Shown piece after piece: positions 1 through 64,000 of a stretch of 64,000 nucleotides of DNA; position 1 is the stretch's first letter, and every line of letters begins with the position of its first letter. Source of the DNA: an uncultured Bacilli bacterium (GTDB taxonomy: Bacteria; Bacillota_I; Bacilli_A; RFN20; CAG-826); assembly GCA_944349595.1 (NCBI GenBank), contig CALVNF010000006.1:1650-65649 (forward strand). The letters are read 5' to 3'. The notes beneath the pieces are model-generated. The model worked only from the letters and a program-made list of their open reading frames with translations. It was not told the DNA's origin and did not search any database. The translations under genes were made by a program, and so were the position numbers.

Positions 1-668
1 TACTCTATAATATCTAAATTTTGCATAAAATATTGGGGAATTGCATATAAAATTAACATTCTGAAAATAAAGAATAAAGAAATGTAAATCAAAGCATCTA
101 TTGTATTATTTGCAAAATTAGCAGCAAATGAGTTTAGACTATATTCAATAAATAACATGAATAATATAAAAAACATAAATAATATTAAATAACCATAATT
201 GTAATAAAACGTAATATGGGAATAATAAGTCATACCAGGATTTTGAGGTACTACAATAACATGATAGGGATTGTTAATTAATTGTGTTATATAAGTTGAT
301 AATAAACCAATTAAGAAAATAACTATAAAAGGTAAAGCAAGACATAAATATCCAAGAATAAAATTAGTTATTTTTAAATTATTATTTTTAAATGGAGATT
401 GGACATATGTATCGGCTTTTTTGATTGAATATTTGTAAGAAAATACAAATAAAGGAACAAAAAAAGTTAAACATAAGATACAACAAGATGTAATTATAAG
501 TGGATTTTGATAAGAAACATTTGATTTAGATGCTTCGTAATAATGATAATTCATTGGATTTTTTGAAAAAATGAGATCAATGATTAAAGTTATAATTAAT
601 ATACCACTAATAATTCCAATAAGAGGTAACCACTGTTTAATTTGATACTTAATATATTTTTTATTCAT
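1..668 (-). CDS. ABC-2 type membrane permease (partial, runs off the window start)
   Basis: Not in the ORF track. Hand translation from ATG at 668 gives MNKKYIKYQIKQWLPLIGIISGILIITLIIDLIF..., with several hydrophobic segments. The start overlaps the stop of the upstream ABC ATPase (661-663). Confidence 0.8.
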   Translation of the reverse strand, partial: MNKKYIKYQIKQWLPLIGIISGILIITLIIDLIFSKNPMNYHYYEASKSNVSYQNPLIITSCCILCLTFFVPLFVFSYKYSIKKADTYVQSPFKNNNLKITNFILGYLCLALPFIVIFLIGLLSTYITQLINNPYHVIVVPQNPGMTYYSHITFYYNYGYLILFMFFILFMLFIEYSLNSFAANFANNTIDALIYISLFFIFRMLILYAIPQYFMQNLDIIE

Positions 669-1599
669 GTTTTGATCCATCCATTTTTGCATCCAACATT
701 TGTAGAGTAATAATTTCATTGTAAGTTAAAGGTATTTCTTCCAGTAAAACCGGATCTAAATTATCTTTAATTATTTCATACGGGTTAATATCTTTATTAA
801 CTTTAATAACAAGTTCATAAACAGAACCAATTTTATTCAATGAAACAACATGTAAATCTAATTTTTTAAATAAATCTTCATTTATTTCAAAATATAATTT
901 ATTAGAAGTGCTTAATTTTAAATTAGATAAGTTAAAAATAATTTGATATTTAATAAAAACATGGGACATAGACGCTTCATCGCCTTGAGCAACCATTTTT
1001 CCATTTGAAATAATTATAAATTTATCACAAAGTTTTTCTAAACTTTCTATGTTGTGAGATGCAATTATTAGAGTTTTGTCATTATTTGAATATTTTTTAA
1101 TAATTTCTTGTTTAATTAAATCAAGAGCAAGAGGATCAATTCCATCAAATGCCTCGTCAAGTAATAAATACTTAACATTAATACTTAAAGCTAAAGAGAT
1201 AAAAGCTTGTCTTTTCATGCCCTTTGAAAAACTAGATAATTGTTTATTTATTGGTAAATTTAAAGTTTTAAACAAATAATTTAAATAATTTTCATCAACT
1301 TCATAAAAACATTTATAAAATTCGGTTAAATTTTTTAATGTAGAAAAATTTGCATAATATGGATCATCTTGTAAGAAAAATAAATTTGATTTAATTTCTT
1401 TTTCATAATTTGGTTTACTATCAATTAAAATTTCTCCTTCGTCTTGAGAATAAACATCAGATAATAATCTAAATAGAGTTGATTTTCCGGCGCCATTTTG
1501 GCCAACTAATCCATAAATTCCATTTGTTATAAATAAATTCAAATGATTAATTGCAATCGTTTTATCTAATTTTTTGGTTAAATTAATTACTTCAATCAT
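661..1599 (-). CDS. ABC transporter ATP-binding protein (YtrB-like)
   Basis: Walker A GQNGAGKS, signature FSKGM, Walker B LLLDE, H-loop ASH. The likely start is ATG 1599 (GGAGG SD at 1609-1613), overlapping the GntR stop. Confidence 0.9.
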   Translation of the reverse strand: MIEVINLTKKLDKTIAINHLNLFITNGIYGLVGQNGAGKSTLFRLLSDVYSQDEGEILIDSKPNYEKEIKSNLFFLQDDPYYANFSTLKNLTEFYKCFYEVDENYLNYLFKTLNLPINKQLSSFSKGMKRQAFISLALSINVKYLLLDEAFDGIDPLALDLIKQEIIKKYSNNDKTLIIASHNIESLEKLCDKFIIISNGKMVAQGDEASMSHVFIKYQIIFNLSNLKLSTSNKLYFEINEDLFKKLDLHVVSLNKIGSVYELVIKVNKDINPYEIIKDNLDPVLLEEIPLTYNEIITLQMLDAKMDGSKHE

Positions 1600-1924
1600 T
1601 TTTGTAAACCTCCTCAAGAGCATTAATTATTTCTTCTTTTGTATATCCTTCTTTTTTAATATCATCTAATTCATTTATTAAATTTTGGTCTTTATTATTT
1701 TTTGTAGAATAAATAACTAAATATCCTTTTTTATTAATTGCCTGGATTAATCCATCGTTAATTAATAAGTTATATGCTTTAACAACAGTATTAGGATTTA
1801 TCTTTCTTGCTAATGCAACTTCTCTTACAGAAGGTAGATATTCACCTTTTTTTATAACTCCTTTATAAATTAATTTTTTATAAAAATTATAAATTTCTTC
1901 AAATAAATTAACCGTTTTATTCAT
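1592..1924 (-). CDS. GntR family (YtrA subfamily) transcriptional regulator
   Basis: wHTH motif GEYLPSVREVALARKINPNTVVKAYNLL with a short C-terminus, upstream of ABC ATPase and permease (ytrABC-type layout). Start could be 1924 or 1942. Confidence 0.9.
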   Translation of the reverse strand: MNKTVNLFEEIYNFYKKLIYKGVIKKGEYLPSVREVALARKINPNTVVKAYNLLINDGLIQAINKKGYLVIYSTKNNKDQNLINELDDIKKEGYTKEEIINALEEVYKND

Positions 1925-2013
1925 ACATATTAACTGTATCATCTGTATTACTAATTTTCAACTAAAAAATAACTAATTAAACTAATAAAAACGTACTAAA
2001 TCTTTACTAAATT

Positions 2014-2043
2014 AAAAAAATATTGAGGTTTTGCAGAGTTTTT
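2014..2043 (+). repeat. Dispersed ~30-bp motif, copy 1 (AAAAAAATATTGAGGTTTTGCAGAGTTTTT)
   Basis: Near-identical copies lie at 8126, 18378, 57521 and 63754, all on the + strand. Confidence 0.75.
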
Positions 2044-2046
2044 GAA

Positions 2047-2078
2047 AATAAAAAAAGCGCTATAATTAGCGCTTATTT
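2047..2078 (-). terminator. Intrinsic terminator of the ferredoxin gene
   Basis: Hairpin AAGCGCTA-TAAT-TAGCGCTT (2055-2074) flanked by A/T runs, just past the ferredoxin stop. Confidence 0.75.
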
Positions 2079-2098
2079 TATTAAATTTAAATTAAAAT

Positions 2099-2293
2099 TT
2101 ATTCAACTTTGATTGCTTCAACTGGACATTGGCTTGCTACATCTTCAGCAGCAGTTTCTAAATCACCATCAACTGTTGCAACAACTGGATCTGATTTTCC
2201 TTCGTCATTCATTGCAAATAAATCAGCATTAACAGCAGCACATAATCCACAACCAATACATGTTTCTTGATCTACGACGAGTTTTTTTGCCAT
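2099..2293 (-). CDS. Ferredoxin (single [4Fe-4S] cluster type)
   Basis: CIGCGLC...CPVEAI motif, 64 aa, GGAGGG SD. Confidence 0.95.
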   Translation of the reverse strand: MAKKLVVDQETCIGCGLCAAVNADLFAMNDEGKSDPVVATVDGDLETAAEDVASQCPVEAIKVE

Positions 2294-2415
2294 TTTTTAA
2301 TCCCTCCACTTAAATAATATACAACTTAAACAAAAAAAGCAATTTTAGTTTTAATTATTTTTTAATGGAAAAGAAATATCAAAATTAATAATATTTAAAA
2401 TGTTAAGGAGGTTTT

Positions 2416-3030
2416 ATGGAAAATAAAGTTTTACTAACTGTTAATAATGATAAACCAACCGCATTAATAGTATTGGGAATTATATTTTGCATTACTATTG
2501 TTTTATTAATTATTGGAATTACTTTATTAGTGTTAGCTTTTAGTAGAAAAGAAACGTTAACAATTTCAACTTGTTCAATTCAAGGAGAAGGAAGATTAAA
2601 AGGAAATAATATTGGAACAAAAGTTGCTAGTAGTAATTATGTTATACCTGTATCCTATATTTCATACATATCATTAAAACGAGAAAAATCATTATTTAAA
2701 AAAGCTAAAGGTACAATAATAATTGGCTGCGATTCTAAAACTGTATATTTTGGTCCAACAAAAAAATGTGATGAGATATATAGAGTTTTAAATGAATTAA
2801 TAAATAAAAAACATTTTGTAAATACTATTAATAATGAGAATGTAGAAAACGACACTATCAAAATTGATGTAGATAATATACCTATTGAAAATACTAAAGA
2901 ATTAGATGTTGAAAAAACTGAAATTAATGAATCATCTAATGTTGAAATTGCTAATAAAATTGAAACAAATCAACAAAAGATAAACGAAAAAGTAGCAAAC
3001 AGGGAGGAAAATAAATGGAACCAAAATTAG
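2416..3030 (+). CDS. Membrane protein with putative bacterial PH-like domain, paralog 1
   Basis: N-terminal TM helix, then IPVSYISYI...IIIGCDSKTVYFGP.KK..E.Y..L..LIN, shared with the next ORF. AGGAGG SD. Confidence 0.65.
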   Translation: MENKVLLTVNNDKPTALIVLGIIFCITIVLLIIGITLLVLAFSRKETLTISTCSIQGEGRLKGNNIGTKVASSNYVIPVSYISYISLKREKSLFKKAKGTIIIGCDSKTVYFGPTKKCDEIYRVLNELINKKHFVNTINNENVENDTIKIDVDNIPIENTKELDVEKTEINESSNVEIANKIETNQQKINEKVANREENKWNQN

Positions 3031-3545
3031 AATTACTAGAAAACGAAAAAATATTAGCGCAAGATAAAATTAAAGGGCAGATTGGCACAATTGTTGCAGG
3101 AATTTTTCTATTTATTTTTGGAATAGTTGTTGTCTCATTATCTTTTGCTGAAATTTTACCAAAATTTAGTTTTGATTATATTTACTACATATTAGCTGGT
3201 TTATTCTTTTTATTAGCGATGATTCTTATAGTGTTTGGCATTATAAAGTATCTTCAACAACCACGTTTATATGTAACTAATATGAGAGTTTTTGGAGAAA
3301 CATATTTAAGTCAAGGAATGTCTAAGTATTTTGCTACATTTTCAATTCCTTTATCAAAGATTACTTATTTATCAACTTCATCATTTAAAAATGGAGTTTT
3401 TAGTAAAACTGATTCTTCGCTTTCAATTGGTTGCAGCAGCATCACTGTTGTTTTTGGTCCTGGCAAAAAAACAGTAGAATTGTATACCAAATTATTATCA
3501 TTAATTAATGATATTGAATTGAAGAAATATGGAGAAAATCAATGA
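3015..3545 (+). CDS. Membrane protein with putative bacterial PH-like domain, paralog 2
   Basis: Two TM helices, LYVTNMRV, IPLSKITYL...LSIGCSSITVVFGPGKK. Overlaps the previous ORF. GGGAGG SD. Confidence 0.65.
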   Translation: MEPKLELLENEKILAQDKIKGQIGTIVAGIFLFIFGIVVVSLSFAEILPKFSFDYIYYILAGLFFLLAMILIVFGIIKYLQQPRLYVTNMRVFGETYLSQGMSKYFATFSIPLSKITYLSTSSFKNGVFSKTDSSLSIGCSSITVVFGPGKKTVELYTKLLSLINDIELKKYGENQ

Positions 3546-3602
3546 TTTTCTTTACTTTTGTGTCAAATATAGTAAAATTTAATTAAATAAGGAGAAAAAA
3601 CC

Positions 3603-5543
3603 ATGAAAAATAAAAAATTATTTTGTGCTTTATCATTAGTTACATTGTTATCATTAGGATTAGCATCTTGCTCAACTGATGTTCAAACTACTGTAATTAC
3701 TGGTGAAAAAGGCGAAACTGGTGCTACCGGTCCAAAAGGCGATACCGGTCCAAAAGGCGATCCAGGTGAACAAGGTGAACAAGGTCAACCTGGGAAAGAT
3801 GGCCAAGATGGTGAAAAAGGCGATACCGGTCCAAAAGGTGACAAAGGTGAAACTGGTGAAGCTGGAAAAGATGGAGAAGATGGACAAACTGCATGGGGAA
3901 ATACAATTTTAAGTACTGTAAATGGTGCTGTTAGTGTATCTCAAGGTAGTGCATTTGTTGGTAGTGAATTTAGTTTCATAATTATTCCAGATGAAGGATA
4001 TTATTTACAAACACTTTCTTTAGATGGAAAACTTATTGAAACAACTGATACTACATTAAAATATGATTCTGAAGCAAAAACATATTCATATACTGTTAAA
4101 CAAAAAGAAAATGGTTATGTTGTAAGAGCTACATTTAATAATGCATCTATTGAAGGTGGTTATGTTAATGGTGTTAAATATGACACAAAGAAAGTTGATC
4201 CATGGGGAAATTTAATTGCTGTTGGAACAAAAGTTGATGGTTCAGTTGAATTTGCTAGCGGAACCGGAACAAAAGAAGATCCTTTAGTAATGAAAGAAGA
4301 TTCAGTTGCAAAAGATGTTTTAACAAATCAAGATTTAGTCGATGCTGATGTTTATATTAAAGTCGTTGATGAAGATGGAACCGAGCATGTTTTAAAACCA
4401 ATGGAAGCTGTTGATGCAGAAAACCAAGATGTAGAAATGGTTGTTTATGAAGCAACAGATTTAGAAGAAGTGCTTCAAGGAAAAGAATTTTTAGAAGTTA
4501 TTGGCGAAGAAACTGGTATTGTTACTTCTAATGATGGTTATATAATGAATAACTTAGAAGGATTAACAGTTGACGAAGAGGGAAATTATACATACACAGT
4601 CGATTCACTTGATGATTTATTAACATATAATGGTTTAAGAAATGTAACTAAAGGAACTGGTACTGTTATTAATGTTGTATTACCAGAAAACAATGAATTT
4701 GTTTTACAAGATGATGTTAATTTAGATAAGATTGAGGATTCTGGCTATGGTCTAAACATTAAATTAGGTGAAGCATTCAAAGATGGAGATAAAGTTAGCA
4801 TTGATTTAAATGGTCATTCATTAACAATTTCAAATGGTGTTGATTTTAACTCTACAGAATCTACATTTAGTCAAGTTGATATCGATGTAACAATTTCAAA
4901 TGGTGAAATTGTTAATAAATATGGACTCGGTGCAACTTTTAGAGTAGATAATTTTGGTGATTATACATTTGATAATGTTACATTTAACTCACCAGATTCA
5001 ATGAATTCTTCAATGTTTATGTTCTATAGAGGTGATAAACTTGAAAAACCAACTGAAGAATGGTTCTCATATAGCAATTTCTTATTCAATGACTGTAAGT
5101 TTATTAATGCTGGTTTAGAATTCAAGCAAACTGCTGAAATGTTATATCAATTAGATTTAAATGTTAAATTTGATGGTTGTTCATTTGAAACAAGTGAAGG
5201 AATGAATACTGGAACAGCACCTAGCTTTATTAAACTTGATGGTCGTGCACTTAACATGATTGTTGATGTAATTGATACTGATTTTACATTTGATGCTACA
5301 GGTATGATTTATCTTATGGATATTGGTGGTATGTCATCAAAACCAGAAAAATCAGTTAATTCATCATTAAAAATTAATCTTGATAAAGTATTTGCAGTTG
5401 GTACAGCTGTAAGAAGCGCTTATGGTGTTTATATTGATGATTATTATTTAGATGGATTTGATGAAAAAACTTCTGTTACCCAATCTAAATATAATGCATT
5501 TGTTGTAGACGGCGTAGCTAAAAATTTAGTAAAAATTAGATAA
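3603..5543 (+). CDS. Collagen-like surface lipoprotein
   Basis: Lipobox GLAS-C, 21 Gly-X-Y triplets, one Ig/B-repeat-like module, and a C-terminal region rich in beta-helix-like F.N..F repeats. AAGGAG SD. Confidence 0.8.
   Translation: MKNKKLFCALSLVTLLSLGLASCSTDVQTTVITGEKGETGATGPKGDTGPKGDPGEQGEQGQPGKDGQDGEKGDTGPKGDKGETGEAGKDGEDGQTAWGNTILSTVNGAVSVSQGSAFVGSEFSFIIIPDEGYYLQTLSLDGKLIETTDTTLKYDSEAKTYSYTVKQKENGYVVRATFNNASIEGGYVNGVKYDTKKVDPWGNLIAVGTKVDGSVEFASGTGTKEDPLVMKEDSVAKDVLTNQDLVDADVYIKVVDEDGTEHVLKPMEAVDAENQDVEMVVYEATDLEEVLQGKEFLEVIGEETGIVTSNDGYIMNNLEGLTVDEEGNYTYTVDSLDDLLTYNGLRNVTKGTGTVINVVLPENNEFVLQDDVNLDKIEDSGYGLNIKLGEAFKDGDKVSIDLNGHSLTISNGVDFNSTESTFSQVDIDVTISNGEIVNKYGLGATFRVDNFGDYTFDNVTFNSPDSMNSSMFMFYRGDKLEKPTEEWFSYSNFLFNDCKFINAGLEFKQTAEMLYQLDLNVKFDGCSFETSEGMNTGTAPSFIKLDGRALNMIVDVIDTDFTFDATGMIYLMDIGGMSSKPEKSVNSSLKINLDKVFAVGTAVRSAYGVYIDDYYLDGFDEKTSVTQSKYNAFVVDGVAKNLVKIR
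3702..3890 (+). repeat. Collagen-like (Gly-X-Y)21 coding repeat
   Basis: GEK GET GAT GPK GDT ... GED GQT, counted by hand. Includes repeated GGCGATACCGGTCCAAAAGG units. Confidence 0.9.
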
Positions 5544-5576
5544 ATCAATTGTTATAAATTTTAAATTTATATGATT

Positions 5577-5605
5577 AGAGCATTAGCTAACTAATGCTCT
5601 TTTTT
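5577..5605 (+). terminator. Intrinsic terminator
   Basis: AGAGCATTAG-CTAA-CTAATGCTCT followed by a T run. Confidence 0.85.
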
Positions 5606-5669
5606 ATATAAAGTAATGTTTTTTATAATTAGAAATAATTTATAATATTACTAATAAGGAGCATAAGCT

Positions 5670-6179
5670 ATGGAATTTAATGATGTAATTTATAAAAGAA
5701 GAAGTATTAGAAAATATTTAAATAAAGATGTTGAAGATTCTAAATTATTAGAATTAATGAAATATGCAATGGCAGCTCCATCAGCTATTAATAAAAAACC
5801 AGTAGTTTTTTATATTATTAAAAATAATGAAATAATAGAAAAATTATCTGATGGAGTATTATTTTCAAAAATTATATCTCCAATTATGATTTTAGTTGCC
5901 GTTGATTTAACAAAAAGTATATCAACAAATCCAAATGATTTTTATAATCAAGATGCATCGGCTTGTGTTGAAAATATCTTATTAGGAGCAACAAATTTAG
6001 GTCTATCAACTTGTTGGATTGGAACTTATCCAAAACAAGAAAAAGTAAATAAGGTTAAAGAAGTTTTAAATCTAAATGAAAATATATTACCATTTACATT
6101 AATTCATGTTGGGTATGGGGATGAAAAAAAAGAAGCAAGGACTCAATATGAATCTAGTAGAGTTACAATAATTAAGTAA
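5670..6179 (+). CDS. Nitroreductase family protein
   Basis: RRSIRKY, AAPSAINKKP, ENILLGATNLGLSTCWIG motifs. Confidence 0.92.
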   Translation: MEFNDVIYKRRSIRKYLNKDVEDSKLLELMKYAMAAPSAINKKPVVFYIIKNNEIIEKLSDGVLFSKIISPIMILVAVDLTKSISTNPNDFYNQDASACVENILLGATNLGLSTCWIGTYPKQEKVNKVKEVLNLNENILPFTLIHVGYGDEKKEARTQYESSRVTIIK

Positions 6180-6219
6180 TACTAAAAAGTTTTATATTTG
6201 TGTTTATTATTTTGTTTGT

Positions 6220-8139
6220 ATGTCATTAGTTTCTTTTAATAATGTTAGTAAATATTATGGAAGCGATCTCATTTTAGATCATATTTCTTTTGTTATTAAC
6301 AAAAATGAAAAAATTGCATTAATTGGAAATAATGGCGAAGGCAAAACAACTATTTTAAAATTATTATTAAAAGAAGAATTACCAACTTTAATTTCAAAAG
6401 AAGATAAGCCTGGAGAAATATCAATTATTAAAAATCTAAAAATTGGTTATTTAAATCAGAATTTAATTTCTGATTTAAATAATACAGTTATTGAAGAATT
6501 ATTATTAGTTTTTAAAAATACTATTAAAAAAGAACAAGAATTAAATGAATTTTTAAAAATCTTATACGTTAATCCAAATGATTTAAAATTAATTGAAAAA
6601 TATAATAATTTATTAGAAGAATTTAAAGAATTACGAGGTTATACATATAAATCTGATATTAAAAATTATTTAGCAAGATTTAATTTTGACGAATCATATT
6701 ATAATAAAAAAATCTCAACCTTATCTGGTGGAGAAAGAATGAAAATTGGTTTTATTAAATTATTGTTATTTAATTATGATTTATTATTATTAGATGAACC
6801 AACTAACTATATTGATGTTAGTAGCATTGAATGGTTAGAAAACTTTATTAAATTATATAAGGGTACTGTTTTATATATTTCTCATGATATTTATTTTATT
6901 AAAGAAACTGCAAATAAAATATTAGAATTAAATAACCATAAATTAACAACATATAACACTAATTACGATAACTATATAAAATTAAAAGAAGAAAGATATA
7001 AAAATTTATTAAAAGAAAGCAAAAAACAAGATGATGAAATTGAAAAACTACAGCGATTCATTACTTTTTATAAACCAAAACCTAGATTTGTATCAAGAGC
7101 TAAAGATAAAGAAAAGAAATTAGAAAAAATATTAAATAACAAGGTAATTATTGAAAAAGAAAACCATAAAAATATAAATATCAAATTATCTTCAAATAAT
7201 TTAACAAATAAAGAAATATTAAATGTAAAAGATCTTGTTGTTGGCTATGATAATAAAGCTTTATTAAAAAGTATCTCATTTGATTTATATTCTAATGATA
7301 AATTAGCAATTATGGGAGATAATGGAATTGGAAAATCAACACTATTAAAAACAATTGCTAAGAAAATAAACCAAATAAGTGGTGAAGTTATTTATAAAAG
7401 AAAACTAAATATTGGTTATTTTGAACAATTTGATATTGATCAAAAATATTATAATTACACAATTATTGAATACTTAAGAAGTCAAAATATTGATGTTAAC
7501 GACAATAATTTACGAGGAGCATTAGGTAAATTTTATTTTAAAGGTGACGATATAAATAAAAATATAAGTTTATTATCAAATGGCGAGAAAAAAAGAGTAA
7601 TGTTATGTGATTTAACTCTAAAAACATATGATTTATTACTATTAGATGAACCAGCAAATCATTTAGATTTAGATACAAAAGAATCATTAATAAATTCTTT
7701 AAAAAATTATAACGGTGCAATAATTTTTATTTCTCATGATCGTTTCTTTGTAAATGAAATTGCAAATAAATTATTATTTTTAACAAATAAAAATAATTAT
7801 TATATTGATGGAAATTATGATGATTTCTTATTAGAAAAAGAAAAAATTGATAATATTTATAATAAAGAACAAAATAACGAAGAAAAAATTAATCAAGAAC
7901 ATCAAAATATTGAATTACAAAATACTAATCAAACTAATAAATCAAAGCTATCAAAAAATGCGATAAATAAAATAAATAATGAAATAAAAGAAATAGAAAA
8001 TAAATTAAAAGAAATTGAAGACTTTTTAAATAATGCGAATTATAATGATTATGAAAAAATAAAACAATTACAAGAAGAAAAAAATGAACTTGAAGAAAAA
8101 TATGTAACATATTTAGAAGATTTAGAAAAAAATACTTAG
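6220..8139 (+). CDS. ABC-F family ribosome-associated ATPase (YdiF/YfmR/Uup-like)
   Basis: Two NBDs (GNNGEGKT/LSGGE/LLLLDEPTN and GDNGIGKS/LSNGE/LLLLDEPAN), no TM segments, C-terminal coiled coil. Confidence 0.92.
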   Translation: MSLVSFNNVSKYYGSDLILDHISFVINKNEKIALIGNNGEGKTTILKLLLKEELPTLISKEDKPGEISIIKNLKIGYLNQNLISDLNNTVIEELLLVFKNTIKKEQELNEFLKILYVNPNDLKLIEKYNNLLEEFKELRGYTYKSDIKNYLARFNFDESYYNKKISTLSGGERMKIGFIKLLLFNYDLLLLDEPTNYIDVSSIEWLENFIKLYKGTVLYISHDIYFIKETANKILELNNHKLTTYNTNYDNYIKLKEERYKNLLKESKKQDDEIEKLQRFITFYKPKPRFVSRAKDKEKKLEKILNNKVIIEKENHKNINIKLSSNNLTNKEILNVKDLVVGYDNKALLKSISFDLYSNDKLAIMGDNGIGKSTLLKTIAKKINQISGEVIYKRKLNIGYFEQFDIDQKYYNYTIIEYLRSQNIDVNDNNLRGALGKFYFKGDDINKNISLLSNGEKKRVMLCDLTLKTYDLLLLDEPANHLDLDTKESLINSLKNYNGAIIFISHDRFFVNEIANKLLFLTNKNNYYIDGNYDDFLLEKEKIDNIYNKEQNNEEKINQEHQNIELQNTNQTNKSKLSKNAINKINNEIKEIENKLKEIEDFLNNANYNDYEKIKQLQEEKNELEEKYVTYLEDLEKNT

Positions 8140-8155
8140 GTTTTGCAGAGTTTTT
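8126..8155 (+). repeat. Dispersed ~30-bp motif, copy 2
   Basis: AAAAAAATACTTAGGTTTTGCAGAGTTTTT, 28/30 identical to copy 1. Overlaps the ABC-F stop codon. Confidence 0.75.
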
Positions 8156-8184
8156 AAAAAATATTAACTTTTGGAGGATAAATT

Positions 8185-9441
8185 ATGTCATATAATGCAA
8201 TAAAAAAAGAAGATAAAGAAATATACAACTTAATAAAAGCTGAAGAAAAAAGACAAAATAAATATAATGCAGAATTAATTGCTAGTGAAAATTTTGTATC
8301 AAAAGCTGTTTTACAAGCACAAGGCTCCATATTAACAAATAAATATGCTGAAGGCTATCCTAGCAAAAGATATTATGGAGGTTGTCAATATATTGATCAA
8401 ATTGAAAATCTTGCAATTGAAAGATTAAAAAAATTGTTCAATGTTAAATATGTAAACGTTCAACCTCATTCTGGAAGTCAAGCAAATATGGCTGCAATTA
8501 GAAGTTTAATTAATCATGGAGATGTAATTTTAGGAATGTCTCTTGATTCAGGTGGTCATTTAACTCATGGTTATAAGTTATCATTTTCTGGACAAGATTA
8601 TATTTCTTATACATATGGAGTTAATAAAGATACGGGTTTAATTGATTATGATGAAGTTTTAAAAATTGCAAAAGAAGTTAAACCAAAATTAATTATTTGT
8701 GGTGCAAGTGCATATCCAAGAAAAATATCATTTAAAAAATTTAAAGAAATAGCTGATGAAGTAGGGGCATATTTAATGGCTGATATTGCCCACATTGCCG
8801 GACTTATTGCAACAGGATTTCATGAATCTCCAGTTAATTATGCTGATATTATAACAAGTACAACTCATAAGACTCTAAGAGGTCCAAGAGGTGGAATTAT
8901 AATGACAAATAATGAAGAAATTGCAAAGAAAATGAATAAAATGTTATTTCCTGGTTGTCAAGGTGGACCTCTTGAACATGTAATTGCTGCAAAAGCTATT
9001 TGTTTTAAAGAAGATTTAATGCCAGAATACAAAACTTATATTAAACAAGTAATTTTAAATGCAAAAGCAATGTCTGATGAATTTATAAAATTAGGATATA
9101 ACATTATAAGTGGGGGAACTGATAATCATTTATTTTTAATTGATATTAAAAAATCAAAAAATTTAACCGGCTTACAAGCTCAAGAATTATTAGAAAATGT
9201 AAATATTACTTGCAATAAAAATTCAATTCCAAACGACCAAGAAAAACCAGCTTATACAAGTGGTTTAAGAATTGGAACACCAGCTTTAACAACTCGAGGT
9301 TTTAAAGAAAAAGATTTTATAAAACTAGCTCATTTAATTGATGATACTTTCAATAATAAAGATAATAATGAAAAGCTAAAAGATATTAAAGAAGAAGTAA
9401 TTAAATTAGTTAAATCTCATCCACTAAGATATAAATATTAA
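8185..9441 (+). CDS. glyA: Serine hydroxymethyltransferase
   Basis: [34 protein letters not shown] (PLP lysine), SGLRIGTPA. Confidence 0.98.
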
Positions 9442-9468
9442 AAAAAGCGGATCAAATTCCGCTTTTTT
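9441..9468. terminator. Bidirectional terminator between convergent glyA and ldh
   Basis: AAAAAAGCGGA-TCAAAT-TCCGCTTTTTT. Confidence 0.85.
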
Positions 9469-9487
9469 CTTATCTATTTATATATTA

Positions 9488-10444
9488 TTAATCTTTAATT
9501 TCTAATTCTTTATAAGTTTCTTTTAATTTATTAGCACTGAGAATTAATTTTAATACTTCTTCATAAGAATATTCTAAATGTAGTCTTGTAATAATTCCAT
9601 TTCTTCCAACAACACATGGAAGTGAAATATAAACTCCATCAATTTCTCCATCAAATTCATTTTCAACAAGTGTAGATACTGTTAAAACTGATCTATTATT
9701 GTTTAAAATAGTTGATACAATTTTTGCAGTTGCTAATCCAATTGCATAATATGTAGCACCTTTTTTCTTAATAATTTCATAGGCTGCATCTTTAACTTTA
9801 TCATGAAGCGAAGATAAAAGTTTTAATCCTTCAGATCCTTTTTCTTTTATTAAATATTCTTTTAATGGAATTTGAGCAATATTTGATACAGAAAAGGCAC
9901 TAACTTCACTATCACCATGTTCTCCAATTACATAAGCATGAACATTTCTTGGATCAACATCAGCAACTTCTGAAATTAAATATCTTAATCTTGAACTATC
10001 TAATACAGTACCAGATCCAATAACTCTATTAGGACTAATGCCTAATTTTTTGTATGTATAATAAGATAATACATCAACTGGATTTGAAACAACTAAGACA
10101 ACCGCGTCTTCATCTAAGTTAGGTTTAATTTGATCTAATATAGAATCAAATATTTTCATATTTCTTTTTAATAAATCGAGTCTAGTTTCTCCTGGTTTTT
10201 GAGCAGCACCAGCTGTAATGATAATTATATGAGCATCTTTTACATCATTATAATCTCCAGCTTTAATTAATTTTGGAGAAACAAATGGAACTCCATGCAT
10301 CATATCAAGAGCATCGCCTTCAACTTTTTCTTTTACAATATCAATAATCACTATTTCATTAACATAATCTTTCATCATTAATGTATAAGCAATCGTGCTT
10401 CCTACCATGCCATCGCCAATAATTACAACTTTTCTATTATCCAT
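9488..10444 (-). CDS. ldh: L-lactate dehydrogenase
   Basis: IIGDGMVG, GETRLDL, VVSNPVD, GTVLDSSRLR, GEHGDS, KKGATYYAIG. Confidence 0.96.
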   Translation of the reverse strand: MDNRKVVIIGDGMVGSTIAYTLMMKDYVNEIVIIDIVKEKVEGDALDMMHGVPFVSPKLIKAGDYNDVKDAHIIIITAGAAQKPGETRLDLLKRNMKIFDSILDQIKPNLDEDAVVLVVSNPVDVLSYYTYKKLGISPNRVIGSGTVLDSSRLRYLISEVADVDPRNVHAYVIGEHGDSEVSAFSVSNIAQIPLKEYLIKEKGSEGLKLLSSLHDKVKDAAYEIIKKKGATYYAIGLATAKIVSTILNNNRSVLTVSTLVENEFDGEIDGVYISLPCVVGRNGIITRLHLEYSYEEVLKLILSANKLKETYKELEIKD

Positions 10445-10540
10445 ATGAATCTCCTTTTTATTTACAAGGATATAATAACATTTTTCTTTTTATTTATAAA
10501 AATAAATGAAAATAAAAAACATTAAATTTTTTAAAAAAAG

Positions 10541-10567
10541 TTAGCACTTAACTATTGACAGTGCTAA
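10541..10567 (+). promoter_or_regulatory. CIRCE (HrcA operator) 1, overlapping the -35 of the hsp20 promoter
   Basis: TTAGCACTT-N9-CAGTGCTAA. TTGACA at 10555-10560, 16-nt spacer, TATAAT at 10577-10582. Confidence 0.85.
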
Positions 10568-10586
10568 ATATAGATATATAATAATA

Positions 10587-10613
10587 TTAGCATTCGAGAT
10601 AAGAGAGTGCTAA
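10587..10613 (+). promoter_or_regulatory. CIRCE (HrcA operator) 2, downstream of the hsp20 -10
   Basis: TTAGCATTC-N9-GAGTGCTAA. Confidence 0.88.
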
Positions 10614-10640
10614 AAAGATTAATTTAGGAGGATTTTAATT

Positions 10641-21172: not shown

Positions 21173-22546
21173 ATGAAAAAAAGTTTATTAGCATTAAGTC
21201 TATTAGCTTTTGTCGGATTAGGATTAGCTTCTTGTTCACCAAGTGATTCCACAGCAACTAGTATTAGTGCTCCTCAAGGTGAAAAAGGTGAGACAGGTCA
21301 AAAAGGTCCAACAGGCGACAAAGGTCCAACAGGCGACAAAGGTCCATCAGGAAGCCAAGGATTAGATGGACAAGATGGTAGCAAAGGTCCAACAGGCGAC
21401 AAAGGTCCAACAGGTGAAACTGGTGACAAAGGTCCAGATGGTTCAGATGGTGCTGATGGAGAAAAAACATATTCAACAACAGTATTAGGAAACGAACATG
21501 GTTGGATTGATGTTAGTGTTGCAAGTGCAACAGTCGGAACTGATGTAACTTATACTGTTCATGATTATGATGCAACTGACGCATGGCAATTTAAATCATT
21601 AACATTAAATGAATCAACATTTACATTTGATGACATGGAAAAAGCAGAAGATGGAACATACAAGACAACTGTTAAAATGGTTGAAGGTGGTTATCTTGCT
21701 TCTTGCGAATTCGTAGAAGTTGATACAACTGCTCAAGAAGTTCTTGAAGCTTTAAGTTCATTAAAAGATGGTGAAAACGTCATTAATTTAAAGAGTGATT
21801 TAGTACTTGGAAAACCAGAATCTGGAACAACTGTATTAAATATTACTACAACTGAAAGTCAATCACTTGTCTTTGATGGAAATGGCGCAACTATTAAAGT
21901 TGATGAATCTACAGATGCAAGTGCTGGCTATAAATACATTGACTTAACCAATGCAAAAGGTGATGTTACAATTAGAAATATTAACTTTGTAAAAGATACT
22001 CAAGGTTCAGGTTATGATGATTATGGTATCTATATGGGCGCTAACACAACCGGTGATATCATCATTGAAAATTGTACATTTGAATCTAAAGGTCAAACAG
22101 GCAAATATTTAACAGCTAATATTTGGTTAGATGGTGGCAACACAAATAACATCATTATTAGAAATAACGTATTTAAAAATAGAGTTATTAATATGCATGG
22201 TGGAACAGGCACAGTTAATAACGTAACTATTGAAAATAACGACTTTACTGGTGTTTCATTACTTGGTTATAACTCAATTACAGTTTCTAATTACTTACAC
22301 AATACTAAAATTGTAAACAACACTTATTCAAGTGACACATCTGCATATGATGATGGTTGCTTCATTTTATTCCATAAAGATTTTGCGCTCGTTGCAGATG
22401 AAAAAGAATCATTCAAAGATACATTAGTCTCTGGTAATGTTGGAAATCCTGAAGCATTATACGTTGTCCAAAATAACCCAGAATCAGTATTCGACGATGC
22501 ATTAAATTACAAAATCTTAATTAAAGATGGCATCGTAATTGAATAA
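21173..22546 (+). CDS. Collagen-like surface lipoprotein, paralog 2
   Basis: Lipobox GLAS-C, 21 Gly-X-Y triplets, an Ig/B-repeat-like module, and a right-handed beta-helix-like C-terminus (IIIENCTF, IIIRNNVF, VTIENNDF). Confidence 0.82.
   Translation: MKKSLLALSLLAFVGLGLASCSPSDSTATSISAPQGEKGETGQKGPTGDKGPTGDKGPSGSQGLDGQDGSKGPTGDKGPTGETGDKGPDGSDGADGEKTYSTTVLGNEHGWIDVSVASATVGTDVTYTVHDYDATDAWQFKSLTLNESTFTFDDMEKAEDGTYKTTVKMVEGGYLASCEFVEVDTTAQEVLEALSSLKDGENVINLKSDLVLGKPESGTTVLNITTTESQSLVFDGNGATIKVDESTDASAGYKYIDLTNAKGDVTIRNINFVKDTQGSGYDDYGIYMGANTTGDIIIENCTFESKGQTGKYLTANIWLDGGNTNNIIIRNNVFKNRVINMHGGTGTVNNVTIENNDFTGVSLLGYNSITVSNYLHNTKIVNNTYSSDTSAYDDGCFILFHKDFALVADEKESFKDTLVSGNVGNPEALYVVQNNPESVFDDALNYKILIKDGIVIE
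21278..21466 (+). repeat. Collagen-like (Gly-X-Y)21 coding repeat
   Basis: GEK GET GQK GPT GDK ... GAD GEK. Contains repeated AAAGGTCCAACAGGCGAC 18-mers. Confidence 0.9.
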
Positions 22547-22632
22547 AATAAATAAAATAAAAAATTAGTTTTACGGAATTTTCTAATCAAAAAAATTCTA
22601 CCTAACACATACAAAAATACACGCATACAAAC

Positions 22633-22667
22633 AAAAAATGTACAGGAGAAATCCTGTACATTTTTTT
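22633..22667. terminator. Bidirectional terminator between convergent genes
   Basis: AAAAAATGTACAGGA-GAAA-TCCTGTACATTTTTTT. Confidence 0.9.
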
Positions 22668-22681
22668 AGTTATAGGTATTT

Positions 22682-24604
22682 TTATTTATTATTTTTAATA
22701 AGTCTAATAGTTAGTGCAAATAATAGAGATAAAATTAAAATACCAACATCTCCAAATATTGCAAGCCATAAGCTGACATCACTTACAATTGCTAATATCA
22801 TAATAATTACTTTTACTAAAATACTAACAATAATATTAGTTAATACGACAAAATAATTGTATTTTGCAACCTTTTTTAAGAATGATATCTTAGATATTTT
22901 ATCATCTGTAATTGATATATCACTAGATTCTATTGCAATATCACTTCCAATACTTCCCATAGATATTCCAACACTAGCTAGTGATAAACTTGGAGCATCA
23001 TTAATTCCATCTCCAACATAAGTTACATATTTATCATTATTTTTAATTTCTTTTAGTTTATTAACTTTTTCTTCTGGTAATAATTCATAATAATAATTGT
23101 TAATATTTAAATCATGAGCTAAATTACTAACAGCATATTTATTATCGCCAGATAAAATGTATGTATTTTTATATCCAGATTTATATAAATTATTAATATC
23201 TTCTTTAATATTATCTTTATATTGATCTTTTAATGATAAATAACCAATTAAATTATGATTTTTAAATACAAATACATAAGTTGAATCAAGATTTAATTTT
23301 AAATTATTAAGTTGAGTATTATCTAGTAATTTTTTACTACCAATCTCATATAAATTATTATTTTCATCACTAGCTTCAATTTTAATACCTGCAATTTCTT
23401 TTATATTTAATTTAAGTTCTTTAATGTTTTTATTTTTAGAATAATTTTTAATTGCTTTTGCAATTGGATGATTACTATTTAATTCTAATGAATAAATAAT
23501 ATTATTAAATTCATCAATATCATTAAAATTATTAACTAATTTAACATCATTTACATATAATTCACCTTTAGTTAATGTCCCGGTTTTATCAAAAACAATA
23601 GACTTTGATTTTCTAATTATATCTAAATAATTACCGCCTTTAATTAAAATTCCATTTTTAGAACATTTAGCAATACTTAACATATAAGCTAAAGGAATTG
23701 AAATTACCATTGAACATGGACAAGAAACAACTAATAATTCACAACCTTTATAAAACCAATTACTCCAATCATTTGGATTTAAACTAGATCCAATAACAAT
23801 TAATAATATTGCACCAAATATAACAATAGGGGTATAAAATTTTGCAAAAGTATGAATAAATTTTTCAGTTTTTGCCTTATTAGCGGTAGATTCTTTTATT
23901 AAGTTAATAATTCTAGTGATTGTTGAGTCTTTATTTTCTTTAATTACTTTTCCTTTAATAGTATTAGTTAGGTTAATACTACCAGAATATATTTCATCAA
24001 ATTTATTTTTTTCAACTGGCACAGATTCTCCAGTCAAGTTTTTTTGATCAATTGAAGCAACATCCGATAATAAAGTTATATCAAGAGGTATATTTTCTCC
24101 AGCAAATACGTATATTTCTTGATTTACTTTAACTTTATTTATATCTATTAATTTATATTCATTATTTTCTTTTATTCTAGCATTATATGATTTTAATTTA
24201 ACTAAACTTGATATATCTTTTTTACTTTTATTTATTGCATAATCTTCAAATTCTTCACCTAGTTTATATAATAAAATAACTGCTAGACCCTCGGCATATT
24301 CTCCAATAATAAATGCTCCAATTGAAGCAATTACCATTAGGGTATTTTCATTAAATATATCTTTATTTATTATTCTTTTAATTCCTTGGTAAATAATATC
24401 ATAAGATAATAATAAATAAACAATAATACATATTGGTAAAATTACTGCATATTTATAATTGATATTGGAACCATCAATTATTCCATTTTCAAATAATTCG
24501 CAAGTATATGGAATAAAAGATAATATTATATAAACAATAATAAATACTGCTGAAAATATCATTACAGAATATTTAAAAAATTTTTTATTAAATTTAAATT
24601 TCAT
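22682..24604 (-). CDS. cadA: P1B-type heavy-metal (Cd/Zn) exporting ATPase
   Basis: LTGES, SCPC, DKTGT, SNHPIA, GDGINDAP, and FGDVG in the last TM. Confidence 0.93.
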   Translation of the reverse strand: MKFKFNKKFFKYSVMIFSAVFIIVYIILSFIPYTCELFENGIIDGSNINYKYAVILPICIIVYLLLSYDIIYQGIKRIINKDIFNENTLMVIASIGAFIIGEYAEGLAVILLYKLGEEFEDYAINKSKKDISSLVKLKSYNARIKENNEYKLIDINKVKVNQEIYVFAGENIPLDITLLSDVASIDQKNLTGESVPVEKNKFDEIYSGSINLTNTIKGKVIKENKDSTITRIINLIKESTANKAKTEKFIHTFAKFYTPIVIFGAILLIVIGSSLNPNDWSNWFYKGCELLVVSCPCSMVISIPLAYMLSIAKCSKNGILIKGGNYLDIIRKSKSIVFDKTGTLTKGELYVNDVKLVNNFNDIDEFNNIIYSLELNSNHPIAKAIKNYSKNKNIKELKLNIKEIAGIKIEASDENNNLYEIGSKKLLDNTQLNNLKLNLDSTYVFVFKNHNLIGYLSLKDQYKDNIKEDINNLYKSGYKNTYILSGDNKYAVSNLAHDLNINNYYYELLPEEKVNKLKEIKNNDKYVTYVGDGINDAPSLSLASVGISMGSIGSDIAIESSDISITDDKISKISFLKKVAKYNYFVVLTNIIVSILVKVIIMILAIVSDVSLWLAIFGDVGILILSLLFALTIRLIKNNK

Positions 24605-24606
24605 AA

Positions 24607-24828
24607 TTATTGCCCTTCTATAGAAATAAGAGTTACTCCACCTTCAAATTTATCACAAACTTTTAAAATATCCTGCAAAACGTCCATATTTTCTATATCT
24701 AAGTCAATTGTATTCATAAAATAATTAATATTTACATTATTAACACCTTTAATTTTCTTTAATTTATTTTCTAAAGAAGTAGCACAATTTATACAATCAA
24801 TTCCTTCAAATAAATAATTTAATACCAT
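24607..24828 (-). CDS. Stand-alone heavy-metal-associated (HMA) domain protein
   Basis: EGIDCINCA CxxC motif, 73 aa, located between the ArsR regulator and the ATPase. Confidence 0.85.
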   Translation of the reverse strand: MVLNYLFEGIDCINCATSLENKLKKIKGVNNVNINYFMNTIDLDIENMDVLQDILKVCDKFEGGVTLISIEGQ

Positions 24829-24831
24829 ATA

Positions 24832-25161
24832 TTATTTATCCTCCTCGTTAAATAAGTGGTCATAAGCTAAGTCTAATATACTTTCAACATGTTCATCATC
24901 TAGTGTATAAAAGACTTTTACACCTATTTTTTCCCATTTGACTATTTTATTTAATTTTAATATTGTTAATTGATGAGATAAGTTTGATTTTGTGATATTT
25001 AATAAATCACATAAATCATTACCACATAATTTTTGATTTCTTAATGCATATATAATTTTTAATCTTGTCGGATCTTTAAAATTAGAAAAGAAATTCCCCA
25101 TTGCGTTCAATTTATCAAATTGGTTTAATTTTTTTCTAGTTAAATCTAATGAATTTACCAT
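24832..25161 (-). CDS. ArsR/SmtB family metalloregulator (CadC/CzrA-like)
   Basis: FKDPTRLKIIYAL, LSHQLTILK, and C-terminal DDEHV...DH (alpha5-type metal site). Confidence 0.92.
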   Translation of the reverse strand: MVNSLDLTRKKLNQFDKLNAMGNFFSNFKDPTRLKIIYALRNQKLCGNDLCDLLNITKSNLSHQLTILKLNKIVKWEKIGVKVFYTLDDEHVESILDLAYDHLFNEEDK

Positions 25162-25171
25162 ATACTACCTC

Positions 25172-25199
25172 TAATAGTTGAATAGTTGTTCAACTATTA
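25172..25199. promoter_or_regulatory. ArsR/SmtB operator
   Basis: Perfect inverted repeat TAATAGTTGAA-N6-TTCAACTATTA just upstream of the regulator. Fits the known 12-2-12 SmtB/CzrA-type box. Confidence 0.85.
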
Positions 25200-25380
25200 A
25201 TATATTAGTATATTTTAATATTTTTTCAATATTTTATTTAAAAATTTACTAATAAAACGAAAAAAGATAAATTTTTTTAAAATTTCGTTTAATCAAGAAT
25301 TAATATAAGGATAAAAGATAACAGATAAGATAACATACAAGATAATTTTTTAATTAACTTTTAAAAATATTTGTATAAAA

Positions 25381-25405
25381 AAAGATAGCAAATTTTGCTA
25401 TCTTT
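25381..25405 (-). terminator. Probable terminator of the 238-aa membrane protein gene
   Basis: AAAGATAGCAA-AT-TTGCTATCTTT, with an A run at 25375-25383. Confidence 0.65.
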
Positions 25406-25442
25406 AAAAATTTATCTTAAATAGATGTGTATTTTATCTTTT

Positions 25443-26159
25443 TTAAAGTTCCTTATTTTCTGAATCTATATTTTCTTTTGTGTCTTCTTTAACTTCTTTT
25501 GTATCAGTATTTTGATTATTTTCATTTGTATTAATGTTTTCTTTATTATTTACAAATACAAAATCAAATAAAGCATTAAATATACATAAAGTAACATCAA
25601 CAATTAATAATAAAACAATTGCAACAATAGTAAGCACAGTACTGATCATAACTAAGTAACAAATGCTTGTAATTAAAAATATTGCAGTTGAAATAATTTT
25701 AATTATATTTTTTGTTCGATCATTAACTTTTAAGATATTTGGAAATGAAGTAATAAATAATAAAATTGAGAATATCATTGTAAATACTGCGGTAACTACA
25801 ACAGAAGTTGAATTATAAAAGGTCGTAATTGCTATAAATGCTACAACAAACATTAATAAAGCCATTAAACTTTTAACTAAAATAGAAATAGCATTTTCTT
25901 TTTTTAATTCTTTTTTATTGACTAATGAAACAACATAAAAAATAGTAAAAGCTACTATCGAACAAGAAACAACTAATTCCATTATTCCAAGAAATAAAGT
26001 GAGCGTTCCATATGGTACAAAATTTTCTCTTAAAAATTTAATACCATTAATTAGATTAGCAAAGCCATCAATAAGTAGTAATATTGAAGCAATACTTGCA
26101 AATGAGACATAAACAATATCTAATATTGTTTTTGTCAATTTAATTTCATTTTCTTTCAT
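25443..26159 (-). CDS. Hypothetical multi-pass membrane protein
   Basis: About 6-7 hydrophobic segments and an acidic tail. AAGGAG SD. Confidence 0.7.
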   Translation of the reverse strand: MKENEIKLTKTILDIVYVSFASIASILLLIDGFANLINGIKFLRENFVPYGTLTLFLGIMELVVSCSIVAFTIFYVVSLVNKKELKKENAISILVKSLMALLMFVVAFIAITTFYNSTSVVVTAVFTMIFSILLFITSFPNILKVNDRTKNIIKIISTAIFLITSICYLVMISTVLTIVAIVLLLIVDVTLCIFNALFDFVFVNNKENINTNENNQNTDTKEVKEDTKENIDSENKEL

Positions 26160-26218
26160 AAATAAAATAATCTCCTTGATTGATAATATTATATCATTAT
26201 TAAAAATTAATGATTAAT

Positions 26219-26956
26219 TTAATTAAGTTTTGAAAAGACTTTCCCAACCTTATCTTTAATAAATAGTTTTACTTTTTTATTACTTATATTTAATTCATCA
26301 TTATTAATAACTACAATATTATCTCCAAAAAAGTAATTAATTAACCCATTTGCCGGGTATACACTTAAAGAAGTACCAGCAATTATTAATAAATCTGCTT
26401 CTTGTAAGGCAATAATTGCTTTTGTTAATACCATTTCATTAAGTGACTCTTCATATAAAACAACATCTGGTTTAATAATTCCATTACATACATTGCATCT
26501 AGGAATCCCATTAGAATTTAAAATATAATCTAAATCAAAAAATCTACCACAGTTTTGACAGTAATTTCTATAAATTGATCCATGTAATTCAATTACATTT
26601 TTACTACCAGCTAATTGATGTAAACCATCAATATTTTGAGTAATTATTTTAATATTTTTACCTTCTTTTTCTTTTTTTGCTAAATATAAGTGAGCATTAT
26701 TTGGTTTAGCGTCTTTTTTAATCATAAAGGATTTATAAAATTCATAAAAAGTTTCAGTATTATTTTTAAAATAATGATGAGACAACATCTCTTCATATGG
26801 TTTATCATAAATTGATTTTAATTTATATAAACCATCTTTACTTCTAAAATCTGGAATTCCACTTTCAGTTGATACACCAGCTCCACCAAAGAATACTATT
26901 TTATTAGCGTTATTTATTAAATCTTGTAATTCTTGTATTTTTGTATCTTGTATCAT
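26219..26956 (-). CDS. cobB: NAD-dependent protein deacylase (Sir2 family)
   Basis: GGAGVSTESGIPDFRS, ITQNIDGLH, ELHGS, CxxC...CxxC, KPDVVLY, GTSLSVYPA. Confidence 0.95.
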   Translation of the reverse strand: MIQDTKIQELQDLINNANKIVFFGGAGVSTESGIPDFRSKDGLYKLKSIYDKPYEEMLSHHYFKNNTETFYEFYKSFMIKKDAKPNNAHLYLAKKEKEGKNIKIITQNIDGLHQLAGSKNVIELHGSIYRNYCQNCGRFFDLDYILNSNGIPRCNVCNGIIKPDVVLYEESLNEMVLTKAIIALQEADLLIIAGTSLSVYPANGLINYFFGDNIVVINNDELNISNKKVKLFIKDKVGKVFSKLN

Positions 26957-27035
26957 ATTTTTATTTTAAATTTATATATAAATTTTGTAAATATAAATAA
27001 AACATATTAATAACTTGGTTTATAATATTCTTTAT

Positions 27036-27590
27036 ATGAAAACAATAATTATTTATCACTCTGAATGTGGTCATACAAAAAGATATGCTGAAGATTTAAA
27101 AATTAGAATTGCCGCCGATGAATTAATAGAAGTTAAAAAAATGTCATTTAAGAAATTAAAACAATATGACACTATTTTTTATGGTGGAAACATAAAAAAT
27201 AATGAAATCGTTGGATTAAAAAAATTAATGAAATATTATGATAAATTAACTAATAAAAACATATTTATCTTTGGAGTTGGAATGACTGCTCAAAATAATG
27301 ATCCATATGTTAGAAATCTAGTTATTACAACCAATGATTTAGATGATAAACATGTAAGATTATATTTATTACCTGGTGGAATTAATATTAATTTATTTTC
27401 TCCACTAAAAAGATTTATGTTTAAAACTGCTTTAAAAGTTGCCAAAAAGAATGATAAAGATTTAGGTGGGAATTCTAGTCAACAAGATATGGCTTTTAAT
27501 ATGTTATTAAAAGATGGAATTGACCTAGTTAATATTAATAACTTAGATAAAATGGTTAGTGTTTATAATAAGGTAAAAGATAATGGATAA
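27036..27590 (+). CDS. Flavodoxin-like protein (HemG/Flavodoxin_5-type)
   Basis: IIYHSECGHTKRYA, YDTIFYGG, IFIFGVG, YLLPGG. ATG 27036 preferred over TTG 27015. Confidence 0.8.
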   Translation: MKTIIIYHSECGHTKRYAEDLKIRIAADELIEVKKMSFKKLKQYDTIFYGGNIKNNEIVGLKKLMKYYDKLTNKNIFIFGVGMTAQNNDPYVRNLVITTNDLDDKHVRLYLLPGGININLFSPLKRFMFKTALKVAKKNDKDLGGNSSQQDMAFNMLLKDGIDLVNINNLDKMVSVYNKVKDNG

Positions 27591-28050
27591 TATTAAAATA
27601 ATATCAACTAATAGAAGAGCAAATCATGATTATTTTTTATCTGATTTTTTAGAAGCCGGAATTGGTTTAAAAGGTACTGAAATAAAATCATTAAGACATA
27701 ATAATGTTAGTATTAAAGAAGCATATGTCTTTTTAAAAAATAATGAAGCTTATATCATCAATATGAATATTCCAATTTATGAAAAAGGAACAATTTTTAA
27801 TCACGAACCAAAAAGAGATCGAAAACTATTGCTACATAAATCAGAAATTTATCGATTACAAAGTAAAATTAAAGAAAAAGGTTATACAATAATTCCAACT
27901 AAAGTATATTTAAAAAAAGGCAAAGCCAAAGTTGAAATAGCACTAGCTAAAGGTAAAAAGTTATACGATAAACGAGAAACAATTAAAAAGAATGAATCAA
28001 AAAGAGAAATAGATAAATTAATGAAGGAAAAAAATAATGAAAAACGATAA
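27583..28050 (+). CDS. smpB: SsrA-binding protein
   Basis: NRRANHDY, EAGIGLKGTEIKSLR, NHEPKRDRKLLLHK, KGKKLYDKRETIK. Confidence 0.98.
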   Translation: MDNIKIISTNRRANHDYFLSDFLEAGIGLKGTEIKSLRHNNVSIKEAYVFLKNNEAYIINMNIPIYEKGTIFNHEPKRDRKLLLHKSEIYRLQSKIKEKGYTIIPTKVYLKKGKAKVEIALAKGKKLYDKRETIKKNESKREIDKLMKEKNNEKR

Positions 28051-29266
28051 AAACTTATTAGAATTCTTAAATAATAACTTAAATTATGAATACGATAATT
28101 ATAACTTTTTATCATTTTTAGATAAGATTAATTTTACACTAGATATTCCTTTTATTCATGTAACTGGAACTAATGGAAAAACAACCCTATCTAAATTACT
28201 ATATTATGTTTATTTAGAAAATAATTATAAAGTTGGATTATTTTCTTTTAATGAATTTAATTTAATTAACTCAATAAATATAAATGGGAAAACAAAAAAT
28301 ATTGAAGAATTGCAAGGAATTTATGATGAATATTATAAATTAATTAATAAATATAACTTAAATTCCTATGAAGTTTTATTTTTTATTTCATTAGTATTAT
28401 TTAAAAAAGAGAAGTTAGATTTAGTAATTATTGATACATATATGGGTGGAGAATATGATTTTACAAACATTGATGAATCTCCAATTCTTGCAATAATTAA
28501 TAATGTAGAATTAGAACATAGCGATATCTTAGGAAGATCAAAATCAGAAATTGCTTATACAAAAGGTGGAATTATAAAACCAGATTCACAAGTTTTAATT
28601 AACATACTAGATGAAGATTGTGAATTTGCAATTAAAGAAATTGCTAAAAAATATAAAATAAATGTTCATAAAGTTAATGAATATTATAACTATGATGTTA
28701 AAGATGAAAAATTACATGTCTCATATTTTCCTTTTAAAGAATTAGTATTTAATAATGCTGGTTTATATAATAGATATAATATTGCGTGTTTATTAGAAGC
28801 ATTATTAATATTAAAAGATAAATATAATTACAATGAAGATTTAATTCAAAAAGGAATTAATCGTTTTAATGAAATTGGCTATTATAATATTTTTAATATT
28901 AATAATAAAAAAATAATCCTAGATAATGCTCATAATCCGGCAAGTTTAGAAGTACTTGGAAAAACACTAGCTTATACAATAAATGTAGATATTAAAGCAA
29001 TAGTAGCAGTTGACAATTCTAAAAATATTGAAAAAATGCTTGGAATTATTCAAAAAAGAGTATCTAAATTATACTTAACTACATATGATGATATAAATGC
29101 TCGAGATAGAGATGGATTTATATTATTTTTAGATGATTATGAATATTTTGATAGTTATGAAGAAATATATGATAAATTAATGAATGATGAAGAAACTAGG
29201 TATATAATATTCACTGGTAGTGAAAAATTTATTTACCAAGTTTATAACAAACTATTTAAAAAATGA
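28037..29266 (+). CDS. folC: Folylpolyglutamate synthase (divergent FolC/Mur-ligase family)
   Basis: IHVTGTNGKT, MGGEYDFTNI, LEHSDILG...IAYTKGGI, ILDNAHNP, TGS. Adjacent to folT. Confidence 0.8.
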   Translation: MKNDKNLLEFLNNNLNYEYDNYNFLSFLDKINFTLDIPFIHVTGTNGKTTLSKLLYYVYLENNYKVGLFSFNEFNLINSININGKTKNIEELQGIYDEYYKLINKYNLNSYEVLFFISLVLFKKEKLDLVIIDTYMGGEYDFTNIDESPILAIINNVELEHSDILGRSKSEIAYTKGGIIKPDSQVLINILDEDCEFAIKEIAKKYKINVHKVNEYYNYDVKDEKLHVSYFPFKELVFNNAGLYNRYNIACLLEALLILKDKYNYNEDLIQKGINRFNEIGYYNIFNINNKKIILDNAHNPASLEVLGKTLAYTINVDIKAIVAVDNSKNIEKMLGIIQKRVSKLYLTTYDDINARDRDGFILFLDDYEYFDSYEEIYDKLMNDEETRYIIFTGSEKFIYQVYNKLFKK

Positions 29267-30132
29267 TTGAAAAATTTGAACTAACAAAAATCCAAAAATT
29301 AACAATAAGCGCCTTTTTTATTGCTCTTGTAATAATATTTTCAAAGCTATTATCTATTGGAAATATACCTGGAGTTCCATTTTTAAGAGTATCTCTTGGA
29401 CCAACATTATTAATTTTTGCAAGTTTATTATTAGGTCCAATTTATGGAGGAGCAATTGGGTTTTTATCTGATATAATTGGATATTTTACACTTGATAGAA
29501 CTGGATATGCTTATAATCCATTATTTTCAATAACTTATATTTTATATGGAATATTACCAGCAATTCTTGTATATATTTTAAAATATAATAAAAAATTTAA
29601 ACTACCAATTATTCAAGTAATTATATTTGCTATTTTAGATATTTTTATCTTATATTTTATATTAACAACTAGTGAATTTAAGTTATATGGTAAAACTTAT
29701 AATGTAGATCTAGTTATGAAAATAGTTGTGATTTGCGTTACTTTTTTATTTACAATATTATATTTTTTAATATATTTCTTCTTATACAAAAAATTTAAAA
29801 CTAATAAAGAAAACCTAGTTCTATTAAATAACATATCAATAATTAACTTCATTGTTTTATTTATAGTCCAATTAGTTATTGGAATTTTAATAAAATTATT
29901 CACCTATGATGTTGATGTTTTAGTATTACTAGCAACTCAAATAATTGCTACAATTGTTGAGATTTTTATTTCAAATTATATTGTTATCTTATTATATAAT
30001 GCATCTTTAAAAATATTTAAAACTACTACAAATATCAAACTAAAAAAATCTCAACAATTAAAACAAGAAAAAATTGATAAACTAAAATCAATAATAAAAG
30101 AAGAATTAAATGACTATAAAATAAATAAGTGA
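29263..30132 (+). CDS. folT: Folate ECF transporter S component
   Basis: ISAFFIALVIIFSK, GPIYGGAIGFLSDIIG, YNPLFSITY..YGILP. Longer than typical FolT. Coupled to folC. Confidence 0.75.
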   Translation: MIEKFELTKIQKLTISAFFIALVIIFSKLLSIGNIPGVPFLRVSLGPTLLIFASLLLGPIYGGAIGFLSDIIGYFTLDRTGYAYNPLFSITYILYGILPAILVYILKYNKKFKLPIIQVIIFAILDIFILYFILTTSEFKLYGKTYNVDLVMKIVVICVTFLFTILYFLIYFFLYKKFKTNKENLVLLNNISIINFIVLFIVQLVIGILIKLFTYDVDVLVLLATQIIATIVEIFISNYIVILLYNASLKIFKTTTNIKLKKSQQLKQEKIDKLKSIIKEELNDYKINK

Positions 30133-30263
30133 TTAATATTATATCACTAAAATTTAGTAATTAATATCTTTTATTGTTGTTTTAAAAATAAAGTATTTAT
30201 TGATTTAAAATTATATTTTAAAACTTTAAAATATTAATAAAGGAAAAACGGAGGAGTTTTATA

Positions 30264-33113
30264 ATGTTTAAGAAAAAGTTAATCCTTATTCCTGCGTTAT
30301 TGCTTGTGTTAAGTGCTTGTGGTCCTACAGATACTACATCTGGAACTACTACAACAAACACAACTACAACAACGGATACAACAACTACAAATCCTACAAC
30401 AACAAACACAACTACAACCACGACTACTACAACAACTACAACAACTACAACAACAGTAGCCGAACTTGAAAGTTTAACAATCTCTAACAAAGATGAACTT
30501 CTTGCTCAAATGTCAGCAGGTTGGTCAGTAGGTGATGCAGATTTAACACTTGAATATACTGCAGTTCCATCAAGCATTGATACATATGATACAATGCTAA
30601 CTTCTGGTGATACTTCAATTGTAACAACAATTGGAAATAGAATTCATGCTGTTGGTGTTGGAACAACTACAGTTACTGCAGAATTATTAGGTAAAACAGA
30701 TACATTAACTGTTACTGTAAGTGAAAGATCAATGAAAACAGTTACTGTTAGTGAATTAGTTGATGCTCCAGCAAATCCTGCTCAACTTTATCAAGTAACT
30801 GGTATTATCTCAAGATGGCAATATGATGATAGTGAAGGCCCTGGATCTTATGGAAACTTCTATTTAAAAGATTTAGAAACCGAAGATGAAATTTTAGTAT
30901 ATGGTTTAAGTAAAAATGAATCATCTCTTGAATTTGATAAAGAAACTGGAAAATATACATTTAGAAATGACCAAACCGCTTTACAAATTGAAAACTTATT
31001 TCTAAATAATAAGTTAACAATGATTGGTTTTAGATTAGATTTTAATTCAACAAAAGAATTCAATGGTTACTGTGTAAGTATTGAAGTTGAAGAAAGAGAT
31101 GAAGTTACAAGTATTGAAGATACAAGTAATTTAACAAATCTTGGTGTTGGTTCTTCTTATGATTTAACATTCAAAGATTCTAATGGTGATACACAAGTTG
31201 GAAGATATGGAAACTTTGAATTAGTTAGTGGCCAAGAATATGCTACTTTAGAAGGTAAAACATTAACTGGTAAAGCAGTAGGTAGTGTTACATATAAAGT
31301 TACATCTGCTACAAAACCAGAAATTTCTGATGAAACAACAGTTCAAATTGTTGAACAACCAGATCCAAAAGATTCAACATTAGCTGATGTTATTGCTTTA
31401 ACTGGCGATGCTATGAATTCAGATTTATATAGAATTGAAGTTACAGTTAAAGGATATTCTGAAAATGATGGAACTATCGTAGATAAACCATCTGATTATG
31501 GAAATATGATTGTTAAAGATGATTCTGGTAATGAAATCATGGTATATGGATTAAATAGATATATTGATGATTCATTTAGATATTTCAATAGTCACTTCTC
31601 ATTTACAAATGCTAAAAACTTTATTGTTGATAATACTCCAGCATTAAAAGTTGGTGATAAATTCACAATGTTAGCAATTAGATCTGACTATAAAGGTACA
31701 AAACAAATTACTGGTAGTATCGATCAAGAAAGACCGGAAGTTCAATACTCAACAATTGCAGAAGTTTGTGAAATGGGTGAAGGCGCATCTGCACAAACTC
31801 AAGGTATTATTGTTGCTAAAAACCAAAGAAGTCTATTAATTAACGATGGTACTGCTTCAATTTTACTATTTGTTTATGAAGAAGCTGCAAATTGGGATAT
31901 TGGTGACTTTATTAATGTTTCCGGTACTTTAGATGTTTATAATGATCTTCCACAATTTATTGAAGGTGCAAAAATAGAAGAAGCAACAGGTACTAAACCA
32001 ACAATTAATGAAACTGTCACAACTTGGACAGCAACTGAATTTGATGCATATAGTTCAGATAGAACATATGGAAATTCAAAAGTAAGATTAGAAAACGTAA
32101 CTTTCAATTATGTAAATGAAGGAGCAAAAAGTTATCCTTACTTTACTGTTCCTGGTGCTACAACTGAAGGAAGAATTGCATATCCTGAATCAATATATGG
32201 ATTTGATTCTGTAAATAATGGAAGACAATTCAATATTGAAGGATATATGATTGGTTATGCTGTAAATGCAGGCGACATTTCAAGAAACTTAATTATTATT
32301 ACAAAAGCAGAATTAATTAGTTTAGATGCTCCAACAGCATTAGCAATTACTGCTTCTAGTAATGAAGTTGAAGTTAGTAGAACATTACAATTATCAGTTA
32401 CTCCAACTCCAGCAAATGCAAGTAGTGATGTTAATTGGACAAGTTCAGATACAAAAAAAGCAACTGTCTCAAGTGAAGGTGTTGTAACTGGTGTTACCGA
32501 AGGTAGTGTTACAATTACAGCTACATCTAAACTAGATGCTAATGTAAAAGCTACATATGATATTACTGTCGTACCATATGTTGAAGTTGAAGAAACTTTA
32601 CTTGGAACTTATGATATTAAAGCAGCTAATCACCCATTTAAAGATATAGGTGCTGAAGAAGGATTGGATTATTCAGTAACACCTAGATTTACTGCAGAAA
32701 CATTAGAAGAATTGTTTAAAGAAGATGCATGTTTTACTGGTGAAACAAATCCATTAACAGATGTTAAAGATGTTGAAAATCTTAATGATGGTAATGCTAC
32801 CGGTGGTGCTTTTCCAATGCAAGGTGGCTTGATTAAAATGGGTACAAAAAGTAATACCGGAACATTTACGATGATTTTTGAAGGTAAGAATATTACAAAA
32901 GTTGAATTACTTTGTTTTGATTGGTATAAAAAATCTGCTCAAAATCCAACAAATTCAAATTACTTTGTTGTAAATGGTGAGAAATTATTAGCCCCTTATA
33001 ATGAAACTGGAACCGCTGAAACATTAACTTTCGAAGGAAACTTTGGTTCTGAAGTTAAGATTTCTTCTCAAAATAGAGGCTTCTTATTTGCAATTAAAGT
33101 TTATGGAGCATAA
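30264..33113 (+). CDS. Large surface lipoprotein with Thr stalk, Ig-like (Big_2) domains and three OB-fold-like repeats
   Basis: Lipobox VLSA-C, Thr run, repeated YGN.Y.KD...EI.VYG modules, Big_2-like WTSSDTKKATVSSEGVVTGV. Confidence 0.75.
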   Translation: MFKKKLILIPALLLVLSACGPTDTTSGTTTTNTTTTTDTTTTNPTTTNTTTTTTTTTTTTTTTTVAELESLTISNKDELLAQMSAGWSVGDADLTLEYTAVPSSIDTYDTMLTSGDTSIVTTIGNRIHAVGVGTTTVTAELLGKTDTLTVTVSERSMKTVTVSELVDAPANPAQLYQVTGIISRWQYDDSEGPGSYGNFYLKDLETEDEILVYGLSKNESSLEFDKETGKYTFRNDQTALQIENLFLNNKLTMIGFRLDFNSTKEFNGYCVSIEVEERDEVTSIEDTSNLTNLGVGSSYDLTFKDSNGDTQVGRYGNFELVSGQEYATLEGKTLTGKAVGSVTYKVTSATKPEISDETTVQIVEQPDPKDSTLADVIALTGDAMNSDLYRIEVTVKGYSENDGTIVDKPSDYGNMIVKDDSGNEIMVYGLNRYIDDSFRYFNSHFSFTNAKNFIVDNTPALKVGDKFTMLAIRSDYKGTKQITGSIDQERPEVQYSTIAEVCEMGEGASAQTQGIIVAKNQRSLLINDGTASILLFVYEEAANWDIGDFINVSGTLDVYNDLPQFIEGAKIEEATGTKPTINETVTTWTATEFDAYSSDRTYGNSKVRLENVTFNYVNEGAKSYPYFTVPGATTEGRIAYPESIYGFDSVNNGRQFNIEGYMIGYAVNAGDISRNLIIITKAELISLDAPTALAITASSNEVEVSRTLQLSVTPTPANASSDVNWTSSDTKKATVSSEGVVTGVTEGSVTITATSKLDANVKATYDITVVPYVEVEETLLGTYDIKAANHPFKDIGAEEGLDYSVTPRFTAETLEELFKEDACFTGETNPLTDVKDVENLNDGNATGGAFPMQGGLIKMGTKSNTGTFTMIFEGKNITKVELLCFDWYKKSAQNPTNSNYFVVNGEKLLAPYNETGTAETLTFEGNFGSEVKISSQNRGFLFAIKVYGA
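30327..30455 (+). repeat. Imperfect ACN trinucleotide repeat (poly-Thr stalk)
   Basis: ACAACAACTACA... encoding TDTTSGTTTTNTTTTTDTTTTNPTTTNTTTTTTTTTTTTTTTT. Confidence 0.85.
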
Positions 33114-33138
33114 TTTATAAAATAAATTATAAATATAT

Positions 33139-33166
33139 AAAAGGAAGTTGAAAAACTTCCTTTTTT
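33139..33166 (+). terminator. Intrinsic terminator
   Basis: AAAAGGAAGTT-GAAA-AACTTCCTTTT plus TT. Confidence 0.88.
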
Positions 33167-33220
33167 ATTTACTTATGATAAAATAATTTTAGCCATTATT
33201 TTATTAAAGGAGGCTTTTAT

Positions 33221-35677
33221 ATGAAAAAATTACTAACTTTAACAAGTAGTGTTGTATTATTGTCTGCTTTATTAGTTGGATGCGATAATACAAGTGTCGA
33301 AGTTAATAGTATTAAAATTGATGAAAGTAGTATAAATACTAGTTATACACTCGGACAAGAAATAACTGATGTATATTATAATGATTTATTAATTACATTA
33401 AATAAATCAGATAATACTACTCAAAATTTATTATATAGAGATAATAAAAATTCAATTAAAATAACAAAACCTATTTCTACTGAAAGTGTTGGTGAATTTG
33501 ATTTTGAAGTTAGTTATACATATACGTTAGATGATGTAGAAACAACTTTAACAGATTCAATCAAATATAGTGTTAAAGAAAAAACAAATACTGATGATGC
33601 TATTCCAACAAACTGGACTTATAATGTAAATTACGCAAATTATTTATCTAAAAAAGAAAATGCTTCATTTGAAAATGATGGAACATCATCATTTATATCT
33701 AATGAAGGTAAGTTTTATATTGGAAATTATAATGCTGTTAATTTATTACCAACTATAAACTGCATTATTCCATCAACTGGTAGCGTTTCTACATTAAGTG
33801 AATTACCAGATGGAGTTGAAATATCTCTTGAATCTCAAGATTCTACTCCAAAACAATTAGCTTTAGATGATTATTTTACTCAAGATGCAATTGATAATTT
33901 AAAACCAACTTTAAGTATTAAATTTAAAGAAGATTTAGATAGTATTTTAACAAGAGATGTAACTTTAGTTTTAAAATATACTAATTCAACTGATGAAGAT
34001 AGCTTCCCAGAATTAAGATATAATATAACAATTGTTGATGGTTATAATATAACTGATGCTAAAGAATTAATTTTAATTGATAATTATTATAGTGATGAAA
34101 ATACTCTTAGTATGAAAAAAGAAGTATTAAATAATGATTCTTTAGAAGATGCAAAATTCTCTTTTGAAAACTTTGTATTATTTAACGATATTTCAATTGA
34201 ATTAGAAGATTTACCAGAAAGAGTAATATATAAATCTGAAAATTATGAAAGCTTACCAAAAGAATTAAATAATACTTTAAAAGACTGGCTATGGGTTTAT
34301 GCTCATACACCAACTTCAGCTACTGGAAATTGTACAATTTATGGAAATTATAACCATATTGCATTAGGAGAAACTTTCCCATATATCTTAACAGAATCAA
34401 GTAGTCCTACTGCACCAACTCTACCAGATTCAAGTGCTACAGCTATTAATTCTCATACAACATTATTTGGAAATCCTGTATCAAGTCCAGAAAATTGTAG
34501 TTATCAATTTAGATTCTTTGATGTATCAATTACTGGAAATCAAGGTGTTTTAGAAACAGATCAAAGAAATGAAGAAACTGGATTACTTGAAGGTGGTTTA
34601 TTATTAACTAAATTTAAAAATAACTTATTATTTAATAATACTGTTGTAAATAATTTCTTTACAATAAATGTTAATGATGGTCCAAGTAATAAAGATGTAC
34701 TTGGCGAAAATGGATATCAACCAACAACTAGTATTAAAGATTCTAAGATGTTTGATTGCTTCTCAACAATGTTATTTAATTATTCAGAAACAAAAACTGA
34801 AGTAGAACATTCTGTTTTATCAAATAGTGGTGGTTTCTTATTTATTAACCAATCCAATCCATACGGAGATAGCAATAATAAATCTTGGTATGGAACTGAT
34901 CCAAGTAAAATTAAAGGAACTATTATTGATATTGATGATACAACAATTCTTGATAATTATGTAACAGGTCAAGGTGGATGGTTCCAAATTTATGGTGCAC
35001 AAAGTGCAATTGGATTATTAAAGAGTTTAGTTAATCCAGGATTTAAAAAATATGGAAAAACATTTACAAAAGCTGAAGGTGATTATGAATTATTTAATGC
35101 AATCGCATTAAATATGAATACTAATATGGAATCAGCTGAACCACTTGGTAGTGGTATGATTGCTCAAATTAATATTGGAGAAGATATTTCAATTGATACA
35201 ACTGGCGATAAAGAAAAAGTTGACACTGATTATAAAACTGTAAATCCATCAAATCCAATGACAATGTTAGGATTTGCTCAAGATTTATATAAAACTGAAT
35301 ATGGAGCATTGTATTTTGCAAAATTAATGACTCAAGGTTTTTTATTTAAAACTCATGGTACAAATGATTTATATTTAGCACCTGATAACCAAATGAACCT
35401 TTCTCCAGTTGTAAATTTAATTAGTGGTGCAATTAAACAAACATATCCAGAATATGCTGATATTTTAGATACAATAATTACTCCAGTTGATGATCTTAAA
35501 AATTATTCTGATTTTAAAAATTCTAAATATTTAACAATTTATTTAGATATTACTGCAGCTACTTCTACACAAAGTGAAGCTGCTCCAAGAGCTAGTGTTA
35601 ATGATTTAATTAATGGTTATGCTAACTTTACTGGCACTAATTCTTATGGATTAATTGTTGAATTATTAGATAATTAA
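33221..35677 (+). CDS. Large lipoprotein with an N-terminal Ig-like domain, function unknown
   Basis: Lipobox LLVG-C, SIKID...SYTLGQEI Big_3-like start. AAGGAGG SD. Confidence 0.7.
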   Translation: MKKLLTLTSSVVLLSALLVGCDNTSVEVNSIKIDESSINTSYTLGQEITDVYYNDLLITLNKSDNTTQNLLYRDNKNSIKITKPISTESVGEFDFEVSYTYTLDDVETTLTDSIKYSVKEKTNTDDAIPTNWTYNVNYANYLSKKENASFENDGTSSFISNEGKFYIGNYNAVNLLPTINCIIPSTGSVSTLSELPDGVEISLESQDSTPKQLALDDYFTQDAIDNLKPTLSIKFKEDLDSILTRDVTLVLKYTNSTDEDSFPELRYNITIVDGYNITDAKELILIDNYYSDENTLSMKKEVLNNDSLEDAKFSFENFVLFNDISIELEDLPERVIYKSENYESLPKELNNTLKDWLWVYAHTPTSATGNCTIYGNYNHIALGETFPYILTESSSPTAPTLPDSSATAINSHTTLFGNPVSSPENCSYQFRFFDVSITGNQGVLETDQRNEETGLLEGGLLLTKFKNNLLFNNTVVNNFFTINVNDGPSNKDVLGENGYQPTTSIKDSKMFDCFSTMLFNYSETKTEVEHSVLSNSGGFLFINQSNPYGDSNNKSWYGTDPSKIKGTIIDIDDTTILDNYVTGQGGWFQIYGAQSAIGLLKSLVNPGFKKYGKTFTKAEGDYELFNAIALNMNTNMESAEPLGSGMIAQINIGEDISIDTTGDKEKVDTDYKTVNPSNPMTMLGFAQDLYKTEYGALYFAKLMTQGFLFKTHGTNDLYLAPDNQMNLSPVVNLISGAIKQTYPEYADILDTIITPVDDLKNYSDFKNSKYLTIYLDITAATSTQSEAAPRASVNDLINGYANFTGTNSYGLIVELLDN

Positions 35678-35747
35678 TAACTTAACTATTAATTTAAAAA
35701 ACTATTTATTAATTTAATTAAACTTAATTAAATTTATTATAAAAAAA

Positions 35748-38195
35748 ATGAATCTTGTTGCTAATATAAAGAAGTATTTAACAAAAGAAGTTTTATTTAT
35801 AAGTATTTCAAGCTTTATTATACTTATATCTTTAATTCTGCTTACTTCTTTATATGGAGCAATGAGATTTTTTTATCTAGCTAGTTTTATTATATTTATA
35901 ATTTATCTAGCTAGTTTTTTATGTTTAGATTATTTTTTAAAAGACTCTAATCCTAAATTTAAAGAATCAAAATATCGTTTAATAAACAAAATAAAAGCAT
36001 ATTTTGTATTTAAAAAGAACAAAATTGCTTTTATTAGAAAAGTTTTAGTTGTATTTTTAGGTTTATTTTTACTAGCTAGAGTAATTGGTGGACAAGATTA
36101 TTTTAGATATGTAAATAATTTTGATTCAACCTTTATGAATTCAATTGAAACAGGATTTGCAGTGTTTTTTAATCAGTGGTATATTGCATGTATCATTTTA
36201 GTTATTATTAATGAATTTATAAATTCCGAGTTATTTAACAAAATTATTAAATATATTGTTACTCCATTAGTTATTATTTCAACCTTTATTATGCCTTATA
36301 TGGTTGAAGGAATAATTGGAAATATATATGATTTAACGAATAATAATTATGATCCATATGGATTTAGAGTTGTTTTACTTGGATTTGAATATGGAATATT
36401 ATTAAGTTATTTAGTTTATACATGGTTTAAATCTTTTAAATGGGATTTTAATAAATCATTTTTATATACATTTTTTATAACTATCTTTTTAATTTTAATA
36501 ACTGGAATTAATGCTTATACTCCAAAAACAATATTTCCAAGTTCTTTATATTTTTTAGAATTACCACTTGATTTAAACTTTACACATCGATTGTTAGTTT
36601 ACATTTCATTTATTTTACCAATTATATATTTTGTTATTTTATATCGCTATGATATAAAACATAGAAGAGCATTCTTATTATTTATATCTTTAGCAGTATT
36701 TTTCTGTTATATTGCATTTAGAAGATACGATAATACTTGGAGTAGTGTATCTGGTTTACCACTACACTTATGTAATACTGCAATGTATATAATTCCATTA
36801 ACTTTAATATTTAAATCTCATCAAGTATTTTACTTTACAATGTTTATTAATGTTATTGGGGCATTTTTAGCTTTATTAATGCCAAATTATTCTGAATCCC
36901 TTGGTATATTTTCAATGGAAGTAAGTGAATTTTATATAAATCACTTATATGCTTTCTTTATGCCAATTTTAATTGTGCTTCTTGGAGTATATGAAAGACC
37001 TAAAATGAAATATTTCTTTTATTCAATGGCTGGATTTTTAATATATTTTATTTTATGTGTTATTCTAAATGCTTTCTTTGATACAAATTTCTTCTTCTTA
37101 AATGATAATTTTATTGTATCTAAATTAGGTACTTGGGCAGAAGATATTTTTGATATATCAATAATTATAAATACTGGTGATAAAGAAATTATATTTAGAC
37201 CATATTATTTATTAACATTTTATTTAGTATATGTAATTCTAGCCTTATTGATGTGGTATATTTATGAATTATTATTTAAAGTTGTTGATAGTTTGGTGTT
37301 ACTTCATGAAAAAAATATTGTATATAACAAAACTTATTATGAATTTATTAATTCTCAAAAGAAAGAAGGTATAGATATGAAAAAAGATAAAAACAAAAAC
37401 CATTCAAATATTGATTATAATAACTTAGTTATATCTTTAGATATCGAACATTTAAAAAAGAAATACGGAAATAATAAATTCTATACAATTAATGATTTTT
37501 CACTACATTTAGATGGAGGAAAAATCTATGGATTCTTAGGTAAAAATGGTGCTGGAAAATCAACAATTATTAAATCTATTGTTGGAATGCATACATTTGA
37601 TGGAGGAAGTATAAAAATTTGTGGATACGATAATAAATTCCAAGAAGTTGAAGCTAAATCATTAATAGGTTTTGTTCCAGATCATTATGCTTTATATGAA
37701 TCATTAACTGGCCGAGAATATATAAATTACATTGCTGACTTATATAATGTCAGCAAAAAAGACCGTGATGAAAGATTAAATAATTTACTAGATAAACTTG
37801 AACTTAAAGATAAATTTGATAAACAAATTAAAACTTATTCTCACGGTATGAAACAAAAAACAACAATAATTGCTGCTTTAATTCATGATCCAAAAATTTG
37901 GATTTTAGATGAACCTATGACTGGGGTTGATCCAATTTCTATTTTCCAAATTAAAGAAGTTATGAAAGATCACGCTAAAAAAGGTAATATTGTCTTCTTC
38001 TCATCACACTTAATTGATGTTGTTAAAAATTTATGTGATGAAGTTATTATTATTAAAAAAGGTGAATTTATTTATCGAGACACTTTGACAAACTTAAAGA
38101 AAAATAAAGTTGATTTAGAAGAGTTATTTATTGAAAAAACTGCGGATAGCCAAGAAGAAGTAAAGGAGCTAATTAATGCAGAAAGTAAACAGTAA
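35748..38195 (+). CDS. YwaF-like integral membrane domain fused to an ABC ATPase
   Basis: About 14 TM segments including LPLHLCN, then GKNGAGKS, YSHGM, ILDEP, SSH. Confidence 0.8.
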   Translation: MNLVANIKKYLTKEVLFISISSFIILISLILLTSLYGAMRFFYLASFIIFIIYLASFLCLDYFLKDSNPKFKESKYRLINKIKAYFVFKKNKIAFIRKVLVVFLGLFLLARVIGGQDYFRYVNNFDSTFMNSIETGFAVFFNQWYIACIILVIINEFINSELFNKIIKYIVTPLVIISTFIMPYMVEGIIGNIYDLTNNNYDPYGFRVVLLGFEYGILLSYLVYTWFKSFKWDFNKSFLYTFFITIFLILITGINAYTPKTIFPSSLYFLELPLDLNFTHRLLVYISFILPIIYFVILYRYDIKHRRAFLLFISLAVFFCYIAFRRYDNTWSSVSGLPLHLCNTAMYIIPLTLIFKSHQVFYFTMFINVIGAFLALLMPNYSESLGIFSMEVSEFYINHLYAFFMPILIVLLGVYERPKMKYFFYSMAGFLIYFILCVILNAFFDTNFFFLNDNFIVSKLGTWAEDIFDISIIINTGDKEIIFRPYYLLTFYLVYVILALLMWYIYELLFKVVDSLVLLHEKNIVYNKTYYEFINSQKKEGIDMKKDKNKNHSNIDYNNLVISLDIEHLKKKYGNNKFYTINDFSLHLDGGKIYGFLGKNGAGKSTIIKSIVGMHTFDGGSIKICGYDNKFQEVEAKSLIGFVPDHYALYESLTGREYINYIADLYNVSKKDRDERLNNLLDKLELKDKFDKQIKTYSHGMKQKTTIIAALIHDPKIWILDEPMTGVDPISIFQIKEVMKDHAKKGNIVFFSSHLIDVVKNLCDEVIIIKKGEFIYRDTLTNLKKNKVDLEELFIEKTADSQEEVKELINAESKQ

Positions 38196-39885
38196 TAAAA
38201 CTAGTGATTTTGTACTAAATTATGGGATAAGCTTTAAAAAATTATTCATTTTAACCTCGATGTTATTAAAGGATAAAATGAAAATTTCTTTTAAAGCTAA
38301 CAAAAAACAATCACTTGTTAAAATTATTTCATTAGCTATTTTATTTATTGTTTTGTGTGCAGTTTCAAATGTTTTTTATCAAGTGGCAGTTATGCTTAAT
38401 ATTTTTTCTGTTTTAAAATATATTCCTTTAACTGTACCTAGTTTAATAATGTCATTTTTATTAATTTTTGGTTTCTTTTCTTTACTAATTAATTTAACAA
38501 AAGCGTTGTATTTATCAAAAGATAATCAAATAATGATTACATATCCATGTAATGGAAGTACGATATTTTTTGCAAGATTATTAGTCTATTTTATTAATGA
38601 ATATATAAGAAATATCACAATTCAAATTCCATTATTAATTGGTTATATGATAGTTATGAATGCTCCAGTTGTGATGTATTTTTATATATTTATTGCATTT
38701 ATTTTTATTACTTTATTTGAAGTATTATTAGCAAGTTTATTTTCAATTCCAACTTATTATATAATGATGTTTTTAAAAAGATTCTCTTTATTAAAAACAA
38801 TATTATATGTAATCTTTTATATAACAATAATATCTCTTGGAGTTTATGTTGTTTTATTAATTCCAGAAAATATTGATATATTTACAAATTGGGGACCATA
38901 CTTTAATTCAATTCAAGCCTTCTTAAAAGGATTTAGTGATTATTTTGCCGGGTTATATTATTTAAGTATGTTTACTCTTGGAAAATTAGATGGATTTTCT
39001 TATTTAATATTCTCTTTTGAAGGATTATATACATTTATTTTCTTAATATTAGCTATCTTATTATTCTTTACACTAGCTTTATTTATAATAAATCCAATAT
39101 ACTTTAAATTAACTTCAAGTGGATTTGAAGTTGAAAGTAAAGAATCAAATCGTGTAAAAGTTAATAAAAAACATAACTTTTATATCTCTCAAATTAAAAA
39201 AGAATTATTGTTATTTAAAGATGGAGATTCAATTATTCTTTCAATACTTGCTAGTTTTATCACCCTTCCAATAATAATTTTATTAATTTCAAAAGTATTT
39301 GGAGCAATGGGTGTAAATACAAGAGGATTTATGTATAGTCAAGTTATTGTTTTAGCAATTATTTTATTAATTGCACTGAATACTAATACAATAATTGCAA
39401 CTGCATATTCAAAAGAAGGCGAAGCTTTTAAATTAAATAAAACATATCCTAATAAAGGATATTTTATGTTAACTAGTAAATTAATAATTCCAATGATTAT
39501 TGGAAGTTTATCAATATTAGTTTCTAGTATTATTTTTAATAACTTCTTTTTAAATGATATAGTTAGCAGTGTGTTTTTAACTCTTGGAGTAATTTTACTT
39601 TACATTGGCCATATGTTATATAGTGCACAAGTTGATTTTTCTAGTATTTCAAGTTTATTTAATAATACTGGAACAACAAGTAAAGCTACACGAAATTCAA
39701 CATTTTTAGCTTTCTTATTATCAATTGTTATATGTTTATTATTTTATTTATTTTTAACTAATAGTGGACAACAACCATTATTTGCTCATTATATAAAATT
39801 ATTTATTATTGGTTTAATTTATATATCTAGTAGTATTTGGATTTATTATTATAAAATTAAACTAATCTATAAAGAAGGTGATTAA
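38176..39885 (+). CDS. ABC-2 type permease (duplicated 6-TM halves)
   Basis: About 12 TM segments with internal motifs SKDNQIMITYP and SKEGEAFKLNKTYP. Overlaps the ATPase fusion. Confidence 0.78.
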   Translation: MQKVNSNKTSDFVLNYGISFKKLFILTSMLLKDKMKISFKANKKQSLVKIISLAILFIVLCAVSNVFYQVAVMLNIFSVLKYIPLTVPSLIMSFLLIFGFFSLLINLTKALYLSKDNQIMITYPCNGSTIFFARLLVYFINEYIRNITIQIPLLIGYMIVMNAPVVMYFYIFIAFIFITLFEVLLASLFSIPTYYIMMFLKRFSLLKTILYVIFYITIISLGVYVVLLIPENIDIFTNWGPYFNSIQAFLKGFSDYFAGLYYLSMFTLGKLDGFSYLIFSFEGLYTFIFLILAILLFFTLALFIINPIYFKLTSSGFEVESKESNRVKVNKKHNFYISQIKKELLLFKDGDSIILSILASFITLPIIILLISKVFGAMGVNTRGFMYSQVIVLAIILLIALNTNTIIATAYSKEGEAFKLNKTYPNKGYFMLTSKLIIPMIIGSLSILVSSIIFNNFFLNDIVSSVFLTLGVILLYIGHMLYSAQVDFSSISSLFNNTGTTSKATRNSTFLAFLLSIVICLLFYLFLTNSGQQPLFAHYIKLFIIGLIYISSSIWIYYYKIKLIYKEGD

Positions 39886-40405
39886 TATGAAGAAGTCAGT
39901 TATGTTAATTATTGGATTAATTTGTTTAGTTGGTGTAATTATTGTCGCCTTTTTTGGAGTACAACCTCAAAATATTTCTCCAGTTGTTTATATCGAAACA
40001 GTTGAAATACTTGATATGTCTGGTAACAAAATAAAAACTCAAGAAGATGGGAAAAAAGTATTAAATTTAGAATTTAATCCTGATTTATATGACCAAAATA
40101 CTGATACTTATTATATGCAATACTTCTTTAATGTTGAAATTAATGAAAATGATCCAAAAAAAGTTCCAACAAATGAATCAGTTTTATTTTCAACCGATGC
40201 TGCAAATTTAGTCAGTATTCCAAAAGAACCAGCAGGAGCTGCTAGAAAAGGTGCTTTTTTAATTCAAGAGAAAAAAGGTGTAATAACTCAAGATAATCGT
40301 TATTTTATATGTAGCATTTCATGTAAAGCTAATGATGGAAGTCCAACAAATCCTGTTGATACAATTACTTTAGTTATTACATATCCATTAACATCTATTA
40401 ATTAG
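39878..40405 (+). CDS. Single-TM membrane-anchored protein, possible Ig-like fold
   Basis: N-terminal TM, then VYIETVEI and a beta-rich body. Last gene of the ABC operon. Start may be ATG 39887. Confidence 0.65.
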   Translation: MINMKKSVMLIIGLICLVGVIIVAFFGVQPQNISPVVYIETVEILDMSGNKIKTQEDGKKVLNLEFNPDLYDQNTDTYYMQYFFNVEINENDPKKVPTNESVLFSTDAANLVSIPKEPAGAARKGAFLIQEKKGVITQDNRYFICSISCKANDGSPTNPVDTITLVITYPLTSIN

Positions 40406-40646
40406 ATGCATTTATTTAAAAATTAATTAAATATTTTAAAGTTATCTAAATAGACTTAAACTAACCGCAAAAAATTAATTTTTTAAAGTTTTGCGGTTAT
40501 GTATTATTACATTAATAATAAAAACTAATTATTTTTTTTAAACATTTAGCTAAATTTAATTAAAAGTTTGATCAATGATTTGTATTTATTAAATAATAAT
40601 TTAAAGATTATTTTATTTATATTAAAATTAATTAGAGGTTTTAATT

Positions 40647-41771
40647 ATGGAATATCGAGAAATTAATAATTGTAAAATATCATTACTTGGATTTGGATGT
40701 ATGAGATTTCCAACACTAGAAGATGGTGTTAGTATTGATGAAAAAAAGACTACTGAAATGTTAGATTATGCAATAGAACACGGAGTTAATTATTTAGATA
40801 CAGCATTTCCATATATGAGTGGGAAAAGTGAAGAATTTGTTGGAAGATATATTAAAAAATATGATCGAAGTAAATTATATATTGCAACAAAACTTCCAAT
40901 TTGGGATGTAAAAACACTAGATGATGTAAAAAGAATAATTGATGAACAATTTAAAAGATTACAAGTTGATTATATAGATTTTTATTTAATTCACGCCATG
41001 AATAAAGAAAGATTTGAAACACTTGCTAATTTAAATATTTTTGAATACCTAACAACTTTAAAACAACAAGGAAAAATAAGAAATATTGGTTTTTCATTTC
41101 ATGATGAATACGAAGTATTTGAAAAAATAATTGTTAATTATGAATGGGATTTTGCCCAAATTCAATACAATTATTTAGATGAAGATATTCAAGCTGGAAA
41201 TAAAGGCTATTCAATAGCTGAAAAATTAAATGTTCCATTAATTATTATGGAACCTTTAAAGGGCGGAACTCTTGCAAATCTTCCAAAACATTTAGAAGAT
41301 ATGTTTAAGCGAATTAATCCATATGCTCCAATTGCTAGTTATTCATTTAGATGGCTTGCTGCTCATCAAAATTGTAAAGTTATTTTAAGTGGAATGTCTA
41401 GTTTAGATCAAGTTAAAGAAAATATTGAAATATTTAATCATTTAACTCCACTTAATACATATGAAAAAGTAACCATTAAAGATATTAAACATTTAATGCT
41501 AAAAAACTTTAAAATTCCATGCACTAAATGCCGATATTGCATGCCATGTCCAAATGGAGTAAATATTCCATTAAATTTCTTTTTATATAATTTATACAAC
41601 TTTAATAAAGATATAAAAATGTTTTATAAACAATACACAATATTAACTGATGATAGAGCTAGTAGTTGTGTAAATTGTAAATTATGTGAAACAAAGTGTC
41701 CTCAAAAAATTAAAATTCCTGAATTATTAAAAGAAATAGCAGAATTTTATGATTCGTTAGAGGTTAAATAA
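40647..41771 (+). CDS. Aldo/keto reductase with a C-terminal Fe-S domain
   Basis: LGFGCMRFP, NYLDTA, IATKLP, YLIH, IGFSFH, QIQYN, IMEPLKGG, CTKCRYCMPCP, CVNCKLCETKCPQ. Confidence 0.92.
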   Translation: MEYREINNCKISLLGFGCMRFPTLEDGVSIDEKKTTEMLDYAIEHGVNYLDTAFPYMSGKSEEFVGRYIKKYDRSKLYIATKLPIWDVKTLDDVKRIIDEQFKRLQVDYIDFYLIHAMNKERFETLANLNIFEYLTTLKQQGKIRNIGFSFHDEYEVFEKIIVNYEWDFAQIQYNYLDEDIQAGNKGYSIAEKLNVPLIIMEPLKGGTLANLPKHLEDMFKRINPYAPIASYSFRWLAAHQNCKVILSGMSSLDQVKENIEIFNHLTPLNTYEKVTIKDIKHLMLKNFKIPCTKCRYCMPCPNGVNIPLNFFLYNLYNFNKDIKMFYKQYTILTDDRASSCVNCKLCETKCPQKIKIPELLKEIAEFYDSLEVK

Positions 41772-41773
41772 TA

Positions 41774-42208
41774 ATGTCTAAATATTATTTTGCTTATGGA
41801 TCTAATTTAAATCTTGAACAAATTAAACACCGCTGTAAAGATGTAATTAAAGTTGGATCAGTAATTTTAAAAGGATATGAATTAGAATTTAGATATTATT
41901 TAACAATTAAAGAAAATAAAAATAGTGAAGTTCCACTAGGTATTTTTAAAATATCTAGTGATGATGAACTAAATTTAGATATATATGAAGGCTATCCTCG
42001 TTTTTATAGAAAAGAAGAATTAAGTATTGATTTTAATGATGAGAAAATAACTGGTATTATTTATATAATGAATGAAAATACAAGAAAAATAATGCCTCCA
42101 AGTCAAACATATTTAAATACATGTTTAAAAGGTTATCAAGATTTTGATTTTGATGAAAAATATTTAAGATTAGCATATAAAAATAGTTTAAGCGAAGTTA
42201 GAAAATAA
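41774..42208 (+). CDS. Gamma-glutamylcyclotransferase (AIG2-like) family protein
   Basis: YFAYGSNLN, LDIYEGYP..Y, PSQTYL...GY. Confidence 0.88.
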   Translation: MSKYYFAYGSNLNLEQIKHRCKDVIKVGSVILKGYELEFRYYLTIKENKNSEVPLGIFKISSDDELNLDIYEGYPRFYRKEELSIDFNDEKITGIIYIMNENTRKIMPPSQTYLNTCLKGYQDFDFDEKYLRLAYKNSLSEVRK

Positions 42209-42303
42209 TTTTTCTAATCTCTATAATTGCGTACTTTTTATTATTTGTATATCATAAAAAATCCTTACTAAAAGTGCTAAAAAGTGTTAGTATATTATTA
42301 TTG

Positions 42304-42317
42304 TGAAAGGGCTTTCA
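42304..42317. promoter_or_regulatory. cre-like / LacI-family operator upstream of the pullulanase gene
   Basis: TGAAAGGGCTTTCA is one base from the ideal cre palindrome TGAAAGCGCTTTCA and ends 7 nt before the ATG. Confidence 0.6.
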
Positions 42318-42324
42318 TTTTATT

Positions 42325-45315
42325 ATGAAAAATAAAATAATAAAAGCGTGTGCTTTATTAACGCTAATAATTACTAGTATTACTTCATGTGATAATACAA
42401 CAAGTGAAGACAATAATTCTTCTAATACCACTTCATATTTAGATACGTCGGTTACTAATACAACAAGTGGTGTTACAACTACTACATCAGATGGTGGGGA
42501 TGAAGTAATTAATCGAGATTATACTGATATTCCTCCAGTTAATGTTACTATTAGATTTCATAATGAATCTAATTCATATGATAATTTAAGATATTGGTTA
42601 TGGACTGATACCGTTGAACTTGACCAAGAGATTGAAAAAACTGGTGTTGATGATTTTGGAATGTATTATACATTTAATCCAGATGAATTATTTGGAGAAG
42701 GTGTTGCCGATAAAGGTTTTTATTTCTTAATTAAAGAAGCCGGAACTTGGAATGGAAAAACAACTGATACTCCAATAATGTATGAAGATTATAAACCTTA
42801 TTTAGTTGATGGTGTATCAACACTAGAATTATTTGCTGTTAGTGGAACCTCTGGTAGTTTAGATATTTTTGATAATAAAAAAGATGCTCTTGGAGATAAA
42901 ATGAGTGTTAATGAAGTAATTGATGATTTTAAAAAACTTCATTTAGTTGGAACAAACGCTATTAAACGAGTTAGAGTTTATCGTTATGATTCAACTTATT
43001 ATGCACTACCTGAAAATCAACAAAATATTTTAAGAACTAAATATAAAATATTTGATGAAACTTATACACAAGAAGAAAATGTAACAGAAATTAATATTCC
43101 AATTGAAGATTTTAAATTTAATTATACATATGAAGTTAGAAGTAGTTTTCATAGCGATCAATTTAAAACAAAAATATCTACTGTAACATATCAAAGCTTA
43201 TATGATAGTGAAGAATTTTCATCTCTTGTTTATAATGGTGATGATTTAGGTGCTGTAGTAGCTAGTGATAAAGAAAGTACAACATTTAAATTATGGGCAC
43301 CAACTGCATCTTTAGTTAGATTAAGTTTATATAAATATGGAAATGATTCTTCATTTGAGGATGAAAATTTAACAACTACTCAAAAAAGTGAATATGATTA
43401 TCCATATATTAATTATAATATGGAATTAACTAACACCGGAGTATGGCAATATACTGTAGATGAAGATTTAAATGGTGTTTATTATACATATACAGTAATT
43501 GGAAGTATGGGCAATAATAAAGTAGTTGATCCATATGCAAAATCAGCTGGATTAAATGGTGTTAGAGGAATGGTAGTTGATTTTGAAAGTGATGAATTAA
43601 AGGATGAAGAATTTGATAAAGTTCCACAAGTCTGGAACGGAGTTGAAGGCTATGATATTATTTCTAGTCAAGATTTAATAATTTCAGAAAATCATATTAG
43701 AGATTTAACAATGGATGAAACTTGGTCAAATAGAGAAGAAGATCAAGATTTAAAAGGTACATATTTAGGTTTTGCAAAATCTGGAACTACATATACTGAT
43801 ACTGAATCTGGCGTAACTGTCAAAACTGGAGCAGATCACTTAGAAGAATTAGGTGTTAATGCTATTCAAATTCTTCCATTTTTTGATCAAGATAATTATG
43901 AAATAAATAGTGCTTATAACTGGGGTTATAATCCACTTAATTATAATGTTTTAGAAGGTAGTTATTCATCAAATCCAAAAGATGGATTTGCTAGAATTAA
44001 AGAATTTAAACAACTTGTTACTCATTATGCAAATAATAAAAATCATACAAGAATTATAATGGATGTTGTTTATAATCACGTATCAAAAGTTGCTTTAAGT
44101 AATTTTTCTTTAATTGTTCCATATTATTATTTTAGAGTTGATGATGAACTTAATTATTTAGATGGAGCTGCATGTGGTAATGAATTTAATTCTCAAAGAC
44201 CAATGGCATCTAAGTTTATTGTAGATAGTGTTACTTTCTGGGCATCAACATATAAGATTAAAGGATTTAGATTTGATTTAATGGGATTACTTGATGTGAA
44301 TACCATGATTAAAGTAAAACAAGCTTTATATGAAGTTGATCCAGATATTGTAATTTATGGTGAACCTTGGAGAGCAGATGGTGTTTGGGATAATACTGAA
44401 TATGCTTTAAAACCTCAAGTTTATTCAATGCTTTGGGATGGTTATAACGGTACAAGAGGTCAAGTTGGTGGATTTAATGATGATGGAAGAAATGCCTTAA
44501 AAGGAAATAATGATCCAGGTTATGGATTCATTTCAAAAGGTGAATCTGATATGACAACTGATATATTAAATCAAATGGCTAATATGTTTAAAGGTTCAAC
44601 TAATTCAGGTGCAAATCCAAGACAAACAATTAATTATGCATCATGTCATGATAACTTTACATTATTTGATCAACTTAATTGGACTCTTTCTCCAGATGGA
44701 GGTACGACAAAACCAGATGAATATGAAGTTGCAAGAGCAAGTGTTGCTGTAAATGGCTTTATATTAATGTCAAATGGTGTTGCCTTTATTAATGGTGGAG
44801 AAGAATTATTTAGAAGTAAAGTTGAATACGATGATTCAGCACTTGAATCAACTTATAAGGAAATGTATGGAGAAAAAATTTCTCATAATTCATATTCTAG
44901 TAGTGATGAAACAAATGCTTATCAATATGATAGAAAAGTTAAATTCTTAGATTACTTTAATATGTATAAAGACTTAGTTAATTTAAGAAAAGAATTATAT
45001 ATGATTCCTTACCCAAATAATATTGATTCTACTGATGATATTGAAGTTTGGGATAATACTGCAAATACTACAAGACTTGCTGGATATAGAAGAGGTAAAG
45101 ATAATGAAACTTATGTAATATTATTAAATGGAAGACATAATGGTTCATGGTTTACAAGTAATTCAAGACATCAAGGAAGTAGCTTTAGCGATCCAAATTT
45201 AAGTTTAATATTTAATAATTCATCTACATCTCCAGTATTCCATAGTGAAAATGGTGTTGATTATTATGAATTACAAGATATGTATCAATTAGTTATATAT
45301 AAGAATAATAACTAA
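42325..45315 (+). CDS. pulA: Lipoprotein type I pullulanase (GH13) with CBM41- and CBM48-like modules
   Basis: Lipobox SITS-C, CBM41-like TIRFH...YWLW...DDFG, CBM48-like FKLWAPTA, YNWGYNP, MDVVYNH, GFRFDLM, YGEPW, CHDN. Confidence 0.92.
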   Translation: MKNKIIKACALLTLIITSITSCDNTTSEDNNSSNTTSYLDTSVTNTTSGVTTTTSDGGDEVINRDYTDIPPVNVTIRFHNESNSYDNLRYWLWTDTVELDQEIEKTGVDDFGMYYTFNPDELFGEGVADKGFYFLIKEAGTWNGKTTDTPIMYEDYKPYLVDGVSTLELFAVSGTSGSLDIFDNKKDALGDKMSVNEVIDDFKKLHLVGTNAIKRVRVYRYDSTYYALPENQQNILRTKYKIFDETYTQEENVTEINIPIEDFKFNYTYEVRSSFHSDQFKTKISTVTYQSLYDSEEFSSLVYNGDDLGAVVASDKESTTFKLWAPTASLVRLSLYKYGNDSSFEDENLTTTQKSEYDYPYINYNMELTNTGVWQYTVDEDLNGVYYTYTVIGSMGNNKVVDPYAKSAGLNGVRGMVVDFESDELKDEEFDKVPQVWNGVEGYDIISSQDLIISENHIRDLTMDETWSNREEDQDLKGTYLGFAKSGTTYTDTESGVTVKTGADHLEELGVNAIQILPFFDQDNYEINSAYNWGYNPLNYNVLEGSYSSNPKDGFARIKEFKQLVTHYANNKNHTRIIMDVVYNHVSKVALSNFSLIVPYYYFRVDDELNYLDGAACGNEFNSQRPMASKFIVDSVTFWASTYKIKGFRFDLMGLLDVNTMIKVKQALYEVDPDIVIYGEPWRADGVWDNTEYALKPQVYSMLWDGYNGTRGQVGGFNDDGRNALKGNNDPGYGFISKGESDMTTDILNQMANMFKGSTNSGANPRQTINYASCHDNFTLFDQLNWTLSPDGGTTKPDEYEVARASVAVNGFILMSNGVAFINGGEELFRSKVEYDDSALESTYKEMYGEKISHNSYSSSDETNAYQYDRKVKFLDYFNMYKDLVNLRKELYMIPYPNNIDSTDDIEVWDNTANTTRLAGYRRGKDNETYVILLNGRHNGSWFTSNSRHQGSSFSDPNLSLIFNNSSTSPVFHSENGVDYYELQDMYQLVIYKNNN

Positions 45316-45345
45316 TTATTTACTTATTTATTTTGAGGTTAAATT

Positions 45346-47799
45346 ATGAAAAAGAATAAATTATTATTACTATCAACTTTATTTGTATTATTACTATCTT
45401 CTTGTGGACCAACAAATCAAGGTGAATCATCAACTACTACAAGTAATCAAACAACAACAACTACAACTACAACAACTACAACTACAAATACAACTATAAC
45501 AATACCTCCAGGTCCAATTGAAAATTATGATGAATATGCCGATAGTTATAGTGAAGCAAATCACTTATATATTCATTATTTAAGACCAGGAGCAACTATT
45601 GAAGATTATAATCAATATGGTTTATGGATGTGGCCAATTGCAAAAGATGGTGTACTTTTTGCAAACTCTCTTCCTTCAACTATATCTAATCTTGGTGGTG
45701 CTGGTTGGGTTGATAGTATTGGAGACTCAGGTGAGCCAGTTGATCAAGCTGGAGCAATGATTGATATTGATTTAACTAAAATATATAAGTCTGGAAAAGC
45801 CGGGACAGATATTAGTTATGCCGATGTTAATAGAATTGGTTATTTAATTGTTCAACTTGATTCAATGGGTGGAGGAACTCACTGGACTAGTGATGGAGGA
45901 GCAGATTCATTTTTAGAAGATGTTCAAACATCTTTTAGAGATAATGGATCAATTCATGTATTTTTAGTTCAAGGTAGTGTCACATCTCCAAGATATTATT
46001 ACAATGAAGAAGTTTATGAAAATCCAATTGCAAATGATACAACTGGTAAATATAGAAGTGAAAGTAATTTAGATTCAAGTACCTCAACTTATCCAAATCC
46101 AATTACTAGTCAAAAATTTAAAACAAGTGCAAAAGTTGGTTATCAAATATTTGTTCCATCATTTTGTGATTCTAATAATGATGGATATGGAGATTTAAGA
46201 GGCGTTATAAATAAACTTGATTATTTAAAAGAATTAAATGTTGATACTTTATGGTTATCTCCATTTTTAAAATGTAATTCATATCATGGTTATGATACAG
46301 TTGATTATTATGAAGTAGATGAAAAATTTGGTACCATGGATGACTTTAAAGAATTAATTTATAAAGCTCATCAAAAAGGTATCAAAGTTTTAATGGATTT
46401 AGTTATCAACCACACATCAACCTCATCAGTTTGGTTTAAAAAAGCTCAAAGAGGTGAAAAAGGTGTTGATAAATTTGGAAACGAATTTAATTATCGAGAT
46501 TTATTTCATTTTAAATTTAAAGGTGATGTTGTAAATGGAGTAAAAGTTGAAGAATCTAGTGACTGGTATCAAGATGGAGAGTCAAATTATTACTATTTTG
46601 CAAAATTTGCAAGTGATATGGCTGAATTAAATTATGATAATCAAGTAACAAGAGATTTTGTTATTGATATGGCACTTCATTATTTAGGAATGGGTGTTGA
46701 TGGCTTTAGACTTGATGCTGTTAAACATATTTATATGAAAGATGAAGTTGATCCAAAAGCAAGTGATGAAATTGAAGAAGATACTGGAACTAGAACTTAT
46801 TTTGATGAAGAAATGAATGATTTTGTTACAACAGAATATGATTATTCAACAAATAAAACAAAAAATATTAATTTCTGGAAAGAATTTTCAATAAAATTAA
46901 AAGCACAATATCCAGATTGTTTCTTAACTGCGGAAAACTTAGATGGTTGGGATCAAAGAGTTGCCCCATATTATCAATCTTTAGATTCTCAATTAGATTT
47001 TTGTAATTATTATGATTTAGCAAATAACTTATTTGCAGGAATCTCTGGAATGGGAGCAAATACTTTAGTAGATAAAGTAAATAATAAAGATGATATATTT
47101 AGAAGTTATCGAAGTGATTATATTAATGCATCATTTACATCAAATCATGACTTATTAAGAGCAATAAACCATGTAAATGCTAAAAAGACTAGTGAAACTG
47201 GTGTTGAAGAAAATGTAAAAATAACTGGAAACACTACTCAATTAAATAAAGCTAAATTATATGCAGCTTTAACAATCTTACAACCTGGAGTTAGCTTTAT
47301 TTATTATGGTGATGAACTTGGTATGTCTTCAAATACAACGGAAGATATTCCAGATATTGCTGGAAATACAAATAATATAGATAGATATTATAGACAAGCA
47401 TTTAAATGGGCCAATGTTGATGAAAGACCAAATTATAGTTTTGCAGGTGGTTATGATATTAAATATGATGAATATAATATGCAATTAGATAATCTTGATC
47501 TTCAAAAAGAAGATCAAGATTCAATGTTTAATTTCTATAAAGCAATTTGTGAAATTAAAGGATCATCTGACTTCCCAAGTAATGGAGATATGGTTGCGTA
47601 TAAATATGATGTAGCACTTCAAAATTGTTATCATTATGTAATTAATCCTAGTGAAAGTTATCAAAAAACATATAAAGTTTGGGTTAATATTGGAAATAGT
47701 AGTGTTGATTATGATATTGGAGATGCGGAAGTAGTATTTAAATATAATGCAAGTGATACTTCACTTAATCAATATGGTTTAGTTGTCGTTAAGGAGTAA
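45346..47799 (+). CDS. Lipoprotein alpha-amylase (GH13) with an N-terminal CBM41-like module
   Basis: Lipobox LLSS-C, Thr stalk, IHYLRP...YGLWMW, DSNNDGYGDLRG, YHGYDTVDY, DLVINH, GFRLDAVKH, AEN, SNHD. Confidence 0.9.
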   Translation: MKKNKLLLLSTLFVLLLSSCGPTNQGESSTTTSNQTTTTTTTTTTTTNTTITIPPGPIENYDEYADSYSEANHLYIHYLRPGATIEDYNQYGLWMWPIAKDGVLFANSLPSTISNLGGAGWVDSIGDSGEPVDQAGAMIDIDLTKIYKSGKAGTDISYADVNRIGYLIVQLDSMGGGTHWTSDGGADSFLEDVQTSFRDNGSIHVFLVQGSVTSPRYYYNEEVYENPIANDTTGKYRSESNLDSSTSTYPNPITSQKFKTSAKVGYQIFVPSFCDSNNDGYGDLRGVINKLDYLKELNVDTLWLSPFLKCNSYHGYDTVDYYEVDEKFGTMDDFKELIYKAHQKGIKVLMDLVINHTSTSSVWFKKAQRGEKGVDKFGNEFNYRDLFHFKFKGDVVNGVKVEESSDWYQDGESNYYYFAKFASDMAELNYDNQVTRDFVIDMALHYLGMGVDGFRLDAVKHIYMKDEVDPKASDEIEEDTGTRTYFDEEMNDFVTTEYDYSTNKTKNINFWKEFSIKLKAQYPDCFLTAENLDGWDQRVAPYYQSLDSQLDFCNYYDLANNLFAGISGMGANTLVDKVNNKDDIFRSYRSDYINASFTSNHDLLRAINHVNAKKTSETGVEENVKITGNTTQLNKAKLYAALTILQPGVSFIYYGDELGMSSNTTEDIPDIAGNTNNIDRYYRQAFKWANVDERPNYSFAGGYDIKYDEYNMQLDNLDLQKEDQDSMFNFYKAICEIKGSSDFPSNGDMVAYKYDVALQNCYHYVINPSESYQKTYKVWVNIGNSSVDYDIGDAEVVFKYNASDTSLNQYGLVVVKE

Positions 47800-47809
47800 A
47801 GATATATAT

Positions 47810-48691
47810 ATGAAAAAGTTGGTATTAATTTTAAGTTCTTTATTAGTATTAACATCTTGTGGTAATACTAATAGTGATAATTCAATTAAACAAGAATTAA
47901 AAAATAATCAATTAGCTCAAATGCTTGAAGAAAATCAAGTTATATTAAACTTAACTCCAAATGGTTTATATAACGGAGCTAAGGGTAATAATTTAGAAGA
48001 TTATTATGTTGAAAATGGATTATTATTAACTCTTAATGTAGGTGATACATTACCTGAAAAAGATGAAATAACCTCAAGTGTTAAAGATAATGAATTTGCT
48101 GGTTGGGCTTATATTAATGATGAAGATGAAACAATATCTTATACAACATCTGTTATTGAAGGTATAAAGATGTATCATGCAACTTGGAATTATACTGGAG
48201 ATTATAGTGATATTGGAAATCAAACAAGTCAAACTACTACAACTAGTAATCCAACAACTGATACTACAACAAATACTGATACAACTAGTAGTACAAGTAT
48301 AAATGAAAATCTTGAAACGATTTACTTTATTGATCAAGGTTGGTGGAATGATTATGCAGCAGCTACCGGTATATATTTATTTGATGACGATAACAATCCT
48401 AAAGTAGCATGGCCTGGAGAAGCAATGAGTATTGCAAAAGAATATGATTCTACTCTTAAACGAAATGTTTGGTCATTTGAAGTAGATGTTAGTATTTATA
48501 ATAATTTAATATTTGTTAGAGGTGAAGTAAAAGATGGAACTTTTATTTCATGGAATAAACAAACAGTAGATATTAAATATGAAGAAGGTAAAAATGCATA
48601 TTTATTATGTGAAACTGGGGATGTTAGCAATGGTGATGAAAAAGCTACTGTTACATCTGGAGTTTGGGATAACGAATATGGACTTCTTTAA
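47810..48691 (+). CDS. Non-catalytic lipoprotein with a B-repeat module and a C-terminal CBM26-like starch-binding module
   Basis: Lipobox VLTS-C, FAGW...YHATW, Thr linker, TIYFIDQGWW...IYLFD...AWPGEAM...W.FEVD....NNLIFVR. Confidence 0.78.
   Translation: MKKLVLILSSLLVLTSCGNTNSDNSIKQELKNNQLAQMLEENQVILNLTPNGLYNGAKGNNLEDYYVENGLLLTLNVGDTLPEKDEITSSVKDNEFAGWAYINDEDETISYTTSVIEGIKMYHATWNYTGDYSDIGNQTSQTTTTSNPTTDTTTNTDTTSSTSINENLETIYFIDQGWWNDYAAATGIYLFDDDNNPKVAWPGEAMSIAKEYDSTLKRNVWSFEVDVSIYNNLIFVRGEVKDGTFISWNKQTVDIKYEEGKNAYLLCETGDVSNGDEKATVTSGVWDNEYGLL
48317..48691 (+). repeat. 375-bp inverted duplication, left arm (CBM26-like coding segment)
   Basis: About 93% identical (25 differences by hand count) to the reverse complement of 54403-54777, with a ~190-bp identical core. 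Confidence 0.92.
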
Positions 48692-48794
48692 TTAATTATT
48701 TAGTTATTTATATAATTTATATCTAATTATACATTTCTAATGATAATTAGATATTAAGTTATTAAATATAAAAAATTGTTCGGAGGAAAATAAT

Positions 48795-49373
48795 ATGAAC
48801 AAAAGAAAGAAAACGCTACTAGCATTGGGTATGGTTCTTGCTCTTGCTGGTATAGCAACATCAAGTGCTTTTATTTATAAAGCAGCAACTGAGAGTGTTT
48901 CTGGTAATTTAGATTCAGCTATTTATTTAGACTGGGGAGATGATGAAGAAGGCTTTAAAGCAGATCCAGGTACAATGATTTATGGTGAATCTAAATTTAA
49001 ATCATTAACAGTTAAAGCACCACAAATGTCTGCAAGCATAACTAGTGGTACAGTTGATTTAACTTTCACATTAGCTACAAATGATGGCTTTATGGTAGAA
49101 GTATCAGATAAAGACTTTACAAAAGGTTCTGTAACGGCTGAAGATATTTTATTCACAGTTGATAAGGACAACTTAGATGAAACAATGAGCTTTTCTGTTA
49201 CAGAATTTACAAATGACATCACATTATATTTTAGATTGTCATTAAGTCATCCACCTGTAAAAGGTCAAGAAGAATTAGAATTAAGTGCAACATTTAAGGC
49301 ATCATTAACTTACAATAATGTTGGTGTAGCTAATTATACAATTAGCGAAGATGGTATTACAGCTGTAGCATAA
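48795..49373 (+). CDS. SipW-type prepilin-like secreted protein A
   Basis: Basic N-region and H-region ending TSSA-FIY, beta-rich 165-aa body, GGAGG SD, upstream of sipW. Confidence 0.65.
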   Translation: MNKRKKTLLALGMVLALAGIATSSAFIYKAATESVSGNLDSAIYLDWGDDEEGFKADPGTMIYGESKFKSLTVKAPQMSASITSGTVDLTFTLATNDGFMVEVSDKDFTKGSVTAEDILFTVDKDNLDETMSFSVTEFTNDITLYFRLSLSHPPVKGQEELELSATFKASLTYNNVGVANYTISEDGITAVA

Positions 49374-49382
49374 TGGGAGGAT

Positions 49383-50267
49383 ATGAAGATGAATAAAAAA
49401 TTATTAGGTTTATTAGTTGCTTCTGTCGGTTCAGTTGCTGCTGTTTGCACATCATTAGCTTTATATATTAGTGCTCCAGATGATGCAGGTTTTACAGTTG
49501 GTATTTCAACAGATACAGATGTAGCTTACACAATTACAAAACAAGAAGTTGTAACAAATAATACAACTATTAATCCAGGTCAAGGATTATCAGTTGAATA
49601 TAAGTTAGGTGCAAAATTAGGTGATAACTATACTCAACCATACGTAACTGGAAAATTAACAGTTACTGTTAGTGGTAATAAAGATGCACTTAAATATCTC
49701 CAAGGTGGAATGAAATTAACTTATGAACAAACTCCAGGAGATGAAAATGCTTCTACATATTTCTTTAATGGAGAAGATCAAACTATCTTTAATACATTAA
49801 CATTAGCTCCAGAAGGTGATTATTCATCATTAACTGGCGTATTAAATGCAACTGTTGATGGAACAAGCGGAACAAAAGCAGTTCTTTCATTAGGTTTAAC
49901 AGAAGATGGAAAAACTAACTTCTTAAGTGTTGCTGAAAGTGAATTAACTATTAATATCTCATTTGAAGAAGTCGGTGATGATTATCAATCAGCATATCTT
50001 GTTGGTGGTATGAATGGTTGGGCTGAAGAAGATGCTTATAGAATGGTTCCTAACATTTATTCATCCACTGCCTTTGAATGGATGTGGGTTGGAAGCAGTA
50101 CATTACTTCCAGAAGGTACTGAATTTCTAGGTAAAATTGGAGATACATATTCACATCCTAATAATAATCAAAAAGCACCTGCAAATGTTGACATTATTTA
50201 TTGGGGTGGTGGCAATGTTGCAAGTGGATCTAAATGGGAGGTTAACACCACTACTGGAGGTCAATAA
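49383..50267 (+). CDS. SipW-type prepilin-like protein B with a C-terminal SusE/X25-like carbohydrate-binding module
   Basis: Signal ending TSLA-LY, beta-rich body, then YLVGGMNGW...YRM...EWMW...LPEGTEF. Confidence 0.62.
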   Translation: MKMNKKLLGLLVASVGSVAAVCTSLALYISAPDDAGFTVGISTDTDVAYTITKQEVVTNNTTINPGQGLSVEYKLGAKLGDNYTQPYVTGKLTVTVSGNKDALKYLQGGMKLTYEQTPGDENASTYFFNGEDQTIFNTLTLAPEGDYSSLTGVLNATVDGTSGTKAVLSLGLTEDGKTNFLSVAESELTINISFEEVGDDYQSAYLVGGMNGWAEEDAYRMVPNIYSSTAFEWMWVGSSTLLPEGTEFLGKIGDTYSHPNNNQKAPANVDIIYWGGGNVASGSKWEVNTTTGGQ

Positions 50268-50277
50268 TTAAATTAAT

Positions 50278-50307
50278 AATTCCTAAGGACTTCGGTCCTT
50301 AGGAATT
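50278..50307 (+). terminator. Strong hairpin with a cUUCGg tetraloop (terminator/attenuator)
   Basis: AATTCCTAAGGAC-TTCG-GTCCTTAGGAATT, a perfect 13-bp stem with only a weak U tract. Confidence 0.8.
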
Positions 50308-50355
50308 TCTTGTAATTATTTGTTTATTTAATTAATATATTATTTTGTAATATAT

Positions 50356-51042
50356 ATGAAGGTTTTATTTAATATATATAAATGGTTTATTTATATAATT
50401 TTAATATTGATTATTGGAAGTTCATTATGGAATATAATTGATAGAGCTAGTGGATATAACTTTTCTTGTTTTGGTTTAAGAAGTTGTGTTATATCTTCTG
50501 ATTCTATGTCATATGTTAGTGAATCTAATAAAGAATCATTAGAAGGTATTGATAATAGATTATATAAAAATGATCTTATTTTTAATATGGAAGTAAATTC
50601 TATAGATGATCTAAAAGTAAATGATGTAGTTACATATGTTACTGATAATAATCAATTAGTAACTCATAGAGTATATGAAATAGTAATTAAAGATGATAAA
50701 GGATATGTAGTTACAAAAGGTGATGCAAATAATACTGTTGATGGTTTAATTCCATTTGAAAATATTAAAGGTAAATATGTAGCTAAAATTCCTGGTATTG
50801 GAATAATAACTTTATATATTAATTCATATTATGGATTATTTGGTATTAGTTTTGTTTTGTTTTTTATCTTTTTAGGTTTATATATTGCTGAAGATAAAAA
50901 AGATGATGAAGAAAATAATAATAATAAAGATAATGTAATAGATAAAAAACAAAACAAATATTATTTAAGTTTTAAAAATATATTTAATGATGAATTTAAT
51001 AAATATATAAATGATAATACGGAGGATGTTAATAATGCCTAA
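50356..51042 (+). CDS. sipW: Signal peptidase I, SipW/ER type (S26B)
   Basis: N-terminal TM, ISSDSM (Ser), DDLKVNDVVTY, VTHRV (His), TKGDANNTVD, GKYVAKIPGIG, C-terminal TM. Confidence 0.88.
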   Translation: MKVLFNIYKWFIYIILILIIGSSLWNIIDRASGYNFSCFGLRSCVISSDSMSYVSESNKESLEGIDNRLYKNDLIFNMEVNSIDDLKVNDVVTYVTDNNQLVTHRVYEIVIKDDKGYVVTKGDANNTVDGLIPFENIKGKYVAKIPGIGIITLYINSYYGLFGISFVLFFIFLGLYIAEDKKDDEENNNNKDNVIDKKQNKYYLSFKNIFNDEFNKYINDNTEDVNNA

Positions 51043-51601
51043 TAAATCAAATAAATTATTAATAACTTCTATAATATCTATATTTAGTTTATTTACAATA
51101 TCTTTAACAAGTTCATTATTTATTAGTGTTCCAGATGATGATTTATCATTTAATATGATTGGAAAAGCAACTAGTAGTGTTAATGAAAATATAGTTACAA
51201 TATATTTTGTTGAAAAAAAATATTGGCATACTGGAAGTCCAGATACATATATATATTGTTTTAATAGTGAAACATCTGCAATTAATAGTTCTTTTCCAGG
51301 ACTTCCAATGGAAGAAGTTACTTATGATGCAAGTTATGATAATGGTAATGGAAGAAAACTAAGATCATATGAATTTGATACATCTCTATATGATACAATG
51401 ATTTTTACAAGAGTTAATCCTAGCTTTGTTCCTGGAAGTCATTTTGATGAAAATGATAATTATATGTATTGGGGTGGAAAGACTGAAAATATACCATATA
51501 ATGCTTCATATAATTTATATGCTACAAAAGATGGTGGTAGTTTATATAGTGGAATGCAAGTTGATTGGTTGGTTTTTAATCCTGATGACTGGGGTTTATA
51601 A
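51035..51601 (+). CDS. SipW-type secreted protein C: short N-terminal strand plus CBM26-like module
   Basis: Signal ending TSS-LF, then ISVPDD, then TIYFVEKKYW...TYIYCF...SFPGLPM...YDTMIFTR. GGAGG SD; overlaps the sipW stop. Confidence 0.65.
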   Translation: MPNKSNKLLITSIISIFSLFTISLTSSLFISVPDDDLSFNMIGKATSSVNENIVTIYFVEKKYWHTGSPDTYIYCFNSETSAINSSFPGLPMEEVTYDASYDNGNGRKLRSYEFDTSLYDTMIFTRVNPSFVPGSHFDENDNYMYWGGKTENIPYNASYNLYATKDGGSLYSGMQVDWLVFNPDDWGL

Positions 51602-51866
51602 TAAGCTATAATTTTTAAACATATTTGTAATAATTCTATTTATATTTCAACACTTAATACATTAATATTTACAATTTTTAATCAATATACAAAATAATTT
51701 TTTTATTTGTGATAAAATTTGTATTTAATTACTATAAATATTCCCTTTTTATCATACCAAATATTTTTTAAATAATAAGTTTAAAATAAAAAAGCACAAT
51801 TTATAAAAAAATATTGACAATATATAAAACTATTTATTAAAATAAAAAAATAAAGGAGATTACGAT

Positions 51867-53291
51867 ATGTTGCTAAAGGGATTTTTCATTTTAAGCATTT
51901 TATTTAATTTAAAAGGAATTTATTATAATAATAAAAATATAACGAGTAATCTTCCAAGAGAAAATAATATTCTTTATTTTGATGATGGTGATAATGGTGG
52001 TGATAATAGCGATGGTGATGATGGTGATGGAGAAGGTGGAAAAAACTTTCCGCCAGGAGGGATTCCTGGCATTGGAGGAAATAAAAACGATTATATTGAT
52101 CCTAGTTTTGATGGGAAAATAGATGGAAATATCAACAAGCCAAATGACACTGATGCTATTGATTCAAGATTAAATCCTGGAATATCTTACAGTAAAAGGT
52201 TTAACGTACAATATTTTAAATATTTAAAAGATAATATTATACAAAACGACAGCAGCATCTGTGGTTATACTGCAATGAGTATGCTTTTTTCTTATTATGA
52301 TAATTACTGGAATGATAATTTTTTACCGGATAAATATGAATCGAGTTCATCATTTTATTCAGAAAAAAGTTTATGGACTGTGTCACCAGGATGTGACAAT
52401 AAAAGAGACGGAGGACCGTTAATTATTGACGATTCAATGACAGAAGACGAAAAAAATGATGCAGTTAAAGATTTTTACGATAAGAATGTAATAGCAGGAG
52501 GATTATTTGGTGAATTGTTAACTATCGCCAAGAGACTAGGTTATATAGAGTTTAAAAGTCCAGAAAATGATCATTATCAGACTTCGTTAGGAGTTTCTTT
52601 AGGTTTAATGGTTGATGTTATTACTGAATATCTTAACCGATATATTGGTTCAAGAAATTTTACATTGAATGTAGAAGAAATTGATAGTAGCATTTATTCT
52701 CAATATATTGATTATATAGATAATAATTTAGAATCGGATTCCATTCTAGAAATTTTTAAAAATGAACATAATAGATTAATATCTTTATTATATGATGTTG
52801 TTTCAAAAGGAATACCAGTAATTGCTGGAGGAAGAACAAAAGACGGTTATGGTCACGCTGTTATAATATATGATGTATATATTGACGAAAATAATAATAA
52901 AGTATTGGTTACAAATATGGGACAAATGAATTTAAAACAACAAGTTAATTTTTTTGATGAGTTTAATGTGTTGACCGATTTTTATTACTTAACTTTTCCT
53001 GAAAGTTTTAAACACGAATGTTCAAATAATTTCTTAGACTTTAAAAGAAACATAAATCTTTGTTCATGTAAATTATCAACGCATATACATGATTATAATT
53101 ATCAATACATTGATAGTGAGATACATTATCAAAAATGTTTTTGTAAATACGTTTATTGTAATGAACATATATATGACCATGAAACATATATAAATGCAAA
53201 ACTATATGGTTTATGTGAATGTGGTGCAGTAAAAAATACAAACGACACACCAATTGCGATACCTACTGGAAAGGAGAAAGAATATGTATAA
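51867..53291 (+). CDS. Secreted papain/C39-like cysteine peptidase with a C-terminal Cys/His-rich region
   Basis: Signal peptide, Gly/Asp-rich linker, ICGYTAMSMLFSYYD (Cys), GIPVIAG...GHAVIIYD (His), C-terminal CxC/HxH/CxCG clusters. Confidence 0.7.
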   Translation: MLLKGFFILSILFNLKGIYYNNKNITSNLPRENNILYFDDGDNGGDNSDGDDGDGEGGKNFPPGGIPGIGGNKNDYIDPSFDGKIDGNINKPNDTDAIDSRLNPGISYSKRFNVQYFKYLKDNIIQNDSSICGYTAMSMLFSYYDNYWNDNFLPDKYESSSSFYSEKSLWTVSPGCDNKRDGGPLIIDDSMTEDEKNDAVKDFYDKNVIAGGLFGELLTIAKRLGYIEFKSPENDHYQTSLGVSLGLMVDVITEYLNRYIGSRNFTLNVEEIDSSIYSQYIDYIDNNLESDSILEIFKNEHNRLISLLYDVVSKGIPVIAGGRTKDGYGHAVIIYDVYIDENNNKVLVTNMGQMNLKQQVNFFDEFNVLTDFYYLTFPESFKHECSNNFLDFKRNINLCSCKLSTHIHDYNYQYIDSEIHYQKCFCKYVYCNEHIYDHETYINAKLYGLCECGAVKNTNDTPIAIPTGKEKEYV

Positions 53292-53709
53292 GAAATTTTT
53301 AAATCTATCTTTGCTAGCTTTATTAAATTTTTCATTAATATCTTGTAGTGAAACTTATTATGAAATTACATTTCAAAGAGTAGAAGTTATAAATAATAAA
53401 ATTACTTTTACTGATAAATTTATTCGAAATTTAAAAGAAAATACAGAAATATGTGGAGGTAATTTTTACGAGGAAGAAAATGTATACGGAGTAGAAGAAT
53501 TGTTAGAATATGAAGAGAAATTAGTCCCTCCAGATTTTAAAGACAAAGATTATACTATCTATCATTTAGTTGTGTTTGATGATTACGTAATGATAAACGA
53601 ATCTCAAATCATAGGAAATTTTTCTTATTACGATTTTTCTCATATAGTAAAAGAAGATGCAACTATATACTTTTATAGTTTTGATGAATTAGTAAAAAGG
53701 GAGTTTTAA
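53284..53709 (+). CDS. Small lipoprotein (candidate peptidase inhibitor or immunity protein)
   Basis: Lipobox SLIS-C. ATG 53284 follows AAGGAG and overlaps the peptidase stop. Confidence 0.7.
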   Translation: MYKKFLNLSLLALLNFSLISCSETYYEITFQRVEVINNKITFTDKFIRNLKENTEICGGNFYEEENVYGVEELLEYEEKLVPPDFKDKDYTIYHLVVFDDYVMINESQIIGNFSYYDFSHIVKEDATIYFYSFDELVKREF

Positions 53710-53712
53710 TTT

Positions 53713-54147
53713 ATGAAGAAAATATTATTTTTATTATTAATAAGTATATTAATAAGTTCTTGTTCAAAAAATAACGAAAATACAACACTTCCTGGTGATG
53801 ATTTAACCCCAAATCCAAATATTACCGTAATAGATTTTTATCAAATTGAAAGAGAAGTTTCTTTTGATAAAGAAGATTATTTAAAACCATTAAGTGTTTA
53901 TAATGTTATGATTTTAGGATATAAAGGACATGGTTCAGTTAGAAATCCTGGAATGGAATTAAGTTTTGAAACTTTATATAAATTTGAGGTTAATTTTGAA
54001 ATTAATGAAAAATACAAAAGCGAATCCTTATTTACCGTTAATTATTTTAAAATGACAAAATATGATATATTAGAACACATTACGTATTTTAAACAAGGTG
54101 CATTTCAGGCTAATTTATATTTTGAAATAGTACCTTATGATTCTTAA
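53713..54147 (+). CDS. Small lipoprotein
   Basis: Lipobox LISS-C, 3 nt after the previous stop. Confidence 0.7.
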   Translation: MKKILFLLLISILISSCSKNNENTTLPGDDLTPNPNITVIDFYQIEREVSFDKEDYLKPLSVYNVMILGYKGHGSVRNPGMELSFETLYKFEVNFEINEKYKSESLFTVNYFKMTKYDILEHITYFKQGAFQANLYFEIVPYDS

Positions 54148-54354
54148 TGTTTTTAATATTTTTGTTTTATTAAGTTTTACTAATATATCGAACTAGTTTT
54201 AGTTATTAGAAACATTTATAATTTTAAATTTTTAAAATATATAGTTATTTTTATTAATTAAATTACAAAAAAATTTAAATTACATTTTAACTTTTAAAAT
54301 TGTCAATGAAGATTAAGATTATTATTAGATTGTTTATATAAATAAGAGATAAAT

Positions 54355-54379
54355 AAAAAGGAACCGTAGTTCCTTTTTT
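54355..54379. terminator. Bidirectional-type terminator
   Basis: AAAAAGGAAC-CGTA-GTTCCTTTTT, just past the stop of the minus-strand 977-aa gene. Confidence 0.85.
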
Positions 54380-54402
54380 ATATTATTTATTATTTTGAGA
54401 TT

Positions 54403-54777
54403 TTAACGTAAACCGTAATTGCCATCCCAAACTCCAGATGTAACAGTAGCTTTTTCATCACCTTTGCTAGTATCCCCAGTTTCACATAATAAATATGCAT
54501 TTTTACCTTCTTCATATTTAATATCTACTGTTTGTTTATTCCATGAAATAAAAGTTCCATCTTTTACTTCACCTCTAACAAATATTAAATTATTATAAAT
54601 ACTAACATCTACTTCAAATGACCAAACATTTCGTTTAAGAGTAGAATCATATTCTTTTGCAATAATCATTGCTTCTCCAGGCCATGCTACTTTAGGATTG
54701 CCATCATCATCAAATAAATATATGCCAGTAGCTGCAGCTGATTCGTTCCACCAACCTTGATCGATAAAGTAAATTGT
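54403..54777 (-). repeat. 375-bp inverted duplication, right arm
   Basis: Reverse complement matches 48317-48691. Confidence 0.92.
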
Positions 54778-57336
54778 TACAATATTTTCATCTGGATCTG
54801 GTGCAGTACCTTTTTCAAAAATACCTTCAACTGTATTTCCATTTAATGCCATATTGACAGTAACTTTATTAGCAGCACTAACGTTATGTTCAACACCATT
54901 AACTTTAATTGCTTTTGCAACATATCCTTCATCTGGAGTTGCAGTATAAGTTACTGTTTGACCATATTTAACTTCATCGGCACTAACAGTAACAGTGCCT
55001 CCAGTTACTTCAGTGATTGTTGATGTATATGATTCTCTCATTGGTTGCCAATCTGTATCAACATAGGCTTTTGCAGTAACTTCTGCATAATCTTTAGATT
55101 TACCATCGTCGAAATTATACCATTTAGCATCATCACTTAATTCATATAAGGTTGTTGTTTCATCAAACTTAATATCGCTAGTTTGAGCTCCCCAATAACC
55201 AATTGATGTATCATGCCAATCTTGAGTTTCTTTATCAAATTCAGAATTCATTCTAACAAATTTAAATGAATCATATAATGTTGTATTTAAATCAAAATAT
55301 CTAAGATTTCTACCAGCTCCATCTTGATAGAATGGATCCCAGATATCATGGCTCATAATTTCACCAGGCCATACATTATCAATTTTATTTGTTTCATCAT
55401 TTGAATCCCAAGCATAAACAAATGTAGCAGCTCCGCCTTGATGCCACCAAGTTTTATCAACAAAATAAATTCTAACTATCTTATCTTGTTGTTTTTCAAA
55501 CATACCTTCAACTTTATTACCATTTAGTGGCATGTTAACAGTTACTTGATTATTTTCATCAACTGGGTATTCTTTATCATTAATTTTAATACCTAATACT
55601 TTATAATTTTCATCTGGAGTAGCAGTATAAGTTACAGGTTGGCCATATTTAGTTTCGTTTTCACTAGCAGTAACACTTCCTCCAGTTACTTCGCTAATTG
55701 TAGAAGCATATGATTTTCTCATTGGAGACCAAACTCCATCATCATAACTGCTTGCAGTTACTTCAGCATAACCTCGAAGTGCTTCATCAGTTGAATCTTT
55801 CCATTTAGCATCATCACTTAATTCATATAATGTAGTTGTAGAATTAAATGATAAATCATCAGTTTCAGCACCTAAATAATATTCGCTTTCATTAAATTCT
55901 GTTGTTTCTTTGTCAAATGCATTTTTAATTCTTACAAATTTAAATGAATCATATAAAGTAGTATTAAATTCAAAGTATCTAAGATTTCTTCCAGCTCCAT
56001 CTTGATAGAATGGATCCCAGATATCATGATTCATTTTTTCTCCTGGCCAGACATTTTCTATAGAAGTATCTTTTGAATTCCATACATAAATATATGTTTC
56101 TGCGGCATCTTTATGCCACCATTGTTTATCAACAAAATAAATTTTTGTAAATCTATCTTCTAATTTCTCAAAAACACCTTGTACTTTATTGCCACCTTCA
56201 GCCATGGTAGTTGTATAAGTAGTAGTGTTTTCTTCTAATTGATATTCTTTTTCATTAATTATAATTGCTTTTGCTTTATATCCAATATTAGCTGTTAATG
56301 TATAAGTAATTGTTTCTCCAGCAATTGCACTTTCTTTATCAACGCTAACACTTCCACCTTCACTTGGAATTATTGTAGAAGTATATTGTTCAGCAGCTTT
56401 CATAGTGAATACACCTTGAACTGTTAATCCACCTTCAACCATTGTAGTTTCATAAACAGTAGTAGTGAATTCTTTTGTGACATTATTTACAATTAAACCT
56501 TTAATTTCATATCCTTCATTTGCTTGAAGTCTAAATTGAATCTTATCTCCAACTAATCCTTCCATTGGAGATGCAGTTACTGTTCCACCTGTTGTATCTT
56601 TAATTGTTACTTTATAAACTTGAGGAACTGGTGGAAGTTCACTAAATTGACCTTGAGCTTTTAATCCACCTTCAACCATTGTAGTTGTATAAGTATTATC
56701 GGCTGTTAAAGTTACAGATTCATCATTAATTAACAATCCTGTTACTTCATATCCTTCATCTGCTTTTAAAGTGAATGTAATTTCTTCTCCAACTTCAGCT
56801 TTCATTAAAGATGCAGTTAGAGTTCCACCAACACTTTCAATAATATTTACATCATATAATGTTGGAGGGATTACTTCAAATAATCCTTCAGCTGTTAAAC
56901 CACCTTCAGGCATTGATACTTTTACTTGGTTATTAGAATCAACTGTTTTTATTTCATTATTAACTTTAATTCCTTTAACACTATATCCTTCATCTGGGGT
57001 TGCTGTATAAGTTATGACCTCACCAACGAGAGCCTTAGACTTATCTTGAGTAACTTTACCACCAACTGAATCTAATATTACACTTTCATAATAAGTTTCA
57101 ATACTAGTTGTGGTAGTAGTTGTAGTTGTTGTACCTGTGGTAGTACTAGTAGTCGTTGTACTTGTAGTAGCAGTAGTTGTTGAAGTTGTGCTAGTATTAG
57201 TTGTAGTTGTACTAGTAGTTGTTTGATTACTTGTTGAACTTGTCATACTAGTTGGATTATCTGATGGATGACAAGAAGTAATTAATAAACTTGCAACAAA
57301 AAGACTGCCAAATAAAGCAAAAATTTTTCTTTTCAT
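54403..57336 (-). CDS. Non-catalytic multi-module starch-binding lipoprotein (six Ig/B-repeat-like and three CBM26-like modules)
   Basis: Lipobox LITS-C, Thr stalk, six Y...I....GG.V......A..GE.ITYT.T.DEGY repeats, three IYF.D..WW...WPGE.M modules, no GH motifs. Confidence 0.82.
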   Translation of the reverse strand: MKRKIFALFGSLFVASLLITSCHPSDNPTSMTSSTSNQTTTSTTTTNTSTTSTTTATTSTTTTSTTTGTTTTTTTTTSIETYYESVILDSVGGKVTQDKSKALVGEVITYTATPDEGYSVKGIKVNNEIKTVDSNNQVKVSMPEGGLTAEGLFEVIPPTLYDVNIIESVGGTLTASLMKAEVGEEITFTLKADEGYEVTGLLINDESVTLTADNTYTTTMVEGGLKAQGQFSELPPVPQVYKVTIKDTTGGTVTASPMEGLVGDKIQFRLQANEGYEIKGLIVNNVTKEFTTTVYETTMVEGGLTVQGVFTMKAAEQYTSTIIPSEGGSVSVDKESAIAGETITYTLTANIGYKAKAIIINEKEYQLEENTTTYTTTMAEGGNKVQGVFEKLEDRFTKIYFVDKQWWHKDAAETYIYVWNSKDTSIENVWPGEKMNHDIWDPFYQDGAGRNLRYFEFNTTLYDSFKFVRIKNAFDKETTEFNESEYYLGAETDDLSFNSTTTLYELSDDAKWKDSTDEALRGYAEVTASSYDDGVWSPMRKSYASTISEVTGGSVTASENETKYGQPVTYTATPDENYKVLGIKINDKEYPVDENNQVTVNMPLNGNKVEGMFEKQQDKIVRIYFVDKTWWHQGGAATFVYAWDSNDETNKIDNVWPGEIMSHDIWDPFYQDGAGRNLRYFDLNTTLYDSFKFVRMNSEFDKETQDWHDTSIGYWGAQTSDIKFDETTTLYELSDDAKWYNFDDGKSKDYAEVTAKAYVDTDWQPMRESYTSTITEVTGGTVTVSADEVKYGQTVTYTATPDEGYVAKAIKVNGVEHNVSAANKVTVNMALNGNTVEGIFEKGTAPDPDENIVTIYFIDQGWWNESAAATGIYLFDDDGNPKVAWPGEAMIIAKEYDSTLKRNVWSFEVDVSIYNNLIFVRGEVKDGTFISWNKQTVDIKYEEGKNAYLLCETGDTSKGDEKATVTSGVWDGNYGLR

Positions 57337-57520
57337 TGAATTCTCCTCTTCATTTTTACTTAATACTTTAATATTTTACCTTATTTTTTAACTAAAATAT
57401 ATAAGAATTAGCGGATTTTTCGATTTAATTTAACTAAAATAATTAAGTTTTGATATATAAATTTACAATTTCTAATAATAAAATAAATCATAAATATAAA
57501 TAGATTATTAATTACTTATT

Positions 57521-57550
57521 AAAAAAATAGTGAGGTTTTGCAGACTTTTT
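57521..57550 (+). repeat. Dispersed ~30-bp motif, copy 4
   Basis: AAAAAAATAGTGAGGTTTTGCAGACTTTTT, 28/30 identical to copy 1. Confidence 0.75.
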
Positions 57551-57587
57551 AATAGTATAAATTGTTATTTTAATTAAGTTTTATATT

Positions 57588-57596
57588 TGATATAAT
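57588..57596 (+). promoter_or_regulatory. Extended -10 promoter of the metK leader
   Basis: TG-A-TATAAT, placing the start of transcription at about 57602, the 5' end of the riboswitch. Confidence 0.7.
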
Positions 57597-57600
57597 AATA

Positions 57601-57727
57601 AAGCTTATCAAGAACTAACTAAATATATGTGAAATAAGTTAGTAGCAACTCTATTATTAATAATTAATAGTAAGTGCTTCATATAAGCAATTAGATTATA
57701 CTAAATAATCTATTGAACGATAAGCTT
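57601..57727 (+). ncRNA. SAM-I (S-box)-like riboswitch aptamer
   Basis: P1 AAGCUUAUC/GAUAAGCUU, J1/2 AAGA, P2 ACUAACU/AGUUAGU, P3 AGCAAC...GUGCU, pseudoknot UAUAUG/CAUAUA, P4 UAGAUUA/UAAUCUA. Upstream of metK. Confidence 0.85.
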
Positions 57728-57742
57728 GTAGAATAGTAAAGT

Positions 57743-57772
57743 AATTTCTTCAAGCTTTGAAGAAATTTTTTT
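57743..57772 (+). terminator. Riboswitch expression-platform terminator
   Basis: AATTTCTTCAA-GCT-TTGAAGAAATT plus T run. Its CAAGCTT can alternatively pair with AAGCTTG at the 3' strand of P1 (antiterminator). Confidence 0.82.
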
Positions 57773-57790
57773 ATATAAAGAGGTTTATTT

Positions 57791-58954
57791 ATGGAACAAA
57801 AATTATTATTTACTAGTGAATCAGTATCAGAAGGGCACCCTGATAAAGTATGTGATCAAATTGCAGATGCTATATTAGATGAATGTTTAAGACAAGATAG
57901 TAATTCTAGAGTTGCTTGTGAATGTCTTGCTACTAAACAATTTTTATTAATTGCTGGAGAAATTACAACTAATGCAAAAATTAATTATAAAAAAATAGCT
58001 CGTGATGTTATTAAAGATATTGGCTATGATAAAAAATGTTTAGGTTTTGACTATAAAAACGTAAAAATTAAAGTAAAAATTAAACAACAAAGTAATGATA
58101 TAGCTCTTGGAGTAAATAAAGAAAATAAAATGGAACAAGGAGCTGGCGATCAAGGTATTATGTTTGGTTATGCAACAAATGAAACTAAAGGTTATATGCC
58201 TCTTGCAATATCAATTGCTCATAAATTAGTTAGAGTTGCATCTAATTTAAGAAAATCAGGTGATTTTAAACATGCAAGACCAGACATGAAATCTCAAGTT
58301 ACAATTGATTATACAGACTCAAATAATATTAAAATTGACACAATTTTAATGTCTGTTCAACATGATGATAATATTGATTTAGAAGAATTTAGAAAATATA
58401 TTCATGATGAAATAATGGTAAAAGTAGCTAAATCTTTTAATTTAAATACTGATTTTGTTTCATATATTAATCCAACTGGTAGATTTGTAATTGGAGGACC
58501 AGAAGGTGATACTGGTCTTACTGGAAGAAAGATTATAGTTGATACTTATGGTGGAGCTTCAAGACATGGTGGAGGTTCATTTTCTGGAAAAGATCCAAGT
58601 AAAGTTGACAGAAGTGCTGCATATTATGCAAGATATATGGCTAAAAATTTAGTAGCAGCTGGAGTTGCTGACAGATTAGAAATTCAATTATCTTATGGAA
58701 TTGGATTAGCTGATCCAATTAGTATTTCTTTATCAACATTTAAAACTTCTAAATATAGTGATGAAGTTATATTAAAAATAATCAACAAAATTTTTGATGC
58801 AAGACCATATAGTATTATCAAACAATTTTCTTTAGATAAACCTCATTTTAAATACAAAGATACAGCTAATTATGGACATTTTGGAAGAGGTGATTTAAAT
58901 CTTCCTTGGGAAAAATTAGATAAAGTTGAACAAATTAAAAGATTATTAAAATAA
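57791..58954 (+). CDS. metK: S-adenosylmethionine synthetase
   Basis: FTSESVSEGHPDK.CDQI.D, GAGDQG, GGPEGDTGLTGRKIIVDTYGG, GKDPSKVDRSAAY, YGHFGR. Confidence 0.98.
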   Translation: MEQKLLFTSESVSEGHPDKVCDQIADAILDECLRQDSNSRVACECLATKQFLLIAGEITTNAKINYKKIARDVIKDIGYDKKCLGFDYKNVKIKVKIKQQSNDIALGVNKENKMEQGAGDQGIMFGYATNETKGYMPLAISIAHKLVRVASNLRKSGDFKHARPDMKSQVTIDYTDSNNIKIDTILMSVQHDDNIDLEEFRKYIHDEIMVKVAKSFNLNTDFVSYINPTGRFVIGGPEGDTGLTGRKIIVDTYGGASRHGGGSFSGKDPSKVDRSAAYYARYMAKNLVAAGVADRLEIQLSYGIGLADPISISLSTFKTSKYSDEVILKIINKIFDARPYSIIKQFSLDKPHFKYKDTANYGHFGRGDLNLPWEKLDKVEQIKRLLK

Positions 58955-59025
58955 ATAATAATTAACAATACAAAATATTTGTGGTGCAGATTGAAAAATC
59001 GCCTGTTCTATGATATAAAATAATT

Positions 59026-64000: not shown

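What the first reader, a model, noticed from the sequence alone, without database searches (positions are those of the whole stretch)
49383..51190. Shared N-terminal strand L[YF]IS[AV]PDD-x(2-3)-F in subunits B and C; C is only strand plus CBM
Seen: after the predicted cleavage site B starts LYISAPDDAGFTVG and C starts LFISVPDDDLSFNMIG, although the rest of the two proteins is unrelated. In C the CBM26-like domain starts about 25 residues later, so C has no pilin body. Inference: this is a plug-in (donor) strand. C could dock a starch-binding domain onto a neighbouring subunit and cap or decorate the fibre, a small docking tag analogous in role to a dockerin.
Basis: partly seen in the sequence, partly recalled or inferred. 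Interest (0 to 1): 0.68.

Follow-up and report, generated by a model that had tools for sequence, protein, structure and literature searches.

The report
Plug-in strand tag on starch-binding proteins
Two secreted proteins beside a SipW-type signal peptidase in a tiny, probably wall-less gut bacterium share a short N-terminal tag; it most likely works like the Bacillus TasA/TapA donor strand, and one of the proteins is just this tag plus a swappable starch-binding domain.

Summary
L[YF]IS[AV]PDD occurs only twice in the six-frame translation of the 1.08-Mb genome. Both copies lie directly after the signal-peptide core of B and C, and nothing else in the two proteins is similar.

The locus is a conserved cassette, A - B - SipW-type peptidase, with an optional fourth gene. 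It sits beside amylase and pullulanase genes. A and B belong to unannotated families that are paralogous to each other and remotely TasA-like.

In distant relatives the fourth gene is a full B-like paralog carrying the same tag. In this genus it is C: leader, a tag of about 14 residues, a short linker and a CBM26-like domain. A sister genome has an identical leader and tag, but DNA identity drops from 97-100% to about 45-60% just after the tag, and the domain behind it is a different CBM subtype.

The closest precedent is Bacillus TapA, which has a complete domain plus an N-terminus that copies the TasA donor strand. Docking itself was not tested, because no co-fold was possible. Fold matches to donor-strand pilins are weak, and Pfam TasA does not match.

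Verdict: a new variant of a known kind. The scan has noted similar SipW/TasA-style fibres with sugar-binding passengers in other genomes.

The parts
48795..49373 (+). Gene A (192 aa): small secreted beta-sandwich protein, candidate fibre subunit. Leader ...ATSSA|FIYKAATESVSGNLDSAIYLDWG.
   Evidence: ORF. The family has 71 representatives and no Pfam match. AF2 pLDDT is about 90 for residues 61-192, but 21-39 are below 50 and 41-60 score about 57-62. hhalign to PF12389-type proteins gives P = 75%; to the B family, P = 94%.
49389..50267 (+). Gene B (292 aa from ATG 49389; the ORF opens at 49383): leader, shared tag, beta-sandwich body, C-terminal SusE/F-like starch-binding domain.
   Evidence: AF2 shows body strands at residues 49-196 and a second domain at 204-289. 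The profile hits SusF 4fe9 over AYvvGdmngW...YeMv with E = 0.0058.
49389..49460 (+). B signal peptide (MNKKLLGLLVASVGSVAAVCTSLA), predicted to be cut after Ala.
   Evidence: -3 Ser and -1 Ala are invariant in the B family. It aligns with GT-Y-A|L-F of PF12389-type proteins from sister genomes.
49461..49535 (+). B N-terminal extension LYISAPDDAGFTVGISTDTDVAYTI. The shared tag is its first 16 residues; the 8-residue motif is 49461-49484.
   Evidence: Conservation is 0.64, 0.49 and 0.48 for the three 10-residue blocks 21-50 that hold it (the first also includes four leader residues), against 0.29-0.66 for the rest; only blocks 81-90 and 201-210 equal or exceed 0.64. Yet pLDDT is below 50 in the monomer model.
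50278..50307 (+). Terminator-like hairpin between B and sipW: 13-bp stem, UUCG loop, T-rich tail.
   Evidence: dG -22.6 kcal/mol, z = -7.2.
50356..51042 (+). SipW-type (archaeal/ER-type, S26B) signal peptidase I, 228 aa.
   Evidence: TIGR02228 scores 54.9 bits against a cut-off of 51.85. The SipW model NF046067 gives E = 1.3e-14 over residues 12-198. Also.
51035..51601 (+). Gene C (188 aa): leader, tag, linker and CBM26-like domain. Its start overlaps the sipW stop.
51035..51115 (+). C signal peptide (MPNKSNKLLITSIISIFSLFTISLTSS).
   Evidence: Sequence; aligned with the B-family leaders.
51116..51157 (+). C tag LFISVPDDDLSFNM. The 8-residue motif is 51116-51139.
   Evidence: Of these 14 residues, 11 are invariant in all four C homologs (variable: I30, V32, D35), even where the CBM is only about 47-53% identical. 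DNA identity to the sister genome G048 falls from 98-100% to 60% and lower between the 60-nt windows 51076-51135 and 51136-51195.
51182..51598 (+). C passenger: CBM26-like starch-binding module.
   Evidence: BLASTP E = 1e-23 to 4e-25 to modules 1 and 2 of the 977-aa lipoprotein and to lipoprotein CBMs of strains L005 and G048; the window's own lipoprotein CBM only reaches E = 5e-12. Seven of nine paralogous modules hit Pfam CBM26 below threshold. The profile hits the R. bromii Amy4 CBM region with E = 0.0031. C itself gets no Pfam hit.

Best explanation
The shared motif is the start of the mature N-terminal extension of substrates of a dedicated SipW-type signal peptidase, in a divergent TasA-like fibre cassette (A - B - SipW, with an optional fourth gene).

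Shown:
- The peptidase type, the conserved cassette and its link to alpha-glucan genes.
- The conservation of the tag.
- The paralogy of the A and B bodies.
- The make-up of C as leader, tag and CBM26-like domain.
- The exchange of the passenger domain behind an unchanged tag between sister genomes.

Inferred mechanism:
- SipW cuts after the small residue that precedes L-[YF].
- The freed extension then acts as a donor strand. It consists of L[YF]IS.P.D followed by an alternating hydrophobic stretch (F-x-V-x-I in B, L-x-F-x-M in C). It inserts into the open beta-sandwich of a neighbouring subunit, as shown for TasA.
- B has a body, so it can both give and receive a strand, and it carries its own SusE/F-like starch-binding domain.
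- C has a strand but no acceptor body. Like TapA, it could only occupy the free groove at one end of a fibre. There it would act as initiator or cap and place a CBM26-like module at that end.
- A and B lie upstream of a strong hairpin, while sipW and C lie downstream and are translationally coupled. This fits abundant shaft proteins and a rare end protein.
- The genome appears to lack peptidoglycan transpeptidases and sortase. Such a self-assembling fibre would be one of the few ways for it to project starch-binding modules away from the membrane.
For: - The motif is unique to B and C in the genome, and it is the only similarity between them.
- The peptidase is SipW-type: TIGR02228 scores above its cut-off.
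- The B model finds a match in 15 of 201 genomes of the order. In the 13 regions then fetched, A-B-SipW lies in the same gene order in most, at GC 27-60%.
- The cassette repeatedly lies next to pullulanase, amylase, glycogen phosphorylase or branching enzyme genes.
- B-family tag: S24, A26, L27, Y28 and P32 are invariant. Its conservation equals that of the best core strands, yet pLDDT is below 50 in the AF2 monomer.
- A shows the same pattern: residues 21-39 have pLDDT below 50, while the G.LD.AI.L.WG segment is the most conserved part of the family.
- The A and B bodies are homologous (hhalign P = 94%, E = 1.3e-7).
- Both align to PF12389-type proteins of sister genomes over leader, extension and the 'PG' strand (P = 75% and 85%). 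That reference set itself hits AbpX (E = 8.8e-5) and TasA 5of1 (E = 0.036).
- B's S-x-A-L-Y matches their T-Y-A-L-F.
- Foldseek hits for A include donor-strand subunits: cannula CanA 9h8b (prob 1.00, TM 0.36/0.43), FimG, FimA and PapA.
- Fourth genes in L001, L003, L026 and L034 are B-like paralogs, or a larger protein, carrying the same tag.
- Each fourth-gene tag resembles its own genome's B more than the average B of other genomes; own B is the best or tied-best match in 4 of 5 genomes. In one genome both proteins have lost the Pro together.
- A is presumably cut by the same peptidase but lacks the S.P.D...F.V part, so the extended motif is not needed for cleavage.
- Passenger swap: sipW plus the C leader and tag are 97-100% identical in DNA between the window and G048, then identity falls to about 45-60%. 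The G048 CBM is closest to module 3 of its own large lipoprotein (46%), whereas the window's CBM is closest to the module 1/2 type.
- There is a hairpin after B, and sipW and C overlap.
- Precedents: TapA has a complete Ig fold and an N-terminus homologous to the TasA donor strand, it initiates fibres, and tapA-sipW overlap (PMC10151520). TasA assembles by donor-strand exchange (PMC9674648). C. perfringens has sipW-bsaA-bsaB-bsaC, with a vWA-domain protein (PMC11580942).
Against: - There is no direct test of docking. Structure jobs accept only native single chains and were capped at two, so no co-fold was possible.
- Pfam Peptidase_M73 and the NCBIfam SipW-cognate signal model do not match A, B or C.
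- No PDB sequence hit is significant; the archaeal strand-donating pilin 9p0a reaches only E = 0.47.
- Foldseek gives no hit with E < 1e-3 for A or B. TasA is not among the top 50, and generic jelly-roll proteins score as well as the pilins do.
- The hhalign matches are partly driven by the signal peptides.
- The B model is of only moderate quality (pLDDT 66), so 'not packed' could be a modelling failure.
- The invariance of the tag among C alleles partly reflects very recent shared ancestry of that DNA.
- The 22/24-nt identity between the B and C motifs could reflect a short gene-conversion tract rather than selection.
- Which groove (A's or B's) would take the strand is unknown.
Confidence: 0.5

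Rival explanations
1. The motif is only a processing and export signal. It would be the c-region plus early mature residues recognised by this cassette's own SipW, kept in C because C descends from a B-like paralog. After cleavage, C would be a free or loosely surface-associated starch-binding protein that joins no fibre.
For: The first residues (small-x-small | L-Y/F) coincide with the T-x-A|x-F motif of SipW-cognate signals in PF12389-type proteins. A second SipW-like cassette in the same genome has its own shared N-terminal 'dialect', SAW[YV]F..D, in both flanking substrates, which could equally mean peptidase-specific recognition. No docking evidence exists.
Against: A lies in the same operon with the same peptidase but lacks the S.P.D...F.V part. 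Conservation extends about 20-25 residues past the predicted cut, further than signal peptidases normally read. In TasA and TapA the same region is both cleavage context and donor strand (PMC10151520, PMC9674648), so the two roles do not exclude each other.
Confidence: 0.25
2. C is not cleaved. Its N-terminal hydrophobic segment acts as a signal anchor that holds the CBM on the membrane of this wall-less cell, and the motif is a juxtamembrane spacer inherited from B.
For: C has -3 Thr and -1 Ser rather than the S-x-A found in B. The genome shows no PBP transpeptidase or sortase, so membrane anchoring is the main way to display proteins, and most neighbouring CBM proteins are lipoproteins. In the C. 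perfringens BsaA model, subunits stay anchored by their signal peptide until SipW acts (PMC11580942).
Against: Thr and Ser are acceptable -3/-1 residues. The gene is translationally coupled to a dedicated signal peptidase. The tag is kept while the passenger is exchanged.
Confidence: 0.12
3. In B the segment is an ordinary strand of B's own fold (cis), and in C it is a functionless remnant of the deletion that removed the body.
For: The B model has only moderate confidence and was built from a shallow alignment, so failure to pack the strand is weak evidence. C clearly derives from a B-like ancestor.
Against: A remnant would be expected to decay. Instead the C tag is kept in all alleles found and matches B in 22/24 nt and 6/8 aa. 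The A model, which has high confidence, also leaves its conserved N-terminal segment unpacked. The recombination breakpoint respects the tag boundary.
Confidence: 0.08

Closest known systems
Bacillus subtilis tapA-sipW-tasA (TasA fibre, TapA initiator, SipW peptidase)
   Same: Both have a dedicated SipW-type peptidase in the operon. [quoted passage not shown] One partner (TapA, C) is a complete non-acceptor domain with a flexible N-terminal strand, and its gene overlaps sipW. The N-terminal strand of the fibre subunit completes the next subunit's beta-sandwich (PMC9674648).
   Different: A, B and C do not match Pfam Peptidase_M73 or TapA. The motif is different. The strand-only protein carries a carbohydrate-binding module instead of TapA's Ig domain, and B also carries a starch-binding domain. 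The cassette lies in a starch-utilisation locus rather than a biofilm operon, in an organism that appears to lack a cell wall. Docking is unproven here.
Clostridium perfringens sipW-bsaA-bsaB-bsaC
   Same: A SipW operon with several secreted substrates, including one with an adhesive (vWA) domain. An N-terminal disordered loop is donated to the neighbour (PMC11580942).
   Different: BsaA locks its subunits with an N-E-K isopeptide triad, and no such triad was examined or seen here. BsaC is a large protein, not a tag plus domain.
Archaeal strand-donating fibres (AbpA/AbpX bundling pili, Tafi pilus TafE, cannula CanA)
   Same: Small beta-sandwich or jelly-roll subunits with N-terminal donor strands that assemble without a chaperone. 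Some loci have dedicated signal peptidases and minor pilins (PMC9245690, PMC12337348, PMC12518558). CanA 9h8b is among the best structural hits for A.
   Different: All sequence and fold similarity is weak: TM 0.36-0.43 for CanA, and E = 0.47 for the Tafi pilin. No CBM passengers have been described for these fibres.
Dockerin-cohesin amylosome of Ruminococcus bromii, and SusE/SusF of Bacteroides
   Same: The functional goal is the same: to gather several starch-binding modules and enzymes at the cell surface. The C-type module profile hits the Amy4 CBM region, and B's C-terminal domain hits SusF.
   Different: There is no dockerin, cohesin or outer membrane here. The proposed attachment is beta-strand complementation by a peptide of about 15 residues. 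It would be irreversible and limited to the fibre end, not a Ca-dependent plug-and-socket pair.
Chaperone-usher pilus tip adhesins (FimH, PapG)
   Same: A sugar-binding domain placed at the end of a donor-strand fibre. FimG, FimA and PapA appear among the fold hits for A.
   Different: The polarity is opposite. FimH has an acceptor pilin domain and no donor strand, whereas C has a donor strand and no acceptor. There is no chaperone or usher here.

Membership tests
TasA/camelysin family (Pfam PF12389 Peptidase_M73), for A and B | Match to the family HMM above the gathering score | tested here: not met
   No Pfam hit for A, B or C at E <= 0.1. None among 47 members of the A family. No PF12389 match in the whole genome at E <= 1, while the B. 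subtilis control is found.
TasA/camelysin family (Pfam PF12389 Peptidase_M73), for A and B | Remote profile-profile homology to bona fide family members | tested here: inconclusive
   hhalign of the A family against PF12389-type proteins gives P = 75%, E = 2.5e-5; the B family gives P = 85%, E = 6.8e-6. Both cover only the first 75 or so residues, including the signal peptide.
TasA/camelysin family (Pfam PF12389 Peptidase_M73), for A and B | SipW-type (S26B) signal peptidase encoded in the same operon | tested here: met
   TIGR02228 scores 54.9 bits against a cut-off of 51.85 and 55.8 bits in the genome search. The gene order is conserved in relatives.
TasA/camelysin family (Pfam PF12389 Peptidase_M73), for A and B | SipW-cognate signal peptide with [ST]-x-A | x-[FYW] | tested here: inconclusive
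   B has S-L-A|L-Y and sister-genome PF12389 proteins have T-Y-A|L-F; C has T-S-S|L-F and A has S-S-A|F-I. However, no NCBIfam signal-peptide model (such as TIGR04088) hit at E <= 0.1.
TasA/camelysin family (Pfam PF12389 Peptidase_M73), for A and B | Jelly-roll or beta-sandwich fold similar to TasA (5OF1/8AUR) | tested here: inconclusive
   The AF2 models are beta-sandwiches. Foldseek against the PDB gives only E > 1e-3 hits, a mix of jelly-rolls and donor-strand pilins, and TasA is not in the top 50.
TasA/camelysin family (Pfam PF12389 Peptidase_M73), for A and B | Polymerisation by N-terminal donor-strand exchange | not testable with these tools
   No multimer prediction was available. The only indirect evidence is that the conserved N-terminal segments have low pLDDT in the monomer models.
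TapA-like strand-only initiator (functional class), for C | A complete, non-acceptor domain preceded by a flexible N-terminus homologous to that of the fibre subunit | tested here: met
   The tag is 6/8 identical to B's, and the rest is a stand-alone CBM module whose homologs in other proteins begin at the same IVTIYF strand without any tag.
TapA-like strand-only initiator (functional class), for C | Sequence homology to TapA itself | tested here: not met
   C has no Pfam or NCBIfam hit. The passenger is a CBM26-like module, not the TapA Ig domain.
TapA-like strand-only initiator (functional class), for C | The N-terminal peptide triggers or joins polymerisation of the fibre subunit | not testable with these tools
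   Requires a co-fold or biochemistry.
CBM26 (Pfam PF16738), for the C passenger | HMM match above the gathering score (28.1 bits) | tested here: not met
   C gets no hit. Seven of nine paralogous modules hit below threshold, best E = 3.1e-4. The profile of the modules hits the R. bromii Amy4 CBM repeats with E = 0.0031. 'CBM26-like' is therefore a reasonable label, but membership is not formal.
Dockerin (type I/II) | Duplicated Ca-binding F-hand segment matching the Pfam dockerin model, with a cohesin partner | tested here: not met
   B and C have no Pfam hit of any kind in this region. The analogy concerns role only.

The most novel reading that the evidence does not exclude
A wall-less gut bacterium builds a chaperone-free donor-strand fibre dedicated to starch capture. 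A plug-in strand of about 15 residues serves as a general attachment tag, behind which carbohydrate-binding passengers are exchanged by recombination between strains. This would be a non-cohesin, dockerin-like system for assembling an amylosome-type surface apparatus.
Probability: 0.3. Interest if true: 0.75.

Novelty: new variant of a known kind. Interest (0 to 1): 0.5.

Why it matters
If the tag really docks, three things follow.
- It extends the TasA/TapA principle from biofilm scaffolds to nutrient capture. One short N-terminal strand would decide which protein joins a fibre, here a fibre carrying starch-binding modules next to amylase and pullulanase genes.
- It would show how very small, apparently wall-less gut Bacilli project binding modules away from the membrane without sortase pili or cohesin-dockerin pairs.
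- It would offer a very small natural tag for attaching passenger domains to a self-assembling protein fibre.

The strain-level exchange of passengers and the high divergence of A and B also make this locus a candidate for niche or antigenic variation. If the tag does not dock, the finding reduces to a conserved SipW-type leader shared by paralogs, which is ordinary.

Tried and rejected
- Pfam and NCBIfam scans of A, B, C and the fourth-gene proteins gave no family for A, B or C.
- Profile searches of the PDB with the A and B alignments gave nothing significant, apart from SusF for B's C-terminal domain.
- Foldseek of both AF2 models against the PDB gave only weak, mixed jelly-roll and pilin hits, so no fold assignment to TasA could be made.
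- The search for related loci with the deep A alignment failed because no conserved stretch was available. With the B alignment it returned four loci: the sister-genus genome again, two new B relatives (one a MAG named Candidatus Alectryobacillus merdavium, Bacilli incertae sedis) and one weak partial match.
- A leader-plus-tag HMM run over 401 genomes of the order found strong hits only in B and fourth-gene proteins. The weaker hits were divergent B-like proteins, other SipW-type leaders, and one 796-aa protein next to a SipW-like peptidase. It found no further 'tag plus foreign domain' proteins like C outside this genus.
- My first motif regex was too strict and missed true homologs. I replaced it with HMM-based annotation.
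- Own-genome co-variation of the B and fourth-gene tags is only a modest trend: own B is best or tied-best in 4 of 5 genomes. I do not treat it as proof.
- I considered an isopeptide lock like that of BsaA but did not pursue it, as nothing pointed to a conserved N-E-K triad.
- A co-fold of the tag with A or B could not be run.
Full report
**1. What is there**

The region 42.3-57.3 kb of the window encodes these genes:
- a lipoprotein pullulanase and a lipoprotein alpha-amylase;
- a lipoprotein with a CBM;
- gene A (48795-49373);
- gene B (ORF 49383-50267);
- a 228-aa peptidase (50356-51042);
- gene C (ORF 51011-51601);
- a cysteine-peptidase-like protein and two small lipoproteins;
- a 977-aa lipoprotein with several CBMs, on the other strand.

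The peptidase matches the archaeal/SipW-type signal peptidase I model TIGR02228 above its cut-off (54.9 against 51.85 bits). It also aligns to the SipW model over residues 12-198 (55.8 bits).

Ribosome-binding sites suggest that B starts at ATG 49389 (8 nt after GGAGG), as in its homologs. They suggest that C starts at ATG 51035 (9 nt after GGAGG), which overlaps the sipW stop codon.

The genome is 1.08 Mb, 25.8% GC and 97% complete. It shows no PBP transpeptidase and no sortase, so it is probably wall-less. A MAG carrying a distant (about 34% identical) B homolog is named Candidatus Alectryobacillus merdavium, classed as Bacilli incertae sedis.

**2.

B reads ...CTSLA|LYISAPDDAGFTVGIS and C reads ...LTSS|LFISVPDDDLSFNMIG.
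- The strict motif, and three looser versions of it, occur only at these two places in the six-frame translation of the whole genome.
- BLASTP of B against C aligns only the leader plus motif (E = 6e-4). Every other segment has E > 1.
- The eight motif codons are 22/24 nt identical, whereas the leader DNA is 46/72 identical.
- C's similarity to other CBM modules starts at about residue 49-53. Mature C is therefore about 22 residues of tag and linker followed by one CBM, with no pilin-like body.

**3. Conservation**
- B has 18 database homologs. S24, A26, L27, Y28 and P32 are invariant and D34 is nearly so, down to 33% overall identity.
- Across 14 B-type proteins from genomes of 27-60% GC, blocks 21-50, which hold the mature N-terminal ~25 residues, score 0.64, 0.49 and 0.48. 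The body and the CBM range from 0.29 to 0.66, and only blocks 81-90 and 201-210 equal or exceed 0.64.
- The B model finds a match in 15 of 201 genomes sampled from the order. In the fetched regions, A - B - SipW lies in the same gene order in most.
- The cassette lies next to pullulanase and amylase, or glycogen phosphorylase and branching enzyme, in several of them.

**4. The fourth gene**

In L001 (56% GC), L003 and L026, the gene after sipW is a full B-like paralog with a body and a B-type C-terminal domain. In L034 it is a 452-aa protein. All four carry a B-like tag: FYLRSPSD-LEVGITIG, FIVTPSD-KEINIKV, KYNILPNN-QVANIQIS and TFLNSNGASKMDIAIS.

Each tag resembles the B of its own genome more than it resembles the average B of other genomes. 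Own B is the best or tied-best match in 4 of 5 genomes. In L034, both B and the fourth protein have lost the Pro together. This is a modest trend, not proof.

Only in the window's genus is the fourth gene reduced to tag plus CBM.

**5. Modularity**

C has four database homologs. The first 41 residues (leader plus SLFISVPDxDLSFNM) are nearly all invariant: 36 of 41 columns, with the substitutions conservative. Meanwhile the domain behind them falls to 47-53% identity.

In DNA, the window and the same-genus genome G048 are 97-100% identical (one 60-nt window at 93%) through sipW and the first ~100-120 nt of C. Identity then drops to 60% and further to about 45%, and the change falls between the windows 51076-51135 and 51136-51195, just after the tag.

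The G048 passenger is closest (46%) to the third CBM of its own large lipoprotein. The window's passenger is closest (33-39%) to the module 1/2 type of that protein and to the lipoprotein CBMs of strains L005 and G048. The same tag therefore carries two different CBM subtypes.

Between the window and strain L005 the pattern differs by gene:
- the enzymes, SipW and C are 98-100% identical;
- A is only 67% and B only 57% identical.

The SipW substrates thus behave as exchangeable, fast-diverging cassettes.

**6. What A and B are**

Neither A nor B has a Pfam, NCBIfam or PDB sequence match. The A family has 71 representatives in the 1.8-billion-protein library.

AlphaFold models:
- A was modelled from a 47-sequence alignment. 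It is a confident beta-sandwich (pLDDT about 90 for residues 61-192). Its residues 21-39 have pLDDT below 50, and blocks 41-60 average only 57-62. Yet G.LD.AI.L.WG (residues 36-48) is the most conserved segment of the family.
- B has mean pLDDT 66. It has a beta body (49-196) and a second domain (204-289), and residues 1-47 have pLDDT below 50.

Profile comparisons:
- The A and B bodies are paralogous (P = 94%, E = 1.3e-7 over about 100 residues).
- Both align to PF12389-type proteins found in sister genomes (P = 75% and 85%).
- That reference set hits AbpX (E = 8.8e-5) and TasA 5of1 (E = 0.036).
- B's S-x-A-L-Y lines up with their T-Y-A-L-F.

Foldseek gives no hit better than E = 1e-3. The list for A includes the donor-strand subunits CanA (9h8b, probability 1.00, TM 0.36/0.43), FimG, FimA and PapA. 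Generic jelly-rolls score equally well, and TasA is absent from the top 50.

PF12389 finds nothing in this genome. Membership in the TasA family is therefore not established. The evidence supports 'remote relative or analogue that probably works the same way'.

B's C-terminal domain aligns to the starch-binding protein SusF (4fe9, E = 0.0058). The C-type modules are CBM26-like, but only below threshold.

**7. Mechanism proposed**

The published precedent is close.
- TasA polymerises by donating its N-terminal strand to the next subunit (PMC9674648).
- TapA is a complete Ig domain with a flexible N-terminus homologous to that strand. TapA donates this N-terminus to start TasA filaments, it cannot sit inside a filament, and its gene overlaps sipW (PMC10151520).
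- C. perfringens sipW-bsaA-bsaB-bsaC adds a vWA-domain protein to such an operon (PMC11580942).

By analogy, I propose the following.
- SipW cuts before L-[YF].
- The freed extension of B inserts into a neighbouring A or B body.
- C has a strand but no acceptor body, so it could only fill the free groove at one fibre end. There it would act as initiator or cap and place a CBM at that end.

- The first two or three motif residues double as the SipW-cognate cleavage motif.
- 'Decorating' subunits along the fibre is unlikely.

A strong hairpin follows B (13-bp stem, dG -22.6 kcal/mol, z = -7.2), and sipW and C are translationally coupled. Both fit abundant A and B and a rare C.

A is presumably cut by the same peptidase but lacks the S.P.D...F.V part. 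This argues that the extended motif does more than direct cleavage.

**8. What remains open**

No tool here could co-fold or measure binding, so docking is inferred. Other open points:
- The acceptor (A or B) is unknown.
- The cleavage sites are predicted, not measured.
- The tag's invariance among C alleles partly reflects recent common ancestry of that DNA.
- The near-identical codons could reflect a short gene-conversion tract.
- The rivals (signal only, signal anchor, vestigial cis-strand) together keep about half of the probability.

**9. Novelty**

The kind of system is known: a SipW-dependent donor-strand fibre with a strand-only accessory protein.

The new elements are:
- the unannotated A and B families;
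- the starch-utilisation context in a probably wall-less gut bacterium;
- a strand-only protein whose passenger is a CBM;
- direct evidence that passengers are swapped behind a constant tag.

Earlier notes of this scan describe comparable SipW/TasA-style fibres with sugar-binding passengers, and a 'donor-only tip protein', in other genomes. I did not re-test those. I rate this a new variant of a known kind, of moderate interest.

Noticed in passing
G000 contig C1, locus L051 295-2578 (outside the window): The same genome holds a second SipW-like cassette. A 212-aa and a 218-aa secreted protein flank a 318-aa peptidase (TIGR02228 31.7 bits, below cut-off). Both substrates share their own N-terminal motif, SAWYFNED... 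and ASWVFLKDN..., which parallels the B/C pair.
   Followed up: partly
window 48795-50267 compared with L005 7394-8885: A and B are only 67% and 57% identical between two strains whose amylase, pullulanase, SipW, C and cysteine peptidase are 98-100% identical. Their GC content (33-34%) is also well above that of sipW (20%) and C (26%). This suggests cassette exchange or diversifying selection on the fibre subunits.
   Followed up: partly
L024 (G048:C1) about 6900-7800: In the same-genus genome the B gene carries an in-frame TGA (one stop inside the match; the remaining ORF is 189 aa), while A, sipW and a C allele with a different CBM are intact. This could be a pseudogene, an assembly error or recoding; it was not resolved.
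   Followed up: no
window 48299-48685 (+) and 54409-54795 (-): The CBM of the 302-aa lipoprotein and the third CBM of the 977-aa lipoprotein are nearly identical and lie in inverted orientation. They bracket A-B-sipW-C and the cysteine-peptidase block, so they could act as a substrate for inversion or gene conversion.
   Followed up: no
whole genome G000: No PBP transpeptidase (PF00905) and no sortase (PF04203) were found in a 97%-complete, 1.08-Mb, 25.8%-GC genome. The organism is probably wall-less, which fits the heavy use of lipoproteins in this locus.
   Followed up: partly
window 49989-50264: B's C-terminal domain (AYLVGGMNGW...YRMVPNI...FEWMW...YW) aligns to the Bacteroides starch-binding protein SusF (4fe9, E = 0.0058). 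It has no Pfam match, so it looks like an unannotated SusE/F-like starch-binding module in a Gram-positive lineage.
   Followed up: partly
L082 (G666:C3) 6700-10353: A 796-aa secreted protein with the leader ...IGAVFA|AFTLDPTNESKEIPSVNVDV lies directly upstream of a 405-aa SipW-like peptidase. This is a two-gene variant with a large passenger behind a similar leader.
   Followed up: no
L043, L044 (G024, G066; same family as the window's genome): Sister genomes carry canonical PF12389-type pairs (GGTYALF[ST]D...) next to a 259-aa SipW-like peptidase. The family therefore holds both the classical TasA-like cassettes and the divergent A/B type.
   Followed up: partly
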